NCBI GenBank assembly: GCA_001179505.1
Contig: CDMY01000392.1
Coordinates: 1 to 64,000 of the forward strand
DNA length: 64,000 bases
Source: Vitrella brassicaformis CCMP3155
Lineage: Eukaryota; Protista; Chromerida
Direction of reading: 5' to 3'
The translations under genes and the position numbers were made by a program. The stretch's first letter is position 1; each line of letters opens with the position of its first letter. The notes beneath the pieces are model-generated. The model saw nothing but the letters and a program-made list of their open reading frames with translations, searched no databases and was not told the origin of the DNA. Below are positions 1 through 64,000 of this stretch, piece after piece.

Positions 1-56
1 ACACGAGGCACTCTGCATCCAGCAATGGATTGTCTGCATTACACTCAGCCAGTCAG

Positions 57-1025
57 TCAGTCAGATGCCATTGGCTCGTCAACTTCCATTGGCTTCTCCG
101 TGTCCATGCCATCCGCCCCGTTGACCACCTCCACCCCACTGCCGCTGCCGCTGCCGCTGCCAGGCTGCAGGAGGTCCGATGCGCCCGATGGCTTGACGCG
201 CTTGCGCGGGAGAGGGCCAGTCACACCATCCACAGCATCACTCACAGCGTATGGCGGGGGGCACTCCGGCTGCCGCTCGTGGGGGTGGCTCATCAAGTCC
301 TGACACACACATGGTCAACCAACACATTCACACCCACTGCACGGGACGAGACAAGATGATTGAGGTCACGCTTGGCTCACATCGTGAGTTCGCTTGTTGG
401 CCTGTGGCACTGCAGCAGCCGCAGCGGCAGTGGCCCCCTGACATACACATGGAGACACACACGCAGAGCAGATGACACCAACAAAGTGCGTTCTGCTTAC
501 CATGCCTGCCGAGGGTCCACTTGCAGAGTGGCTTCCACTCTCATCACCAACGCCATCGGAACCACCTGAACACAACCAGCAGGTTCGCTCCTCCATCCAC
601 TCTCCACTTTCACTCTCACTCTCACTCGGACCTGTGGGAATCGCCTGGTTGAGCTGCGGGATCAGCCATGCATCGCTGCCCATCCGCGCGCGAGCCAGGG
701 CCGCCGCCTGGGGATTGCCCCCGACGCCCCCATCGTCGTGGGGGTCCTCAGTGCTGTAAAGGCCGATGGATATCTCCCCCCGGTAGTGCTTGCTCATGCG
801 CACGTATACCGCGAAGGCGTCGTCTGGTCCGTCACCACGCAAGAGGACGAATCGGCATCGGTGAGGGTTCTCGCAGGCGGCGCTGTCGGTGCTGCCGATG
901 GTGCGGCCGCCCCACAGTGGCGTCCCGGGTCGCTGAGCGGTGAGCTCACCGATGCGGGAGGAGGCAGCAGACGACGGAGGATGACGGGCCACCGTCACAC
1001 TCTCCCAAGGTCCCCCATGGAGCAT
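57..1025 (-). CDS. Lineage-specific hypothetical protein (spliced); C-terminal half paralogous to the gene at 50564-51993
   Basis: Phase-consistent exons: MLHGGPW...AIPT | GGSDGVG...SAGM | GATAAAAAAVPQANKRTHD | DLMSHPHERQPEC...KPSGASDLLQPGSGSG...ASD*. Motifs NKRTHD, MSHPxERQ and KPSGAS.LLQPGSGSGSG recur at 50.9-51.5 kb with the same intron position. Start codon uncertain. Confidence 0.55.
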
Positions 1026-1111
1026 ACTAGAAGATCAAAGGAGGGAAGGCACGGAATGCGACACGCTGCCTTATTGTGATCGCATGCGTTTGTTGCGTAT
1101 ATACCGAGTCA

Positions 1112-2722
1112 TCACAATCTCGCGGAAGCTACGATACTCGTGATAGATGCCTGCAGACGGACAGACAGACGAACAGACAGACAGACAGACAGACGGACAT
1201 CGAAAAGTGAGCATAACACCTGTTCATGCCTCTTACATCGGCACGGAGGGTCGCTAGGGTCGAAGGTATCTCTGTACTCGGCCGGCACTGTCTCAGGTGT
1301 GTGCACCCTCACCGGTATCCCGCCCAGCCGCTCCCGACAAACAACCCATGTCCGACCCCCCCACACAACCTCACCCGCCGCCCCCCGTGTCAGCCCCAAG
1401 TCGCCATCTAGGCGATTGCCGAAGAGGCCATACTGCCGCATGCTCGCCAGTCGGCTGTCGATATCCTCCTTGGTGCCCGCACGCCTCACATCGCCCTCAC
1501 CCAGCTGGAGGGGCAGCTGTTGGATCCGCTTGAGGTTCTTGGCAAGCCGCAGCAGCGCCACACTCCCCGACCAGTCGCCCCCCACCTCTATCACGTACCG
1601 CAGACGGATCAGCCGAAACACACGCCGGCGACTGGCGGACTGACGCAGCGGCTGGTAGTCGATGATGCTCTCCAGTCTTTTGCTCTTGATGAGGCCGTCG
1701 ATGGCCGACGTCACGGCGGTCTCGACTGCACTGCTGCCGGCGTGTGACGTGCTGGCCATGGTGTTGCTGAGCTGGGCGAGGGTGGTGGCCTCCTGGCCCT
1801 CTGCACCGATCCATCCGGCGAGTGTGTGGTGGAGCTCCGGTGGCAGGCCGTACAGCCGCTGCACGAACAAGTGTGGGGTGGAGGGGACGGCACCATCACC
1901 AGCACCACCACCACCAGCGGCGGCGGACGACGACGACGTGAGTGCGAACATCTTGAAGTTGCCCTCCAGCTGCACGCACCGCATCGCATCGCATCGATCA
2001 CACACACGCATCCACAGAGGGCAAGATGAACACACAGCATCCATCCACTGTTGCGTACCCACCCACCAGAGCCAATCCTTTGAGATCCGACACGGCAGAC
2101 TTAAGCCTCCATGGACACGAAGAGCTTCGAGAGCGCACCGCTGGCCATCTTGACTCGAGATGCTCCCATGGGCGACTCCTGCACACACACACAGTGCACA
2201 CACACGCACACACACACACACATGCCGCATTCACTCACACACGTCACACTTACACATCGCTCTCAGGTCACTCACCGCGGCCTTTGTCGCCAGGTAATCT
2301 AGTGCCTCTGGCGGCCCCTGTCACACACACGCAGAACACACAAATAGCGAAGGCATGGCTGATGTGGTGTGTTTGTGCCGCAGGTGACAGAGAGAGAGCT
2401 ACCTGTGAGTGTAGTCCCTCTAGCATAGTGAGAGTGTCGTAGATGTTGCGCAGCACACCAACCTGCACACACACACATGAGGCAACACAATCAAGCGGTG
2501 ATGCTTGTCTAATGGGAGGCCTTTCGTTCGTTGCAGTGACTGACCGACTCATCTGCTTGCGCGTCGCTGCCGAGCAAACCGCCACCTTCAGCGGCTGACA
2601 CACACACACACACACACACATCGATGAGCCGTCATGTGTGTGTGTGTGTGTGTGTGTGTGGTGGTGCTGCCTGCCTTCAGCTCACCTGCAGCCGCCGCTT
2701 GTTGGTTGATCGTGTGTGCCAT
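1112..2722 (-). pseudogene. F-box-like lineage-specific gene with an apparent frameshift near 2105
   Basis: Exons MAHTINQQAAA | AAEGG...ADES | VGVLRNIY...HSQ | GPPEALDYLATKAA | ESPMG...KLFVSME(A*) | LEGNFK...; F-box-like RLYGLPPELHHTLAGWIG at ~1805-1860. The GC3-rich frame hits TAA at ~2101-2103 and coding-like sequence resumes in a shifted frame. Confidence 0.45.
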
Positions 2723-3351
2723 GTGTCAATCACTCACTCACCACCAATTGCTCACCACAACGAGCGAACACCTGCACAACACAGCACAGCACAGACACAA
2801 ACACCGTGGTGTGATTGATGTGCCCGCCGTCAACGAGTGAGTCTCTCGTGGTGCTCACCCGCCAGTCAGCCGGTCTGGTCGGTCATTGATTACTCAAGCT
2901 GTCAAGGCGCCTACCGATCTGCAGTCACTCACACACAAGCAAAGCTATTACGTCCAATCTGACCGCTCTTTCTCCATGCTGCTGCACGCACATGCCAATC
3001 AGTGACCGACACAAACCTGACGCCGAATGGCCGACGAATGAGTGCATGAGTGGGCTCTGCGGTGTCCGTCTGTCTGCAGCAGCGTCGGATGAGAGAGGCG
3101 TTCGTGCGAACCGATGAGTGCGGCTGAGAGATTCTGCAATGCCGAGCTGTACAGCTCTCACTGACGCCAACAGGCTGGATATGGAGGAAGGCGCCCCGCC
3201 CTTCTCTTTCAAAAGCAACAGCTCGCGACCAACAGCTTGCTTTGGCAAGAGCGCCTTTTCCGAGCGTTTTCGTCCTGCAGCAGCACAAGAGGGACAGCAG
3301 GGACGAATGTGAGCAAAGATCGACGAAATCTGTCCTTTTCAACCGATCGAG

Positions 3352-3929
3352 ATGAAGGCAAGTGCGAGGCGATGCCTTGCCAGCCTCTCGCCCGTCGTGG
3401 GAAGCTCCCACGCCCTCAGCAGACTGGCCACCTCCCTGCCACACTACGCCGCCCAGCCCTCTGCCCTCCGCCTCAGCCCCTTCCCCCGGTGCGTGTCGCT
3501 CGGTGTGGTCTGCTGCCTGTCCACTGCGTCTCCTGGATCAGCTGACGCGGCGGCAGCTAAGTCTGAGAAGGAGGAGGACAGCGGCACTAATGGTGAGAGC
3601 CACCCTGACTTCGCGCCGCAGCCGAGGGAGATCGACTGGGACAAGATCAAGGACAAGATCAGGGAGCTGCTGACGGGGCACCGGATGGTGCTGTTTATGA
3701 AGGGCTCCCCTGACCAGCCGCAATGTGGCTTCAGCTCCAGGGTGAGTGGGCAGGCAGACAGACAGGCAGGCAGGCAGGCAACTGCATCGCAGTACATCCG
3801 TCCTTTAAACTGTGTGTTATGTGTGTGTCACCATCAGGTGGTGATGATTCTTGACAGCCTGGGCATGTCGGATTACACCTTTGTGGACGTGCTGAAGCAC
3901 CCGATCGTGCGGGAGGGCATCAAGAAGTA

Positions 3930-3960
<31 letters not shown>

Positions 3961-4128
3961 ATTGACGGGGAGTTCCTGGGCGGCTGCGACATCATCATGC
4001 AGCTCTACCAGAGCGGCGAACTCAAGCAGACGCTCCTCGAAAAGGGATTCATCAAGACGGCTGAGGGCGGTGGCGACACAGAGGGGGGAGGGGAGGGCGC
4101 AAAGGCAGAGGGAGAGGAGGGCAAGTAG
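3352..4128 (+). CDS. GRX5: Monothiol (CGFS) glutaredoxin, Grx5 type, with an N-terminal presequence that is probably mitochondrial
   Basis: [41 protein letters not shown]. One in-frame GT-AG intron at 3742-3837. Arg/Ser/Ala/Leu-rich N-terminus. Confidence 0.95.
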
Positions 4129-4512
4129 GGACAATGGTGCGGTGCATGGCCAAGACACTATGATGACTGACGTGATCTGATGCGCGATTTGGATTGACTG
4201 ATGGGGCCGGCCGTGTTTTCAGAATATTTAATGTTTGTGTGGTGCACGGTGGCATGTCTCGCACCGCACCGGCCAAACCTCTCGGACACACAACACAACA
4301 CAGTTTCATTCAGTCATCACGTCCGTCACGTCACACACATGAATGACCGTCAGTCACATTGATTGGTTCGCCAAGAAGCCATTCATTCAAACCACTCGCC
4401 CACCAACGGCACACAGACAGACAGACCGCCCCACTGCCCACCCGCCCCTCAAGGCCAGGGGAGTGTGGCAATGAATCCGCCTGTCTGTCTGTCTGTCTGC
4501 CTATCCGCCTGT

Positions 4513-5535
4513 TCACTCGTCCTGGTGAACAGTGCCCGTCTCGCTGACGTAGATACCGTCCAGGAACTTCCGGATGTCCTTGTTTCGCACCATCACAGAC
4601 TGGTGGATCAGCGCAGCTGCGACACACAGAGAGAGAGAGGGGAGAGATGGGGCAAGGGACTCTCTGTGTGTGTGTCATGCGCACCGCATATACCTGATCT
4701 CGAGACGAGTTCCAGGTCGGTTCCTGCGATGACGATCTCGTCCTTGACGTTGTTTGACTTGTCGACGGTGCAGCCGTCTAGCATCCTGACGGACCGGACG
4801 ATCTTTTCGCCCAGGAAGTTGCGGATCTCGATGCGAGTGTTGTTGTCGGTGATGTTGCTGTTGATCGGGAAATGCGCGTACACCAGACGCATCTTGTACT
4901 GATATTTCTGTTCAGGGTCACGTGAGCATAGCATCACACAGACACATACACACTCTTGACTACGTCGATGAGGCAAGAACTCTCCCTCTCCCACTCCTCC
5001 CCCTCCTTCCCCCTCTGCTTTTGCAGCCGTGTGTGTGGGTCCGTGCGCTGCTCCCTACTCCCACCTTCATGACGCCGGTGAAGAGGTTCTTGATGTGCGT
5101 GCAGACAGTCCTAATAGCGGCGAGCTGCTTGGACTTGCCCTGCCACATCTCGACCCTGATCTTGTTCTTGCCGTCCTCCTCGAAGAGGTGGATGTCCACC
5201 GGCAAGTGGCGAAAGTTCCGCTCCAGCTCGCCGAACTTGCCCTTGACGTGCACGATGCGCGACTTGATCTCCACATCCACTGACACCCACAGGGGGACAC
5301 AGACAGACAGACAGACACGGACATGGACACGTCCAGATCAGCTCACGGCCCGCTCCCTCCCACAGATCCCGTGCCTCAGCTTCCTCCCCGCCCTCCCTCC
5401 CTCCCTCTCTGCCTCTCCTCCCTCTATCCCATGCCCGCCTGCCTGCCTGCCTCCTTCCCTGTGTCCCTCCCTTGTGTGCTGTATCTCACCGCCGTCAGGG
5501 ACATCGATGGTCTGGCTGTTGTAGAGGTACTTCAT
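4513..5535 (-). CDS. RPL9: 60S ribosomal protein L9 (uL6), 4 exons
   Basis: [15 protein letters not shown] | [19 protein letters not shown]...[17 protein letters not shown] | [16 protein letters not shown]...[10 protein letters not shown]...LELVSRS | [26 protein letters not shown]. Confidence 0.97.
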
Positions 5536-5826
5536 CGCGCTGAGCGAGTGGCTGTCTGCCCCCACGCCTTGCCTTCCCAGCACCACAGAGCTTCCTGAGT
5601 TTAGCTCGCAGATCCAAGCTCGCAAAGGAAAATCAGCAAAAGCGGACAGATGAGCGCGGCAACGTGCTTCTACGGCCTCTCTGTGACGGTCCAGATGCAC
5701 GGCTTGAAAAGTAGCTGCGCGAGATGACGGGCGCGTTTTGTCGACACTAGCTGAAGACCCTCTTGTCAAGCAGACTGCGGCACTACAACGGCCTCAGGCC
5801 TCTCCATCCACTCGAAGCAGCGCACC

Positions 5827-8800
5827 ATGGCAACGGGACAGCCTCGGATTCGCGTCAGTACCGCTCCCGCGCCGCAACAAGAAGGCGCGTCCCTCCCTGA
5901 GCGGCTCTCTGCGGCGTGGGGGTCGCCTGCCGATGCATCGCTGGCTACAGTGCATCAGCTGGGGCTGGAGATGCCCATGGGAGGGGTGTATGAGGAGACC
6001 AGCGTGAATGGCTTTGTTGTTGGAGATGATCTGGTCAAGCACCTGAGTCAGGACCTGGAGGCGCTCAACCTGGACAGGGTGTCGTCCTATGACCAGCCGA
6101 GCAGGAAGATGGCGCGGTTTCGCTCAAGGGTCAGTTCACGAGAGATCACACACTGTTCACCATCTGTCTTATGTGTGTTTTGCTTTCTTGCTTCAGGACA
6201 ACCCCTTCGCCCACGTGGCTCCCTGGGCGATGCGGCCGTCATTCCCTCCCCCTTCCCTCCCCCCTCCCACACAAGCCGCAGACCGGCCACCCCTCCCCCC
6301 TCCCCCACACACAGACGCCAACGGTCTGCCCAACGGTCCAGACTCACTGCCGCGCGAGTCCGACCACCCCATGATGTCCCCTCCCCCTCTGCTTCGCAAC
6401 GGCGGGCGGGACAGCGACCTTGACAGTGATGGTCTGCGGATGTCGTCGAGCGGTCCGAGCATCGAGGGCGAGGGGGGCATTGCTCGAGGGACGACGGGCG
6501 GCAGTGGGTCGCTGAAGGGGGTGTCGTCTATACCATCGCAGGAACAGCCGCCGCCGGTTGCTGCCGCTGCTGTCGCTGCCGCTGAGCCCGCTCCCCCAGC
6601 AGCAGCAGCAGCAGCACCGCTGTACGGGCAGCTTTATGACATGTACCAGCAGCAGCCGCCACAGGGCTATCTGCCAGCTCACCCGTACGGCCCTCCCGTG
6701 TATGCGCCCCTTCCCCAATATGTCGGCGGCTACGGCGTCGTGCCACAGATGGGCGGCATGGTCTTTCCGCCCCCACCAGTGGCTGACGGCATCGGTGGTG
6801 CTGCTGGTGGTGGTGGTGGTGCTGGAGGTGTTGGTGTTGGTTCAGAGAGTGACGGTAGCGACTCTGAGGAGCGGTTTTATCAGATCGTGTCGGAGCCGGT
6901 CGAGTCGTACCTGAGGATGGACGACATCCCGCCTGACGCGCAGGTGACTGAGTGAGTGGGGATGCCCATAAGGCATGCACTGCACTGACGAAACGGACAC
7001 AGAGGTATTAGTTGCCTCTCTCTCTGTATGTGGACATCACGTGATTAGATCCCTGAGTTTTACGACGGTATATCGTTTTCACTGGGAGAGGCCGGCCGCG
7101 AGCTGCTGAGGTACTATATCAGAGCGTCCGGACATGGTGAGTGAGCACAGAAACGAGACAGACGCGAGATGTGAGGCGGACAGAGCAGAGCCATCGACAA
7201 GAGTTCTCTCTCTCTGTGATGTGATGTGTGTGTGGATTGGTTCATTCAGGCAAGAAGGGCAAGACCCTCCAGAACACCTCCATCCCCGACCTCCTGCGAA
7301 TGGCATACGAAACGTCAGAAGACGAAAAGACAACATCATTTTCAGACACCGAATCGTCTGCGATGTTGTATCTCTCTCTTCATGTGTGCTGGTTCACTCA
7401 GAGGTCTGTGGCGCGTGGCCGTGCGGCTCCACCTCGAGCACAAAGGCGTGGCCCCCATGACTCCGGCACACGCCGAGATGCGGAAATACAAGCAGGACCA
7501 GTCCCGCCGCCGTCGCGAGAAGCACAAGGCGGAGCCCACCGATCCAGTGGAGCTCATGCGCACGCCATCAGGCAGACCGACAGTGGCCTATCGGGACGGA
7601 ATGACGCTGCGGCTGGGCGCGGAGGGGCGGCGGGAGCTGCTGCGGCGGTTCCGGGACCTGTATGAGACGCGCAAGGACTTCTTGACGCGGGTGTTGCAGC
7701 AGAACCAGATCAAGTACTCGGACATGCGCAATGCGACACTGGCAAAGGTACGCACCGCAGGTGGGGCGGGACAGACGGGACAGAAGGGTCAGCGGCAAAT
7801 GGACGCATCGCATCTTCCTCTCCCTCTCCCTCCATCTCGCTCTCTATGCGTCTCACAGATTCTTCGTGTGGCGTACTATGCTGGGCTGTGGGACGATGTG
7901 GTGGCCATCCACTTCGACCACCTCAACAGCAAGTCCGCCAAGGACCGTGCCCGCCGCACCGCACGCGAAGGTGGCAACACCAACAGCCCCACCACCACCG
8001 CAACCACAAACGACCACCCCCTCCCACAGCCACAAGTGGTGGCTGGCAAGCCCCTCGCGCGCACCGACCAGCCGGCCATCCCGCAGCTGGGCGACCCCCA
8101 CCTCCCCCAGCCCCTGCCCCCTCTCGTCCCCATCAAGCAGGAGCCCCACCGCAGACGCAGGCGGCACACCACCAAGGCAGCTGAGCTCGTGTCGCCACGT
8201 GCACCGCTGCCCCTGCCCCTGCCCCCTCCCCTGCAGCAGACGGATGCCTACGGGCAGATGGTGGGTGCGGGAGCGGATGGGGATTACCTCTTTACGGGTG
8301 CGGCTGAGGGCTGGTCTCGGTTTCAGCCGCCGGAAGGGCCGACATTGGACCAGCCGTATGGTGGTGGCGGCGCTGCCAATGGGTGGGGGCACGTGAGTCC
8401 GACGAACGGCTATGCGCCGGTAATCCCTCAGGCAGTCCCTCCCTACGAGTACCCGCCCCTTCCCCCCTACTTGCATCCTACAGCGGGTGGTCCCCTGTGC
8501 ACCTGCCCGGTGCACGGCAACGTCGGTGTGGGTCCATGGCATTATGGATCGCCACAGCTGCAATCACAACAGCCACTCTATCTCCCACCAGCACCACAAG
8601 CAGCAGCAGGGGCAGGGGCACACCAGCCGCCAGACGATGGCCTCCCACCACCACCACCACCAGCCGCAGCAGCACATGATGGGAACGAGGAGAACGGTCT
8701 GCAGAACCCCCCGCCCCTTGTGTCGTTCGAGTCCATCGATCGCATGATCGGCCCGATGCCGTCCAGCCAAGACAACAACGAGGCCAACAACCTCTACGAC

Positions 8801-9070
8801 CCCCTCGGCTCCAACGGCGGCATGACCATGGGCATCGGCGTGGGGCTGGGCATGGGAAGGAGCGAGAGCAGCATGGACAGAGGTGTCTTTGGGTCCGGTT
8901 TCGGCAGCGGTGATGGGTTGTCTCGCGGCGTGAGCATCAAGCGGGAGAGGTCTGCCGGCGGCGGGATGGGGTTAGGGCTGGACATGGGTATGGGCAACGG
9001 CATGGCCATGGGGGATCGGTCTGTTGATGAGGGGGACGGTATCAAGACCGAGCCCTTCGGGAGGCTGTGA
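5827..9070 (+). CDS. Uncharacterised protein with two tandem copies of a helical domain embedded in Pro/Gly/Gln-rich low-complexity sequence
   Basis: Phase-consistent exons. Repeat 1: FYDGISFSLGEAGRELL...LQNTSIPDLLRMAYETGLWRVAVRLHLEH. Repeat 2: YRDGMTLRLGAEGRRELL...MRNATLAKILRVAYYAGLWDDVVAIHFDH. Confidence 0.75.
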
Positions 9071-10599
9071 GCGATATGTGCGAGGAGGGAGGGGAGGGGA
9101 CGGGGAGAGGGAGAGGGAGAAGGGGGGTAGTTTGCTCATTCATTTCACTTGTACAATAGTGTTGGTCGTGTCTGGCGCTCGATAGACGCCAGCCTTTTTC
9201 CCATCAGCCTGCCTGCCTGGGTGTTGGACATATATGTGTGTCTGCATGGAGTGATAGCCAGACTGATAGGAGCAAGCAGAGGAGGTGATTTGAAGCCCGC
9301 AGTGGTCTCAACATCACCTCCGTGTGCTTAGCCGGTGCATGAAGATGCTTTGGTCTCTGCGCATTTGCGTAACTGGAATGAAAGGTTGTCGTAACTGAGC
9401 AAATGAGTTTTGATGCCTGAATGGAAGGAAGTGCCCTTCCTCCTGGTGTGGAGTTGTGAAAGGTCCGAATTCAGTCTGTTGTACACGCGATTGACTCATC
9501 AGCAACTGTCCAATTGTCGCAAGCGAGTCTGATTCACTCGTGTGTTTGTTTAAACACCAGCCATGTACTCATCAGCCACCCATCCCACACCACAGGCAGA
9601 CTCGGACATCCATGCTCATCCGATTCAAACTAGCTATCAACACCATCGCCACCAGTGGGCGGTCTGGTCGGTCGATCAAAAACATACCATCACACACACA
9701 CACACACACACACAAACGCGCAGGCAGGCAGGCAAGTGCCGCGACGATGCACGGCACTTCACACGACATGAGCGCTAGGTAGGTCACTCACAGGCACACG
9801 CAGCAAGCAAGACATGAGCGTTATATTGGGATACGGCACGGAGACAGACACATGGATAGGTTTACACCCTCACCTCTCCTCTCTTCACTGCTGCTGAAAC
9901 GAGGAAGGAACTCGTAGAAAGTTGGTTGACGTGGAAGGAAGGCAGAGTACATCAGACAGACAAGCCAAACTCACAGGGAGGCAATCCGCTTCTCCCCACC
10001 CACACCCCCCACCCCCTCCCACCCTCCCTCCCCTCCCCCCACAAGTCATGTGTGTGTCACGAATACGGTTTCCGTAGTGACGTCACGCAGGCAGCCAGAC
10101 AGGCAGAGGCAGAACCAAGGCTAGAGAGAGACAGACAGACGGACAGCCATCCGTGCATGAGGCAGCAGAAGGCAAAAAATGGCACCACATGCAGCCAGAC
10201 AGACAGGCAGGCAGCCATGACCCACCCACAAAACACTCACTGAGGAGGAGGTTGGAGGGGGGAGCAAGGCACGGCACAGACACACCCATCTGCAGTGTAC
10301 ACAATGGAGAAGATCAAAACTGGGTGCTCGTGTCAGCGAATCGCAATACTCAGGCAGAATGCACTGGCTCGTCCATCAACCATGCAGGCCTCGGTCCTTC
10401 GCCCTCCCTCAGCACACCCTCACAAAACAAATCGAGTGCGACTTGTCACGTGGAGGTACGCAGAGAGTGCATCAAGGAGCCTGGGACCAAGAGCAGATGG
10501 CGAGTAGATGGTCAAGAAACTCACGCACCGACAACACAACCAGTTACACAATACCCATCCAACCTCCACCTCCCACCCACCCTACCAGCCATCTCTCTC

Positions 10600-11997
10600 T
10601 TAAAAGACGGCCACCGAGTGATGGTTGTTGTGCCCGTGGCCGAAAAAGTTGTGCTGCGCGCCACGCCACCCCTCGTCATACTGCCCATACTGGTCGTAGG
10701 ACGGCGGGGCAGGCGCATCATACTGATACCGATCACCGTAGCCCCCCTGATGGCCCCCCCAGTGTCCATACCCCCCGTCATGCTGGTGCTGGAAGCCGCC
10801 GCCCTGGTGGTGGCCGTAGTCGTACCCTCCCTCCATGTGGCGTGGGCCCCTGCCACGGCCTCGCCCCCTCCTCGGCTTGGCGTGCATGCCCCTGCCCTTG
10901 GGCGATGTGATGCTGCCGTGCTGCGGGTGGATGGATGGGCTGTTGGGGTTGGGGGCGATGGGAGAGGCCTTGTAGTAGAGGACGTTGATGGACTTGAGGT
11001 GGGCCTGCATCTCTGGGTCGATCGGTACGTGCACGTCCCAGGTGCGGGCACGCTCCATGTCCAACGGACCGGGAATCTCAATACCTGCAGCAGGAGACGA
11101 ACGAACCAAGACAGAGACACATGCGACCATGTCCCTCCATATCTCTCTCTGTCCGTGTTAATGTGTGTGAGGGTGTGTGTTCTCACCGTCGATTTGTGGC
11201 GTGCTGTGCTCTTGCTCTTGCTCCTGCTGCTGGATCTCGCCGCTCTCCTGAGGCACTTCACAGGCCTCATGCACCGGCTGCTGCACGTCATAGCTGCCGT
11301 CATATCTGCCGTCATAGCCACCCTCATACCCGCCCTCCTGCTGTTGCTGGTACCCATAGCCCTCATGCTCGTCATAGCCGTAGTTGCCGTAGTCGGGCTG
11401 GCCATACTCGTACTGCTGCTGGTGGTGCTGGTACATGGCCATGGGCATGGGCGTCACGGGCGTCATGGGTGGGGCATTCATGTGCTTCTCCTGCGCCTGG
11501 TTGCTGAGGTAGTAGTTCTCGCTGTCGTCGACCTTGATGGGGTTGCCATTCGCAAACCGATCAGTGTCGATGTGCACAAAACCTGACACACCCATCACAT
11601 CACATCACATTCAGTGAGGCACTGCAGGTGTGTCACGTCTGTCACGTCCCCCCCCTCCCCCCTCTGTGTATCGCTGCTGCGCTCACCGTTCTTCCAGTGA
11701 AGGCCGAACATGCGTGTCTCGCGGCGGATGACCTGACGCACCTTCTTCTGCAGCCGGATGGCCTTCAGCAGATGGAACTGCTGCGGCGCCAGCGACGGGA
11801 TCTGAATGCGCGGATCCGCCAGGCCGACGAACGTGGGAGCAAACACGGTGCCCGGCGCGCCTGCAGGACACCAGCCAGAGAAGAGACACCCGATCATCCC
11901 GTGCCATGCATCGTTCCGTGTGTCATGTGATGTCCGCCTCTCTCTCCCTCTCACCCGGTGCATTGGCGAAGCCGTCCTGAGAGCCGGTATGGCTCAT
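10600..11997 (-). CDS. Gly/Tyr/His/Gln-rich low-complexity protein with an RG-rich patch (prion-like, putative RNA-binding), 4 exons
   Basis: MSHTGSQDGFANAP | GAPGTVFAP...GLHWKN | GFVHIDTDRF...QQQYEYGQPDYGNYGY...QID | GIEIPGPL...RRGRGRGRG...GGYGHWGGHQGGYG...AVF*. All junctions are GT-AG and in phase. Confidence 0.75.
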
Positions 11998-12425
11998 GCG
12001 GGAAGACAACTCAGGGCTGGTGGGTCCACAACCGTACGTCATCTTGCTTGCTTGCTTGCTTGCTGAATCAGTGCTTCTATGACTCTGCTCTGTCGCTCAA
12101 TAAGCAAGCGGCCGACGAATGGACGGACGACACGGAACAGAGTTTCGAAGACGTGGGAAACAATCGATGACACCTTGCAAGAACTACACTCGGGAAACGT
12201 ATGTGGTGAGGATGCCTGCGGAAACCGTAAGGAACAAAGACACACCAAACTTTCAGGTCAGCGAAGGTTGATAGTCCAGTGATCGGCTGTGGCCACTGGC
12301 GGAGGCTTTAGGGTAAAGCCCCGTGAATGATATTTTTTCTGAGCGTGTTTCGTGCCTCCAAGCATATGGATGAAGATACATAGCACCCCTTTGTTTCTCT
12401 TTATCCATCCATCTCATGAGATCTC

Positions 12426-13380
12426 ATGAAGAAGACCCAGACATCCATCCTCGGCTTTCTCAAACCACAGCCACGGACAGATGAGCAGCATGGGAACCGC
12501 CATCGCCAGCACCACCACCAACCCGCATCCCCATCCGAGTCGGCAGCCGCCCCCTCCCGGCCAATCGCAGGAGCCCGTCTGCGTGATCTGGGCAACAGCA
12601 ATGCAGGAGCAGCAGCAGCACGAGCAGAGGGAGAGGGAGATGGCGGGGGAGCAGCCCAGAGTAAGCAGCAGGCCAAGCCGACGGCCAAGATAGCAGCAGG
12701 AGGGGCCAAGCGCATCAAACTGAGAACCGAGCCCGGCTCCCACCCACAAGAGCCCACCAGCGACGCACCAGCACCAGCGGCAGCAGCGGCAGCAGCAGGA
12801 GGCGGCGAGTCTGAGCTGCAGCTTGTGCGTCGCAGCGCCCGGCTGATGAAGCACCCTGTCGACTACACGGCCGCACTCGGTGAAGACCAAGACGATGGCG
12901 AGATGGATGAGTCATCGGCCGATGACGACGAGCGGGCTGCGGTGAGGAGCCGACGGCAGAGGGTGCGGGGAGCCTGGGGAGGGGGCGGCGTGAGGCGGCG
13001 GCAGAGGGAGGAGGAGAGAAGGCGGGAGCAGCCAGGCAAGATGCGCAATGGTGAGGATAAAGACGGCATGAATGAATGGAAACCTCACCGTCCATGGCTT
13101 CTCATTTGCCTGTGTGTCAGCATGGCGGCCTGCTGTTACTGCATTCGCGGCCCTCCGCAACCGCGAGGCCTTCGTTGGGCCAGCAGCGGCTCGACTGAGG
13201 GACACGGCAGTGACTTGGCAGTCGACCTTGCCCGGGCCGCATTTCGTTGACAAGGGTGCGGTGGTAGAGGAGCCGGGCACAGACCCGTGCGAGCCGTACT
13301 GCATGAGCATTCGCGGCAGGTTCATCGTCGCAGGTGAGAAAGGAGGAAGATCTTAGCTAACGTGTGTGGTGGATCTTTGC

Positions 13381-13417
<37 letters not shown>

Positions 13418-14941
13418 TGCATGGGTGTGGTGCTGCTGCAGCTGGCTCGGGGGGCCGTGTAGTGGTGATCGGGGTCAGTTCGGACCTGTCTACGGGAGGG
13501 TGTGTGAACGTGTCCACACAAGGCCACGATAAGTGGGTGGGCGATGTGGACCTATTCCACGGACGGTGAGGCAGAGGGTGAGGCAGACGGAGAGGGAGAC
13601 AGCGCATCCAACACCCATGTGTGTGTCCTTCCTCAACAGTAGCATGATGGGCGACATGGATGAGCTGCACTCGCTCTCCCGCCCCGACAGCCCGGCACTG
13701 CTCGTGACGTCCTCGGCAGCGTGTGACATCAGGTAGGCGACAGAGAGAGAAAGATGATTAGGACCACCCTACCTACCAATGAGTCCATCAGCTTTGTGTG
13801 CTTCCATCGTCAGGCTATGGCGGTGGCGCGATCTGATCACTGGAGGCCGCCACAGCGATCTGGGCGGCGCAGCACACATCTTCGACTGCCACGAGGTGAC
13901 GCCCACACGACAGACACAGAGCCTGGTCCATCCACTTAGTTATGTGTTGAGTGCAGCAAGGTCTGTACTCGCATCACGTCAATCCGGTGGATCAGTCGGC
14001 CAGCAGCGGTGGGCTCATCGCCACCGGCGGCAGGGACAAGTGCTTAAAGCTGTGGGCCTTCACCGCCACAGGCATCCAGGCAAACCCCCTCCACACCATC
14101 CCTGACGCACATCACGGTTCGGTGAAAGCGGTGCGCTGGAGCCCTTTCAGCGGCAACCTGCTGGCGTCGTCGGGCAACGATCGGCTGCTGCGGCTGTGGG
14201 ACGTCCGCAGTAGTGGCAAGACCGCCGCTGCTGTCGCCATACAGCCGTCGGGCGACAACACTTCACAGACGGCATTCGACCCTGGTACGCGCCATGCACA
14301 CACACACGCGTAGACAGGCACATAGTGGGCCGTGTGGAATGGGTGATTGATTGATGGCTGGGTCAGGCCATGAGTATGTGGTGAACCACATCTCGTGGCA
14401 GCCGATGAGCGCATATCACCCGCTGCCTCTGCTGCTCAGCTACGGCAACGACCAGATCGCATGCGTGACTGACCTCCGGTGAGGAGCGGGGGAGACACAT
14501 GGGGCCATGGATGGCCGTGTGTGGATGTGCGTGTGTGGGGGGGGTGGCGGTGTGGCAGGTTCCCAGCAAGATCCCTGCTGCGGCTGAGTGAGCAGAGGGG
14601 CCGAGAGCGGTCCGTCCAATTCCCGCCCTCTCCTTGCTGGGTAAGCCAGCCAGCCAGCCAGACAGCCAGGCAGGCAGCAACGACTCACACACACACACGA
14701 GCCGCTTTTGCCGTCTTAGGCACAGCACGGCCTGTCCGTCATGTGTCTGGGCATCCAGCCGGCCCGGGTGTATGTCTACTCGTCGCGGACGGGCCACCTG
14801 ACGCACAAGGAGGACATAGAGGAGTCGAGGGGGCGGCACATAGCCTGCAGCGACGCGCTGGGGGCGGTGTGCGTCAACCTGGGAGGCCCGCAGAGGTATC
14901 AGTTGCTGTCTGCTGTCAGGTCAGGGGGCCTGTGTAAGTAA
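12426..14941 (+). CDS. WD40-repeat protein with an N-terminal PIP-box-like motif, RRSARL motif and WDxR (DCAF-like; WDR76/DDB2/CDT2 class, orthology unresolved)
   Basis: QTSILGFL at residues 5-12; VRRSARL; WD repeats GHDKWVGDV, IATGGRDKCLKLW, AHHGSVKAVRWSP, LASSGNDRLLRLWDVR, GHEYVVNHISW. Confidence 0.8.
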
Positions 14942-15768
14942 ACATATACCTGTGTAGAGGGGGGCGGCGGGTCGTTGGTCCCCTCGTGTGTTTGCCTTGC
15001 TGTGGATAGACCGGTTTCTTTGTTTCGGTGTACATGGGAGAATCCTTCAATGCATCCATGTGTCGATTCCACGCGTCCCGTTTCTTAGTTCGGCGACCAA
15101 CACCGCGCAATCAGGCATCACCCCAAGCCAGTCATGCAGGCAGAAGGCAGGCAGGCAGGCGAAATGACCCACACTATGATGATGAAGGCCGACAAATAGC
15201 TACAAAGCGGTTCCTCGCTTGACTGACTGACCCAAACAGCAAACAACCGTTTGGGTTTTTTTGTGGTGAGAAATACCACCCACACGAACACACCGAGACA
15301 GCAGCCAGCCATCGCCGACTGTGTGCACGGCTTGTGCACATCTAATCAGACCAGAGCTGGCACGCCCATTGCAGCACCATGTGTGTCAACACTCACACCA
15401 ACACACACACCAACACACACACACATGAAGAGTAGTGCGAAGAAAAAGGTCATGGGTCGCACAACCACGCCGCAGCAGATGAAATCACCAGAAACTCTCT
15501 CTACGCATAGCCGGCCAATAGCACAGCAAAGAACGTCAGACGGGAAGGGCAAGCTACGCACGTACATATCTGCACATGTCATCCATCATTCAGTGGGCCA
15601 TCTTTCTCTCTCTCCCTCTCTCTGTGTCAGCCGCTCCAACACCTGTTTAACACGCCACACAGTACAGTCAAACCGCAAGCAATGCACTCACTGCACGTCA
15701 ACATTCACCCCAGAACAGCCCACCCATGATCAATCACCGCCCGGTCCAGTCAGAGCGAACGCCGGCAC

Positions 15769-16340
15769 TCAATCGCCGGCACCAGAGCCACTGTTGACCG
15801 GGGCGGCAGCACCGTAAGGCGGGACATATGGTGGCGGCTGTGGGCGTGGCCGGGGTGGCGGCGGGGGCCGCGGCTGCGGCGGTGGCTGTGGTGGCCTGCC
15901 AGTGTACACACGATTGCGGCAGCAGGGGACCACCGGGCCCAGCCATCCGCACAAGTACTGGGGACAGGAGCGCTGCAGCTCACGCCTCTCTCCTCCAGTC
16001 GCATCATCGGCAGCTGCACACAGCCAAGCCAGCCAGCACACACGCAGACACGTAATAAATGCAGTCACTGCGAGAGGACCACTCTGCTTCCCTCGCTCAC
16101 CCTCACCGTCCGTGTCGATGGCCTCCGTCGACAAATTCACAGGCCCGCGGAGCGCCTGAAGAAACACACAGGGGACCCAGTGGGCGATGAGTCAGGCCTT
16201 CAGTCGACTGGCCCTTTTCTCCTCCCTACCATCGCATTAGTGGCGGCAGCAGCTGGCGCCATGGCCGCATTGGTGCACATGGCGCACACAACAGCAGCAA
16301 CAAGCAGGAGGGCGCCAGTCAGAGGCAGCAGGACCTTCAT
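15769..16340 (-). CDS. Secreted Cys-rich pre-pro-peptide, copy A (Cys module plus Pro-rich tail)
   Basis: Signal peptide MKVLLPLTGALLLVAAVVCA; exon ALRGPVNLSTEAIDTDGE; ERRELQ then RSCPQYLCGWLGPVVPCC, followed by Pro-rich sequence. Splice phases are consistent. Confidence 0.7.
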
Positions 16341-17501
16341 TGACAGACCTCGTCTCGCTTTGGCTGGGGAGAGAGAGAGGGAGCAAAGGGGCTGGTGCCG
16401 GAACAGATCTGACGCGCAGAGGTAAGATCTCGACCTCTACTCCGTCTTCGCGGTGCGTTCGGGATGGCCTCTCTCTCTCTGCGGCCACAAACTCACGTTC
16501 GTGTGAGGCCATGAGGCCCTCCGTGTGTTGCCTGGTGCTCCTGGGATGTCATTCCGCTCTTTTGGCCGCAGACGATCTCCTTTTTCTGAGCTCGCCTTTT
16601 TCGAAGGCGTGGATTTCTCGAATGGAGATCTCCGCTACACGCGGCAGATGATCAGTGTGGACGTCGACATTGTGCATGCCGTAGACGGCCTGACCCCTTG
16701 ATCCATTCTTTCATTCGACCAGTATGCGAGCGTCTGTCTTTACATGTCTGTCTGTCTGTCCAGTCTGTTTGTCTGGTGGGACCGTCTGCATTGTGCTGAG
16801 CAGGGCAGTATGGATGGATGGATGGATAATGGGAGGCACGCATCAGCAATTTACGTGGATGGATGTACTTCACGCAGTGACTCCCGTCGGTCTCTTATTC
16901 CGTCCCATACCCCACTCGTCATGGAATGGAATATGGACAGACGGCACACACAGACATACACAGTCACTTGCCATCAACACAGACAACGAAGCACTCAGGT
17001 CAAGTCAGGTCAGGGTTCGGTGGACGACTCACCCAACACGAATCCCTAACGGACACGGACGACTGCCGAGCCACACACACACGCACACACAAGACGGGTT
17101 GATGTGTAACGATGCGCCCGTGGCCACGGCACGTACAAACATGAACAGTCGATCGCGATGTAATGATAACGAGCTACGGACACTCAAATGGACAAACGAT
17201 GCTCACGAGCAGCACACGTGAATGCAATGGACAGACATGCAGACAGACATGCAGACAGACAGACAGACAGCCAACCAGACAGACAGACATCCAGGCCAAT
17301 CAACACACACTATCCCCACACGCCTACCCACAGGGGAGGCACCCTCAGAAAATGAGAGGCTCCCCGGGCACGCGTGTATCTCTCTGTAGACTTAATGAAA
17401 GAATAATGACGCACACGCCGCAGGCAGACGAGTGCAGGCAGTAGGTGCACCACAGCCAGCGGGTCGAAAAATCACGCATTCTCTATGTCTGGCTGTCTCG
17501 T

Positions 17502-18345
17502 CTACCTGCTGCACCCCCCACTCAGAGCACAGCACCTATCATCCCACTCGCTCTTCAAGGGGGGGCAAGGTAGCGCGCCGTTGGGTAGCCCAGAGCACAT
17601 ACAGTCAGGCATCGTGTTCATCTGTTCGAAGCACTTCTTCGCGCAGGCGAGAGGCTTCAAAAAGTCGGGGATTCCGACTGCCATGCAGCCTCCGGCCTGA
17701 CGGACCGCGTCACAGGTCTTCGCGCACGCCTGAACCCACACTTCCTGGATCTTCCTGTCGCAGCAAGGACTACTTGGCCCGCAGCCGGTGGGAGGGGGTG
17801 GGGGGGGATTGGGCGCGGGGGGAGTGCCCCCACCACGGCAGCAGGGAATCACTCCGCCCAGCCATCCGCACAAGTACTGGGGACAGTAGCGCTGCAGCAC
17901 ACGCCTCTTTCCTCCAATGGCATCGTCGGCAGCTGCAGGTAGGAACACACACACACACGGAGACAAAGAGTGAATGGACTCCCGGAGAGAGTCAGCTCCG
18001 CTGCTTCTTTCTGAGGAACGCTCACCATTGGAGTTGGTGTCGATGACGTCCGTCGAGGCATTGACGGGAAGAGGCACCTGAATACACACACACACCGACA
18101 GACACACACACAGACAGACAGACAGACACAGACAGACACAGACAGACACAACAAAGAGGGAAGGAAGCCGTCTGAGCGACACCTCAATCACTTTTGTGCG
18201 TGGGCGTTTTGCCTACCGTCGTCGCATTGAAGGCGCCGTCACTAGCTAGTCCGTCCAAATCGGTCGAAGCGGCGCGGAGGGCGGGGCCGGCCATCACAGC
18301 AGCAGCCAGCAGAAGGGCGCTAACAAGGCACAGCAGAGTCTTCAT
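17502..18345 (-). CDS. Secreted Cys-rich pre-pro-peptide, copy B
   Basis: MKTLLCLVSALLLAAVMAGPALRA | VPLPVNASTDVIDTNSN | AADDAIGGKRRVLQ RYCPQYLCGWLGGVIPCC, Pro linker, CGPSSPCCDRK...CAKTC...C...CAKKC...CMC...PC...CCALSGGCSR*. Confidence 0.8.
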
Positions 18346-19282
18346 GGTCGCGAGGTCACAGATGGAAACGAGGCCTCAAGTGGTCGAAATAGACTTCGTC
18401 GTTCGGTGACAAGACAAGATGCAAGAGGCCGTCGGTGGAGCAGATGCCGACAGATCTGAGTAGCCCGGGAGGGCGAAGGCCGCTTGTGTGGGTGAAGACA
18501 GCGACAGAGAAGACAGAGAAGAGAGTGCTCTGAGCTCTCTCCATTCTCTCACACCTGTAGCTCAGCTCGCACCTGTCGGAGGCTGAGCTCCTCGAAGAAG
18601 GACGAGAGATCCACATCGCCTGCGACGAACAAACGAACGAATGAGATTGTTTGCAAGCTCTGATCGGGTTTCCCGAAACCCTGTAGCCTAACTCATCCTG
18701 TCCAGCCCGACAATTTCTTGCTACTTGGAGTGTGTCGGCGGACATTGCAGTGTCACCGCACAGTGCGTAAGAGACAGTTATGTCAGGGCGACCAACAGGA
18801 GGGTGAGTTCGTGTCCGTGTCCATCTCATCTCACACGTACCGATCGCTGGCGGGATTCTTTTGATGTGAGGCTCACAAGTCGGTCGTATGCAGTAGATTT
18901 ATTCGTCAGAGTTGTCAGGCAATGCATGACCAATGCATGAGCAATCTTAACTGTGGATATTAGTCGATTGCCCTCTGCTGCACATGTGGTTCTCACTCGA
19001 TGATTCGTTCACTCGTCCAACATGATTCGTTCACTCAGGTCTGATCGGTCGCTTATATCTGTCTCACGTCCCACCGTTTCCTCCTCCCTCCCCCAGAACT
19101 GCCTGCCCTCTCCCGCCCTGCCGTCACTTCACATCAACAAAACACATGTACTTCACCAAAAGACATATACAAAGGATGTATACAAGAGAACAACAGGGAG
19201 GAAGCAAGGAGGCAGGCAAAATGACGATGTACACAAATCGGCTAATCATGTCACGAACACTGAGAAATCACAATAGATTGCC

Positions 19283-20030
19283 TCACCCACTGAAGCAGTC
19301 CCGCCTGCATGGTGCACAGGCAGGCAGACATACGAACGACGGGGTGTTTGTGGCAAGTAAGGAAAACGCAACACAGACACAGACACACACACACACACCC
19401 AGCACAGCACTCGAACGTACAAGTGACTCGCCGACTGTGTGCACCGGCTGTACACACCAGACCAGACCAGACAACGGACTGCGGGAGAGAGTGACTCCCG
19501 GAGAGAGTCAGCTCCGTTGCTTCTTTTCGAAGGGACGCTCACCATTGGAATCGGTGTCGATGGCGTCCGTCGAGGCATTGACAGGGATAGGCACCTGAAC
19601 ACACACACACACACACACACACACGCGGGCGCACAGACAGAGAGAGATTCCCACAGAGACACTTATACAAATGTCCGTATGTGTATATGAATATACGTAG
19701 TATATGTATGTATATATGTATATATATATCTACTTACGTACATACACTTACACACATACACAGTACGTACGTATACATATGTATGTGTGCATTTGTATAC
19801 ACAGACGGACGGACGGACGGACAGACAGACACACAGCAGTCTGAGCGACTGTCACACCTCAATCACATTCGTGGGTGGGATGGATGGATCACCGTTTCTG
19901 CAGCGAATGCGTTGAGACGATTTGAGGCGTTGCTGGCATCGGTCATGGCGCGAAGGGAGGGGCCGGCACTCACAGCAGCTGCAGCCGCTGCTGGTACGGG
20001 CGGGGCGGGGTGGGCCGTCTGTTGGGGATG
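19283..20030 (-). CDS. Pre-pro-peptide family copy C; 5' end unresolved; predicts the short peptide VTCTFECCAGRDCFSG
   Basis: Four phase-consistent exons: ...AAVSAGPSLRA...AET | VPIPVNASTDAIDTDSN | AGAHSRRVTCTFECCAG | RDCFSG*. I found no intact ATG plus signal peptide upstream. Confidence 0.5.
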
Positions 20031-20674
20031 GCCTGCAGACACACAGACAGATGCAGTGCACACACTTTGTGAGTACGCGGACTTATGTTGATCTGGTGCT
20101 GTGTGGTGCCGGCAGAGAAGAAATACGAGTCGGGCAACGACCAAGTACTCACTCACGCCTGCACACACAAGACACACAGACGTGCAGACAGATGCCTGTG
20201 AGCTCTGGATGTAGAGCTGCTGCCACTCACACAACCAAGACAGCCGTTTGGCCGAGGGCTTACATGCATGGACCTTGCCGATTGTCGACGCGACGCAGGA
20301 CAGTATGATGGATGGATGGATGGATAATGGGAGGCACGCATCAGCAATTTACGTGGATGGATGGTAGTGGCAACAGGTCACGTGCACATCCGACATCACT
20401 TGCCATCATCAAAGAACATTCAGATCAGAGCGCATCAACACAGACAACGAAGCACTCTGGTCAGGTCTGTGGACGAGCGACTCACCCAACACGAATCCCT
20501 AACAGACATGGACGACTGCCGAGCCACACACACACGCACACAACACGTGTATCTCTCTGTAGACTTAATGAAAGAATAATGACGCACACGCCACAGGCAG
20601 ACGAGTGCATGCAGTAGGTGCACCACAGCCAGCGGGTCAGAAAATCACGGATTCTCTACGTCTGGCTGTCTCGT

Positions 20675-21324
20675 CTACCTGCTGCACCCCCCACTCAGAG
20701 CACAGCACCTATCATCCCACTCGCTCTTCAAGGGGGGGCAAGGTAGCGCGCCGTTGGGTAGCCCCGAGCACATACAGTCCGGCATCGTGTTCATCTGTTC
20801 GAAGCACTTCTTCGCGCAGGCGAGAGGCCTCAAAAAGTCGGGGACCTGTGCGAGTGCCATGCAGCCTCCGGCCTGACGGACCGCGTCACAGGTCTTCGCG
20901 CACGCCTGGACCCACACTTCTTGGATCTTCCTGTCGCAGCAAGGACTACTTGGCCCGCAGCCGGTGGGAGTGGTCGGGGGGGGATTGGGCGCGGGCGGAG
21001 TGCAAATGTTGGAGGGGACGCAGTTCAACCAGCAGCTGTCGTCCCTAGGACCGCAGGTGTTGCAGCAGCGTTGCAGGCGTCGAAGGGATCCACGAACACC
21101 TGCATGGTGAAGCGGGCACACACAGTGACAACACGTCACGACGGGGGGAACTGTGCTGTTTCCTTACCGTCTTGTGTGGTGTTTTCGGCGGCGTTGTGGG
21201 TTTCGGTGGCGTTCTGGTGGTCGGCGGCGGTAGGCAAATCGCTTGTAGCGGCGCGGAGGGCGGGGCAAGCGATCACACCACCAGCCAGCAGAAGGGCGCT
21301 AACAAGGCACAGCAGCATCTTCAT
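20675..21324 (-). CDS. Secreted Cys-rich pre-pro-peptide, copy D
   Basis: MKMLLCLVSALLLAGGVIACPALRA...TTQD | GVRGSLRRLQ RCCNTCGPRDDSCWLNCVPSNIC, Pro linker, then a C-terminal Cys domain nearly identical to that of copy B. Confidence 0.8.
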
Positions 21325-22255
21325 TGTCACGAGATAAGAGATGGACACGAGGCCTCAAGTGGTCGAAATAGACTTCGTCGTTCGCTGACAAGACAAGATG
21401 GAAGAGGCCGTTGCTCCAGCAGATGCCGACAGATCTGAGTAGCCCGGGAGGGCGAAGGCCGCTTGTGTGGGTGAAGACAGAGACAGAGAAGACAGAGAAG
21501 AGGGTGCTCTGAGCTCTCTCCATTCTCTCACACCTGTAGCTCAGCTCGCACCTGTCGGAGGCTGAGCTCCTCGAAGAAGGACGAGAGATCCACATCGCCT
21601 GCGACGAACAAACGAACGAAGGAGATGCAAGCTTTGATCGAGTTTCACGAAACCCTGTAGCCTAACTCATCCTGTCCAAGCCGGACAATTTCTTGCTACT
21701 TGGAGTGTGTCGGCGGACATTGCAGTGTCACCGCACAGTGCATAAGCGACAGTTATGTCAGGGCGACCAACAGGAGGGTGAGTTCGTGTCCGTGTCCGTC
21801 TCATCTCACACGTACCGATCGCTGGCGGGATTCTTTTGATGTGAGGCTCACAACTCGGTCGTATGCAGTAGATGAATTCGTCAGAGTTGTCAGGCAATGC
21901 ATGAGCAATGCATGAGCAATCTTCACTGTGGATATTAGTCGATTGCCCTCTGCTGCACATGTGGTTCTCACTCGATGATTCGTTCACTCGTCCAACATGA
22001 ATCGTTCACTCAGGTCTGATCGGTCGCTTATATCTGTCTCACGTCCCACCGTTTCCTCCTCCCTCCCCCAGAACTGCCTGCCCTCTCCCGCCCTGCCGTC
22101 ACTTCACATCAACAGAACACATGTACTTCACCAAAAGACATATACAAAGGATGTATTCAAGAGAACAAGGCAGCAAGCAAGGAGGCAGGCAAAATGACGA
22201 TGTACACAAATCGGCTAATCATGTCACGAACACTGAGAAATCACAATAGATTGCC

Positions 22256-22420
22256 TCACTCACTGAAGCGGCACCGCCTGCGTGGTGCACAGGCAGACAT
22301 ACGAACGACGGGGTGTTTGTGGTGAGTAAGGAAAACACAGACAAGGGGCTCTCCAACACAGCACTCGAACGTACAAGTGACCAGGCGCCCAGCGATCGTC
22401 GACTGTGCACCGACTGTACA
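22256..22420 (-). pseudogene. Remnant of the last two exons of copy C (VTCTFECC...)
   Basis: Nucleotide match to 19283-19450 (gtcacttgtacgttcgagtgctgtg). The splice donor is altered and the upstream exons are absent. Confidence 0.45.
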
Positions 22421-22632
22421 CACCAGACGTATCGAAGCGACATCGTATGAACAAATCAACACAGGCACACACACGAATGGCGTTGTAGGGGCAGACAGCC
22501 ACTCAGTAGCACAGTACAGCAGCTGTCAGCGGGGCTGGTTTCTCACGACATCAGTCAGTAGGGCATTCAGCCGCTCCTTTTTTTGGACGCAGCTTCGATC
22601 GAACCAGACAAACAAGCCTACAGCCAGCAAAA

Positions 22633-22665
<33 letters not shown>

Positions 22666-22734
22666 CAATGCACTGCACGCCGCTCACTCCTGCCCACCCC
22701 GCCAACCTACCTCGCGGGGACGCCCATGCCCTGC

Positions 22735-23569
22735 TCAGTAGCGCTGGGATGGGTGCTGCCCTTGCCCGCCAGGTGGTGGCTGCCGTTGCCCGCCAGGCCC
22801 TTGCCCGCCAGGCCCTCGCCCGCCAGGCCCTTGCTCGCCAGGCCCTCGCTCGCCAGGCCCTCGCTCGCCAGGCCCTGGCTCGCCAGGCCCTCGCCCGCCA
22901 GGCCCTTGCTCGCCAGGCCCTGGCTCGCCAGGCCCTCGCTCGCCAGGCCCTGGCTCGCCAGGCCCTTGCTCGCCAGGGGACAGCTGGGGGGCGAGTTGAC
23001 TGGAGCCACTGATGGTGAAGCGGACAGTGCAACAGCACTCCGCACCACCTGGTCCATTGCACCACGTGCAGTCAGCACCATCCGCCACAGCGCACGGGTC
23101 CCGAAAGTCTATTGCAGGGTGGGGCAAGATGAAGAATTGGCAACAGCAATCCGCACGATGGCACACCCAGCAGTTTTGGAGCCCCCCCGCAACCATCGTG
23201 GCACACGTGTCGCTCAGCTCGCGCCTTTCTGCTCCAGTCTCGTCACCAACACCTGTGTGTAGGCAGCACATACGCGAGAATCAGTAGTGCGCTTCGCTCG
23301 CTGTCTCTGTCTGATAGCCGCTCACCATCGGGGTCCATGTTGATAAGAGGCACCTGAAAGAACACATCACACGCAAAGGGAAGACAAGCAGCCGGCTGAC
23401 CGAGTCGGTCGGTCAATGTCTGGTGGATGGCTGTTGTGCCTACCGTCGCATTGAAGGCGCCGTCACGAGCTAGTCCGTCCAAATCGGTCGAAGCGGCGCG
23501 GAGGGCGGGGCCAGCGGTCACAGCACCAGCCAGCAGAAGGGCGCCAACAAGGCACAGCAGAGTCTTCAT
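22735..23569 (-). CDS. Secreted pre-pro-protein, copy E: two C-x-C-x2-C-x-CCC modules plus a GPGE(Q/R/P) repeat tail
   Basis: MKTLLCLVGALLLAGAVTAGPALRA | VPLINMDPD | GVGDETGAERRELS DTCATMVAGGLQNCWVCHRADCCC...DPCAVADGADCTWCNGPGGAECCC...(GPGEx/GPGGx)n. Confidence 0.75.
22786..22976. repeat. 15-bp minisatellite, about 13 units (consensus ggccctYgcYcgcca), coding for GPGEx in copy E
   Basis: Tandem units are directly visible; no spacers. Confidence 0.95.
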
Positions 23570-25315
23570 TGCCGCAAGATGAGAGATCAAAACGTGGCCT
23601 CAAGTCGTCGAAGATGCACTGAGTGGCGATAAGAGATAAAAAGGCGTTCGCTGAGAGATGGAAGAGGCCGTCGGTCGAGCAGATCGCTGACAGATCTGAG
23701 TAGCCAGGCCAGGACAGAAGAGGTAGACATGCGCTCTCTGCGGTCTTTGCTCATGCGCTATCTTCGGAATGGAGCGCTCCATTCTCTCGTGCAGCTCAGC
23801 TCGCATCCGTCGAAGGCTGTCCTGATTTCTCAACGAGCACGAAGACTGCATCGCGTGTAAGACGAGCGCTTGGCCACCCGGGCTGTTTTGTGACCTTCGA
23901 ACCGTGTTTTCGAAACCCTGTGACCTAACTCATCTTCTCGGAGATGTGTCGCAATATCACCGCACAGTGCATAAGCGACAGTTATGTAGGAGCCACCCAC
24001 AGGAGGGTGGGTTCGTGTCCGTGTCATCGCGTCTCATCTCACACGTACCGAGAGCAGCTGCTACTCTACATTGGTTGGTACACAACACCGCGAAGAAGGC
24101 AGGAAGGCAAGCGAGGCAAAAAAGGCGTGCACAGTGAGTGAGTGAGACAGCCAGCATCCGGCCATGAGAGAGGTCATGAACAAATTATGGTCGTGAGACA
24201 GACAGTATTTGCGGCTGGCCGGCGAGGTCTTCTCAACCTCCGTGCTATGTGTGTACTGGTCTTGGCGCAAAAACGAATTGGTGCGCATGTGACGTAGATT
24301 AACGTGACGTATGTGTATGTGTATATCACGTGTGTATCGACAACAACCAAAGACAAGACAAGACATGAATGAGGGATCGGAGAGGCCTGTCCGGCCTGCC
24401 TTGCAAAGACACATGCATGGAGAAACAAAGGGAGAAACGAGCGAGTGATAAAAAGCCGACCGACGTACACACAGCCAGCGATTGCGATAAGCAGACAGAC
24501 AGACAGACGGACGGACGGACAGACGGACAGAGAGATGTCCAAGGACACTGGTCACGCCCGCCCCACACAAATGGACACACCTCCCCGCCCGCACCTACCC
24601 CTCTCCCCTTACAGAGGACTTTGCAGATACCATCCAGCCACCAGGCACCAACCACCACCTCACACCTCCATCCATCCACCATGTAAGCAAACAACGGAGA
24701 TGGCATTCGACTGATGCGCTCCCACAGCAAGGCAAGCAAAGCAGAAACAAACATCACTTTTTGACTGACATGAACCGAGCCCCTTGGCATTCATTTTCTC
24801 TCTGTCCTGTCTGGTACAAAAATGCACACAGCTTGAAGGCGGTCAGTCTGACAGCAAACAACCAAATAATCAGTCAATCAGTCAATCAAGAACCCTCCCA
24901 TCTCCCATGGCCATCGTGTACTTACATAAATACGGGTGTGGGCATCCCTGCCCTCTCATGTGGTGGGCGTGGGCGGTCGGGGCCGAAACACGTCTGCCTT
25001 CTATGTCTATAGAGGCAGCCGCGTTTCAGCCACTCATCCCCACGCACCCACACACAAGAGGGAGCGATGGACGACCTCCACACCAGCTGTGCAGCTCGCT
25101 CGCAGCAGTCAATCAGCCAATCGGTCAATAAAAGAGTGGGAAAACGGGAAAACGAAAACCCCATGTATACGATCTGTCTGTCGGATGCTGTCCTGCGGGC
25201 CTGCCGTCGTGTGCCGATTCCTTAAGCCCGGCCGCCCGCATGGAGAGCACCACACACATAGACGTGCCTGGCAACCCACATGCACGTGGCCCGAGTGAAG
25301 GGACCAGCACAACAT

Positions 25316-25345
25316 GGCAGCGAAGAGAGAGGTGAGGAACAAAGG
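25316..25345. repeat. 30-nt sequence identical to 58048-58077 (dispersed repeat core)
   Basis: ggcagcgaagagagaggtgaggaacaaagg occurs at both sites, with weaker similarity extending about 80 nt to the left. Confidence 0.8.
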
Positions 25346-25742
25346 CAAGATGACTGGCACTGATACACAGAGAGAGAGCTGGACAGAGAAAGAGCCCCAG
25401 CAAACACACAGGCATACAGTGCCATACACGCCCCGATTCTTCTCTTTCTTCCTCTCTGTCTGTCTGTGCTGCTGGAGCGTAGCGGTGAGTAGCGCCGTCG
25501 ACAGTCCACGCACCAGACAGCTGCTGTGGTCTCACGACACGACAGCTGTCAGGTGCGTCGTCTGTTGATGACGGTAACCACCACCACACACGCAACGCAC
25601 ACTACACAGACCGCAGATCTGACACACACAAACTCACACAGACGCACTCATTTGGCAAAAATCGGGCAGGCAATACAGCACGGGAGACACTTACACCCAC
25701 GCCCCCAACCCCAACTCCCCCCTCCCTCCCTCCCTCCCTGAG

Positions 25743-27891
25743 TCAGTGGATGGACTGCTGCCGGTGGTTGTGCATGACCATGTGTGGGTGGTGGGGCTGG
25801 GCGTCCTGCACCTGCATGCCGTCCATCGCAGCACCACCACCAGCCGCAGCAGCCGCAGCAGCAGCACCGGAGCCATCCTTCGCGGGACCGATCATCCCCA
25901 TCACCTGCGCACACACCACACACGGGGACTTCCACATCATGTGTGTGATGTGGTGGTCCGCTCACCTCGTCAGCAGCCGCCGCCTCGAGCTCTTGTGTGC
26001 CTTGGGGGTAGGGGCTGCTGGCGCGGCGGGCGATGCTTCTCTCATGCTGCTCATGGTCGGCAGGGTAACCAAACCCAATCGCCTGTTGCTGCTGTGGCTG
26101 CGGCTCCTGCTGTGGCTGCTGCAGGTAGCCCCCCGAGTCATCCGAACCCATGTGAAAAGGCGGCTGCGGCAGCTGCAGTGGCTGCCCGTCCACCCCACCA
26201 CCACCACCACCGCCCCTCTCCCCCAGCATGTTGGTCTCAGCCATCGACGCGGCCAGCAACGAGGCAGGAGTGCGGGCGCCGCTCGGGAGGCCGTGCTGCT
26301 GCCCATTCTCAGCCGGGAACCCCACGGTGATGGCGCTCTCGGGCGCGAGAGCAGGTGACCCTGGTGGCTGCCCGTAGGCCAGCCCGTTGGGCTGAGGCGT
26401 GTGAGAGGGGCTCCTGTGGTGTCCTGGGATCCGCAGCACCACTGGCTCTGGGGTGGGGGGGCGGTGTGGGTGTGGGTGGGGGCTCCATCCGCCCGCTTGG
26501 CTGTGGCTGGTGGGGGAGGCGCTGCCCGCACTGGCTGATCTTGCCAGGGCTGCTGGTGGGCCAGGGGGGAGCAGCTGGTTGCTGATGGCACGGTCGGGTG
26601 AGGGCGACTCGACGTAGGAGCCGGGGTAGGTGGGGGTGTTGGCGAGGGTGTGGAACTGGGAGAGTGAGGCCTGCAGGTGGGTGGCGCAGTAGTCCTCGGC
26701 CTTCTTGAACTCTATCACCTGTGTCTCTGCCAAACGGAACACACACAGAGGGGCTCTCTGGGTGTAGGGGTGTCAGTCGGGTGTGTGCGTGCGTGTGTGT
26801 TGGGTGTGTGCCCTCGTACCACAAGTGGCGATGTACCACTCGAAGAGGTTCTTGGGTATGCGGAGCTTCAGCTGGATGTGCTCGGGCTGCTTCATCGGCA
26901 CTGAGGGCGGGGCGACACACACATCCACAGCAGACAAACAGACAGACACCAACATAGGCAGCCTGTCTGTCTGTGTGGTGCTCCCTCGCTCGTTACGGTG
27001 ATATGCTCACTGACGTACCGTGGGTCTTGAGGAAGGCGAACCCCTGTCGCTTGAGGTTGCCGAAGTCGGGGTCCTCGGCAGGGTTGTTATCCGCCTCTCT
27101 GTGCACCACACAGACACACACACACACACACGCACACACGATGGAGATGTGGGTGTGTCGGTGTGTGGGTGGTGTGTGGTGTGGTGTGCTGACCTGAGAG
27201 TGAACCTCTTGGCGACCATGAGAGTGCCCTCGCCGAACTCGATGAGGAACTCAAAGTCGAGCTTGAACAGCTCCTGCAGATGACGGGCACCCGCCGCGTT
27301 GAAACGCAACTTCAAGTAGGTGTAGCTCTGGGACACACACACACACAGACACACAGACACAGAGAGAGAGAGGTTTGTTTGCAAGTAGGTGAGCGGTAGG
27401 ATGCATGGATGGATGGCTGGCTGAGATGGCTTACGTAGCTGTTGTTTCTATTGGCGACAAAGGCGTTAGGGTGGAAGACCTCGATCTTGAACCACGGCTC
27501 AGTGTTGTTGCTGCCGTCGTAGCCGAACTGGTGCGCTGTGTCTGTGCAGTGCAGTGCAGCCACACACATCAACAGAACAGTCAGTCGCCTGTGCCCCGCC
27601 CGCGTTGCCTTTGCTGCCCACTCACTCTCGATGAAGCCATACAGCTCCGGCGTCTCCTCCTCCTGCTTGATCTCGATGCCGCCCGTCCTGACATCCACAC
27701 ACACACACACACACACACAAGATGGCTGACATTTGCCGACACGCCCTCTCAACCCTGCCCCCTCCCTCCCCCTCCGTCGCAGCTCACCTGAACTGCCTGA
27801 GCTCAGCGCACGCGGCGTTGTGCGCTCTGAGGAAGAGGTTCTCGCACGCCGAACCCAACAGACCCTCCATCATAGGCACACTGACTGCAGC

Positions 27892-27929
<38 letters not shown>

Positions 27930-28729
27930 GAAAAGGTGTGAGCGGATGGATTCCGCAGCGAGGGAGGGCGGGAGGGGGCATGCGTGCGTGTGCGTACTGT
28001 GGCTGGCGTCGATGGCGCTTCTGGGAAGCGACAGGCGGCTCCGACCCGACACACTCGACCCGCTGCAAAAGGATGGATGGGTACGTGTGTGCCATCGCTG
28101 GCACGCGTGTGTGTTCAGTGTAGTGTGGTGTGGCTGCTCACGCTTGGCTGAGTCCGTCGAAGTCGGTGATGCTGAGCTTCTTCATCACCTCCTTCCAACA
28201 ACCTAACAGCCAGAGATCAAAGGAACCAACAAACACGTAAAGGAAACGAGGCCCCAGCAGTACAGTGCAGTGCTCTCCCATCACACTGCCTCACGCGCAC
28301 ACCCGTTGCACACACGTACTGATGTTCTGTTTGTAGTGCTCGGTGGCGAACTTGCTCTTGAGGACGTGCTTGCCGCAGACGCGGCAGAGCGTCCTGGTCT
28401 GTCCGTTCCAGTCGAAGTCGATGCGCAGGTCGCCGATGAAGAGGTCACCCCGGGTGACCTTCCGCTCCTTGACGCTGGTCGCCGGGAACTCCCAGACGTT
28501 CTCAAAGATCTGACACACAGACAGACAGACAGGCAGACAGATAGACACACCGGTGGCGGGAGGGGGTACACGCGCGCACACACAGACACCACTCCCCTCC
28601 CTATGTTTTGGCCACCTCATCGATGAGGAGGCAGTCGCCCTGTATTCTCTGGTTGAGAGGTTTCTTTCGCTCGCGGAAGAAGTCGGTGCAGTCCTGCTCA
28701 GGCTGCAGCCGGAACGACAAACCAGCCAT
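25743..28729 (-). CDS. Uncharacterised multi-exon protein with a putative C2HC zinc finger and a Pro/Gln/Ala-rich C-terminus
   Basis: Phase-consistent model from MAGLSFRLQPEQDCTDFF... through LCRVCGKHVLKSKFATEHYKQNISCW, PWFKIEVFHP, YTYLKLRFN and HIQLKLRIPKNLFEWY to ...HRQQSIH*. Coding frame is GC3-rich. Confidence 0.75.
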
Positions 28730-29043
28730 CACCTCACCCACTCCACTACCGCACCTCACGTCACGAGCTCAGGCAGATCAGATGGGTGAGATCTCGCTCG
28801 CCGAACCGCGACAAAAACAGCAGTGCGTGTGTGTCCACTGCAGCTCTTTCAGATCCTTCGTTGTCTCCGCGCGAATCGGGAAGAAGCGCGCGATGGTGGA
28901 TCGTCGGCAGGCTCGCACCACAAAAGGGGGAAAAACACTTCGAAACACACGACTACCTGGGACAACGGGAGAGGCTTCGTGGCGAGGCAGATCTGCCACC
29001 TGTGCTGCGAGAAAGCACCGGCTTGCTCATATATATCGTCAGG

Positions 29044-29886
29044 ATGTCTCACTTTCTGCTGGAGCAGCTGCGCCAGGCGCATGAGGACGTCGAGGTGCGC
29101 AAGACATGATGACAACACACAGACAGACAGACAGACAGACAGACAGAGGTGTGCAACGTGCTGCATCAGTCAATTCACTGTGTTTGTTGTCCGCCTCCCT
29201 CGTGCCGCCTGCAGACGATAGAGAAGGCCGTGGCGAAGCTGCTGGCCGAGAAGGCCAAGCACCCCAAGCACGCCGTCAAGTACGAGCACGCCATCCGCAA
29301 CCTCCTCGACTCGCTCCGGGGCAAGAGCCAGACCGCCCTCGACATCTACGCCGACAAAGACGGGCTGCGCAGGGACGAGATTCAGATGCTCGGCGGCACC
29401 CGCCCGGCCACACAGGACGGCATCCCCGATGTGTTTGTCAACTTCGACCAGCAGGTGCAGGTCATCAAGGACTACCACCGGAAGTTCGCCCAGCAGAATG
29501 TGCTGCCCGAGATCAGGGACGACGCTTTCTTCCTCAACCAGGCGGTCGCCCAGGCGCAGGACAAGCTGGAGGCCATCTTTTCTGGCGACGAGAAGACGGG
29601 CAAGAGGGTGGACCTGCACCCTTACTACGTCATGTACGTCAACCTCAAGAAGCTCAAGGCGCACAGGGTGTCTGAGCACAGGAAAGAGGCGCGGGTCCGC
29701 CTGGAGAAGAAGAAGAGGGCCCATGCTGCTGAGGCCGGTGAGGGTGAGCAGGAGGCGCATGTGGACGACAGCGAGCTGCCTGAGTTCCAAGAGATCGACT
29801 ACATCCAGTACCTGCAGACGTTCGACCGGTTCGCACACGCGCGCAGACACACACAGAGAGAAAAAGAGCGTCCCCCTCCCTCCTCA

Positions 29887-29930
<44 letters not shown>

Positions 29931-31557
29931 TCCTCTCTGCTGGGCTGAATGTCATAATTCGGTCAGGTTTCACGAGATCCCCCGGCACTGCAAGTACCGT
30001 GACGCCCAGTACGAGCAGTATCTGCGGGAGCTCATCGGCTACCTCCGCACCTTCTTCGAGAAACAAAACCCCATCGTCGACATGCAAAAGGTCTCACACA
30101 CACGCACACACAACCGACACACACACATATGAATGCGCTCATGCCCTCCTCCCTCCCTCCCTGCGTGTGTTAATGTTGGCGTCTGTGTGTCAGATTGACC
30201 GTCAGTTTGCGTCGGACTTCGACGCTAGGTGGTGGAGCCGGCTGGTGCCCGGCTGGGAGCAGAGCACCTTCGACGACCCCCTCTACGCCATACCCTCCGA
30301 CTACCTCTTCGCCAGCGAGGCCACCAAGGCCTCACACGAGAAGGTAAGGTACCCAGCGGGACGGCCGCTGACTGACCACACGGAGAGGGCAACGCAACGC
30401 TCCTTCCCATCTATGTGTCTGTCTGTCTGTCTGTCTGTTGGGTCATACTAGGGCAAGAAGTACCGTAAGAATGCTGAGGTGTTCGCGCGCAAGACGGTGG
30501 ATGAGCGGAGGGCCCTCGAGGATGCCTCCCGTGACCACGACAAGACGCTGGCCGAGCTCGAGGTGACGGTGCAGCGCTTCCAGGAGCTCCTCGGCGACAC
30601 TATACAGGTGGGCAGCCTATGTGTGTGTGGGGATGGATGGATGGATGGATGGAGGGGCGGAGAATGGGCGCAGGAAAAGTGTGTGTGTGTGTGTGTGTGT
30701 ATTGTCCTCTCGTTCTTGGTATGTGCGTGTCAGGCGACGATTCAGTACATTCAGAAGAAGCAGTCGCGCACCGCCGAGGAGCTCGACGAGGAGGAAGAAG
30801 AGGAAGAAGGTACACACACGATTGATGCCATAGATACCAACCACATCAATCACACTGACCACACTGATGTTTGTGTGTGCGGATGGATGGCTGGATGGAT
30901 GTGTTGTCTGTCTGTCTGTCTGTCAGAGGAGGTGCCCGAGATAGAGGAGGAGGAAGAGGAGGGCTCAGACGCAGAGAAACCCATCTACAACCCTCTCAAC
31001 CTACCACTCGGTAAGTAACTTACCTCCACACACCTAAACCGTCCCCACCACAGCCCCAACATACACACCCCGCCCCGCCACGTATCTCTGTGTCCACCAC
31101 TAAACAAATAGGTTGGGACGGTAAGCCGATCCCTTATTGGCTTTACAAGCTGCACGGCCTGGGCATCGAGTACAAGTGTGAGATCTGCGGCAACTACTCC
31201 TACTGGGGCCGCCGGGCCTTCGAGCGCCACTTCCAGGAGTGGCGCCACGCCTTCGGCATGCGCTGCCTCAAGATACCCAACACCAGCCACTTCAAGGAGA
31301 TCACACGCATCGAGGACGCTCTCACCCTGTATGAGAAACTCAAAAAGGAGGCCGAGGTCAAGGTGAGTGAGAAGAGCATCGAGGGGGGTGGGTGGCGGGT
31401 TGGGTTAATGCATTGGATTGGATCTAAGTGATCTGTGCGTGTGTGTGTGTGTGTTCAGGCGTTTCGTCAGGACAACGAGATGGAGATGGAGGACGACCAG
31501 GGGAACGTCATGAGCGTCAAGGCCTACCAAGATCTCTCCAGGCAGGGACTCCTGTAG
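29044..31557 (+). CDS. SF3A3: Splicing factor 3A subunit 3 (SAP61/PRP9)
   Basis: [17 protein letters not shown]; [13 protein letters not shown]; [69 protein letters not shown]; ...[11 protein letters not shown]. Confidence 0.97.
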
Positions 31558-31853
31558 CCTTAAGTACTGACTGACTGAGGAAGGGAGGGTGCTTCCCACC
31601 CTGACTGCCATGGCCATGCCCTCACTCATAGATGCGATGGTGCAGTGAGACTCTTAATTGCATAAATGCGATTGATCAATCCTTCAGTGAGGGCATCCGA
31701 CCCGTCGGTGTGTCAGTGTGTTGAAGGAAGACGGTCCTATCACTCAGACGCTCCCAGCCATGCCAGCCATCCAGCCATCCATGCCGTCAATGGAGTCGAC
31801 CTAGCTGTCAGACAGGCAGATGCAGCCATGCCATCAATCAGTCGGTCAGTCAG

Positions 31854-33213
31854 TCAAAAGGCGGGGTGGAATATTGACGACTGCATCTGCATCTCCTGCA
31901 CTCGCACACACACATCATGTGGCTGCAAAGTTACTGTGCCCAGTGTGGCTGCATATCTCTCTATTTATATTGCATACCCGTCGCTGCCTGGCCGACATGG
32001 GTTTGCCTGCGAACCCCGACGCAGTCCCGGGATAGCACTGCATCCCAGCAGGCGGGCGGCTGCGATTCAACACCCACGACGGCACTGTGGGAACACACAC
32101 GCACCATCCCCCGCCCCCCCAGACAAACACACATACTCACACAGAAGTTAGGTTTTGTCTTTGTGGTGTGTCTGGTACCGTCGTGTCTCGGCTGTGGCCT
32201 TGTTGTGACATCCACTCTCTTCTGGTCGTAGTCGCCATGGATCATCATGTGTTTGTTGTGGAACTCGCTCCGCGCGTCGCGCCAGTCGTAGGTGCCCATG
32301 TTGATCATGCGCTTGTCGGGGGCTGCCAGGCGCTCGCCTGATGGGACACCACGGGGCGACTCCTGCTCACCCAGACCTGATGAGACACACACACGAATGG
32401 GGTTTGGGGGTGTGTGTGTGTGTGTGGGGGGNNNNNNNNNNNNNNNNNNNNNNNNNNNNNNNNNNNNNNNNNNNNNNNNNNNNNNNNNNNNNNNNNNNNN
32501 NNNNNNNNNNNNNNNNNNNNNNNNNNNNNNNNNNNNNNNNNNNNNNNNNNNNNNNNNNNNNNNNNNNNNNNNNNNNNNNNNNNNNNNNNNNNNNNNNNNN
32601 NNNNNNNNNNNNNNNNNNNNNNNNNNNNNNNNNNNNNNNNNNNNNNNNNNNNNNNNNNNNNNNNNNNNNNNNNNNNNNNNNNNNNNNNNNNNNNNNNNNN
32701 NNNNNNNNNNNNNNNNNNNNNNNNNNNNNNNGGGGATGAGTGACCTTGGTCGCCATAGAGGCGGGCGGATCGGGCGTATTTCTCTGTGTTGGTGTTGGTG
32801 AAGTTGAACAGATTGGTCTGTGTGGAGTTGTTACAGGGGGCAGTGACGCCTCTTGTGCGTGTGTGTACGCGCGTGTACGTGTCTGAGCTCTCTGGCGTCT
32901 GCCGATCCGTGTTGCATGACGGTCTTCATGGTGTGGAAGCTCTTGTGCCGCTCCAGCTCACGGCCCGTCTTGGGCGGGCTCTGGTAACCCAACAAATCTG
33001 ACAGACACCACACCACACCACAGACAGAGAGACAGCACATTCCTGGACCGACCCACGGCAGGCAGGCATGTCGTCCGGGTGTGGTGTGCTGACTGGAATA
33101 GTTCTTCTCGGTGCGGCCCCGGTACTCGTTGTACTCCTGCAGCTCTTTCTCCTCCTTCTCGTGCTCCTTCCGCTGCGCAACGTGCTGCACGGGACATCAG
33201 ACAAAACCTGGTC

Positions 33214-33250
<37 letters not shown>

Positions 33251-34903
33251 TCCCCTCCCTCTCTCCCTCTCTCATCTCATCGTTCGACCCAGACTGTCGG
33301 CCGACCTTTGAGGTGAATGCGGGATGCGCAGGGCAGTGGAGGCTGCCGTGCTCGGACTCAAGCATGCCCAGCTTCTTCCGCTCCCGCGCGCTCATGCCGC
33401 TCAAGCCTAGCTGCGGCACCGACGCGCAGATGGCCATCCGCCGCTTGGGCTTCAAATCCTCTGCAGGGGCAGCAGCTAGAGGGGCTGCCGGGGGAGGTGC
33501 CTCCTCACCTCTACAAAGAGACATAGACACATGCCCCTCTGTCAACAGTGGAACATATTGTGAGTACCCTGGTTGCTGGTCTTGCTGCTGCTGCTGCTGC
33601 TGCAGCGGGGAGGCTTCTGTGGGCGGCGGGGTGGGGGGCACTGGGGCCGGCGGTGGAGGGGGTTTGCCGTAGTTGCCCAGGCGCGTGTGGTCCATCCGCA
33701 GCTGATCCGTCACGAAGCACAACGGGCGCTGGACCTGCACACACGCAAAAACGGAGCGCAAATTGAAGACAAGCGACAAAGGACACATAAGGTGTCGGTG
33801 TGGGGTGGTTGCTCGCCTCCTCTTTGCGGTATTCGCTGAGGCCGTGGAGTCGCGCGCGGCCGAAGAGCTCCGACGAAAGCTCATAGGTCTTGCGCTGAGC
33901 AGCCGTTGCGGCCCGCTGCTGCTGGGGAGTCTTCCTGGAGCCAACCATACACAAAGAGACACAAAGAGAGACATGGACACAGCTCCCTTCCTTGTGGTTG
34001 CGTACGGTCGGAGCCGCTCGAGTCTGTCGTCGGCCCAGTGTGTCTTGACGCCCGAGCGCCAGAACTCCTGAGGGATGGAAGAGTCCCTCTTGCTGAACTG
34101 CACCTTCTCCGCCAGCTCGTCACCCTCCTTGCCGTCATACACGACGTCGTGACCCTTGCTGTGCGTCTGCACACAGACAGACAGACAGACAGACAGGCAG
34201 ACAGACAGACAGAAGAATCAGGCAAAAAAAAGGCTCCCTCCTAGGCTGTCTTACGGCTCTTGTGTCGGGCGGTGGCGGGATGGCCTGCTTGGCCGGGACG
34301 AACCGGGTGTTCTTGCCGCATTTTGGGTAGTACTGCTGCATGAGATTCTTCTGCGTCTGGACGTTGTAGACCTTGCTGGGCATGGGGCCGTCCTCCTTCA
34401 TGAAGTTGTAGGTGGTCGTCATGTACACCACCTTCCGCTCGCGGTGCGTCAAGGGACTGATTGCAATGCATTGCAACGCCATGAACGCAACAGGGGAGAG
34501 AAAGAGCAGCCCAGAGATCGGTGGCTGACCGGTCTTTGTCGCGTTGGGATTCGGGGGATGGGGGGCGATGCTCCTCCACTGACTTCCTGCACACGTCATG
34601 CAAACAGGAGAGAGATCGATGCACTCACTGCACTGCATGTGACTGTCTGTCCCGTCCGTCGTCTCACTCACTTTGCCTGGATGAGACGCGGCGAGTCCAC
34701 CTTCCTGCTGCGCACCTGATGCACCGATGCACCACGGACATAAACACACATGTGCACCCATCTCGCCGTCACTGCCTGGCCCTCTTTGCGATGATCCCCC
34801 GGGCCCGTAGTAGTACTTCGCTGTAGGTGGGATGGTGCCATAGGAGGTCCCCCTTGCGCAGAGGCAGAGAGGTCAGCCCCAGAGTGCTCCTCGAGTGATT
34901 CAT
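31854..34903 (-). CDS. Uncharacterised multi-exon protein spanning the assembly gap; possibly ciliary
   Basis: Spliced coding exons such as MNHSRSTLGLTSLPLRKGTSYGTIPP, VVYMTTTYNFMKEDGP, GVKTHWADDRLERLRPY, NMGTYDWRDARSEFHNKH and ...EMQMQSSIFHPAF*. No family recognised; could be more than one gene. Confidence 0.55.
32432..32731. other. Assembly gap (300 N)
   Basis: Run of N flanked by (GT)n and G-rich sequence. Confidence 1.
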
Positions 34904-35069
34904 GCCGGTGTAGAGTGGGACAAACAAGGGCCCTGTCTCAAACGGGGTTGCGTGCTATGGGGGCAGCTGTGGGCCCACAGTCTGCATGCACTGGGACAAC
35001 TTCCGAAGAAGACGTTTATCTCTCTCGCAAGGCGGCCCCATTGCAGAGCGCAGATAGCAACAAGACAGA

Positions 35070-35959
35070 ATGGCGACCGTCGTTGCGCAGGCCGGCGGGA
35101 CTCGGCGGAAGAAGAAGACAGAGGTGGTGGAGCCGCAGGTCATCGACGAGGACCTTCTCAGACAGGGCGTCCTCGAGCCTCTCCTGCTCACCAGAGAGCT
35201 CACCGAGCCAATCGACTTCCCGTTCGTGACCTCACTCGCACTCTCCTTCCATAGTACGTACGCATATATGCGTTGCGGGTCGGAGAGGGGAAGGCATGCG
35301 CATGCGTTGGGTGATTGTGTCGTGTGTCGTTCACCGCACCCAGACATATTGCACATTGACAACCTGCAGACGTTCACGCGTCTGAAGCTGCTGCGGCTGG
35401 ACAACAACATCATCGAGGAGATCAAGAACCTCGACCACCTTGTCAACCTTACATGGCTCGGTCAGTCAGACCTCAGCCCCCTCTACCATTCCATCTCAAA
35501 CTGTCTGTGTGCATGCAGATTTGTCGTTCAACAACATCGCCAAGATCCAGGGGCTCGACAACTTGTGCAACCTGACTGACCTCTCTCTATACTCGAACCG
35601 CATCACCAAGGTGGAGGGCCTCTCGAGCTGCCGAAAGCTCAACGTCCTCTCGCTCGGCCGCAACCACATCACCGAACTCAAACAGGCGAGCGACAACGGA
35701 ACCTCTTGAAGAAGCGGGTTGAATCGCCTCTTTGTTGTGTGGTGTGTTCAGGTTGATTCGCTTCGTTCGTTCAGCGGCCTTCGGTGTCTGTGTCTGGAGG
35801 GCAACCCCATCTGCAAGGAGGAGCACTACCAATCCCACGTGCTGGCCTTCCTCAGCCACCTCAAGTACCTCGACTACATGCTAGTCGACAAGAAAAAGGT
35901 ACCACACAGACACACATTGGCCAGCATCTTCATGACTGCATCGATTGCCTTCTCCCCCC

Positions 35960-35990
<31 letters not shown>

Positions 35991-37462
35991 CCCGTGTGTG
36001 TGTGTGTGTGTGTGTCACAGATTGCGGCAGCACTGGAGACGAGCCAGGATGATGAGCTCCGTGAGTTACGCGAGAAGGAGGCCGCCCAGCTGGCCGCCAA
36101 GGAAGCTGACACGGAGAAACAGAAGATCCTCGCTGAGCTGCGGGTGTGTATACCCAGGGAGGCACATACCACCAACACACACAAGGGCCGAACCGAGACG
36201 TATGTGTGTTGGCGGTTTGTGTGCAGGAGAGCTTTGTGGACGGCACCGAGGGGTTGTTTGAGGACATGTTTGACAAGTCTGTCGAGCCGGAGGCGATGCA
36301 GATCCTGAGGGACTACCTCGAGCTCAAGACCAACTTCAAGGAAAAACTCCAGGAACTCGTCAAAATACTACGAGACGTACAGAAAGAGACACGTACAGAG
36401 AGAGAGGGAGAGAGACGTCACACATGCAGCCAACTTGCGTTTGTTTCAATTCCCTGTCCACCTCTGCCTGTCACCAGAGTCTGATCGAGAAGAACGAGCT
36501 CCGCCTTCAAAAAGTCAGAAAGTGAGCTGCTGGCCTCAACACCACAATCACCCTCACCACATCCACCATCCACCATCCATCCATGCATCCATGCATCTGT
36601 CCATCAGATTTGAGGCAGCGGTCAAGAAGGCCGAGGAGGACAGCGAGCAGGACGCCAAGCAGCTCCTCAAGGGCTTCCAGACACTCAAGAAGAAAGTGCT
36701 GCGGGAGGTCAACGACGAACCCATCTCGGCAGAGGAGTCTGTCAACCACCTCCTCGACGACCTGGACGACCTCCACCAGCACCTCATGACCAATGAGACC
36801 ATGCTTCAGGAGACCCTGGAGGTATGTGAGACTGTCCGGTTGTCGGTGGTTTGGGCATAGGGGTGGTGTGTGTGCAGGAGGCCTTGGATGAGTTTGAGGT
36901 GGTCATCCGGGAGTACTGCAAGTACCTCAGCGAGAAGGGCTCCGACTTCTTCAGACAGCTCGAGGAACTCGAGAAGAAATTCGCCACAAGTGAGTGGAGT
37001 GACACGCAGGCAGAGACACGACGCAGACCTCAATGTTTGTTTGTCTGCGCGTGTGGCAGGTATCACTGAGGGCGTCTCATCTGAGCTGGAGCTCTACCAG
37101 GCAAACCCCGACGACGCAGACCCCAGAAAGTAAGCAAGCCAAAACAGAGAGAGAGATACACACACACCCCAACCACCGATCGACCTGTCTGCAGGGCTCG
37201 TTTCCTTTCGTCTCGCGAGGAGCTGATGGCGTCGGTGACGGCCTTCAACGAGCACCACATCCAGCTGATTCAGTTCCGCGACGAGGACATGCAGAAGCAG
37301 ATAACGGCGTGGATGGAGGGGCTGTTCGAGCAGCACCGGCAGCGGCAGTACAGCCGGAACAGGGTGCGGCTGCAGGAGGTGCAGCAGGTGGTGGAAGAGT
37401 ACAAAGAGGAGATCACCGACGTGCTGAGGCAGTTTGAGTCCGATGAGGAGGACGATGATTGA
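35070..37462 (+). CDS. DRC3: Dynein regulatory complex subunit 3 (LRRC48)
   Basis: EPQVIDEDLL; SDS22-type LRRs ([65 protein letters not shown]) followed by a long coiled-coil region. Confidence 0.88.
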
Positions 37463-37743
37463 CTGGACATATTGGGCTGCGGGTTGGTGGGCTGCTGGGG
37501 ACGGGGCAGGGGCTTGCTGATCGGCGTGTTGTGTTCCTTTCTCTCTGGTGGATGGATATTTGTGACTGCTGGTCAATGCTGCTATTTGTATGCGTGTGTT
37601 CCATTCATCCATCCACTTATCCATGCGTCCATGCCGCAAGCGCACAGTCTTTCCATCGCGTGGCGTGACTGACAGAGACATGCTTTCCTGTATCTGTCTC
37701 TCTGAGCCCTTCAATACATAATACTTTTCAGGGCCGGGACTGA

Positions 37744-37763
37744 AGGGTTTAAACCCTAACCCT
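37744..37763. promoter_or_regulatory. Telomere-repeat-like palindrome AGGGTTTAAACCCT followed by AACCCT, upstream of U-box gene 1
   Basis: The 14-bp perfect palindrome is visible; regulatory function is inferred. Confidence 0.45.
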
Positions 37764-38033
37764 GCAGATTCCACATGGCCGTATACTCATGACTGAGGTC
37801 GCGGGAACAGGTGAGATCCGTGCGCCGGCGCCTTCCTCTAGCTGCTGAAGGCGCACAGCCAGGGCGCACAGCGGCCCTGAGGCGCGGCCGCACCGCATTC
37901 CACACGTCAATGCCACGGCGCTGCCCGTCGGCAAAGTAGCTCATCGGTAAGGGGATGATGCACCACTTGCACGCGATGTGCAGCGGGCATCTCTGACAGC
38001 GAGCCCTTCTTCTCTCTGCTGGTGTGTGTGCAG

Positions 38034-40055
38034 ATGCTTCCCTTCTTTGGCCATGGCTCGTCCTCGGGCACTCGGCCGACCGGTCAGAGAGCTCAGGGCG
38101 CCTCATCCAACAACGGCGCCCGACCCCCCGCACCGGTGGCTCGGCCGCATCCCAGCCCTGCTGCGCAAGTGATGGCAGCCCGTCCCGCGGCCTCACACGG
38201 CCAGCAAAGTGCGGCCGCTGCTGCTCCGGCTGCTGCGTCGGCCCCAAACCGTCCCCCCGTCCCGCAGGAGCAACAGCAGGGCCCTTCCATGCGTCTGCCC
38301 GTCGCTCAATACGCCGTCACCAACAACAGCGCTCCCCCCGTCCTGGCCTTGGCCGCCGCACCCCCTTCACCCTCGCAAGGCCAGCAGGCAGCTGCGGCAG
38401 CAGCAGCTGCCTGCTGGCCATGTCCGTATCCGTACCCGACACCGTACGGATATCCGTATCCGTACCCGACACCGTACGGATACCATCCAGACAGATACCC
38501 TGGCGTTGCCGTCCCCTCCTACGCTGTCGGCTCCTCGCAGCTGCACGAGGCAGGGCGTGGGCGTGGGGGGTTGCGCATCAATATCCCAGTGACGACGCTG
38601 GTGCAGGTGCGCAACCCCCTGGGCCACCCCAATGACGACGCTGGTCTAGGTGGTGCACCAGCGGCAGCAGCAGCAGGTGGCCAACCGCCGGTGAAGGTTC
38701 CGCGGCTGCCGGACGATGTGTGCAAGTTCATCGACGACCTGCGGGAGAAACCAGGTACCAGATACGCGGCCGCACTGGCCCGCACCCGCACCAAACGTCT
38801 GATTGATGGTGTGTGTCCTTATTTGTGTGCAGAATTCCTTCCCCGGTGCCCCATCACGTTGGGCGTTCCCCACCAGCCAGTGCACAGCGCCACCTCCCAG
38901 ACGATATACGAGTACGAAGCCATCTGTCACCACCTCGACCGCGTAAGTGAGAGGGAGGGGACCACCACAGCACAGCAGCATTGACCAAAGGACACGCCAC
39001 TCCACTCCCCCCTATCTTTCGGTTTGATGGACAGAGCGGCCGCAGCCCCACCAGCAGGCAGCGACTGACCAAGGACGGCCTCGTCGCCGACCGCAATGCG
39101 CTCAGGTTCATCGAGGGCTGGGCAAGGGACCAGATGCAGAAAGACCAGAACAAGAGAGGCGGCCCGCCGGGCGGCAACGGGGCATCGAAGCGCCAGAGGG
39201 TCGAGGGGAATGGTTGTAGCGGGCAGGGAGAGGGGCGGGAGGGGGTAGTGGCTGACGATGACGAGGAAGGCTCGCCCACGACGGCCGTCGTCCTGGGGCG
39301 ACCTCCCGCCAACCTTATTAGCGCGGTGAGTGACCTTAAGGGAAGGCACGCCGATGAATGCATGTAGCGGCATGTGTTGTGTTGTGTTGTGTTGTGTCAG
39401 GTCAAGGCCGCCCCCGAGACGGTGCTGACGGGCATGATGCAGTGGTTTGGCGAACTCCACACCCACGCCGAGCCGTCCGACAAGCAGGTCAGGGAGATGC
39501 ATAGGGGCGGTGACCTGGCGCACACACCAAGTCAGACAATGGATGCTGCTTGATATTTGTCTCTGTTGGCCAGGTAGATCACCTGAAGGAGATTTTGCGC
39601 CTGTACCCTACCGTCGACGACCTCTTCCGCGAGTGGCTGTGCTCATCCGTCCCACCCAAAGGCGAGGCCACCAGCACCCGTATGTACAGATGGGCAGATG
39701 CACCCAAAAGTGCCATTTTCATACCGAGGTTGTCTTGTGTCTTGCGTGTTCAGCTGGTGGTGCCGCAGCGGCAGCTGCTGCTGCCGCTGGTGATGGTGAT
39801 GGTGATGGTGATGGTGATGGTGATGGTGGCGTTGGTGGGGGGCACTGCTGGCCCTGGTGGAGGAAAGGGTGGTTCTCCCGCCCTTGGACGCACACCAACA
39901 CCGGTAAGCCGCGAGGATGGATGGATGGATGGATGGGCTTGCAAACATTGTATGTGTGCGCGTGTGCAGATGATAGCTACTCGGACGTTGCCAACGTCAC
40001 CTTCAAGACGGGCGTGTCGGCCATCCTGCGGGAAATGTACCCTGGCACCACATGA
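38034..40055 (+). CDS. U-box domain protein, copy 1 (putative E3 ubiquitin ligase)
   Basis: EFLPRCPITLGVPHQPV...QTIYEYEAICHHLDR | SGRSPTSRQRLTKDGLVADRNALRFIEGW follows the U-box pattern (CPIT, P-V, TYE-AI, SP-R-L, L-x-x-W). An upstream exon may exist. Confidence 0.75.
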
Positions 40056-40453
40056 GCTCATTGTCGACCCAGATAGACTGTCTATATCGAATCGTCGTTC
40101 CTATGTATCCCCCGCACGAACGGGCTGCACACCGTTGGAAAAGGGAAACGACCCGTTGTTTGGGAGGATGTGTGAAAAGTGGATGGATGGATGGATGGAT
40201 GAAAGCACACGTCACTCGCGTCCACCGAAACCCTCCAAACTGCAGATGAGCGGCGATTCCCCTTTCTTTCTCCGGCCCGCATGCTCAAACTGACGCTCAA
40301 ACTGACGCCTACCTGTTTCCGCTTACCGTTCTGGAGACTCGGAGACGGCCGGGCCCCCAGGCCCCACCTTCAAGTAAAGTTCGCAACCGCCTTTGCAGCT
40401 AATCTTCTTTCTTGGCCTGTCGCCGTCTTGTGTCGGTTCACTCACCGCCGACC

Positions 40454-41757
40454 ATGCTGTTCCTTTTGTGCATGCTCCTGCTGTGTTCACCTTCCGGGTG
40501 CATACATTATCGGGACTCCACTGCAATGGCTGCCAATGACACAGCAACGACCGGCGTCGACTATTACACGGTGAGGCAGACGCTCTCAATACGGACTGCT
40601 TGTCGCATGATCTCGATTCACTTTAGATCTGTGTGGTGTCGGACTTTCACCTGCGATCGCCACGGTCAGTGAGTGCGCTCATTCATCGGGCGGGCGTGCG
40701 ACTAAGCGCATAGCTTGGTCCATTCATTTGTCGTGCAGGTCACAGCAGGCCGGGACTCTGAAGGTCGTCAACGACTTCTTCGAGAGACACGCGGATCCCA
40801 ACTACATCAAAAAGAAGAAACTTGCCCATGTCGTCTTCCTCGGCGATGTGTTCGAGTGCTGGCTCACCCCATTGGATGAGGAGTGTCCCACAATGGAGCA
40901 GCAGCTTACGGATGAGAACGAGAAATACGGAGTTGCGTTCCCTGGTAGGTCAGACAGGCGTTTTCTTCACACAAACTTTGTCCATGTGTGTACATATTGA
41001 ATGAATACAGACATCATCCAGAAGATAAAGCGGATCCACACCGAGGGCGGCGCTACTGTGTGGATCATGAGAGGTGGAGACACGCGAAACATATACATAG
41101 ATACACCCATACAGACAGAAGAAAAGTATGCGCCGCGCCTTTCTTTCCTCCCTCCCTCCCTCCCTCCCTCCCCCCCTCCCTCCCTCAGGCAACCACGACG
41201 ACCGGCTCGACCGAGGGCTGGTCGAGGAGCTCTTCGGTACGTACGTCGGTACATGCACGCACGGGGATGATGCATGGAAGGAACCCACCGATTCTCGCTG
41301 CATGCACTCTGCGTATTTGTGTCTGTGTGTGCGTGTGCGTGTGCGTGTGAGTATGTGTAGGAGAAGATGTCAACTACCTTGAAGATCAGATCGGCTTTCC
41401 GTCTGTAAGGGACATAGGAAGGCCCGCAAGACACAGAGACATATATACCTATAACAGCCCGTATGTATCGTATGTATGTATGTATGTGTCTGTTTCCTTG
41501 TTTTTCTTTTTTGCAGAAGGACAATCCTCTCGTCAAGATGGAGCACGGCCATCTGAATGATTTGTTCAATCGTCCTGACCCGTACGGGCGTCCCACATAC
41601 GGCGAATACATCACCAGGTGCCAGGCTGACGCATGGGTGCACCACCGGAACGAAGCCGATCAGCCGCAAAGCACAAAGGATGCCGCAGAACAAGGAGTAA
41701 ACGCGAAGCAATTGCAAAATGGTCGCATGAGATCCTCGCAATCTGTGTGTGTCTCCG

Positions 41758-41789
<32 letters not shown>

Positions 41790-43452
41790 TGTGTGTGTCT
41801 ATTTGTGTTTATGTGTGCCACGATCGATGCATATAAAAGAAAGAGAAAGTCAAATGGGCCTGGTTGCTGCCTGAGGCGACCAATACCTGGCTTAAGGAGG
41901 CTGCGGGCGCTTCATCATTCCCTGTGTACAGCGAGACGTTCCGCGGGGGTATCAGGCTGCTCCGGCGCTCGTGGATTGGGCGATTTCTGTCGGGCAAATA
42001 CATGCACAGCATGTACGCACGCACACACGCCTATGACTGTAATCAGAACCATTTCCTTGGACTTGGACTTCGTTGTCTGCATTCGCACATACATACAGCA
42101 TCGAGAATGGCTTCCACAACCTCGCGTGAGTGCCCACCAACAAACAGGGCACGCCACTACTACTACGCCATTCTCTCTCTCTCTCTCCCTCTCTCTCTCG
42201 CTCTCTGTGTGTCTGTGTGTGTGTGTGTGTGTGTGCGCGCATCTTCCAGCAAGAGCGTGATACTGGGCGACTGCAAATTTGACAAGGAGACACCGGATGA
42301 CAAATTGAAGCAGATCATTTTCAAAGGCCAGGTAAGTACTTGGGTGATCCTGAACAGCTATCTCATCCTTCGCATGTCTCTCTCATGTGGAATGAATGAC
42401 ATAGCGCGAGGTCAAGAACCAGGATGGCACGAGCGGGTCCACACCCTTGATGCCCGACGAAAACATGTACGACATCATCAACAGATACGCGACGCTGCCG
42501 GGAGATTTCCACACGAAGGGTTCGCTGTCGGAGGACTACATCAAGGAGCTGCTCATCGGGTAAGTACTTACTTACGGCAATCACTCACTCAGGAAGAGAT
42601 GCATCCACGCACACTTACATGATTTTTTCTCGACGCAGCTCTACGTCAAACCAAGAGTTCTTCGGTATGCATACGTGAAAGAGAATCAGTCCTCGCAAGC
42701 TTTCTTTACCACGTGGCGCTTTTTGCTCAGTATGCAGCGAGCCTTACGCCCTTGTCACCGTGAGACGATCGACAACCACAACGAAACGACCGCCTGTGTC
42801 TCGACTGACTTGGTGTGTATGTACGTTTTTGTCTGTTGTGTGTCTGGTCTGCCGTAGGTCATGGGCCACACACACAGTACTTACTTCAGCATATATTCCC
42901 GAGATCCTGTCACTGTATCGCGGTGTGTGTACACGTGTGTCTCCTTGTTTTTCTGTCTGTCTGCCTTGTTGTTGCACCTCACTTGTAGACCACTACTTGC
43001 GCAAGTTCGACAAATACAACGGAGAGGGGAAGATCATCTACGCAAATACAGGTGAGTGCGTGAGTGACCACGAGGCCTCCATTCAAGCTGTGCTCTTCGC
43101 ACGTACGTGCATCAAGGCGGCTGGACCGACGCAGCCGAGAAGGTTAGCCAGGCCCTGAATCCCACCCACTCGCGAGACATGAGTTGAGTTGAGTTGATGG
43201 CTCCCTGCACTGCATGTGTGTGCGTCCGTACCTGCCTGCGAGCAGACGATTGTGGACATGAAGATGGCCGCATCAGACGACTACCCGCTGCGTGTGGAGC
43301 GCTACAAATGGAACAAAGGGCAAGCGAATTGGATAGACAGGCAGACAAACACACACACACACACACACAGACAAAAAGAGAGAGAGAGAGAGAGAGACAG
43401 ACGGTCATCCAGGCCTGCTTGGCAGACCAAGGCTCCTTTTCCTCGTGTATGA
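40454..43452 (+). CDS. Secreted calcineurin-like metallophosphoesterase, LpxH/UDP-2,3-diacylglucosamine hydrolase-like; many exons
   Basis: Signal peptide MLFLLCMLLLCSPSG. After splicing the motifs appear in order: VVSDFH, FLGDVFECW, MRGNHD (split by an intron), MEHGH.NDLFN, VMGHTH, YANTGGW. Confidence 0.85.
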
Positions 43453-44588
43453 CGACAGGAAGCCTAAGCTCCTCGCTGCTCTGAACACCAAGGAGAGCGC
43501 CACGCGCGAGGTCTTGGTCGGCGAATGGGAGGAACAGGCAAGCATGCAAGGGGAGAAGGACGACACATAAGCATGCAGGACGCATTCCCGTCTGCATATG
43601 TATGTGTGTGTGTCTTACTAATCAACTGATCAGGACAAGCCCGATCCGCTGCAGAACGATGAGGATGGAGAGAGCGGCGAGGCGCTGCATCATGAGAGCT
43701 GGAGCGAGTGGCTCAGGCGCCTGGGCGCGAAAATCACGAAGCCCTTCCACTGAAACACACACGCACACCCACACACAGACAATTGCCTGCCGACAGACAC
43801 ACACGCATACACACCCGTTGGGGGTCGGGGCTTTTCCAGTGAGTACCCTCACACACAAGGAAGTGAGGCTGCATGGGGTGGTCGGGTGACCCAAAGCAAA
43901 CGAGGGGAGTGAGTGTCATGCAGACAGACAGACAGACCTGACGAATGCGATCGCGAGGACACTGAAGTGTGATAATCTTGTGGAGCGCTGGGGCAGTGTG
44001 CCTAGGCAATGATTTACGTGCAGCCATAAGATTCTGCTCAATCTGTCAATCACCTTGGCGCGACGGAAGCCAGACCCTGGCCGCGCACGAGATGCCGTCT
44101 GCAAGACGACCACCTGCAAAGCACGTGCACATGCCCATCAACAATAGCGTGCAGATGATTGACTCACACCTCACCGAGGTCAGGCGGGTAGGAGGGGGAA
44201 CGTCGATCTCGCGCCCGGAAACCCTCCACACTGAACCCTGCACAATTTAACCCTACAGACGAGCGGCGACTCCTTTCTCCCGCATACGCCAACCATCTGT
44301 GTGCGTGGCCGTATACTCGTGACTGAGGTCGCGGGAACAGACGAGATCGGTGCGCCGGCGCCAGCGCCTTCCTCTCGCTGCTGATTCAGTGCTGAAGGCG
44401 CACAGCAGTGCTGGGGCGGGGCCGCATCGCATTCGACGCGTCAATGTCATAGCGCTGCCCGTCGGCAAAGTAGCTCATCGGTAAGGGGATGATGCACCAC
44501 TCACACGCGATAGTCACGCGATGTACCGTAGCGATGTCCAGCGGGCATCTCTGACAGCGAGCCCTTCTCTCTGCTCGTGTGTGTGCAG

Positions 44589-46612
44589 ATGCTTCCCTTC
44601 TTTGGCCATGGCTCGTCCTCGGGCACTCGGCCGACCGGTCAGAGAGCTCAGGGCGCCTCATCCAACAATGGAGCCCGACCCCCTGCACCGGCGGCTCGGC
44701 CGTATGCCAACCTTGCTGCTCAAGTGATGGCAGCCCGTCCCGCGGCCTCACAAGGCCAGCAAAGTGCGGCCGCTGCTGCTGCTGCTCCGGCTGCTGGTGC
44801 TGCTGCAGCTGCCCCAATTCGTCCCCCCGTCCCACAGGAGCAACAGCAGGCCCCTCGCGCGCGGGTGCCTATGCAGCTGGGCGTGTCCCTGTCCCCCACC
44901 GCCACCGACGGCAGCTCCGCACTGCCCTCCATGTACACACAGTACCAGATGGCCCTGCAGCAGATGCACCAGCAGGCGCAGCAGATGCACCAGCAGGCGC
45001 AGCAGGCGGCACAGAGTCAGATGGCCAAGGCCATGCAGCAGGCACAGAGTCATATGGCCCTCCAGCAGCAGATGTTCCTCCAGCAGCACATGGCCCTCCA
45101 GCATCAACAGCGGCCCGGGGGTGCTGGTGCTGGTGCTGGTGTGGGCACATCCGTGGCGGCCCGACCGCCTGCTGCATACCCACGCATCACCCAGGCGGCC
45201 AGAGCCGTTAGGATGGATGAGCTCGTCACCGTCCATCGGGCTGGGACGGGCGCGGGGGGGACGGGGTCCGCAGCAGCAGCAGCAGCAGCACCAGCAGTGG
45301 CACCACCGGCTGCTGCTGCCGCAGCAGCGGCTGTGGCTGACGGTGATGGTAGTGATGGTGGGGATGGAGGCGGGACGGTGAGATTTCCGGAGCTGCCTGA
45401 TGACGTGTGCAAGTACATCGATGGCCTGCGGGAGGAGGATATACCAGGTACCAGATACGCGGCTGCACTAGCCAACGCCCACAGCAGCAGACGTGCCTTG
45501 GTGTCTGTCTTGTTGTCTTGCTTTGTCTGTGTGCAGATTTCATCCCTTCCTGCCCCATCACGTTGGGCGTGCTCCGCCAGCCTGCACTGAGCACAACCTC
45601 CCAGACCACATACGAGTACGAAGCCATCTGCGAACACCTCGACAACGTAAGGAGAGGTCAACCATTGTCTGACCAACGAACGCACCTCTTTCTCCCTTCT
45701 AATTTGATGGACAGAGCGACCGCAGCCCCTCCAGCAACAAGCGACTGAGCAAGGACGACCTCGTTCCTGACCGCTCTGCCCTCAGGTTCATCGAGGGCTG
45801 GGCGCGGGACCAGATGCAGAAGGACCAGAACAAGAGGGGCAGCCCACCGGGCGGCAACGGGGCATCGAAGCGTCAGAAGCTCGAAGGGGGTAGTGGTCCG
45901 GCTGCGGCAGCATCAGCATCAGCAGCAGCGGCAGCGGCCGCTGGTGGTGGTGGTAGGAAGGGAGAGGGGCGGAAGGTGATAGATTTGGCTGGCGACGACG
46001 ATGGCGGGGAGGCGGTGACGGTGACGGCCGTCGTCCTGGGGCGCCCTCCGGCGGGGCTTCTTAGCGCGGTGAGTCAGCTCAAGAGCACGCACGCTTGCCA
46101 GGGGAGTTGGGAAACGGCGGATGTTATTGATGCCTTCTGTTGTGTTGTATTGTGCTGTGTGTGTCAGGTCAAGGCCGCCCCCGAGACGGTGCTGACGGGC
46201 ATGATGCAGTGGTTTGGCGAGCTCCACACCCACGCCGAGCCATCGGACAAGCAGGTCAGGCGTCCACACCAACACGTGACACACAGGTGGATGCGTGTCG
46301 TTTTTGGTCAGGTAGCTGAGTTGAAGAAGGTGTTGTCTCGAAGCACGCGTGTCGAGCGGGCCTTCCGCGAGTGGCTGTGCTCATCTGTCGCACCCAACAA
46401 CGAGGCCACCAGCCCCCGGGGGTGGTTCTCCCGCCCTCGGACGCACACCAACACCGGTAAGGTTGGACGATGGTTGGGTGGACGGCTGCAATTGCAATCA
46501 TGGTGTGTGTGTGTGTGTGTGTGTAGATGATAGCTATTCGCGCGTTGCCAACGCCACCTTCAAGACGGGCGTGTCGGCCATCCTGCGGGAAATCTACCCT
46601 GGCACCACATGA
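44589..46612 (+). CDS. U-box domain protein, copy 2
   Basis: Same N-terminus MLPFFGHGSSSGTRPTG; DFIPSCPITLGVLRQP...QTTYEYEAICEHLDN | SDRSPSSNKRLSKDDLVPDRSALRFIEGW; same C-terminus FKTGVSAILRE.YPGTT*. Confidence 0.75.
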
Positions 46613-47756
46613 GCTCATGGTCGACCCACATAGATTGCATGTGTGAATCAATCGTTCTCTGTATGGTGCCTACATGTGCATAGCTGCCCACCTGCTGGTT
46701 CCTTTTTTATCGCTTTTCGTGCCTTGGTTTATCCATCGCTGCCTCCCTCCCTCCCTGCCTCTGTGCATACTCACAGACCTGCCTTTTTCCATCGCTGTCC
46801 GTTCTTCCACATACCTATCCATCGCTGTCCGTTCCTCTCTCTGTACAGATGCGATGCATGTGTGTCTATGGCAGATCTGGATGGATGGATGGATGGATGC
46901 GGCGCACACATTGCATGTGGTCCAGCAGCTCCTGCAGTGTCTGTGTGCATGGTGTGACGGTGGAGGCGGCAGACGAATGGACTCGGTCGCGCACACACGT
47001 GACAGAGAGCATTTGGACGCCGCGTCGACAGTCGCACCCGGCACAGCAGAGAGGGCTCCACACATGTGCGCACGAACAGACAGAATGTCAGCCGGTCCAC
47101 CCACCAGGTGTCTTGTACGCGTGTCGTTCGTCCTGCCTTTCTGCATGCCTGCCATGCCTGTGTGCCTTGGCTGCCTGTCTGTCTGTAGCGTCATGTCATT
47201 GGTTTGGCTGGTTGTGCCATGTCCGGTTCGCGTGGGTGCCGTTGCATGGCCAGGCTGCATCCATGTTGGCCCTTCTACCAGATGGGCCAGCAGGTGTTCG
47301 GCCCCGCTGTGCAATGAAGCCGCATGAACGGGTGTGAACCGCATGAGTGTCTCGCGTGAAAGAGCTCGAGCGGACAGAAGAGAGGAGTGCAGCTGCCTTA
47401 CGGTTGCTTGTGTTGGGTGGGCAAACGTCACGTGTACATCTGTGGCCGGATGAATGGGATGGATGGGCCGACAGATGTTCACGCTCGATCCAGAAATTGG
47501 TACAGGGCGAGGTGCGGACCGACGTTTCCTTTTTACGCGTGCGTGTGTGTGCAGTGAACGCCGTTTGTGTGTGTGTGTGTGTGTGTGATGTGCATGTGGG
47601 GCGAGTGCATGAAGCTTGTGCACAGACAGAGCAACATCGGGACCCTCAAACGACGACGGACTCATTCGAAACACACAGACAACGATCACAAGCCATTAAC
47701 CTTCCATGTCTCCACACCTCCCACACACACGCCATCCCACCAGCCAGCAGGCCCAT

Positions 47757-50364
47757 CTAGTCACGCATCTCGTTGCTAGATGGGAAGTAGTCAGTGATGA
47801 GCAGCTGCCCGTCCGGGACCGGCAGCCCCTCCCTACAGAATTCGACACTCCAGGGGCCTGTCTGCACGACGGCGAACCCCAAACGGCTCAGCCGCCTCTC
47901 ACACACACACCCGCACACGCACGCACTCCCACACCCGTGTAGCGCACCGAGTGGGAACTCAATGTCTGTTCTGAGTGCGATGCGCTCTAGATTCGGCAGA
48001 GTGGCGATGGCCTTGAGGCACGCGCCCCACAAATAGGTGAAGTCCGGCACCTCGTCCGGCTCCTCTAGCCACGAGAGTGCCGAGAAGTACACGCTGATGC
48101 AGCGGATACGGTGCTCGATGCCACTATCGCCTTTCTCGCCCCCACCTGCCTTGCCCGCCGACGCCACAGCCTCGCTATGATCTGACTCTGCCCAATTGGG
48201 CAGCTCGGCCCAGAGCTGATCGTCATCCCCCTCCCAAAGGGACCAATCCTCCCTGCCCTCGAAGCACGAGTGGAACGCACCCTTAATGTGCAGCAGGGGC
48301 CCGTCACTCGAGCAGTTGCGCAGATATATATATATATATAAGTTGCAGCGATGGCAGGTGGTCAATGGCCGTGGTGACGGCCTCCTCGCCAAGCTGCTCC
48401 GCCTTGCCGAGGTCGATGCAGCGCACCTTGGGGAAGACGCGGCCGAGGTTGAACAGCAGGGGCTGCGGCAGGGGGCTGTCGGTGTCCCTCGCTGGCTGCA
48501 GGGTGAGTGTGCGGGCCGAGCTGAAGACCAGCTTGGGCAGCATGGAGTAGAAGGCCTGGAGGATGGCGTCTTGGGAGAGGCTGGTGGGAAAAGTCACTGA
48601 TGTGGCGAGGGAGGCCACCAAGGTGAGGGTGGAGGAGGCAAGTGAGTAGGCCTCCATGTCGTAGATGAGGCGCATGGACCTGTTGGGCTGCATGAGGAGG
48701 GTGAAGGGGAAGTCGAACGAGCTGCTGCTGTAGTCCTCCTCGCCGTCAGGATGCACGCAGCACCTGTGGACCACACTCAGGGACTGCGACCCACACAGCA
48801 AGCAAAGCAAAGCAAAGCAAAGCAGCAGACACACAAGGCGACTGCACTCGCTGCACATACATTGCCACCCCTTCCTCCCAATGCGTGTGGCCCACGCACG
48901 TGGATGATGGGTGGAGTGATCTGTTTGACGTTGATGGCCGCCTCGATGGCCCCCACCGACCTCAGCCACGTAAAGTTGTCGAGGTCCATCCATGGGTCCG
49001 AATCGGGCAGATTCGTTGTGATCTTGAAGCTCGTCACCTTCTTCACGGGACTGGGCATGACAAGATCCATCGCCTCACACGCATCCCACGCGAAGGGGGG
49101 AGACAGGATGACGTTGGGGGGGCTGTCGCACCACTCCAGCCAGGCGCGGCCGTAGGTCTCATCCTCATCATGATCTCCAGGTTCGTTGTCGTCGGCGGTC
49201 TCCTCCTGCATGCTACGCTTGCGCAACTCAACCGCCGCCAGCGACCTGCGGATCACGCAACAGGCAGGGAAGCGATTGCTGCGTGTCGGCTCCTTTGGAT
49301 ATGTGGTGTGTGCCACTCACCTGAGTCTCCATTTGCGCCGCCATGAGACCGACGCCCAACTCCCCCCCACCACGACCGTCTTCAGCCGTGGGAAGGCTGC
49401 CCCGCTCTCACCCTCGTTTACTGGCGCTACCCTGTGCCGCACCGTCGAGGTCGTGTCAGCCACCAGACTCTCCAGGCGATTTCTCGTCCCCTCTATGAGC
49501 TTCGCCATCCCATCGGTCATCTGGCATCGCACCACTGCACGCTTGGTCTTGGCCACCCAAGGGCGCCACGCCTGCAGCTGCCCCTCGGTGAGGTTGATGG
49601 CCCGGTCGGCCGTGAATGTGATAGTGGTGTGCATGTGGGGGTCATGCGATGGGCCGAGGAAGGAGGAGTGCGCGCGCGCGAGGCCGCCGATGAGGGCCTC
49701 AGTGCCAACCAACGGACCGAGGCTGTCATACAGCAGCCCCTCGGGCATGGTGAGCAGCAAGGGGGGCACCGACTGAACAGAACAACACCACAACACAACA
49801 CACACACAACATACCAAGTCGCACATTGCCTCCTCTTTTTGTGGTCATCGGTGCGCGCCCCGGCTTACGTCTTGCAGCAGGTTGTGCTTCATGGCGGTGA
49901 GTTTCTGCTGTGCGAAGCCGATGAGGATGGCTTGTGTATCGGGCGTGACACCTCGCGCAGGGTCCATCTTGGACAGCAGCGTCTTGAACCTCTCGAAATC
50001 CAGACACACCATCTGCACACACACAGCCAGCGACAAGTACGCAATGGTCAGAATGGCCAAACGCACTGCCGTGTGTCCTCTCGATGCTCACCTTGGCTAC
50101 ATTGGGGCACATCTCCTTGCCCAGCGTCCGCTCCTTGCTCTCCTTGAGCGTCAAGACCTCAGCCGCCTGCATCCCATATACCGCAGAGAGCGCTTTTTCG
50201 AGAGAGGACAATCATTGATCAAGAGCATGCAGCCCGTTGTTCTCACCCTCACCTACCTGCTGATGCAGCTGGTTGAGTTTCTGCACAACATTTTCGTATC
50301 TGTCCCTGAAGCCGAGCACTCGTCCGAGCAGTGCCACGGCGTCGGTCCGGGACTCGAGCTCCAT
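47757..50364 (-). pseudogene. F-box/LRR-like lineage-specific gene, frameshifted at an exonic (TA)n tract (48324-48340)
   Basis: MELESRTDAVALLG...; F-box-like PPLLLTMPEGLLYDSLGPL; LRR-like FPRLKTVVV, FPKVRCIDLG and LPNLERIAL. The frame ends at TGA 48304 while GC3-rich coding sequence continues in a shifted frame. Confidence 0.6.
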
Positions 50365-50454
50365 CTAGCGCCCACTGACACGCTCAAGTGAACAATGCAG
50401 TGGATATGTCCTGTACGGGCCGAACGATTCGATTTCTGATTCAATGATTTCCCT

Positions 50455-50491
50455 GGGGTTTAGGGTTATAGGGTTAGGGTCTTAAACCCTA
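50455..50491. promoter_or_regulatory. Cluster of degenerate telomere-type repeats (TTTAGGG, TATAGGG, TTAGGG, inverted AAACCCTA) in a divergent intergenic region
   Basis: ggggtttagggttatagggttagggtcttaaacccta lies between ATGs at 50364 (-) and 50564 (+). Confidence 0.5.
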
Positions 50492-50563
50492 CAAAGATCC
50501 GAAGTTTACGCACGCCCTTTGGGGCAACGCCGCATAGCCACGAGATAGCCGAAGCGGATAGCC

Positions 50564-51993
50564 ATGCAGTCGCCCGAGCCCAACATTCGGAGGGCCGAGC
50601 CGACCACGCCACCCACCAACCGGCGAGATCCCAATCGCATGTATGACCCGCCCCCCGCACCCAAGAAATCCAGGAACCGCACGGCGCGTGCACTGCATCT
50701 GTCCGCCACCCCCCCTCCAGTGCGGTCCGATCCCTTCCGGCGGTTGAGCTTCTCCGGCGGCCCTGCAGCAGCGGCGGCAGGCCTTCATGTGCAGCGTGGT
50801 GGTGGAGAGGGTGGGATGGGTGGCGCCATGGCGGCCGCGGCTGCTGCGGCTGCTGCAGCGGCTGTGGCGCAGTCACCGCAGCGCGCGGTGCCCGCTAGGA
50901 ACAAACGAACCCACGATGTAAGCCATGGTGTGTTAATTGTGTCACATGGGCTCTCTGTCGTGTCTGTCTGGACATGTGTGTCATGCATTGCATTGCAGGA
51001 GTTGATGAGTCATCCCTACGAGCGGCAGGGGGAGGTGGAGTGCAGTCCCCCCCGCAGCTTCATGGCCCGCATAGCCCAGATGGCGCCGGAGGGACCCGCT
51101 GCCGCCGTGGGTGATGGTGTGGTTGATGTGACGGAGCGAGGCCACGACCCCGCGTTCCCCGCATACCAGCCCAAGAAGGCCATCCGCCGCCGTGAGGTGG
51201 GTCAGGGAGGGAGGGCGGGAGAGAGGGAGAGAAGGATGGATATACGGTGGAGATATGGTGCAGGGTGGTGGTGCTGTAGAGCGTCGTGGTCCGTTTGCAC
51301 CGGTAGCGCCCATGTTGCCTGGCAGCCCGCCCCCTGCCCGCCGGCTGTCCAAGTCGCCGCACAGCATGGAGATCGTCCGTGACATGAAGCGCATGGTCAT
51401 CCTCTCCAACAAGCGCGGCAAGCCGTCGGGCGCATCGCGCCTCCTGCAGCCTGGCAGCGGCAGCGGGAGCGGGATGGACGTGGGCAACGGGGCGTATGCC
51501 ATGGACACGGACAATGGCGCCAGCCAGGGGGGGCAGGGGGGTATGGTGATGGATAACGTATCTGGCGTTGGTGCGGTGCCGTCCATCGGCAGCCTGGCGC
51601 AGCAGCCACCCGGCGGTGCTCCTGCCGGAGGGGGTGCTGTCGGCAGCGGTGATGCTGCTCCTGGCGCTGTGCTCGGCGTGCCTCGTGTGGCGGTTGGTGA
51701 GACGACGCCTCCCCGACAGCAGCAGGCGGCTGTGGGTGTGGGTGTGGGTGTCGGTGTGGGCCGTCGTCCCCCCCGCCCCCCCACCAACCGGCGGGGTGTC
51801 AACCGGCCGCGGACGAGGGCGCAGCTCGCACTTGAGGCCGCGGCACAGAAGGCCAACGACCCATTCATACCACCAACGCCTTCACGACGGGTCAGTGCAG
51901 CAGGCTCTCACACCACACAGACAGGCGAACGGATACAAGTATGCAGCGGTGCATTGCTGCGTGTGTGTCCGTGTCTGGTGTGTGCAGCGTTGA
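50564..51993 (+). CDS. Lineage-specific low-complexity protein (Pro/Gly/Ala-rich); paralog of 57-1025
   Basis: MQSPEPNIRR...NKRTHD | ELMSHPYERQ...IRRRE | ...KRGKPSGASRLLQPGSGSGSG...PFIPPTPSRR | R*. The 3' end is approximate. Confidence 0.6.
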
Positions 51994-52497
51994 GAGGAGT
52001 TTTGGAGTATCTGAGGAGTGTAGAGTTGGTTGGAGAACCTGGAGGTCGGCGGCGGATGGAGGAGACATCGACAGTCATATGGACGGATGGATGGGATGGC
52101 TGATATGCGTGTGTGTGTGTACACAATTTGTTTCGTTCGTTAGGAAGAACGGAAAGACCAGGTGGCGACCATGCATACCTGTCTGCGAAAGAGCCTGCTT
52201 GCCGACTCACTCAGAGAGGGCAGGCGTGGTTGTGGTGTGGGGGGTGGGTGGGTGGCTGGGTGGTCTGCGCCTACATGTGAACAGCTGAAGGACGATAATG
52301 GGTGCCTGCGTGACGTGTCTGGGTGGATGGATGGATGGACGATCGGCGGAATGAACGATAACACATTGATCGATCCACTTCGGGTTCGTGAGTGCATCAC
52401 CATGCATCAGAAATTCTCACACAAGCGCTATCTAGCACTTAACCAGGCCGTCCATGAGTGAAAAATGGTGCAACACACCCACGCGCACACACCCACC

Positions 52498-52529
<32 letters not shown>

Positions 52530-53084
52530 AAGAAAAGGGTCGGGTTGGCCAGTCAGTGTCAGTGAGGCAAGGAACGCAACTTCATTTGCAAAACTCGGCA
52601 CGGCTCATGCAGGGGGGTATGTTATGTACACGCAGATCAACTGCTGTCTGACTGTCTGTCTGTCTTGCTGTCGGTCTGTCTGTGTGCGGCTCGGGTGCGG
52701 TGCGAGTGAGGTTCATCGGCCCTCGCCCTCGCACTTCTGTCCTGCCAGTGTGAGATCACCAGCAGGAAATCAGTAACGAGACCAAGGCCCATGACCCCCC
52801 CAGCCACCAGCCAGCAACACTTACACGCAAACACTCACAGGCGCCGCCAACAACCACAACGACACCTCACTTAGGCACACATGTTTTCCCTCCACCATGT
52901 TCTCTCTGTCGAGTGGGCTGCGCCTTTCACCCATGACTCGCACCGGACCGCCAGAAGCCATATGTGTCAGCTTCGAGCAGTCCAGTATGAGGGCCAAGTG
53001 AAAAGCACGCAGCCCCCAACGACATTCGAACACACACCCGCACCAAGATAATGAAGGCCGATCGCGCCCCCTTGCTCATAACGT

Positions 53085-54516
53085 CTATCTGAGGAAGAGG
53101 GGGGCGAAGAGAATGAGGCCAAGGATCAGAAAGAGGATGATCATGCACACGAAACGCTGATCACACACACACACACACAAACACACAAGAATGGATGAAG
53201 TGGGTGAGGTCACTCGTCGTGTGGATGGTTGGTTACCTTGGTGACGGCGTTCTGAAACTTCCTCGCTGTGATGAGCTCCTGCGTCGCATCATCTGAAACA
53301 CATTCACCCACACACACGAGGGAGAGACTGACCGCCTGCCACACACCCCCATGCCGCCCTGGCTCTCACCAGTGTAGTCCTTAGCGCTGGACACGTTGTG
53401 CTCGATCTGGTCGATGAGGTCGCCCTGCGTCTCCACATACGCCGCCAGGTCGGTGTACAGGCGCTGGATGTCACCCACACCTGACAGACAGACGGACACA
53501 CACGGACACATGGGGGTGGTAAGCTCTGTTTGTATGTGTGTGTGTGTGGGTGGCCCTACTTCTTTGCAGCTTCTGTAGGTCGTTGTAGGTGTCCTGCAGG
53601 TCCTGCAGCTCGTCTATCGCCGCCTGGGCAGTCTCATGACCCTGTCAGTCAAACACACCCACCATGAGCCACACATGCGACGTTAGCTCATGTGTGGTCG
53701 GCCGGTGTCATTGCTCACCCCCGATATCCTCCCCCTGATGGCCGCCGATGCGCTCTGCACGCCGCCGTCCGCCTCCATCAGGGCCTCTATCTCGCGATCT
53801 GTCGCCTCAGGATACGCTGAACCACCACACACACACACACGGACACCCATGGCCCCCATTCCACCGAGTCAGTCGCTGTCTGTCTTTATCACTTACCGAG
53901 CCTGACTTGGCGTATGACCTTGGCGCGCACGTCGCGTTGGTACTCGGACTGCGCCTGCTGGTGGTCTGCCAGGTGTGACCTGAACTTGCGAGTGAGGTTC
54001 TGGTAGAGGTTGATGCGGATCCGTGTCTCCGACGAGTGCGGCTGCGCCTCGCGCACCGCCTCGTTCTCCAGCCGCATGGCCTCCAGCAGCCGGCGGATAG
54101 ACACAGACTGCTGACTCGCCTCGCTCAACAGACTGTTCAGCTGCTGGCTCACCGCTGCGACACAAACCACCACCACCAAGACAAGACACACATGAGCTGT
54201 CTCGCTTGCCCATCCTGCCTGTGATCTCACCCCTCTCCTTGGCAGAGCTGTTGGCGGCCAGTGCGTGCCCCTTGAGCGCCCTGACCCTGTCGCTGATGCT
54301 GTGGAACTGCCCCAGCTCGCTCTTGATGGTGGTCACCTGCTTGAAGAAGTCGTCCGTCGACCCCACAGCGCCACCCGCCAGGCCGTCAGACGTCGGCGAG
54401 GTGAAGAGGTCCCGCATGCTCGATGACGCGCTGGACGGGAGAGATGCGCTTGAGGAGGTGGTCTGCTGCTGCTGCCGTTTCGCCATCTGGCGAAGATCAT
54501 TGAGGCGGTCGTTCAT
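53085..54516 (-). CDS. Syntaxin (Qa-SNARE, syntaxin-1/SYP1 plasma-membrane type)
   Basis: MNDRLNDL; Habc region DFFKQVTTIK and RIRINLYQNLTRKF; SNARE motif LYTDLAAYVETQGDLIDQIEHNVSSAKDY; C-terminal TM FVCMIILFLILGLILFAPLF. Confidence 0.93.
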
Positions 54517-54921
54517 CTTGGGAATCAGATCTGCGCAAGGCGAGCTACACTTACAAGCTCGCGCCGTTCGAGATGGTTGGGATGGTTCCGGAGATGCCTT
54601 AAGGATCACCCTGACCGCTCTGGATGGTTCGGAGATCGCATGTTTGTTGCTTGATCTTCGTCGCCTCCGGCTCATCGTGAGGGCGTGGTTCGCGGCAGCA
54701 GATATGGATGGATAGCCCGACGCTGCATCACAGCAGCAGCTACACCGCTTCATCGGTGTCAGCGCATCTGTAGCTCTTGGCGACGAGTCCATGGACGGAA
54801 GCAACTCATCGGCGGCTGCCGCAGGTGAACGAGTGAATAAATGAATGAATGTGCTGGAGAGAATGAAATGCCTCTCTGCATCTCTGTGTTACGTGCAGGC
54901 GGTGGCGGCGGCGGCGGCGGC

Positions 54922-55587
54922 ATGTCTTCAGCGAACCGTTTGAGCGAGGGACTGAACACGACGGTGAGATGAGAGTGAGAGGGAGGCTCAGTAAGAAGCT
55001 TTCCTGTCTGCCGTTGCTTTGTGTTCAGGTGTCGACTGGTGATGGGAAGCGGTCACGTGTAGCTATCGACCCGGCTGCTACCGCTGCTAGTGCCGGTACG
55101 TGCGCACACAAAACATCACCAACACAATGACGAATAGATGTATGTGATGCTGTGTTGTGTGTGCCTTCAGGTGGTGTGTCGAGTGGTGCATTCGGTGCTG
55201 GAGCAGCGGCACAGGAGCACACTACTAAGCAAAAGGTGACACAAGAACCGACCACCACCTCTATCGCGCATCTTTCCCTCGTGTGTCTGTGCGTGTGTTA
55301 GAAGTACGGCCGACCGTGTCTGTCCGGTCTGCCTGAGGGCGTCATCGGGCATGTGGGCACCTTCCTTACCACTTTGACGGCCGTCCGGCTGTCGAAGGTC
55401 AGCAAGGAGACCCGCGAGAAGGCCATCGACGACACTTTCGGCGTCTTCCGCCACTTCGCCATGACGAAAAAAGAGGAGGACATCTACGGCAAGATCAAGA
55501 AAGTGGAGGAGATGAAGCACATGGTGAGTGAGAGAGCTAAGGTGAGTTCTGCCACATGGATGGCATGCTCTATCGGTGTGTGTGTAT

Positions 55588-55627
<40 letters not shown>

Positions 55628-57170
55628 GGCAAAATCCGTACGGCGTTTGTGGGCACAGATGACAGCTCCTGTCTGGTGGAGCTCCTCGAGGCGTCAAGAG
55701 CGACACTCGAGGAGCTGACCGTCTGTGGCGGCGAGTACGATATGCTGCTCCTCAGTCAGGGCCATATCGAGGCCTCCAACTCTCAGGTCGAGTTCCCCAA
55801 GCTGACCCGCATGGACGTCCAGTCCACCGAGTGGCTCGAATACATAGGGTATGTGCATGCAACACAAGATGCATGTAGTGTCTGTCTGTCTGGCGCTCAC
55901 ACGTTTGTCTGTCTGCAGTGTCCGTCGGTGGGCCCTTCCGGCCCTCACGAGTCTCCAGATCCATGGTTGCAGTGCGAGCACGCTTGTGCCCCTCCTCAAC
56001 GCATCCCCCAAGATCGAGCAGCTGGAGACCAAGGCCAGGCATCCCAGCAAGGGCGGCTGCATCAGCTTGTCCAAGGACACCGGCGAGCTTGTCCCGGCCC
56101 ACGACGACACGGAGTCCGAGTGGCCGGGGTTCCTCAGTGCCCTCCAGAGCTGCCCCTACCTCACCACCATCACCGGCATGTGGCTATGGAGTGGGGAGAG
56201 TGACCGCCTCAAGAGCTCAGAAATGTACTCGACGCACACTGGACCAACACGCAAAACAATGGTGAGGCACCGAAGACATGCGTGTGGTTTGCGTCGATCA
56301 ATTGGTTTGTACCTATCGGCGACTCATGCGTGCGCAAGAGGCTGGAGTTTGTGGTGAGTCCTTCGACGGCCGGCGACAACTTGGGGCAGGGGGCTGCGGC
56401 CAACGTGCAGGCCTTCCGTAGCTGGGCGGCGGGAGTCAACTGCGAGCTCAAGTGGCGGCCCGTGGGCGACTTCTACGTCGACTGCAGCAGCGACGCCGCA
56501 GAAGCCCCTCGTGCGCCCGGCGGCGTCATGGGAGATGTCGCATCAGAGCTGGCGCCCAAGGCCACTGGGGTAAGGCAAGAAAGGACAGATAAATGCGGGG
56601 ATCCATGTGTGTGCTCGGCACGGTGTGTGCTCAGGTCGACTTGCGGCTCGGTGGGACGCCTTTGCACTCATCGTGGAGTGGCGTGCTCAGCTTCCCCAAC
56701 GCCAAGTGGCTCCGTATCTCTGTCGAGGAGGGCGCGAGTGTCTCGGCAGCTGTGGGCAGCATCCCCACGTGCCTCATCGACGAAACGAGCCGACGGTTGC
56801 CGGCTGTGCAGCACCTGCGGATCCCTCGTGGCCACTGTGAGTGGTCGTCGCTCGCTGACCTGCCGGTGTCCTGTAGCAAGATGCGCTCGTTTTTGGGCGG
56901 GCTGAAGACACTGCAGAGTACGTGTGTTCCCTGCGGGCTGATGTCGCTTCTGCCTGTAGAGCACCGGTAGCGGGTTAGCGTGGGCATGGTGTTGTGTGTG
57001 AGTGGACGGTGGACGCTCCTGACATATGGGATGACCACTGCCCACACATACGCCACCTCAAGGGTTTTGACCAGGGGAGCAAGGCACAGCCGGGTCATTT
57101 GACCAGGGGAGCAAGGCACAGCCGGGTCATTTTGCCAAAGTAGCGATGGCATCCCAGCCAGCCAGTATCA
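54922..57170 (+). pseudogene. F-box/LRR-like lineage-specific gene with probable lesions
   Basis: Clear F-box LSGLPEGVIGHVGTFLTTLTAVRLSKVSK; LRR-like FPKLTRMDV, WALPALTSLQI, FPNAKWLRI and LPAVQHLRI. Probable 1-nt deletion at ~56213, AT in place of an AG acceptor at 56326-56327, and a 32-bp duplication near the 3' end. Confidence 0.6.
57067..57130. repeat. Perfect 32-bp tandem duplication (ttgaccaggggagcaaggcacagccgggtcat x2)
   Basis: Directly visible. Confidence 0.95.
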
Positions 57171-58142
57171 ACATGTTTGCAAAGATACCTGCGGATGAGT
57201 TGGATCCGGATGACGTGCTGACTCACGAATGAGCTGTCGGCACGTAGAACCCTTGAAGGCACATTACACAGTCAGGCAATTTCGGAGCTCTTCGTGGTTT
57301 TCGGTAGCAGCCAGACTGGGTGGGCGAGCGGGGCAGGGATATGTCGTCTCTATGTGACGCAGTGTGTGTACAGTGTGTGTGTGTGTGTGTGTGTGTAATT
57401 GGGAGAAGGGGGGCGGTGCTCTTCTGGGTGGTCTCGATTAGTACTTGTTGATTGCCACGTGTTGTTCTGTCCGTCGGTCTGTCTCTTTCGATGGCTCCCC
57501 TGCCGTCGTATCTCCCTTTCCCCAATGCCTCGGACCCTTACGTCGACCAGAGACAGAGACAGAGACAAAGACAGAGAGGTCGAATGAGTAGAGGGCGAGG
57601 CAAGACAAGAGGTGGATCTTGGCTGACTCGCACTGGGTGACAGAATGAATGCCAGCTGCTTCGCTCATGTATGCGTCTTGGTCACAGTGAAATTTTTAGT
57701 CCATCTCGACCTGAATGAAGTGTGTCTGCTCCTTCTGCGCTCAGCGTCGACCCGTGCATGCGATGAGTTGAAGGGAGACAGCAAGGCTCGCCTTCCTCAT
57801 CCTTACACACCACATCATGCACACTTGATTGGATTGTATGCACAGCACATTCTAGCCCTGCACCTGCCCACCAGCCAGCTAGTTAGGAAACGGAAAGAAA
57901 CACAATCTCCTGGCTGTACTGAAGCAACATCCTCTCTGTCGCGTGCCGATCCCTTCTGCCGGCCCGCCCGCACGGCGAACACCAAGCACTCATTTCTGCC
58001 CGACACTCGCCATACGCGCCTACAGAGAAAAGGGAGCAGTACGACACGGCAGCGAAGAGAGAGGTGAGGAACAAAGGTAGGATCACGCTTCACGCAGACA
58101 CGGTGGGTCCCCACTACAAAAAGGCGACACCTCCCAGACACG

Positions 58143-58476
58143 TCACGAGCCCCTGGCCTTGTCTGTCAGCAGCAGCGGCTCAATGAACTCCCACAGCAGC
58201 CGATTCACCTCTGCGGGCCTCTCCAACATGCAGTTGTGGCTCGTGCCCTCAACAACCTGCACACACACAGACAGACATGTCCATGTCCATGCGCTTCTGT
58301 CTGTCTGTCTGTCTGTCTGGTCACCGACCTTGTGTGTGGCTGAGCCGCCCAGGTCTTTATTGAGCTGCTCTGCCCCACTGACGGGCGTGATGGGGTCTGT
58401 TTCGCCGGTCAGCAGCAACACTGACGGCTGCACTTCCAACCCACGATACGACTCGATGCCTGCACACGCCCACACG

Positions 58477-58509
<33 letters not shown>

Positions 58510-59292
58510 CCATCCAGATCCACGGGGGCATTCACAGAAACGTTGCACACGGGTCTGTATGGTTGCTTCCTGACCTTGATCGATTCCCTGCTGCATCGAC
58601 GGCCCCACCCAGCCCTTGACCATCCCCTTGATCACAAACATGGGGTTCAGCGACGTCACCTCGTTCTCAGACGCTATAACCACCCTCTCCGTGTCAGGAT
58701 GGAACAGACTCCTGTTGCTCGCGTCGCGAAACATCGGCCGGACCAGCTCCAGCACCGCCACCGGCAGATTCAGCATGATGGCCGGCGGCTGAGAAGCGTG
58801 ACGCGACGCGCCGATCAACACAAGCCCGTTGACGGCCATACGGCTGCCCTTGCCCTTCCCCTCTTGGTGGAGCGTTTGCATCACCCTGAGAGCGTGCTGG
58901 CAGCCGTACGAGTGGCCAACGATGACCGTCGCGCCCTTGCAGAACAGCTGGTAGACAGCCAGGCAGACACCCGCCAGCCTCTCGGCGGAGTAGTGGTCGA
59001 AAGAATCGGTCGGTTTGTCGCTCTCCCCAGCGCCCGGGAGGTCTGGCGCCACTACTCGCAGGCCCCTCTCAGCCAGGAAGTCTACCTGGTGCTTGAACTG
59101 GGCTGCCCGGCCGCCCATGCCGTGCAGGAAAAGGACAGTCATCTTGGCCTCTTCAGGCCCTTCCAGGATGACTCGAAGGCCGTAGTTGAGAATGGTGAAG
59201 CGTTTGTTGCCGTAGCGGGCACGCTCTGCGGCGAGGGTGGGCGGGAGAGATCCAGCAGCATCGGCAGCAGGCGATGATGAAGTGCCGCCCAT
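58143..59292 (-). CDS. Alpha/beta hydrolase (ABHD8-like) with an N-myristoylation motif
   Basis: MGGTSSS; VLFLHGMGG; VVAPDLPGAGES; nucleophile GHSYG; LTGETD; EGTSH...ERPAEVN (Ser-Asp-His triad). Confidence 0.92.
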
Positions 59293-59422
59293 GATAGGTG
59301 CGAGCAGGAGGAAACAGCTCAATAACGGTCCCTTTTCGAAAAAAGCGTGGCAGATCTGCCTCTCCGCCTCAAGCTCGCCTTTTGAGCCGAGGGTCTCTCC
59401 CGTGTTGCATTTTCATCGCACC

Positions 59423-61302
59423 ATGGGGTGCATAGCGTCGGTGCCTCAGGACCAAGCGGCCATCACCGAACGGTTCGGCAAGTTCGACAAAGTGGCCGAG
59501 CCGGGGTGCCTCTGCCTCCCTGTCCCCTGCATATGGTGGGCCACCAGCAGCAGCAATGATGTACCACTCATCGTCATTGTGGTTGTTGCGGTTTGTGTGT
59601 CGTGTTTGCATCTCGGTGACGTCAGTCGCGTGGCAGGTATGGTGTCGCTGCGAGTGCAGGAGGTGCCGGTGGTGGTGACGACCTACACCAAGGACAAGGT
59701 GTCGGTGCGCATCACCGTCAACGTCCAGTACATGGCCATTCAGGACCCCAAATACCTCTATGAAGGTCAGTAAGGCAGGCACCATCAGCGGCGTGGCGTG
59801 ATGGGGGGTATGGTAGATCTATCCCCTAGCTGACTGTCCTGTCTGTGCTGCTGCAGCGTATTACAAGCTGACGAGTCCCAGCGGACAGTGAGCATCTGCC
59901 AACAAAGGCAAACATGCACACACCCGTCGCATGAGTGTGTGTGTTGTGTGTTTAGGATCATGTCTTATGTGGACGATGCAGTTCGTTCGATGGTGCCCCA
60001 CTCGCTGGAGCTGGACGAGCTCTTCGAGGCCAAGGGGCAGGTGGCACAGCACGTCGAAAAGTCACTCGCATCGGTCAGACAGACAGACAGGGGAAAGAGG
60101 CCAAGGAGGGAGGGAGGGAGGGAGGGAGAAAAGAGGGCACTCTCTCCCATGCCGGACGGGTGTGTGTGTTTAGGAGATGGAGACGTACGGTTACAAGATC
60201 GTGGCTGCGTTGGTCACCAATGTCGAGCCCGACGAAACCGTCAGGCAGTCCATGAACGAGGTCGGTACACGACACAGGCACCCATTCATCCGCTGTCATG
60301 AATTCATACCCCCGTCCGTCGTGTGTGTGTCTGTCGTGTGTGTGTCAGATCAACGCCAACAAGCGTCTGCGTCAGGCGGCCCAGGAGCGGGCAGAGGCGC
60401 AGAAGTACATGACGGTCAAACACGCTGAGGCCAACGCTGAGAGCACCTACCTGCAGGTAACTAGGACGCACAACACGCGACAAATGACGCATGGCTGTCT
60501 GCCTACGTGTGTGTGTGTGTGTGTGTGTAGGGTGAGGGCATCGCTCGTCAGCGCAAGGCGATAGTTGACGGCCTCAAGAGCTCGGTGGAGGACTTCAAAG
60601 ACTCCATCCAAGATATGAGCGCAAAGGTCAGTCAGTCGGCTGGCCAATCCAATGCGCACACACGGCCGGCACGCGCACAAGCACAGAGATCCATATGTCG
60701 TCTCGACGTGTGCCTCACGTGTGTGTGCGTGCAGGAGGTGTTGGATCTGATGCTCGTGACGCAGTACTTCGACACCATCAAAGACCTCGGACACGGCGGC
60801 GTAAGCCAAGTCACCACAGAACAGAACAGACACACCGACACACGCAAATCGATCCATCCCATCTGTGTGTCCCCCCTTGTGTGCCAACACCCCCCACCCC
60901 ACCCAGGGGACGAGTTTGGTGTTGACCAACAAGCGTGGGAAAGCGTTCGACGCGGAGGGCATGAAGGGCATCATGAACAAGGCTGCTGCGGCCGCCAACG
61001 CCTCCTCGGCCGCACCGAGGTAGCCAGCCAGCCCACTCATACCTTACCACCATCAGATAGACAGGTGATCTGATCTTTCTCGCCAGCCACAATATATTCA
61101 ATGCATCGACAGACACGTATTTCTGTGTGCTGTGCTTGGTGTGTGTGTGTGGTGTGTGGTGTGCAGAGTGCCCCGTGCTGCTGGCGATCGTAGTGAAGAG
61201 GCTGTTGCTGTGGATGTAGCCGAGGAGCAGACGCAGGCTCCCAGGGCCGGCTTCATGGGCTCCCTCATGTTCGGTGGCGGGGGAGCGGGGCGTGGCAAGT
61301 GA
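59423..61302 (+). CDS. SPFH/band-7 protein of the hypersensitive-induced reaction (HIR) type
   Basis: MGCIASVPQDQAAITERFGKF; VAGMVSLRVQE; TKDKVSV; AYYKLT; NEINANKRLR.AA.ERAEA.K...[43 protein letters not shown]. Confidence 0.93.
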
Positions 61303-61563
61303 GTGTGTGGGTCACCGGTGGCTGTCTTGTGTACAGTCGTTTGTGGGGTGGTTGTGTATTATCAGTAGTGGTTAGTATCCAGCATACCGATTGATATGTT
61401 CCTGTCTGTCTGTCTGTTTGTTTGGTTGTCTGTGTTTTTCAATGTGGGCGGCCTCAGCGCGCTGCGGTGCGATTCACACGAGTGATTCACACGTTCCCTC
61501 CTTGGTGCAGTGCATTCCATGCATGGATCCGATCCGTTTGTGGGACTCCATGGTCGGTCGGTT

Positions 61564-63024
61564 TCACTTCTTTGTTTTCTCGAGTTCCTGCACCGCAGCC
61601 ACAGAGAGACAGTCACACACACACACACACAGGCACCCGATGTGTTGGCACTATGACCGACTGACCGCAATTCTGGCGTCCATTTGCTGCTGCCTCGTCT
61701 GCAGCTTCTCCTCTAGCTGAGCCGACATCTCTGCCACCTGCATGGAACCAACCCACACACACACGGCCCCTCTCCATGCATCATGAACACACGCACGGAC
61801 GCCCATCTCTCCCACTTTTCTCCTGACGATCTCGGCCAACATGGGGTCGCTCGGCAGCTCGGGCTCTGCAGCAGACACAGACATACACACGAGACACCTG
61901 CAAACACTTCGCTCACCAGGGATGGTCTCGTCTTTGTGCTGTGTCTCTTCAGATGGCTCCTCAGGGGCACCCTCGGCAGCAGCGGCAGCAGATGGCTGCT
62001 CCTGGGACACAAGACAATGAGACACTCGGCACGTCGCAAAGATGATTTGTCGATTTTCTTGTAGTTCACCTCCTGAGTGGCGGCTTGTGTGGTCGGCTGC
62101 TGTGGGGGTGTCACCTCGACCGCATCAGCCAGAGGGGGTGGGGGGAACGGCTGACAACACACATGAGGACTCACGCAACGGAAGCATGTGTGTGTGTGTG
62201 TGTCTCTGACGCTGTCTACTGTGTGTCAGGTTAGGTCAGTCACCTTTTCCACTTCGAGTTCCATCTCGACCACCTCCAGCTCTCGAGGATACACAAGGCA
62301 GTACTGATACAACTTGTAATGCTTGAAATACCTGCACACAGCAGACAGACACCTGCACCTGTCTGTCTGTCGGTCTGTCTGTCGGTCGGTCTGTCTGTCT
62401 GTGTCTCCTTCATCCTTTCCTGACGTACGTGTCGGTGGCGAATTTGGTCAGCAGCTTCGCCTCAGGGACAGAAAAGACGCCGAGAGAGTTGGGCGGGGCC
62501 TCGAGTGAGTGATGCAGCATGCTCTCCTGGAAGACCTTGAAGGCCTCATCCACCGTGAGCCGCCCCCCACGGTACTCACTCGTCTGCGCGACGAGAGGGC
62601 GTTCATGCCATCCAGGCTGCGTGTGGTCTCTCTGGTAACGCGCCTGCGATGGGTTCTGCATGGCATCGAGGACCTTCTTCATGACAGCGACAAAGACAGC
62701 AGCCTTCTCGGCGCTTAGACACAGCTCCTCGCAATACCTACACACACAAGAGCATTGTCAGGCAGAGAAAGATCTCACTGCAGTGCAAGCATGGACATAC
62801 CCAATGTGGAAGTGATGAAAGTCCACCATCACAGGGGCCCTCGAGTCCTTGGCCACGTCTGCCGCCGTCAGCCCCAGCATCTCCGTCAGCTGCTCCTTCT
62901 GCTCGTACACGTCTTTGCATGACCAAAGGGCGGAGATGTCCTCCTTCGTGAGCAACAGCTGTAGCCCTGTTGAGAGGGTGGTGGGCTCTTCTTGCTCGGC
63001 ATCGGCGACGCCTTCCTCTGCCAT
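61564..63024 (-). CDS. Flagellar C1a-32/CLAMP-domain protein (CFAP119/CABCOCO1-like)
   Basis: VMVDFHHFHIG.YCEELCLSAEKAAVFV; EAFKVFQESMLHHSLEAPPNSLGVFSVPEAKLLTKFATDT.YFKHYKLYQY; C-terminal coiled coil. Confidence 0.8.
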
Positions 63025-63218
63025 TTCTTTTTTTCGCGCAAAGACTGGGGGCCAGGAGAAGCGTCTCGGCCGCCCCTGCCGTTGCAATCTCTGTAGCCTT
63101 TTCTCTCTTTCCGCAGCCCCCGTAGCTTTTTCTCTCCTTACCACCTGCTGTAGCGCAGCACCCAGCCCTTTGGTCCGGTGTGGAGTTTTTAGTCATTTCT
63201 ACTGTAGGCAAGAAGAGG

Positions 63219-64000
63219 ATGGGCACCTGCATCTCCAAGGGTGGGAAGGACAAGGTGCAGCCGCTGGCCATCAAGCCCGAGGCGGCCACCCCCATCCCCC
63301 TCACCGCCGCGCCCTCCAAGTCCTCCCTCAAGAAGGCCTCCAAGAGCAACCTCACCACCACCTCACCCCCTGGCCGCTCAAAGAGCCACGGCGCGGCCTC
63401 TGCGCGCAAGGCCCACGCCGCTGCGATGCTCGAGAGGCACCGCGTGAGCTTCCACCACGACTCGCTGGACGAGCCGAATGTGGAGTCCTACTTCATGCCC
63501 GGCCAGAGCTCATCCTATGAGCAGGAGCATCCCCTCAGCCCCACCACAGCCACATCGGAGAGGGACAACAGGCGGTGTTCCACTGACAGCGAGGGGCTCG
63601 TCAAGGCGCGGGCGTCCATCGCCTTGTCCATCTCGAGGAAGGACGACCCAGACAGAGGCTCCCCCGAGCAGCCCAAGAGGAGAGACACCCTCACCAACCT
63701 CGCGGCGCGACCAGAACACCACTTCAGCCCGCGGCAATCCATCCAGATCGGCTCCCTCGAGTCACTAAGACGGCGAAGCTTTGCACTGCTCAAGTCTCTG
63801 AGCGGTGCTGGACTGGACCGTCCGTCCGTCGGCGAGAGGACGTTCTCTGCCTTCAAGTATAAGGCGAAGGGTGAGTTGCCGAGGGTGGTGTTTCAGCCGA
63901 CAACGCACTTGCTGGATGTGGTGATTGAGGCGGCGCCGTTTCGGGAAGGCGACGATTTTGACTTTTACAGGATGATGTTTGACGACAGAGTGAGCAAGGA
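63219..64000 (+). CDS. 5' part of an uncharacterised protein with an MGxC acylation motif; ORF runs off the window
   Basis: MGTCISKGGKDKVQP...RHRVSFHH... The GC3-rich frame stays open to the window end, so it is absent from the ORF track. Confidence 0.75.
   Translation, partial: MGTCISKGGKDKVQPLAIKPEAATPIPLTAAPSKSSLKKASKSNLTTTSPPGRSKSHGAASARKAHAAAMLERHRVSFHHDSLDEPNVESYFMPGQSSSYEQEHPLSPTTATSERDNRRCSTDSEGLVKARASIALSISRKDDPDRGSPEQPKRRDTLTNLAARPEHHFSPRQSIQIGSLESLRRRSFALLKSLSGAGLDRPSVGERTFSAFKYKAKGELPRVVFQPTTHLLDVVIEAAPFREGDDFDFYRMMFDDRVSK

Follow-up and report, generated by a model that had tools for sequence, protein, structure and literature searches.

In diatom wall proteins the signal peptide precedes about 30 residues that end in RRL (or RRIL or RRNL) and are proteolytically removed, and an unknown endoprotease takes this spacer off before the proteins are incorporated into the wall (PMC5525289, PMC4557024). 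Silaffins, cingulins, frustulins and Silicanin-1 are built in this way, and the mature proteins are often rich in Cys or of low complexity. The precursors described here, from Vitrella brassicaformis CCMP3155, resemble them in that behind an ER signal peptide comes a spacer which ends in RR(x)L 36-47 residues later, with the payload directly after the motif. The likeness is one of functional class: there is no sequence homology, cleavage in Vitrella is only predicted, Lys/Ser-rich regions of the silaffin type are absent from the Vitrella proteins, and Vitrella is an alveolate without a known silica wall whereas diatoms are stramenopiles.

Conotoxin superfamilies (Pfam PF02950 and relatives) are also multigene families, whose precursors join a strongly conserved signal peptide to a pro-region, a basic site and, at the C-terminal end, a part rich in Cys, but the mature parts in Vitrella are long, modular and, where comparable, under purifying selection, and have diversified by block exchange instead of accelerated substitution. 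The PEXEL/TEXEL substrates of plasmepsin V and ASP5 are secreted proteins with RxL or RRL downstream of the signal peptide, and the lineage is close, chromerids being sister to Apicomplexa. On the other hand, the strict consensus is found in some Vitrella copies only, the correspondence is putative, and Vitrella is free-living or coral-associated, with no host cell for export. The hydroxyproline-rich glycoproteins (HRGPs) of algae and plants, such as extensins and pherophorins, are secreted, join globular Cys domains by Pro-rich rods and expand by tandem duplication and domain shuffling; the Vitrella proteins differ from them in having neither Ser-Pro(3-5) repeats nor pherophorin-domain homology, and hydroxylation and glycosylation are predicted at most.

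Chromerids are the closest photosynthetic relatives of the apicomplexan parasites, and to our knowledge their wall or secreted proteins are almost entirely uncharacterised. With the cluster analysed here, an orphan secreted family gains members that are expressed and open to experiment. It is best explained as a tandem, Vitrella-specific family of secreted modular proteins rich in disulfides and Pro. We give a probability of somewhat under one half (about 0.45) to the reading that these are precursors of secreted wall or matrix glycoproteins with an RXL-type pro-domain like that of the diatom proteins.

Gene structures and transcription

The window is the whole stretch of 64,000 nucleotides analysed, and the cluster lies at 15769-23569 on the minus strand (Table 1). 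A preliminary description had listed five same-strand genes; their positions and strand stand, while only A, B, D and E are intact and copy C is a truncated remnant. Every modelled intron has GT-AG borders, and splicing leaves an open frame in each case. The intact genes have in common a signal-peptide exon, an acidic spacer with N-glycosylation sites, and RR(x)L[QS] just 5' of the first Cys. B, D and E are already in the public record as uncharacterised proteins, and no counterpart of the gene A protein was found among public proteins.

Table 1. Genes, remnant and duplication units of the cluster (positions in the window).
Feature	Position	Strand	Structure	Basis
Gene A	15769..16340	-	134 aa; exon 1 16230-16340, exon 2 16107-16155 (proximal donor), exon 3 15769-16013 including stop	GT-AG model
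Gene B	17502..18345	-	203 aa, equal to CEM09063.1; exon 1 18217-18345, exon 2 18026-18077, exon 3 17502-17932	model identical to P0001
Copy C	19543..19964	-	truncated remnant; exon-1-like piece 19893-19964, exon 2 19543-19594	sequence homology
Gene D	20675..21324	-	193 aa; exon 1 21168-21324, exon 2 20675-21099	spliced contigs
Gene E	22735..23569	-	exon 1 23444-23569, exon 2 23326-23353, exon 3 from 23252; two candidate 3' structures	
B duplication unit	17370..19462	-	pairs with D unit at 92-97% nt identity; internal block 17828-18255 replaced	
D duplication unit	20543..22428	-	partner of B unit; 3' UTR, coding sequence, 5' UTR and, further upstream, about 1.1 kb	

Transcription was evaluated with two presumed RNA runs, X1 and X2, which have zero depth over the intergenic segment 18756-19137. 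The 68-nt intron of gene D (21100-21167) is removed in the X1 and X2 contigs and kept in X3 and X5; both JGI cDNA contigs (L034 and L035, n=2) splice D identically and include about 290-300 nt of 5' UTR. In the encoded protein, leader and spacer lead to SLRRLQR, after which come an N-module with 7 Cys, a Pro-linker and the 12-Cys C-domain; the protein equals CEM09065.1 save for the choice of first Met (CEM09065.1 begins at the second). Gene B is also transcribed, with B-specific contigs at 17390-17516 (X1 and X2) and at 18215-18273, the latter with 92 more off-lying letters, and L034 includes the 3' UTR of B, reaching 16805. Gene A is transcribed too, with X1 contigs at 15700-15967 and 16229-16570; their 124-125 off-lying letters presumably represent exon 2 (49 nt) plus exon 3 up to the unitig break at 15938. 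This gene combines a divergent leader, the acidic exon, RRELQ, a 4-Cys module (CPQYLCGWLG..PCC) and a long Pro-rich tail of about 40 residues, Tyr included.

Copy C has no start codon, signal peptide or payload exon. Its exon-1-like piece has GPSLRA but no ATG or h-region, while exon 2 looks intact; the payload exon is missing because the upstream block shared by B and D starts about 80 nt downstream. Over 19520-19710 the depth is 0 in X1 and X2, compared with 9 and 5.5 in DNA-like runs, and so the copy is silent at exon 2. The splice models, which the preliminary description had proposed to check against RNA, are confirmed for the D intron.

Two structures are given for the 3' part of gene E. 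If exon 3 is unspliced to 22735, it encodes two C-x2-C..CCC modules followed by (GPGEx)13; if introns 23109-23166 and 22618-22710 are removed, as in the public CEM09066.1, a (GLASx)n tail results. Relative to the unspliced model, CEM09066.1 lacks 58 nt and reads the tail in another frame. The Cys-rich payload of E depends on the putative unspliced exon 3, and in the collections searched there was no transcript-derived protein of either form.

Leader, acidic spacer and basic motif

Within the window, a degenerate 51-nt pattern of the leader matches A, B, D and E and nothing else (4 matches, 0 expected); C has no leader, in agreement with the preliminary description. In these leaders an n-region MK precedes a 12-residue h-region with a mean Kyte-Doolittle hydropathy of 2.7-3.0, and (-3,-1) sites stand at residue 19. 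By this heuristic (n-region, hydropathy and -3,-1 sites), the signal peptide is likely cleaved after about residue 19, for example between VMA and GP in B. The following spacer of 36-47 residues has a net charge of -3 to -6 and 1-2 N-x-S/T sequons. Copies A, B and C have its acidic exon, E has a shortened form of it and D lacks it, just as previously described. The GPALRA motif, which had been assigned to four copies, is exact only in B and E, since C reads GPSLRA and D reads CPALRA; the supposed variant ALRG of A sits in exon 2 and is probably coincidental.

The basic motif starts (first R of the match) at residues 59-70, and the first Cys comes 2-3 residues after R-R-(x)-L-[QS]. The sites read RRELQ in A, RRVLQ in B, RRLQ in D and RRELS in E, as described, but the SRRV attributed to C lies in intergenic DNA that is duplicated upstream of D. 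The form is RREL in A and E, RRVL in B, and RRL in D; a dispersed paralog from contig C347 also has RRL and keeps the motif (..DETGAETRRLSTAC.. compared with ..GDETGAERRELSDTC.. in E). The homology of A, B and E covers the motif, reaches the first Cys codon and breaks off there, inside exon 3. The out-paralogs P0003 and P0008 have SLRGE and SFRGS where the dibasic motif would be, a point against the wall reading; it follows that either cleavage at this place is not universal or the motif does something else.

The genome search with the signal exon, also proposed earlier, placed the 17-codon leader at 19 or more loci (at least 19). A second leader-sharing subfamily has the motif [SP]LRKL[SQ], and on contigs C844, C791 and C543 the same leader precedes His-rich or Cys/His-rich exons. 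Some of the payloads behind this leader are His/Asp- or Cys/His-rich, which would speak for metal handling and against the wall reading.

Payload modules and block exchange

After the motif, 68 residues follow in A, 130 in B, 132 in D and 159 in E (unspliced model). Interchangeable modules make up the payloads: an N-module with 4 or 7 Cys, a linker or tail rich in Pro, and a C-domain of 92 residues with 12 Cys. The linker of B and D is PPAPNPPPPPP, and the Pro runs are PPAPNPPPPPPT in B and RPPQPPPQPRPPPPPRPRPQPPPY in A. There is no SPPPP unit or Ser-Pro(3-5) repeat in the cluster proteins, and this absence of canonical extensin repeats also counts against a wall function.

All 12 Cys of the C-domain are invariant in 5 paralogs. 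Between D and the dispersed paralog P0003, on another contig, identity is 33%, with the same two-module architecture and all Cys kept. The AlphaFold2 model of the C-domain is mainly helical (pLDDT 81, pTM 0.73). The fold search returned no Foldseek match in PDB at E<5, a best VIA-align Z of 4.1 and TM values below 0.45 in the atlas; no PDB entry matched the 12-Cys domain, and the payloads of A, B, D and E had no Pfam match at E<=10. The domain is new and has no detectable relative, so that no fold relative hints at its function, again a point against the wall reading. A profile search of 1.84 billion representatives recovered nothing but Vitrella proteins and one spurious bacterial repeat protein. 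The family is lineage-specific and functionally undescribed, and in these searches the 12-Cys domain was found only in Vitrella.

The payloads had been said to differ sharply between copies, which does not hold for all of them. Nucleotide identity between B and D is 95-96% over the linker, the C-domain and the 3' flank, that between A and B is 89% over the first payload module, and the duplicated block with the SRRV of C, 18256-19462, matches 21235-22428 upstream of D at 92%. Gene B is a mosaic: its 5' flank is D-like, exon 1 is E-like, exon 2 through the N-module is A/C-like, and the Pro-linker, C-domain and 3' UTR are D-like. For the B/D C-domain dN/dS is 0.27, for the A/B N-module 0.49, and for exon 1 (signal/pro) pairs, which show few changes, 1.2-2.2; the values are based on only 6-10 changes per class. 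Purifying selection acts on the shared modules, and the comparison of pro and mature regions comes out as the reverse of the conotoxin pattern. Payload diversity comes from module swaps or block exchange and not from point hypermutation.

Possible functions of the family

The conserved leader, acidic spacer and basic motif before a Cys-containing C-terminus, in a secreted and tandemly duplicated family, are retained from the preliminary description; its likening of the mature parts to short hypervariable peptides of the conotoxin or defensin kind is not. We consider it quite unlikely that these are precursors from which secreted bioactive peptides of a toxin-, defensin- or antimicrobial-like kind are released at the dibasic site and diversify under positive selection. 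The order of signal, acidic pro-region, RR and Cys-rich part suits such peptides, as do the tandem array and the lineage-specific family, and P0003 matches Pfam Conotoxin weakly across signal, pro and Cys regions (14.3 bits, below the cut-off of 25.1), while full-length B and D do not match PF02950. However, the 68-159 residues after the motif are modular, contain Pro-rich linkers and exceed the 10-50 residues of such peptides; in conotoxins the mature peptide has about 10-40 residues and a fixed Cys framework. The copies differ by block swaps, their shared modules evolve under constraint, and the leader exon of the B/D pair is not more conserved than the flanking non-coding DNA (88.9% vs 95.7%). 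The proteins also lack the combination of a precursor below 100 aa and a CS-alpha-beta or knottin-type fold that marks defensins and plant Cys-rich peptides, and neither Pfam nor PDB nor the fold searches showed similarity to a toxin or defensin. Adhesion or recognition at the surface of zoospores or sporangia, with modules reshuffled for contact between cells or with a substrate such as the coral surface, appears very unlikely. Modular, secreted, Cys-rich proteins with recent module exchange in a lineage-specific gene set would fit it, but A, B and D have no membrane anchor (neither a C-terminal hydrophobic tail nor a GPI-like signal), and no known adhesive domain was found with Pfam.

The leader shared with His-rich and Cys/His-rich genes, together with the 19-22 Cys of B and D, would suit secreted proteins that handle metals or redox reactions. 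Such a role is improbable: His is almost nil in the window payloads, the Cys are spaced at fixed distances within a partly helical domain that is predicted with confidence, as is typical for the disulfides of secreted proteins, and the linkers rich in Pro look like structural spacers. We are similarly skeptical that RR(x)L goes beyond pro-peptide removal and acts as a sorting or maturation signal for a putative ER/Golgi aspartyl protease of PEXEL/TEXEL type, from clade D (PMV/ASP5), routing the proteins to a specific secretory organelle. RRLQR of D fits TEXEL RRLxx, RELSD of E fits PEXEL RxLxE/Q/D, the C347 paralog has RRLST, and RKLQE of the second subfamily fits RxLxE; apicomplexan plasmepsin phylogenies include Vitrella aspartyl proteases (PMC8540915). 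Against this, RELQR of A and RVLQR of B fit only RxL and neither full consensus, and the motif stands 40-50 residues past the signal peptide. A broader form is still doubtful, though worth considering: the near-invariant 17-residue leader and R-[RK]-(x)-L-[QS] together may be the sign of a dedicated route of secretory processing or sorting, used by dozens of otherwise unrelated Vitrella genes and either homologous to PEXEL/TEXEL-plasmepsin V/ASP5 or convergent with diatom RXL. The cluster would then provide natural substrates for testing the route. A conserved RR(x)L behind so unusually constant a leader could reveal if maturation of the RXL or PEXEL type is older than parasitism, and a route homologous to PEXEL/TEXEL would be a free-living precursor of parasite protein export.

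Of the three options named in the preliminary description (effector, antimicrobial and cell-wall), the cell-wall family fits best. As wall or matrix precursors, the proteins would enter the secretory pathway through the near-invariant ER signal peptide, the acidic spacer would be clipped at RR(x)L as in the diatom pro-domains, and the disulfide-bonded, probably glycosylated products would be delivered to the thick laminated wall of the cell or sporangium, or to the extracellular matrix. If they are ordinary wall components, the value of the cluster is mainly annotational. The cluster grows and diversifies through segmental duplication (B/D, about 4-5% diverged) and through ectopic recombination or gene conversion, which exchanges blocks between copies, as in B; wrecks such as C are left over. 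It is a recent and clean case of gene diversification through block exchange among tandem paralogs.

Gene models and precursor layout

The four intact genes of the cluster, A, B, D and E, were modelled by reading the DNA in three frames and searching for GT-AG boundaries, and their coordinates are collected in the table below. Every gene of the cluster lies on the minus strand, and the intron phases are identical across copies, with phase 0 following exon 1 and phase 1 preceding the exon of the Cys-rich payload. The donor type is set by position (GTAGG[CG] behind exon 1 and GTGAG[CG] behind exon 2), and the acceptor ends in CAG in all nine modelled introns. Public proteins identical to the cluster products carry the name Vitrella brassicaformis CCMP3155. 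When compared with the public proteins, the model of B equals CEM09063.1 and that of D equals CEM09065.1 except for the first Met; no counterpart of gene A was found among public proteins of 112-355 aa.

Features of the payload gene cluster, with the loci outside it that carry the same leader
Feature	Position	Strand	Remark
Gene A	exons 16340-16230, 16155-16107, 16013-15769	minus	product 134 aa
Gene B	exons 18345-18217, 18077-18026, 17932-17502	minus	product 203 aa
Gene D	exons 21324-21168, 21099-20675	minus	product 193 aa
Gene E	exons 23569-23444, 23353-23326, exon 3 starting at 23252	minus	payload model-dependent
CEM09066.1 (public model of E), intron 3	23109-23166	minus	58 nt, GTGTGC..CAATAG
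CEM09066.1, intron 4	22618-22710	minus	93 nt, GTAGGT..CTGTAG
Copy C	exon-1-like piece 19893-19964, exon 2 19543-19594	minus	exon 2 well preserved
Leader loci L039-L058	Vitrella assembly (G000), contigs C286, C799, C796, C543, C400, C347, C844, C791, C395		

The leader consists of the n-region MK and a hydrophobic core of 12 residues, with the (-3,-1) sites falling at residue 19. It is followed by an acidic spacer (net charge -3 to -6) with 1-2 N-x-S/T sequons at conserved positions, and by a motif that reads GGERRELQRSC in A, GGKRRVLQRYC in B, GSLRRLQRCC in D and GAERRELSDTC in E. When A, B and E are aligned as DNA, their likeness extends from the acceptor across the motif up to the codon of the first Cys, beyond which they are unrelated. 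Therefore the boundary between conserved and variable sequence lies within the exon, 3 residues past the motif. Outside the cluster, the dispersed paralog L049 (contig C347, minus strand) shares the leader, and an exon about 230 nt downstream of it contains ..DETGAETRRLSTAC.., which matches ..GDETGAERRELSDTC.. of E before a different Cys-rich sequence comes next. Conservation of the end of the pro-region, the motif and the first Cys therefore reaches beyond the cluster.

The profile of exon 1 matched 27 places in the Vitrella genome, and the same 17 starting codons occur at at least 19 distinct loci on at least 12 contigs, so that the array in the window is one subfamily of a larger set. Between subfamilies, a nucleotide similarity of 80-94% begins at the ATG and stops 50-60 nt later. 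In the genes on C844, C791 and C543, the leader is followed by [SP]LRKL[SQ], acidic exons and His/Asp- or Cys/His-rich exons. Literature searches for wall, secreted or Cys-rich proteins of Vitrella turned up no description of this family.

The leader, spacer and motif of gene E are treated as secure; its payload has two candidate models. The public one, CEM09066.1 (234 aa), is reproduced only with both introns listed in the table removed. Its 58-nt intron shifts the frame so that a 15-nt tandem array (12 copies) becomes (GLASx)n, which gives a Pfam GLTT-repeat match (E 4e-11), and only four Cys are left past the motif. Without that intron, exon 3 provides 171 open codons, which encode two modules of the form C-x2-C...CCC together with thirteen GPG[EG][QPR] units. 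The donor and TAG acceptor of intron 3 are unlike those of all nine other cluster introns, which speaks against this public intron. In favour of the public model, intron 4 has a donor and a 93-nt length typical of the family. Codon usage and GC3 do not discriminate between the models: B, which is confirmed coding, scores about 0, as does the GPGEx frame, and we account for the higher score of the GLASx frame by the repetition of one 15-nt unit. No transcript-derived protein of either form was found in the protein collections searched, and AlphaFold2 on the putative Cys modules without an alignment was uninformative (pLDDT 49). The training set for codon usage consisted of ten anonymous ORFs from other parts of the window, each 320-614 codons long (including 1112-2230, 7226-9070, 10153-11586, 25648-26742 and 32958-34172). 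None of them matches Pfam at E<=0.001, so the neighbourhood gives no functional context.

Transcription of the cluster

Contigs of four sequencing runs (X1, X2, X3 and X5) were aligned over 15700-21400, a range that covers A to D, with E outside. In the intergenic stretch 18756-19137 the depth is zero in X1 and X2 versus 17-45 in X3 and X5. Each of X1 and X2 also contains a contig in which 21097 is followed directly by 21166; the 68 nt left out have CT..AC ends (cut +2) and are the modelled intron of D at 21100-21167. In X3 and X5 the contigs run colinearly through this site. The behaviour of X1 and X2 is therefore that of RNA, and the behaviour of X3 and X5 that of DNA. Spliced D is also encoded by two JGI contigs, L034 and L035, in which the 5' UTR measures about 290-300 nt. 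The splice model proposed for D is thus confirmed, as its intron is gone in the X1 and X2 contigs and in both JGI contigs.

In L034 (JGI 3300017297, 1572 nt), the 5' UTR and coding sequence of D, at 99.6-99.8% identity, are joined to the 3' UTR of B at 17369-16805. The junction is most likely an assembler switch inside a 96%-identical stretch, and such a chimera calls for caution with transcript assemblies of these paralogs. L034 shows that the long 3' UTR of B is transcribed, reaching 16805. B-specific contigs at 17390-17516 with zero differences were present in both X1 and X2, and one X2 contig carries the end of B exon 1 followed by 92 unaligned letters, as expected of exon 2 plus exon 3. 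The contig search with B returned no record encoding B. For gene A, X1 contains a 3' contig on 15700-15967 that reaches 751 nt past the aligned range, and a contig on 16229-16570 comprising exon 1 and 230 nt of 5' UTR. We infer that 124-125 unaligned letters are A exon 2 (49 nt, proximal donor) and exon 3 as far as the unitig break at 15938, a splicing pattern derived by arithmetic and not from a listed joint. The proximal donor is at 16107, and a second candidate donor of this exon lies at 16101.

It was also found that contig depth rises to about 2500 in all four runs, with many false joints, at 16655-17420 and 20284-20665. These sites are GGATGG, GACA and CA microsatellites beside the genes of the cluster; such simple repeats are common across the genome and are located in the introns and flanks of the family.

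A mosaic copy and the 12-Cys domain

From the self-comparison of the cluster DNA, the copies differ by blocks and not by scattered substitutions. B and D are the two copies of a recent duplication about 3 kb long, with an identity of 94.8% for the 3' flank, 96.3% for the linker together with the C-domain, and 95.7% for the 1.1 kb upstream. This likeness is interrupted by foreign sequence at 17828-18255 in B. In exon 1, B resembles E (91% nt, with 4 differences among 42 residues) more than it does D (88.9%). For the segment made up of exon 2, intron 2 and the first module of the payload, the relatives are C, at 84-90%, and A, at 72% overall and 89% within the coding module. Since its segments resemble D, E and A/C, B is a mosaic to which at least three donors have contributed.

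Copy C is a gene remnant. Its exon-1-like piece has neither an ATG nor a hydrophobic core, and its exon 2 has an RNA depth of zero. From about 80 nt downstream of exon 2 begins a block that is also present upstream of D (18256-19462 against 21235-22428, 92%), and the payload exon is therefore missing. The preliminary description of an array was mostly right. The family is real, expressed and present in public annotation yet uncharacterised. That description had counted C as a copy with a processing-like site, SRRV, but that string sits in the duplicated intergenic block, and near-identical sequence occurs between E and D. Within the same block, 19283-19450 adjoins a (CA)n run translating to Cys/Val strings and has an RNA depth of about 0-6 in X1 and 0.2-0.4 in X2.

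The C-terminal end of B and D is a domain of 92 residues with 12 Cys. Searches of the Vitrella assembly (72.7 Mb, 1064 contigs, the window being contig C392) also located it on C713, C253, C227, C55 and C275. The paralog on C713 (P0003, CEM31112.1, 186 aa), which is present in an MMETSP transcriptome, has the architecture of D, with leader, spacer, 7-Cys module, Pro/Asp/Thr-rich linker and 12-Cys domain. Five aligned paralogs share 14 invariant columns (11 of the 12 Cys, two Gly and one Pro). The domain profile matched only Vitrella proteins among 1.84 billion representatives, plus one spurious bacterial repeat protein, and a word-indexed search of 5.8 billion proteins with B and its payload returned B, D and E only. 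Pfam gave nothing significant for the payloads and full-length proteins, and the profile had no match in PDB sequences at E<=10.

AlphaFold2 on the five-row alignment returned a confident model (pLDDT 81, pTM 0.73), in which a long helix is accompanied by two shorter ones and a small hairpin. None of the fold searches with it produced a credible match: the best E in Foldseek PDB was 5.2, the best Z in VIA-align wide was 4.1, and TM scores in the ESM Atlas were <=0.43. A feature search of the ESM Atlas starting from D yielded nothing usable, and the Atlas model of D is poor (pLDDT 0.43). An nsLTP/prolamin-like 8-Cys helical fold, suggested by the CC and CxC spacing, was dropped as no fold match was found. 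The UniRef label 'VWFC domain-containing' on P0008, the paralog on C227, was also rejected, having no Pfam support and a helical predicted fold.

Wall or matrix components versus diffusible peptides

Selection was estimated by Nei-Gojobori counts. The B/D linker and C-domain give a dN/dS of 0.27 (6 synonymous and 6 non-synonymous changes, every Cys retained) and the A/B N-module gives 0.49 (6 and 10), while exon 1 pairs give 1.2-2.2 on 6-10 changes. Although the counts are small, this direction between pro and mature regions is opposite to the conotoxin pattern. The toxin or defensin reading of the preliminary description is unsupported: blocks are swapped, the shared modules are under purifying selection and there is no Pfam or fold match. 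The cluster proteins are secreted, disulfide-rich, lineage-specific and under purifying selection, with Pro-rich rods as joints, and are probably glycosylated. Such a combination of traits is the profile of wall or matrix components and not of diffusible peptides. A structural role as wall or matrix proteins with RXL-type maturation is our leading reading, held at slightly below even odds (about 0.45). Because other genes with the leader have His- and Cys-rich payloads, a metal-handling role stays alive as a rival.

Among documented layouts, the RXL domain of diatoms comes closest: behind a signal peptide, a segment of about 30 residues with RRL (or RRIL/RRNL) at its end is removed before the protein is incorporated into the wall (PMC5525289, PMC4557024). 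The likeness is a mechanistic analogy without homology. By this analogy, the spacer up to RR(x)L would be removed prior to incorporation into the wall. The cleavage hypothesis is tempered by P0003 and P0008, both without the dibasic pair; P0003 has SLRGEQL in place of SLRRLQR in D.

It is notable that B evolved as a mosaic, that the 12-Cys domain is an orphan, and that a constant leader plus the RR(x)L motif is shared genome-wide. The motif of D also resembles TEXEL (RRLxx) and that of E resembles PEXEL (RxLxD), while those of A and B fit neither consensus fully; since chromerids are related to Apicomplexa, the likeness is intriguing.
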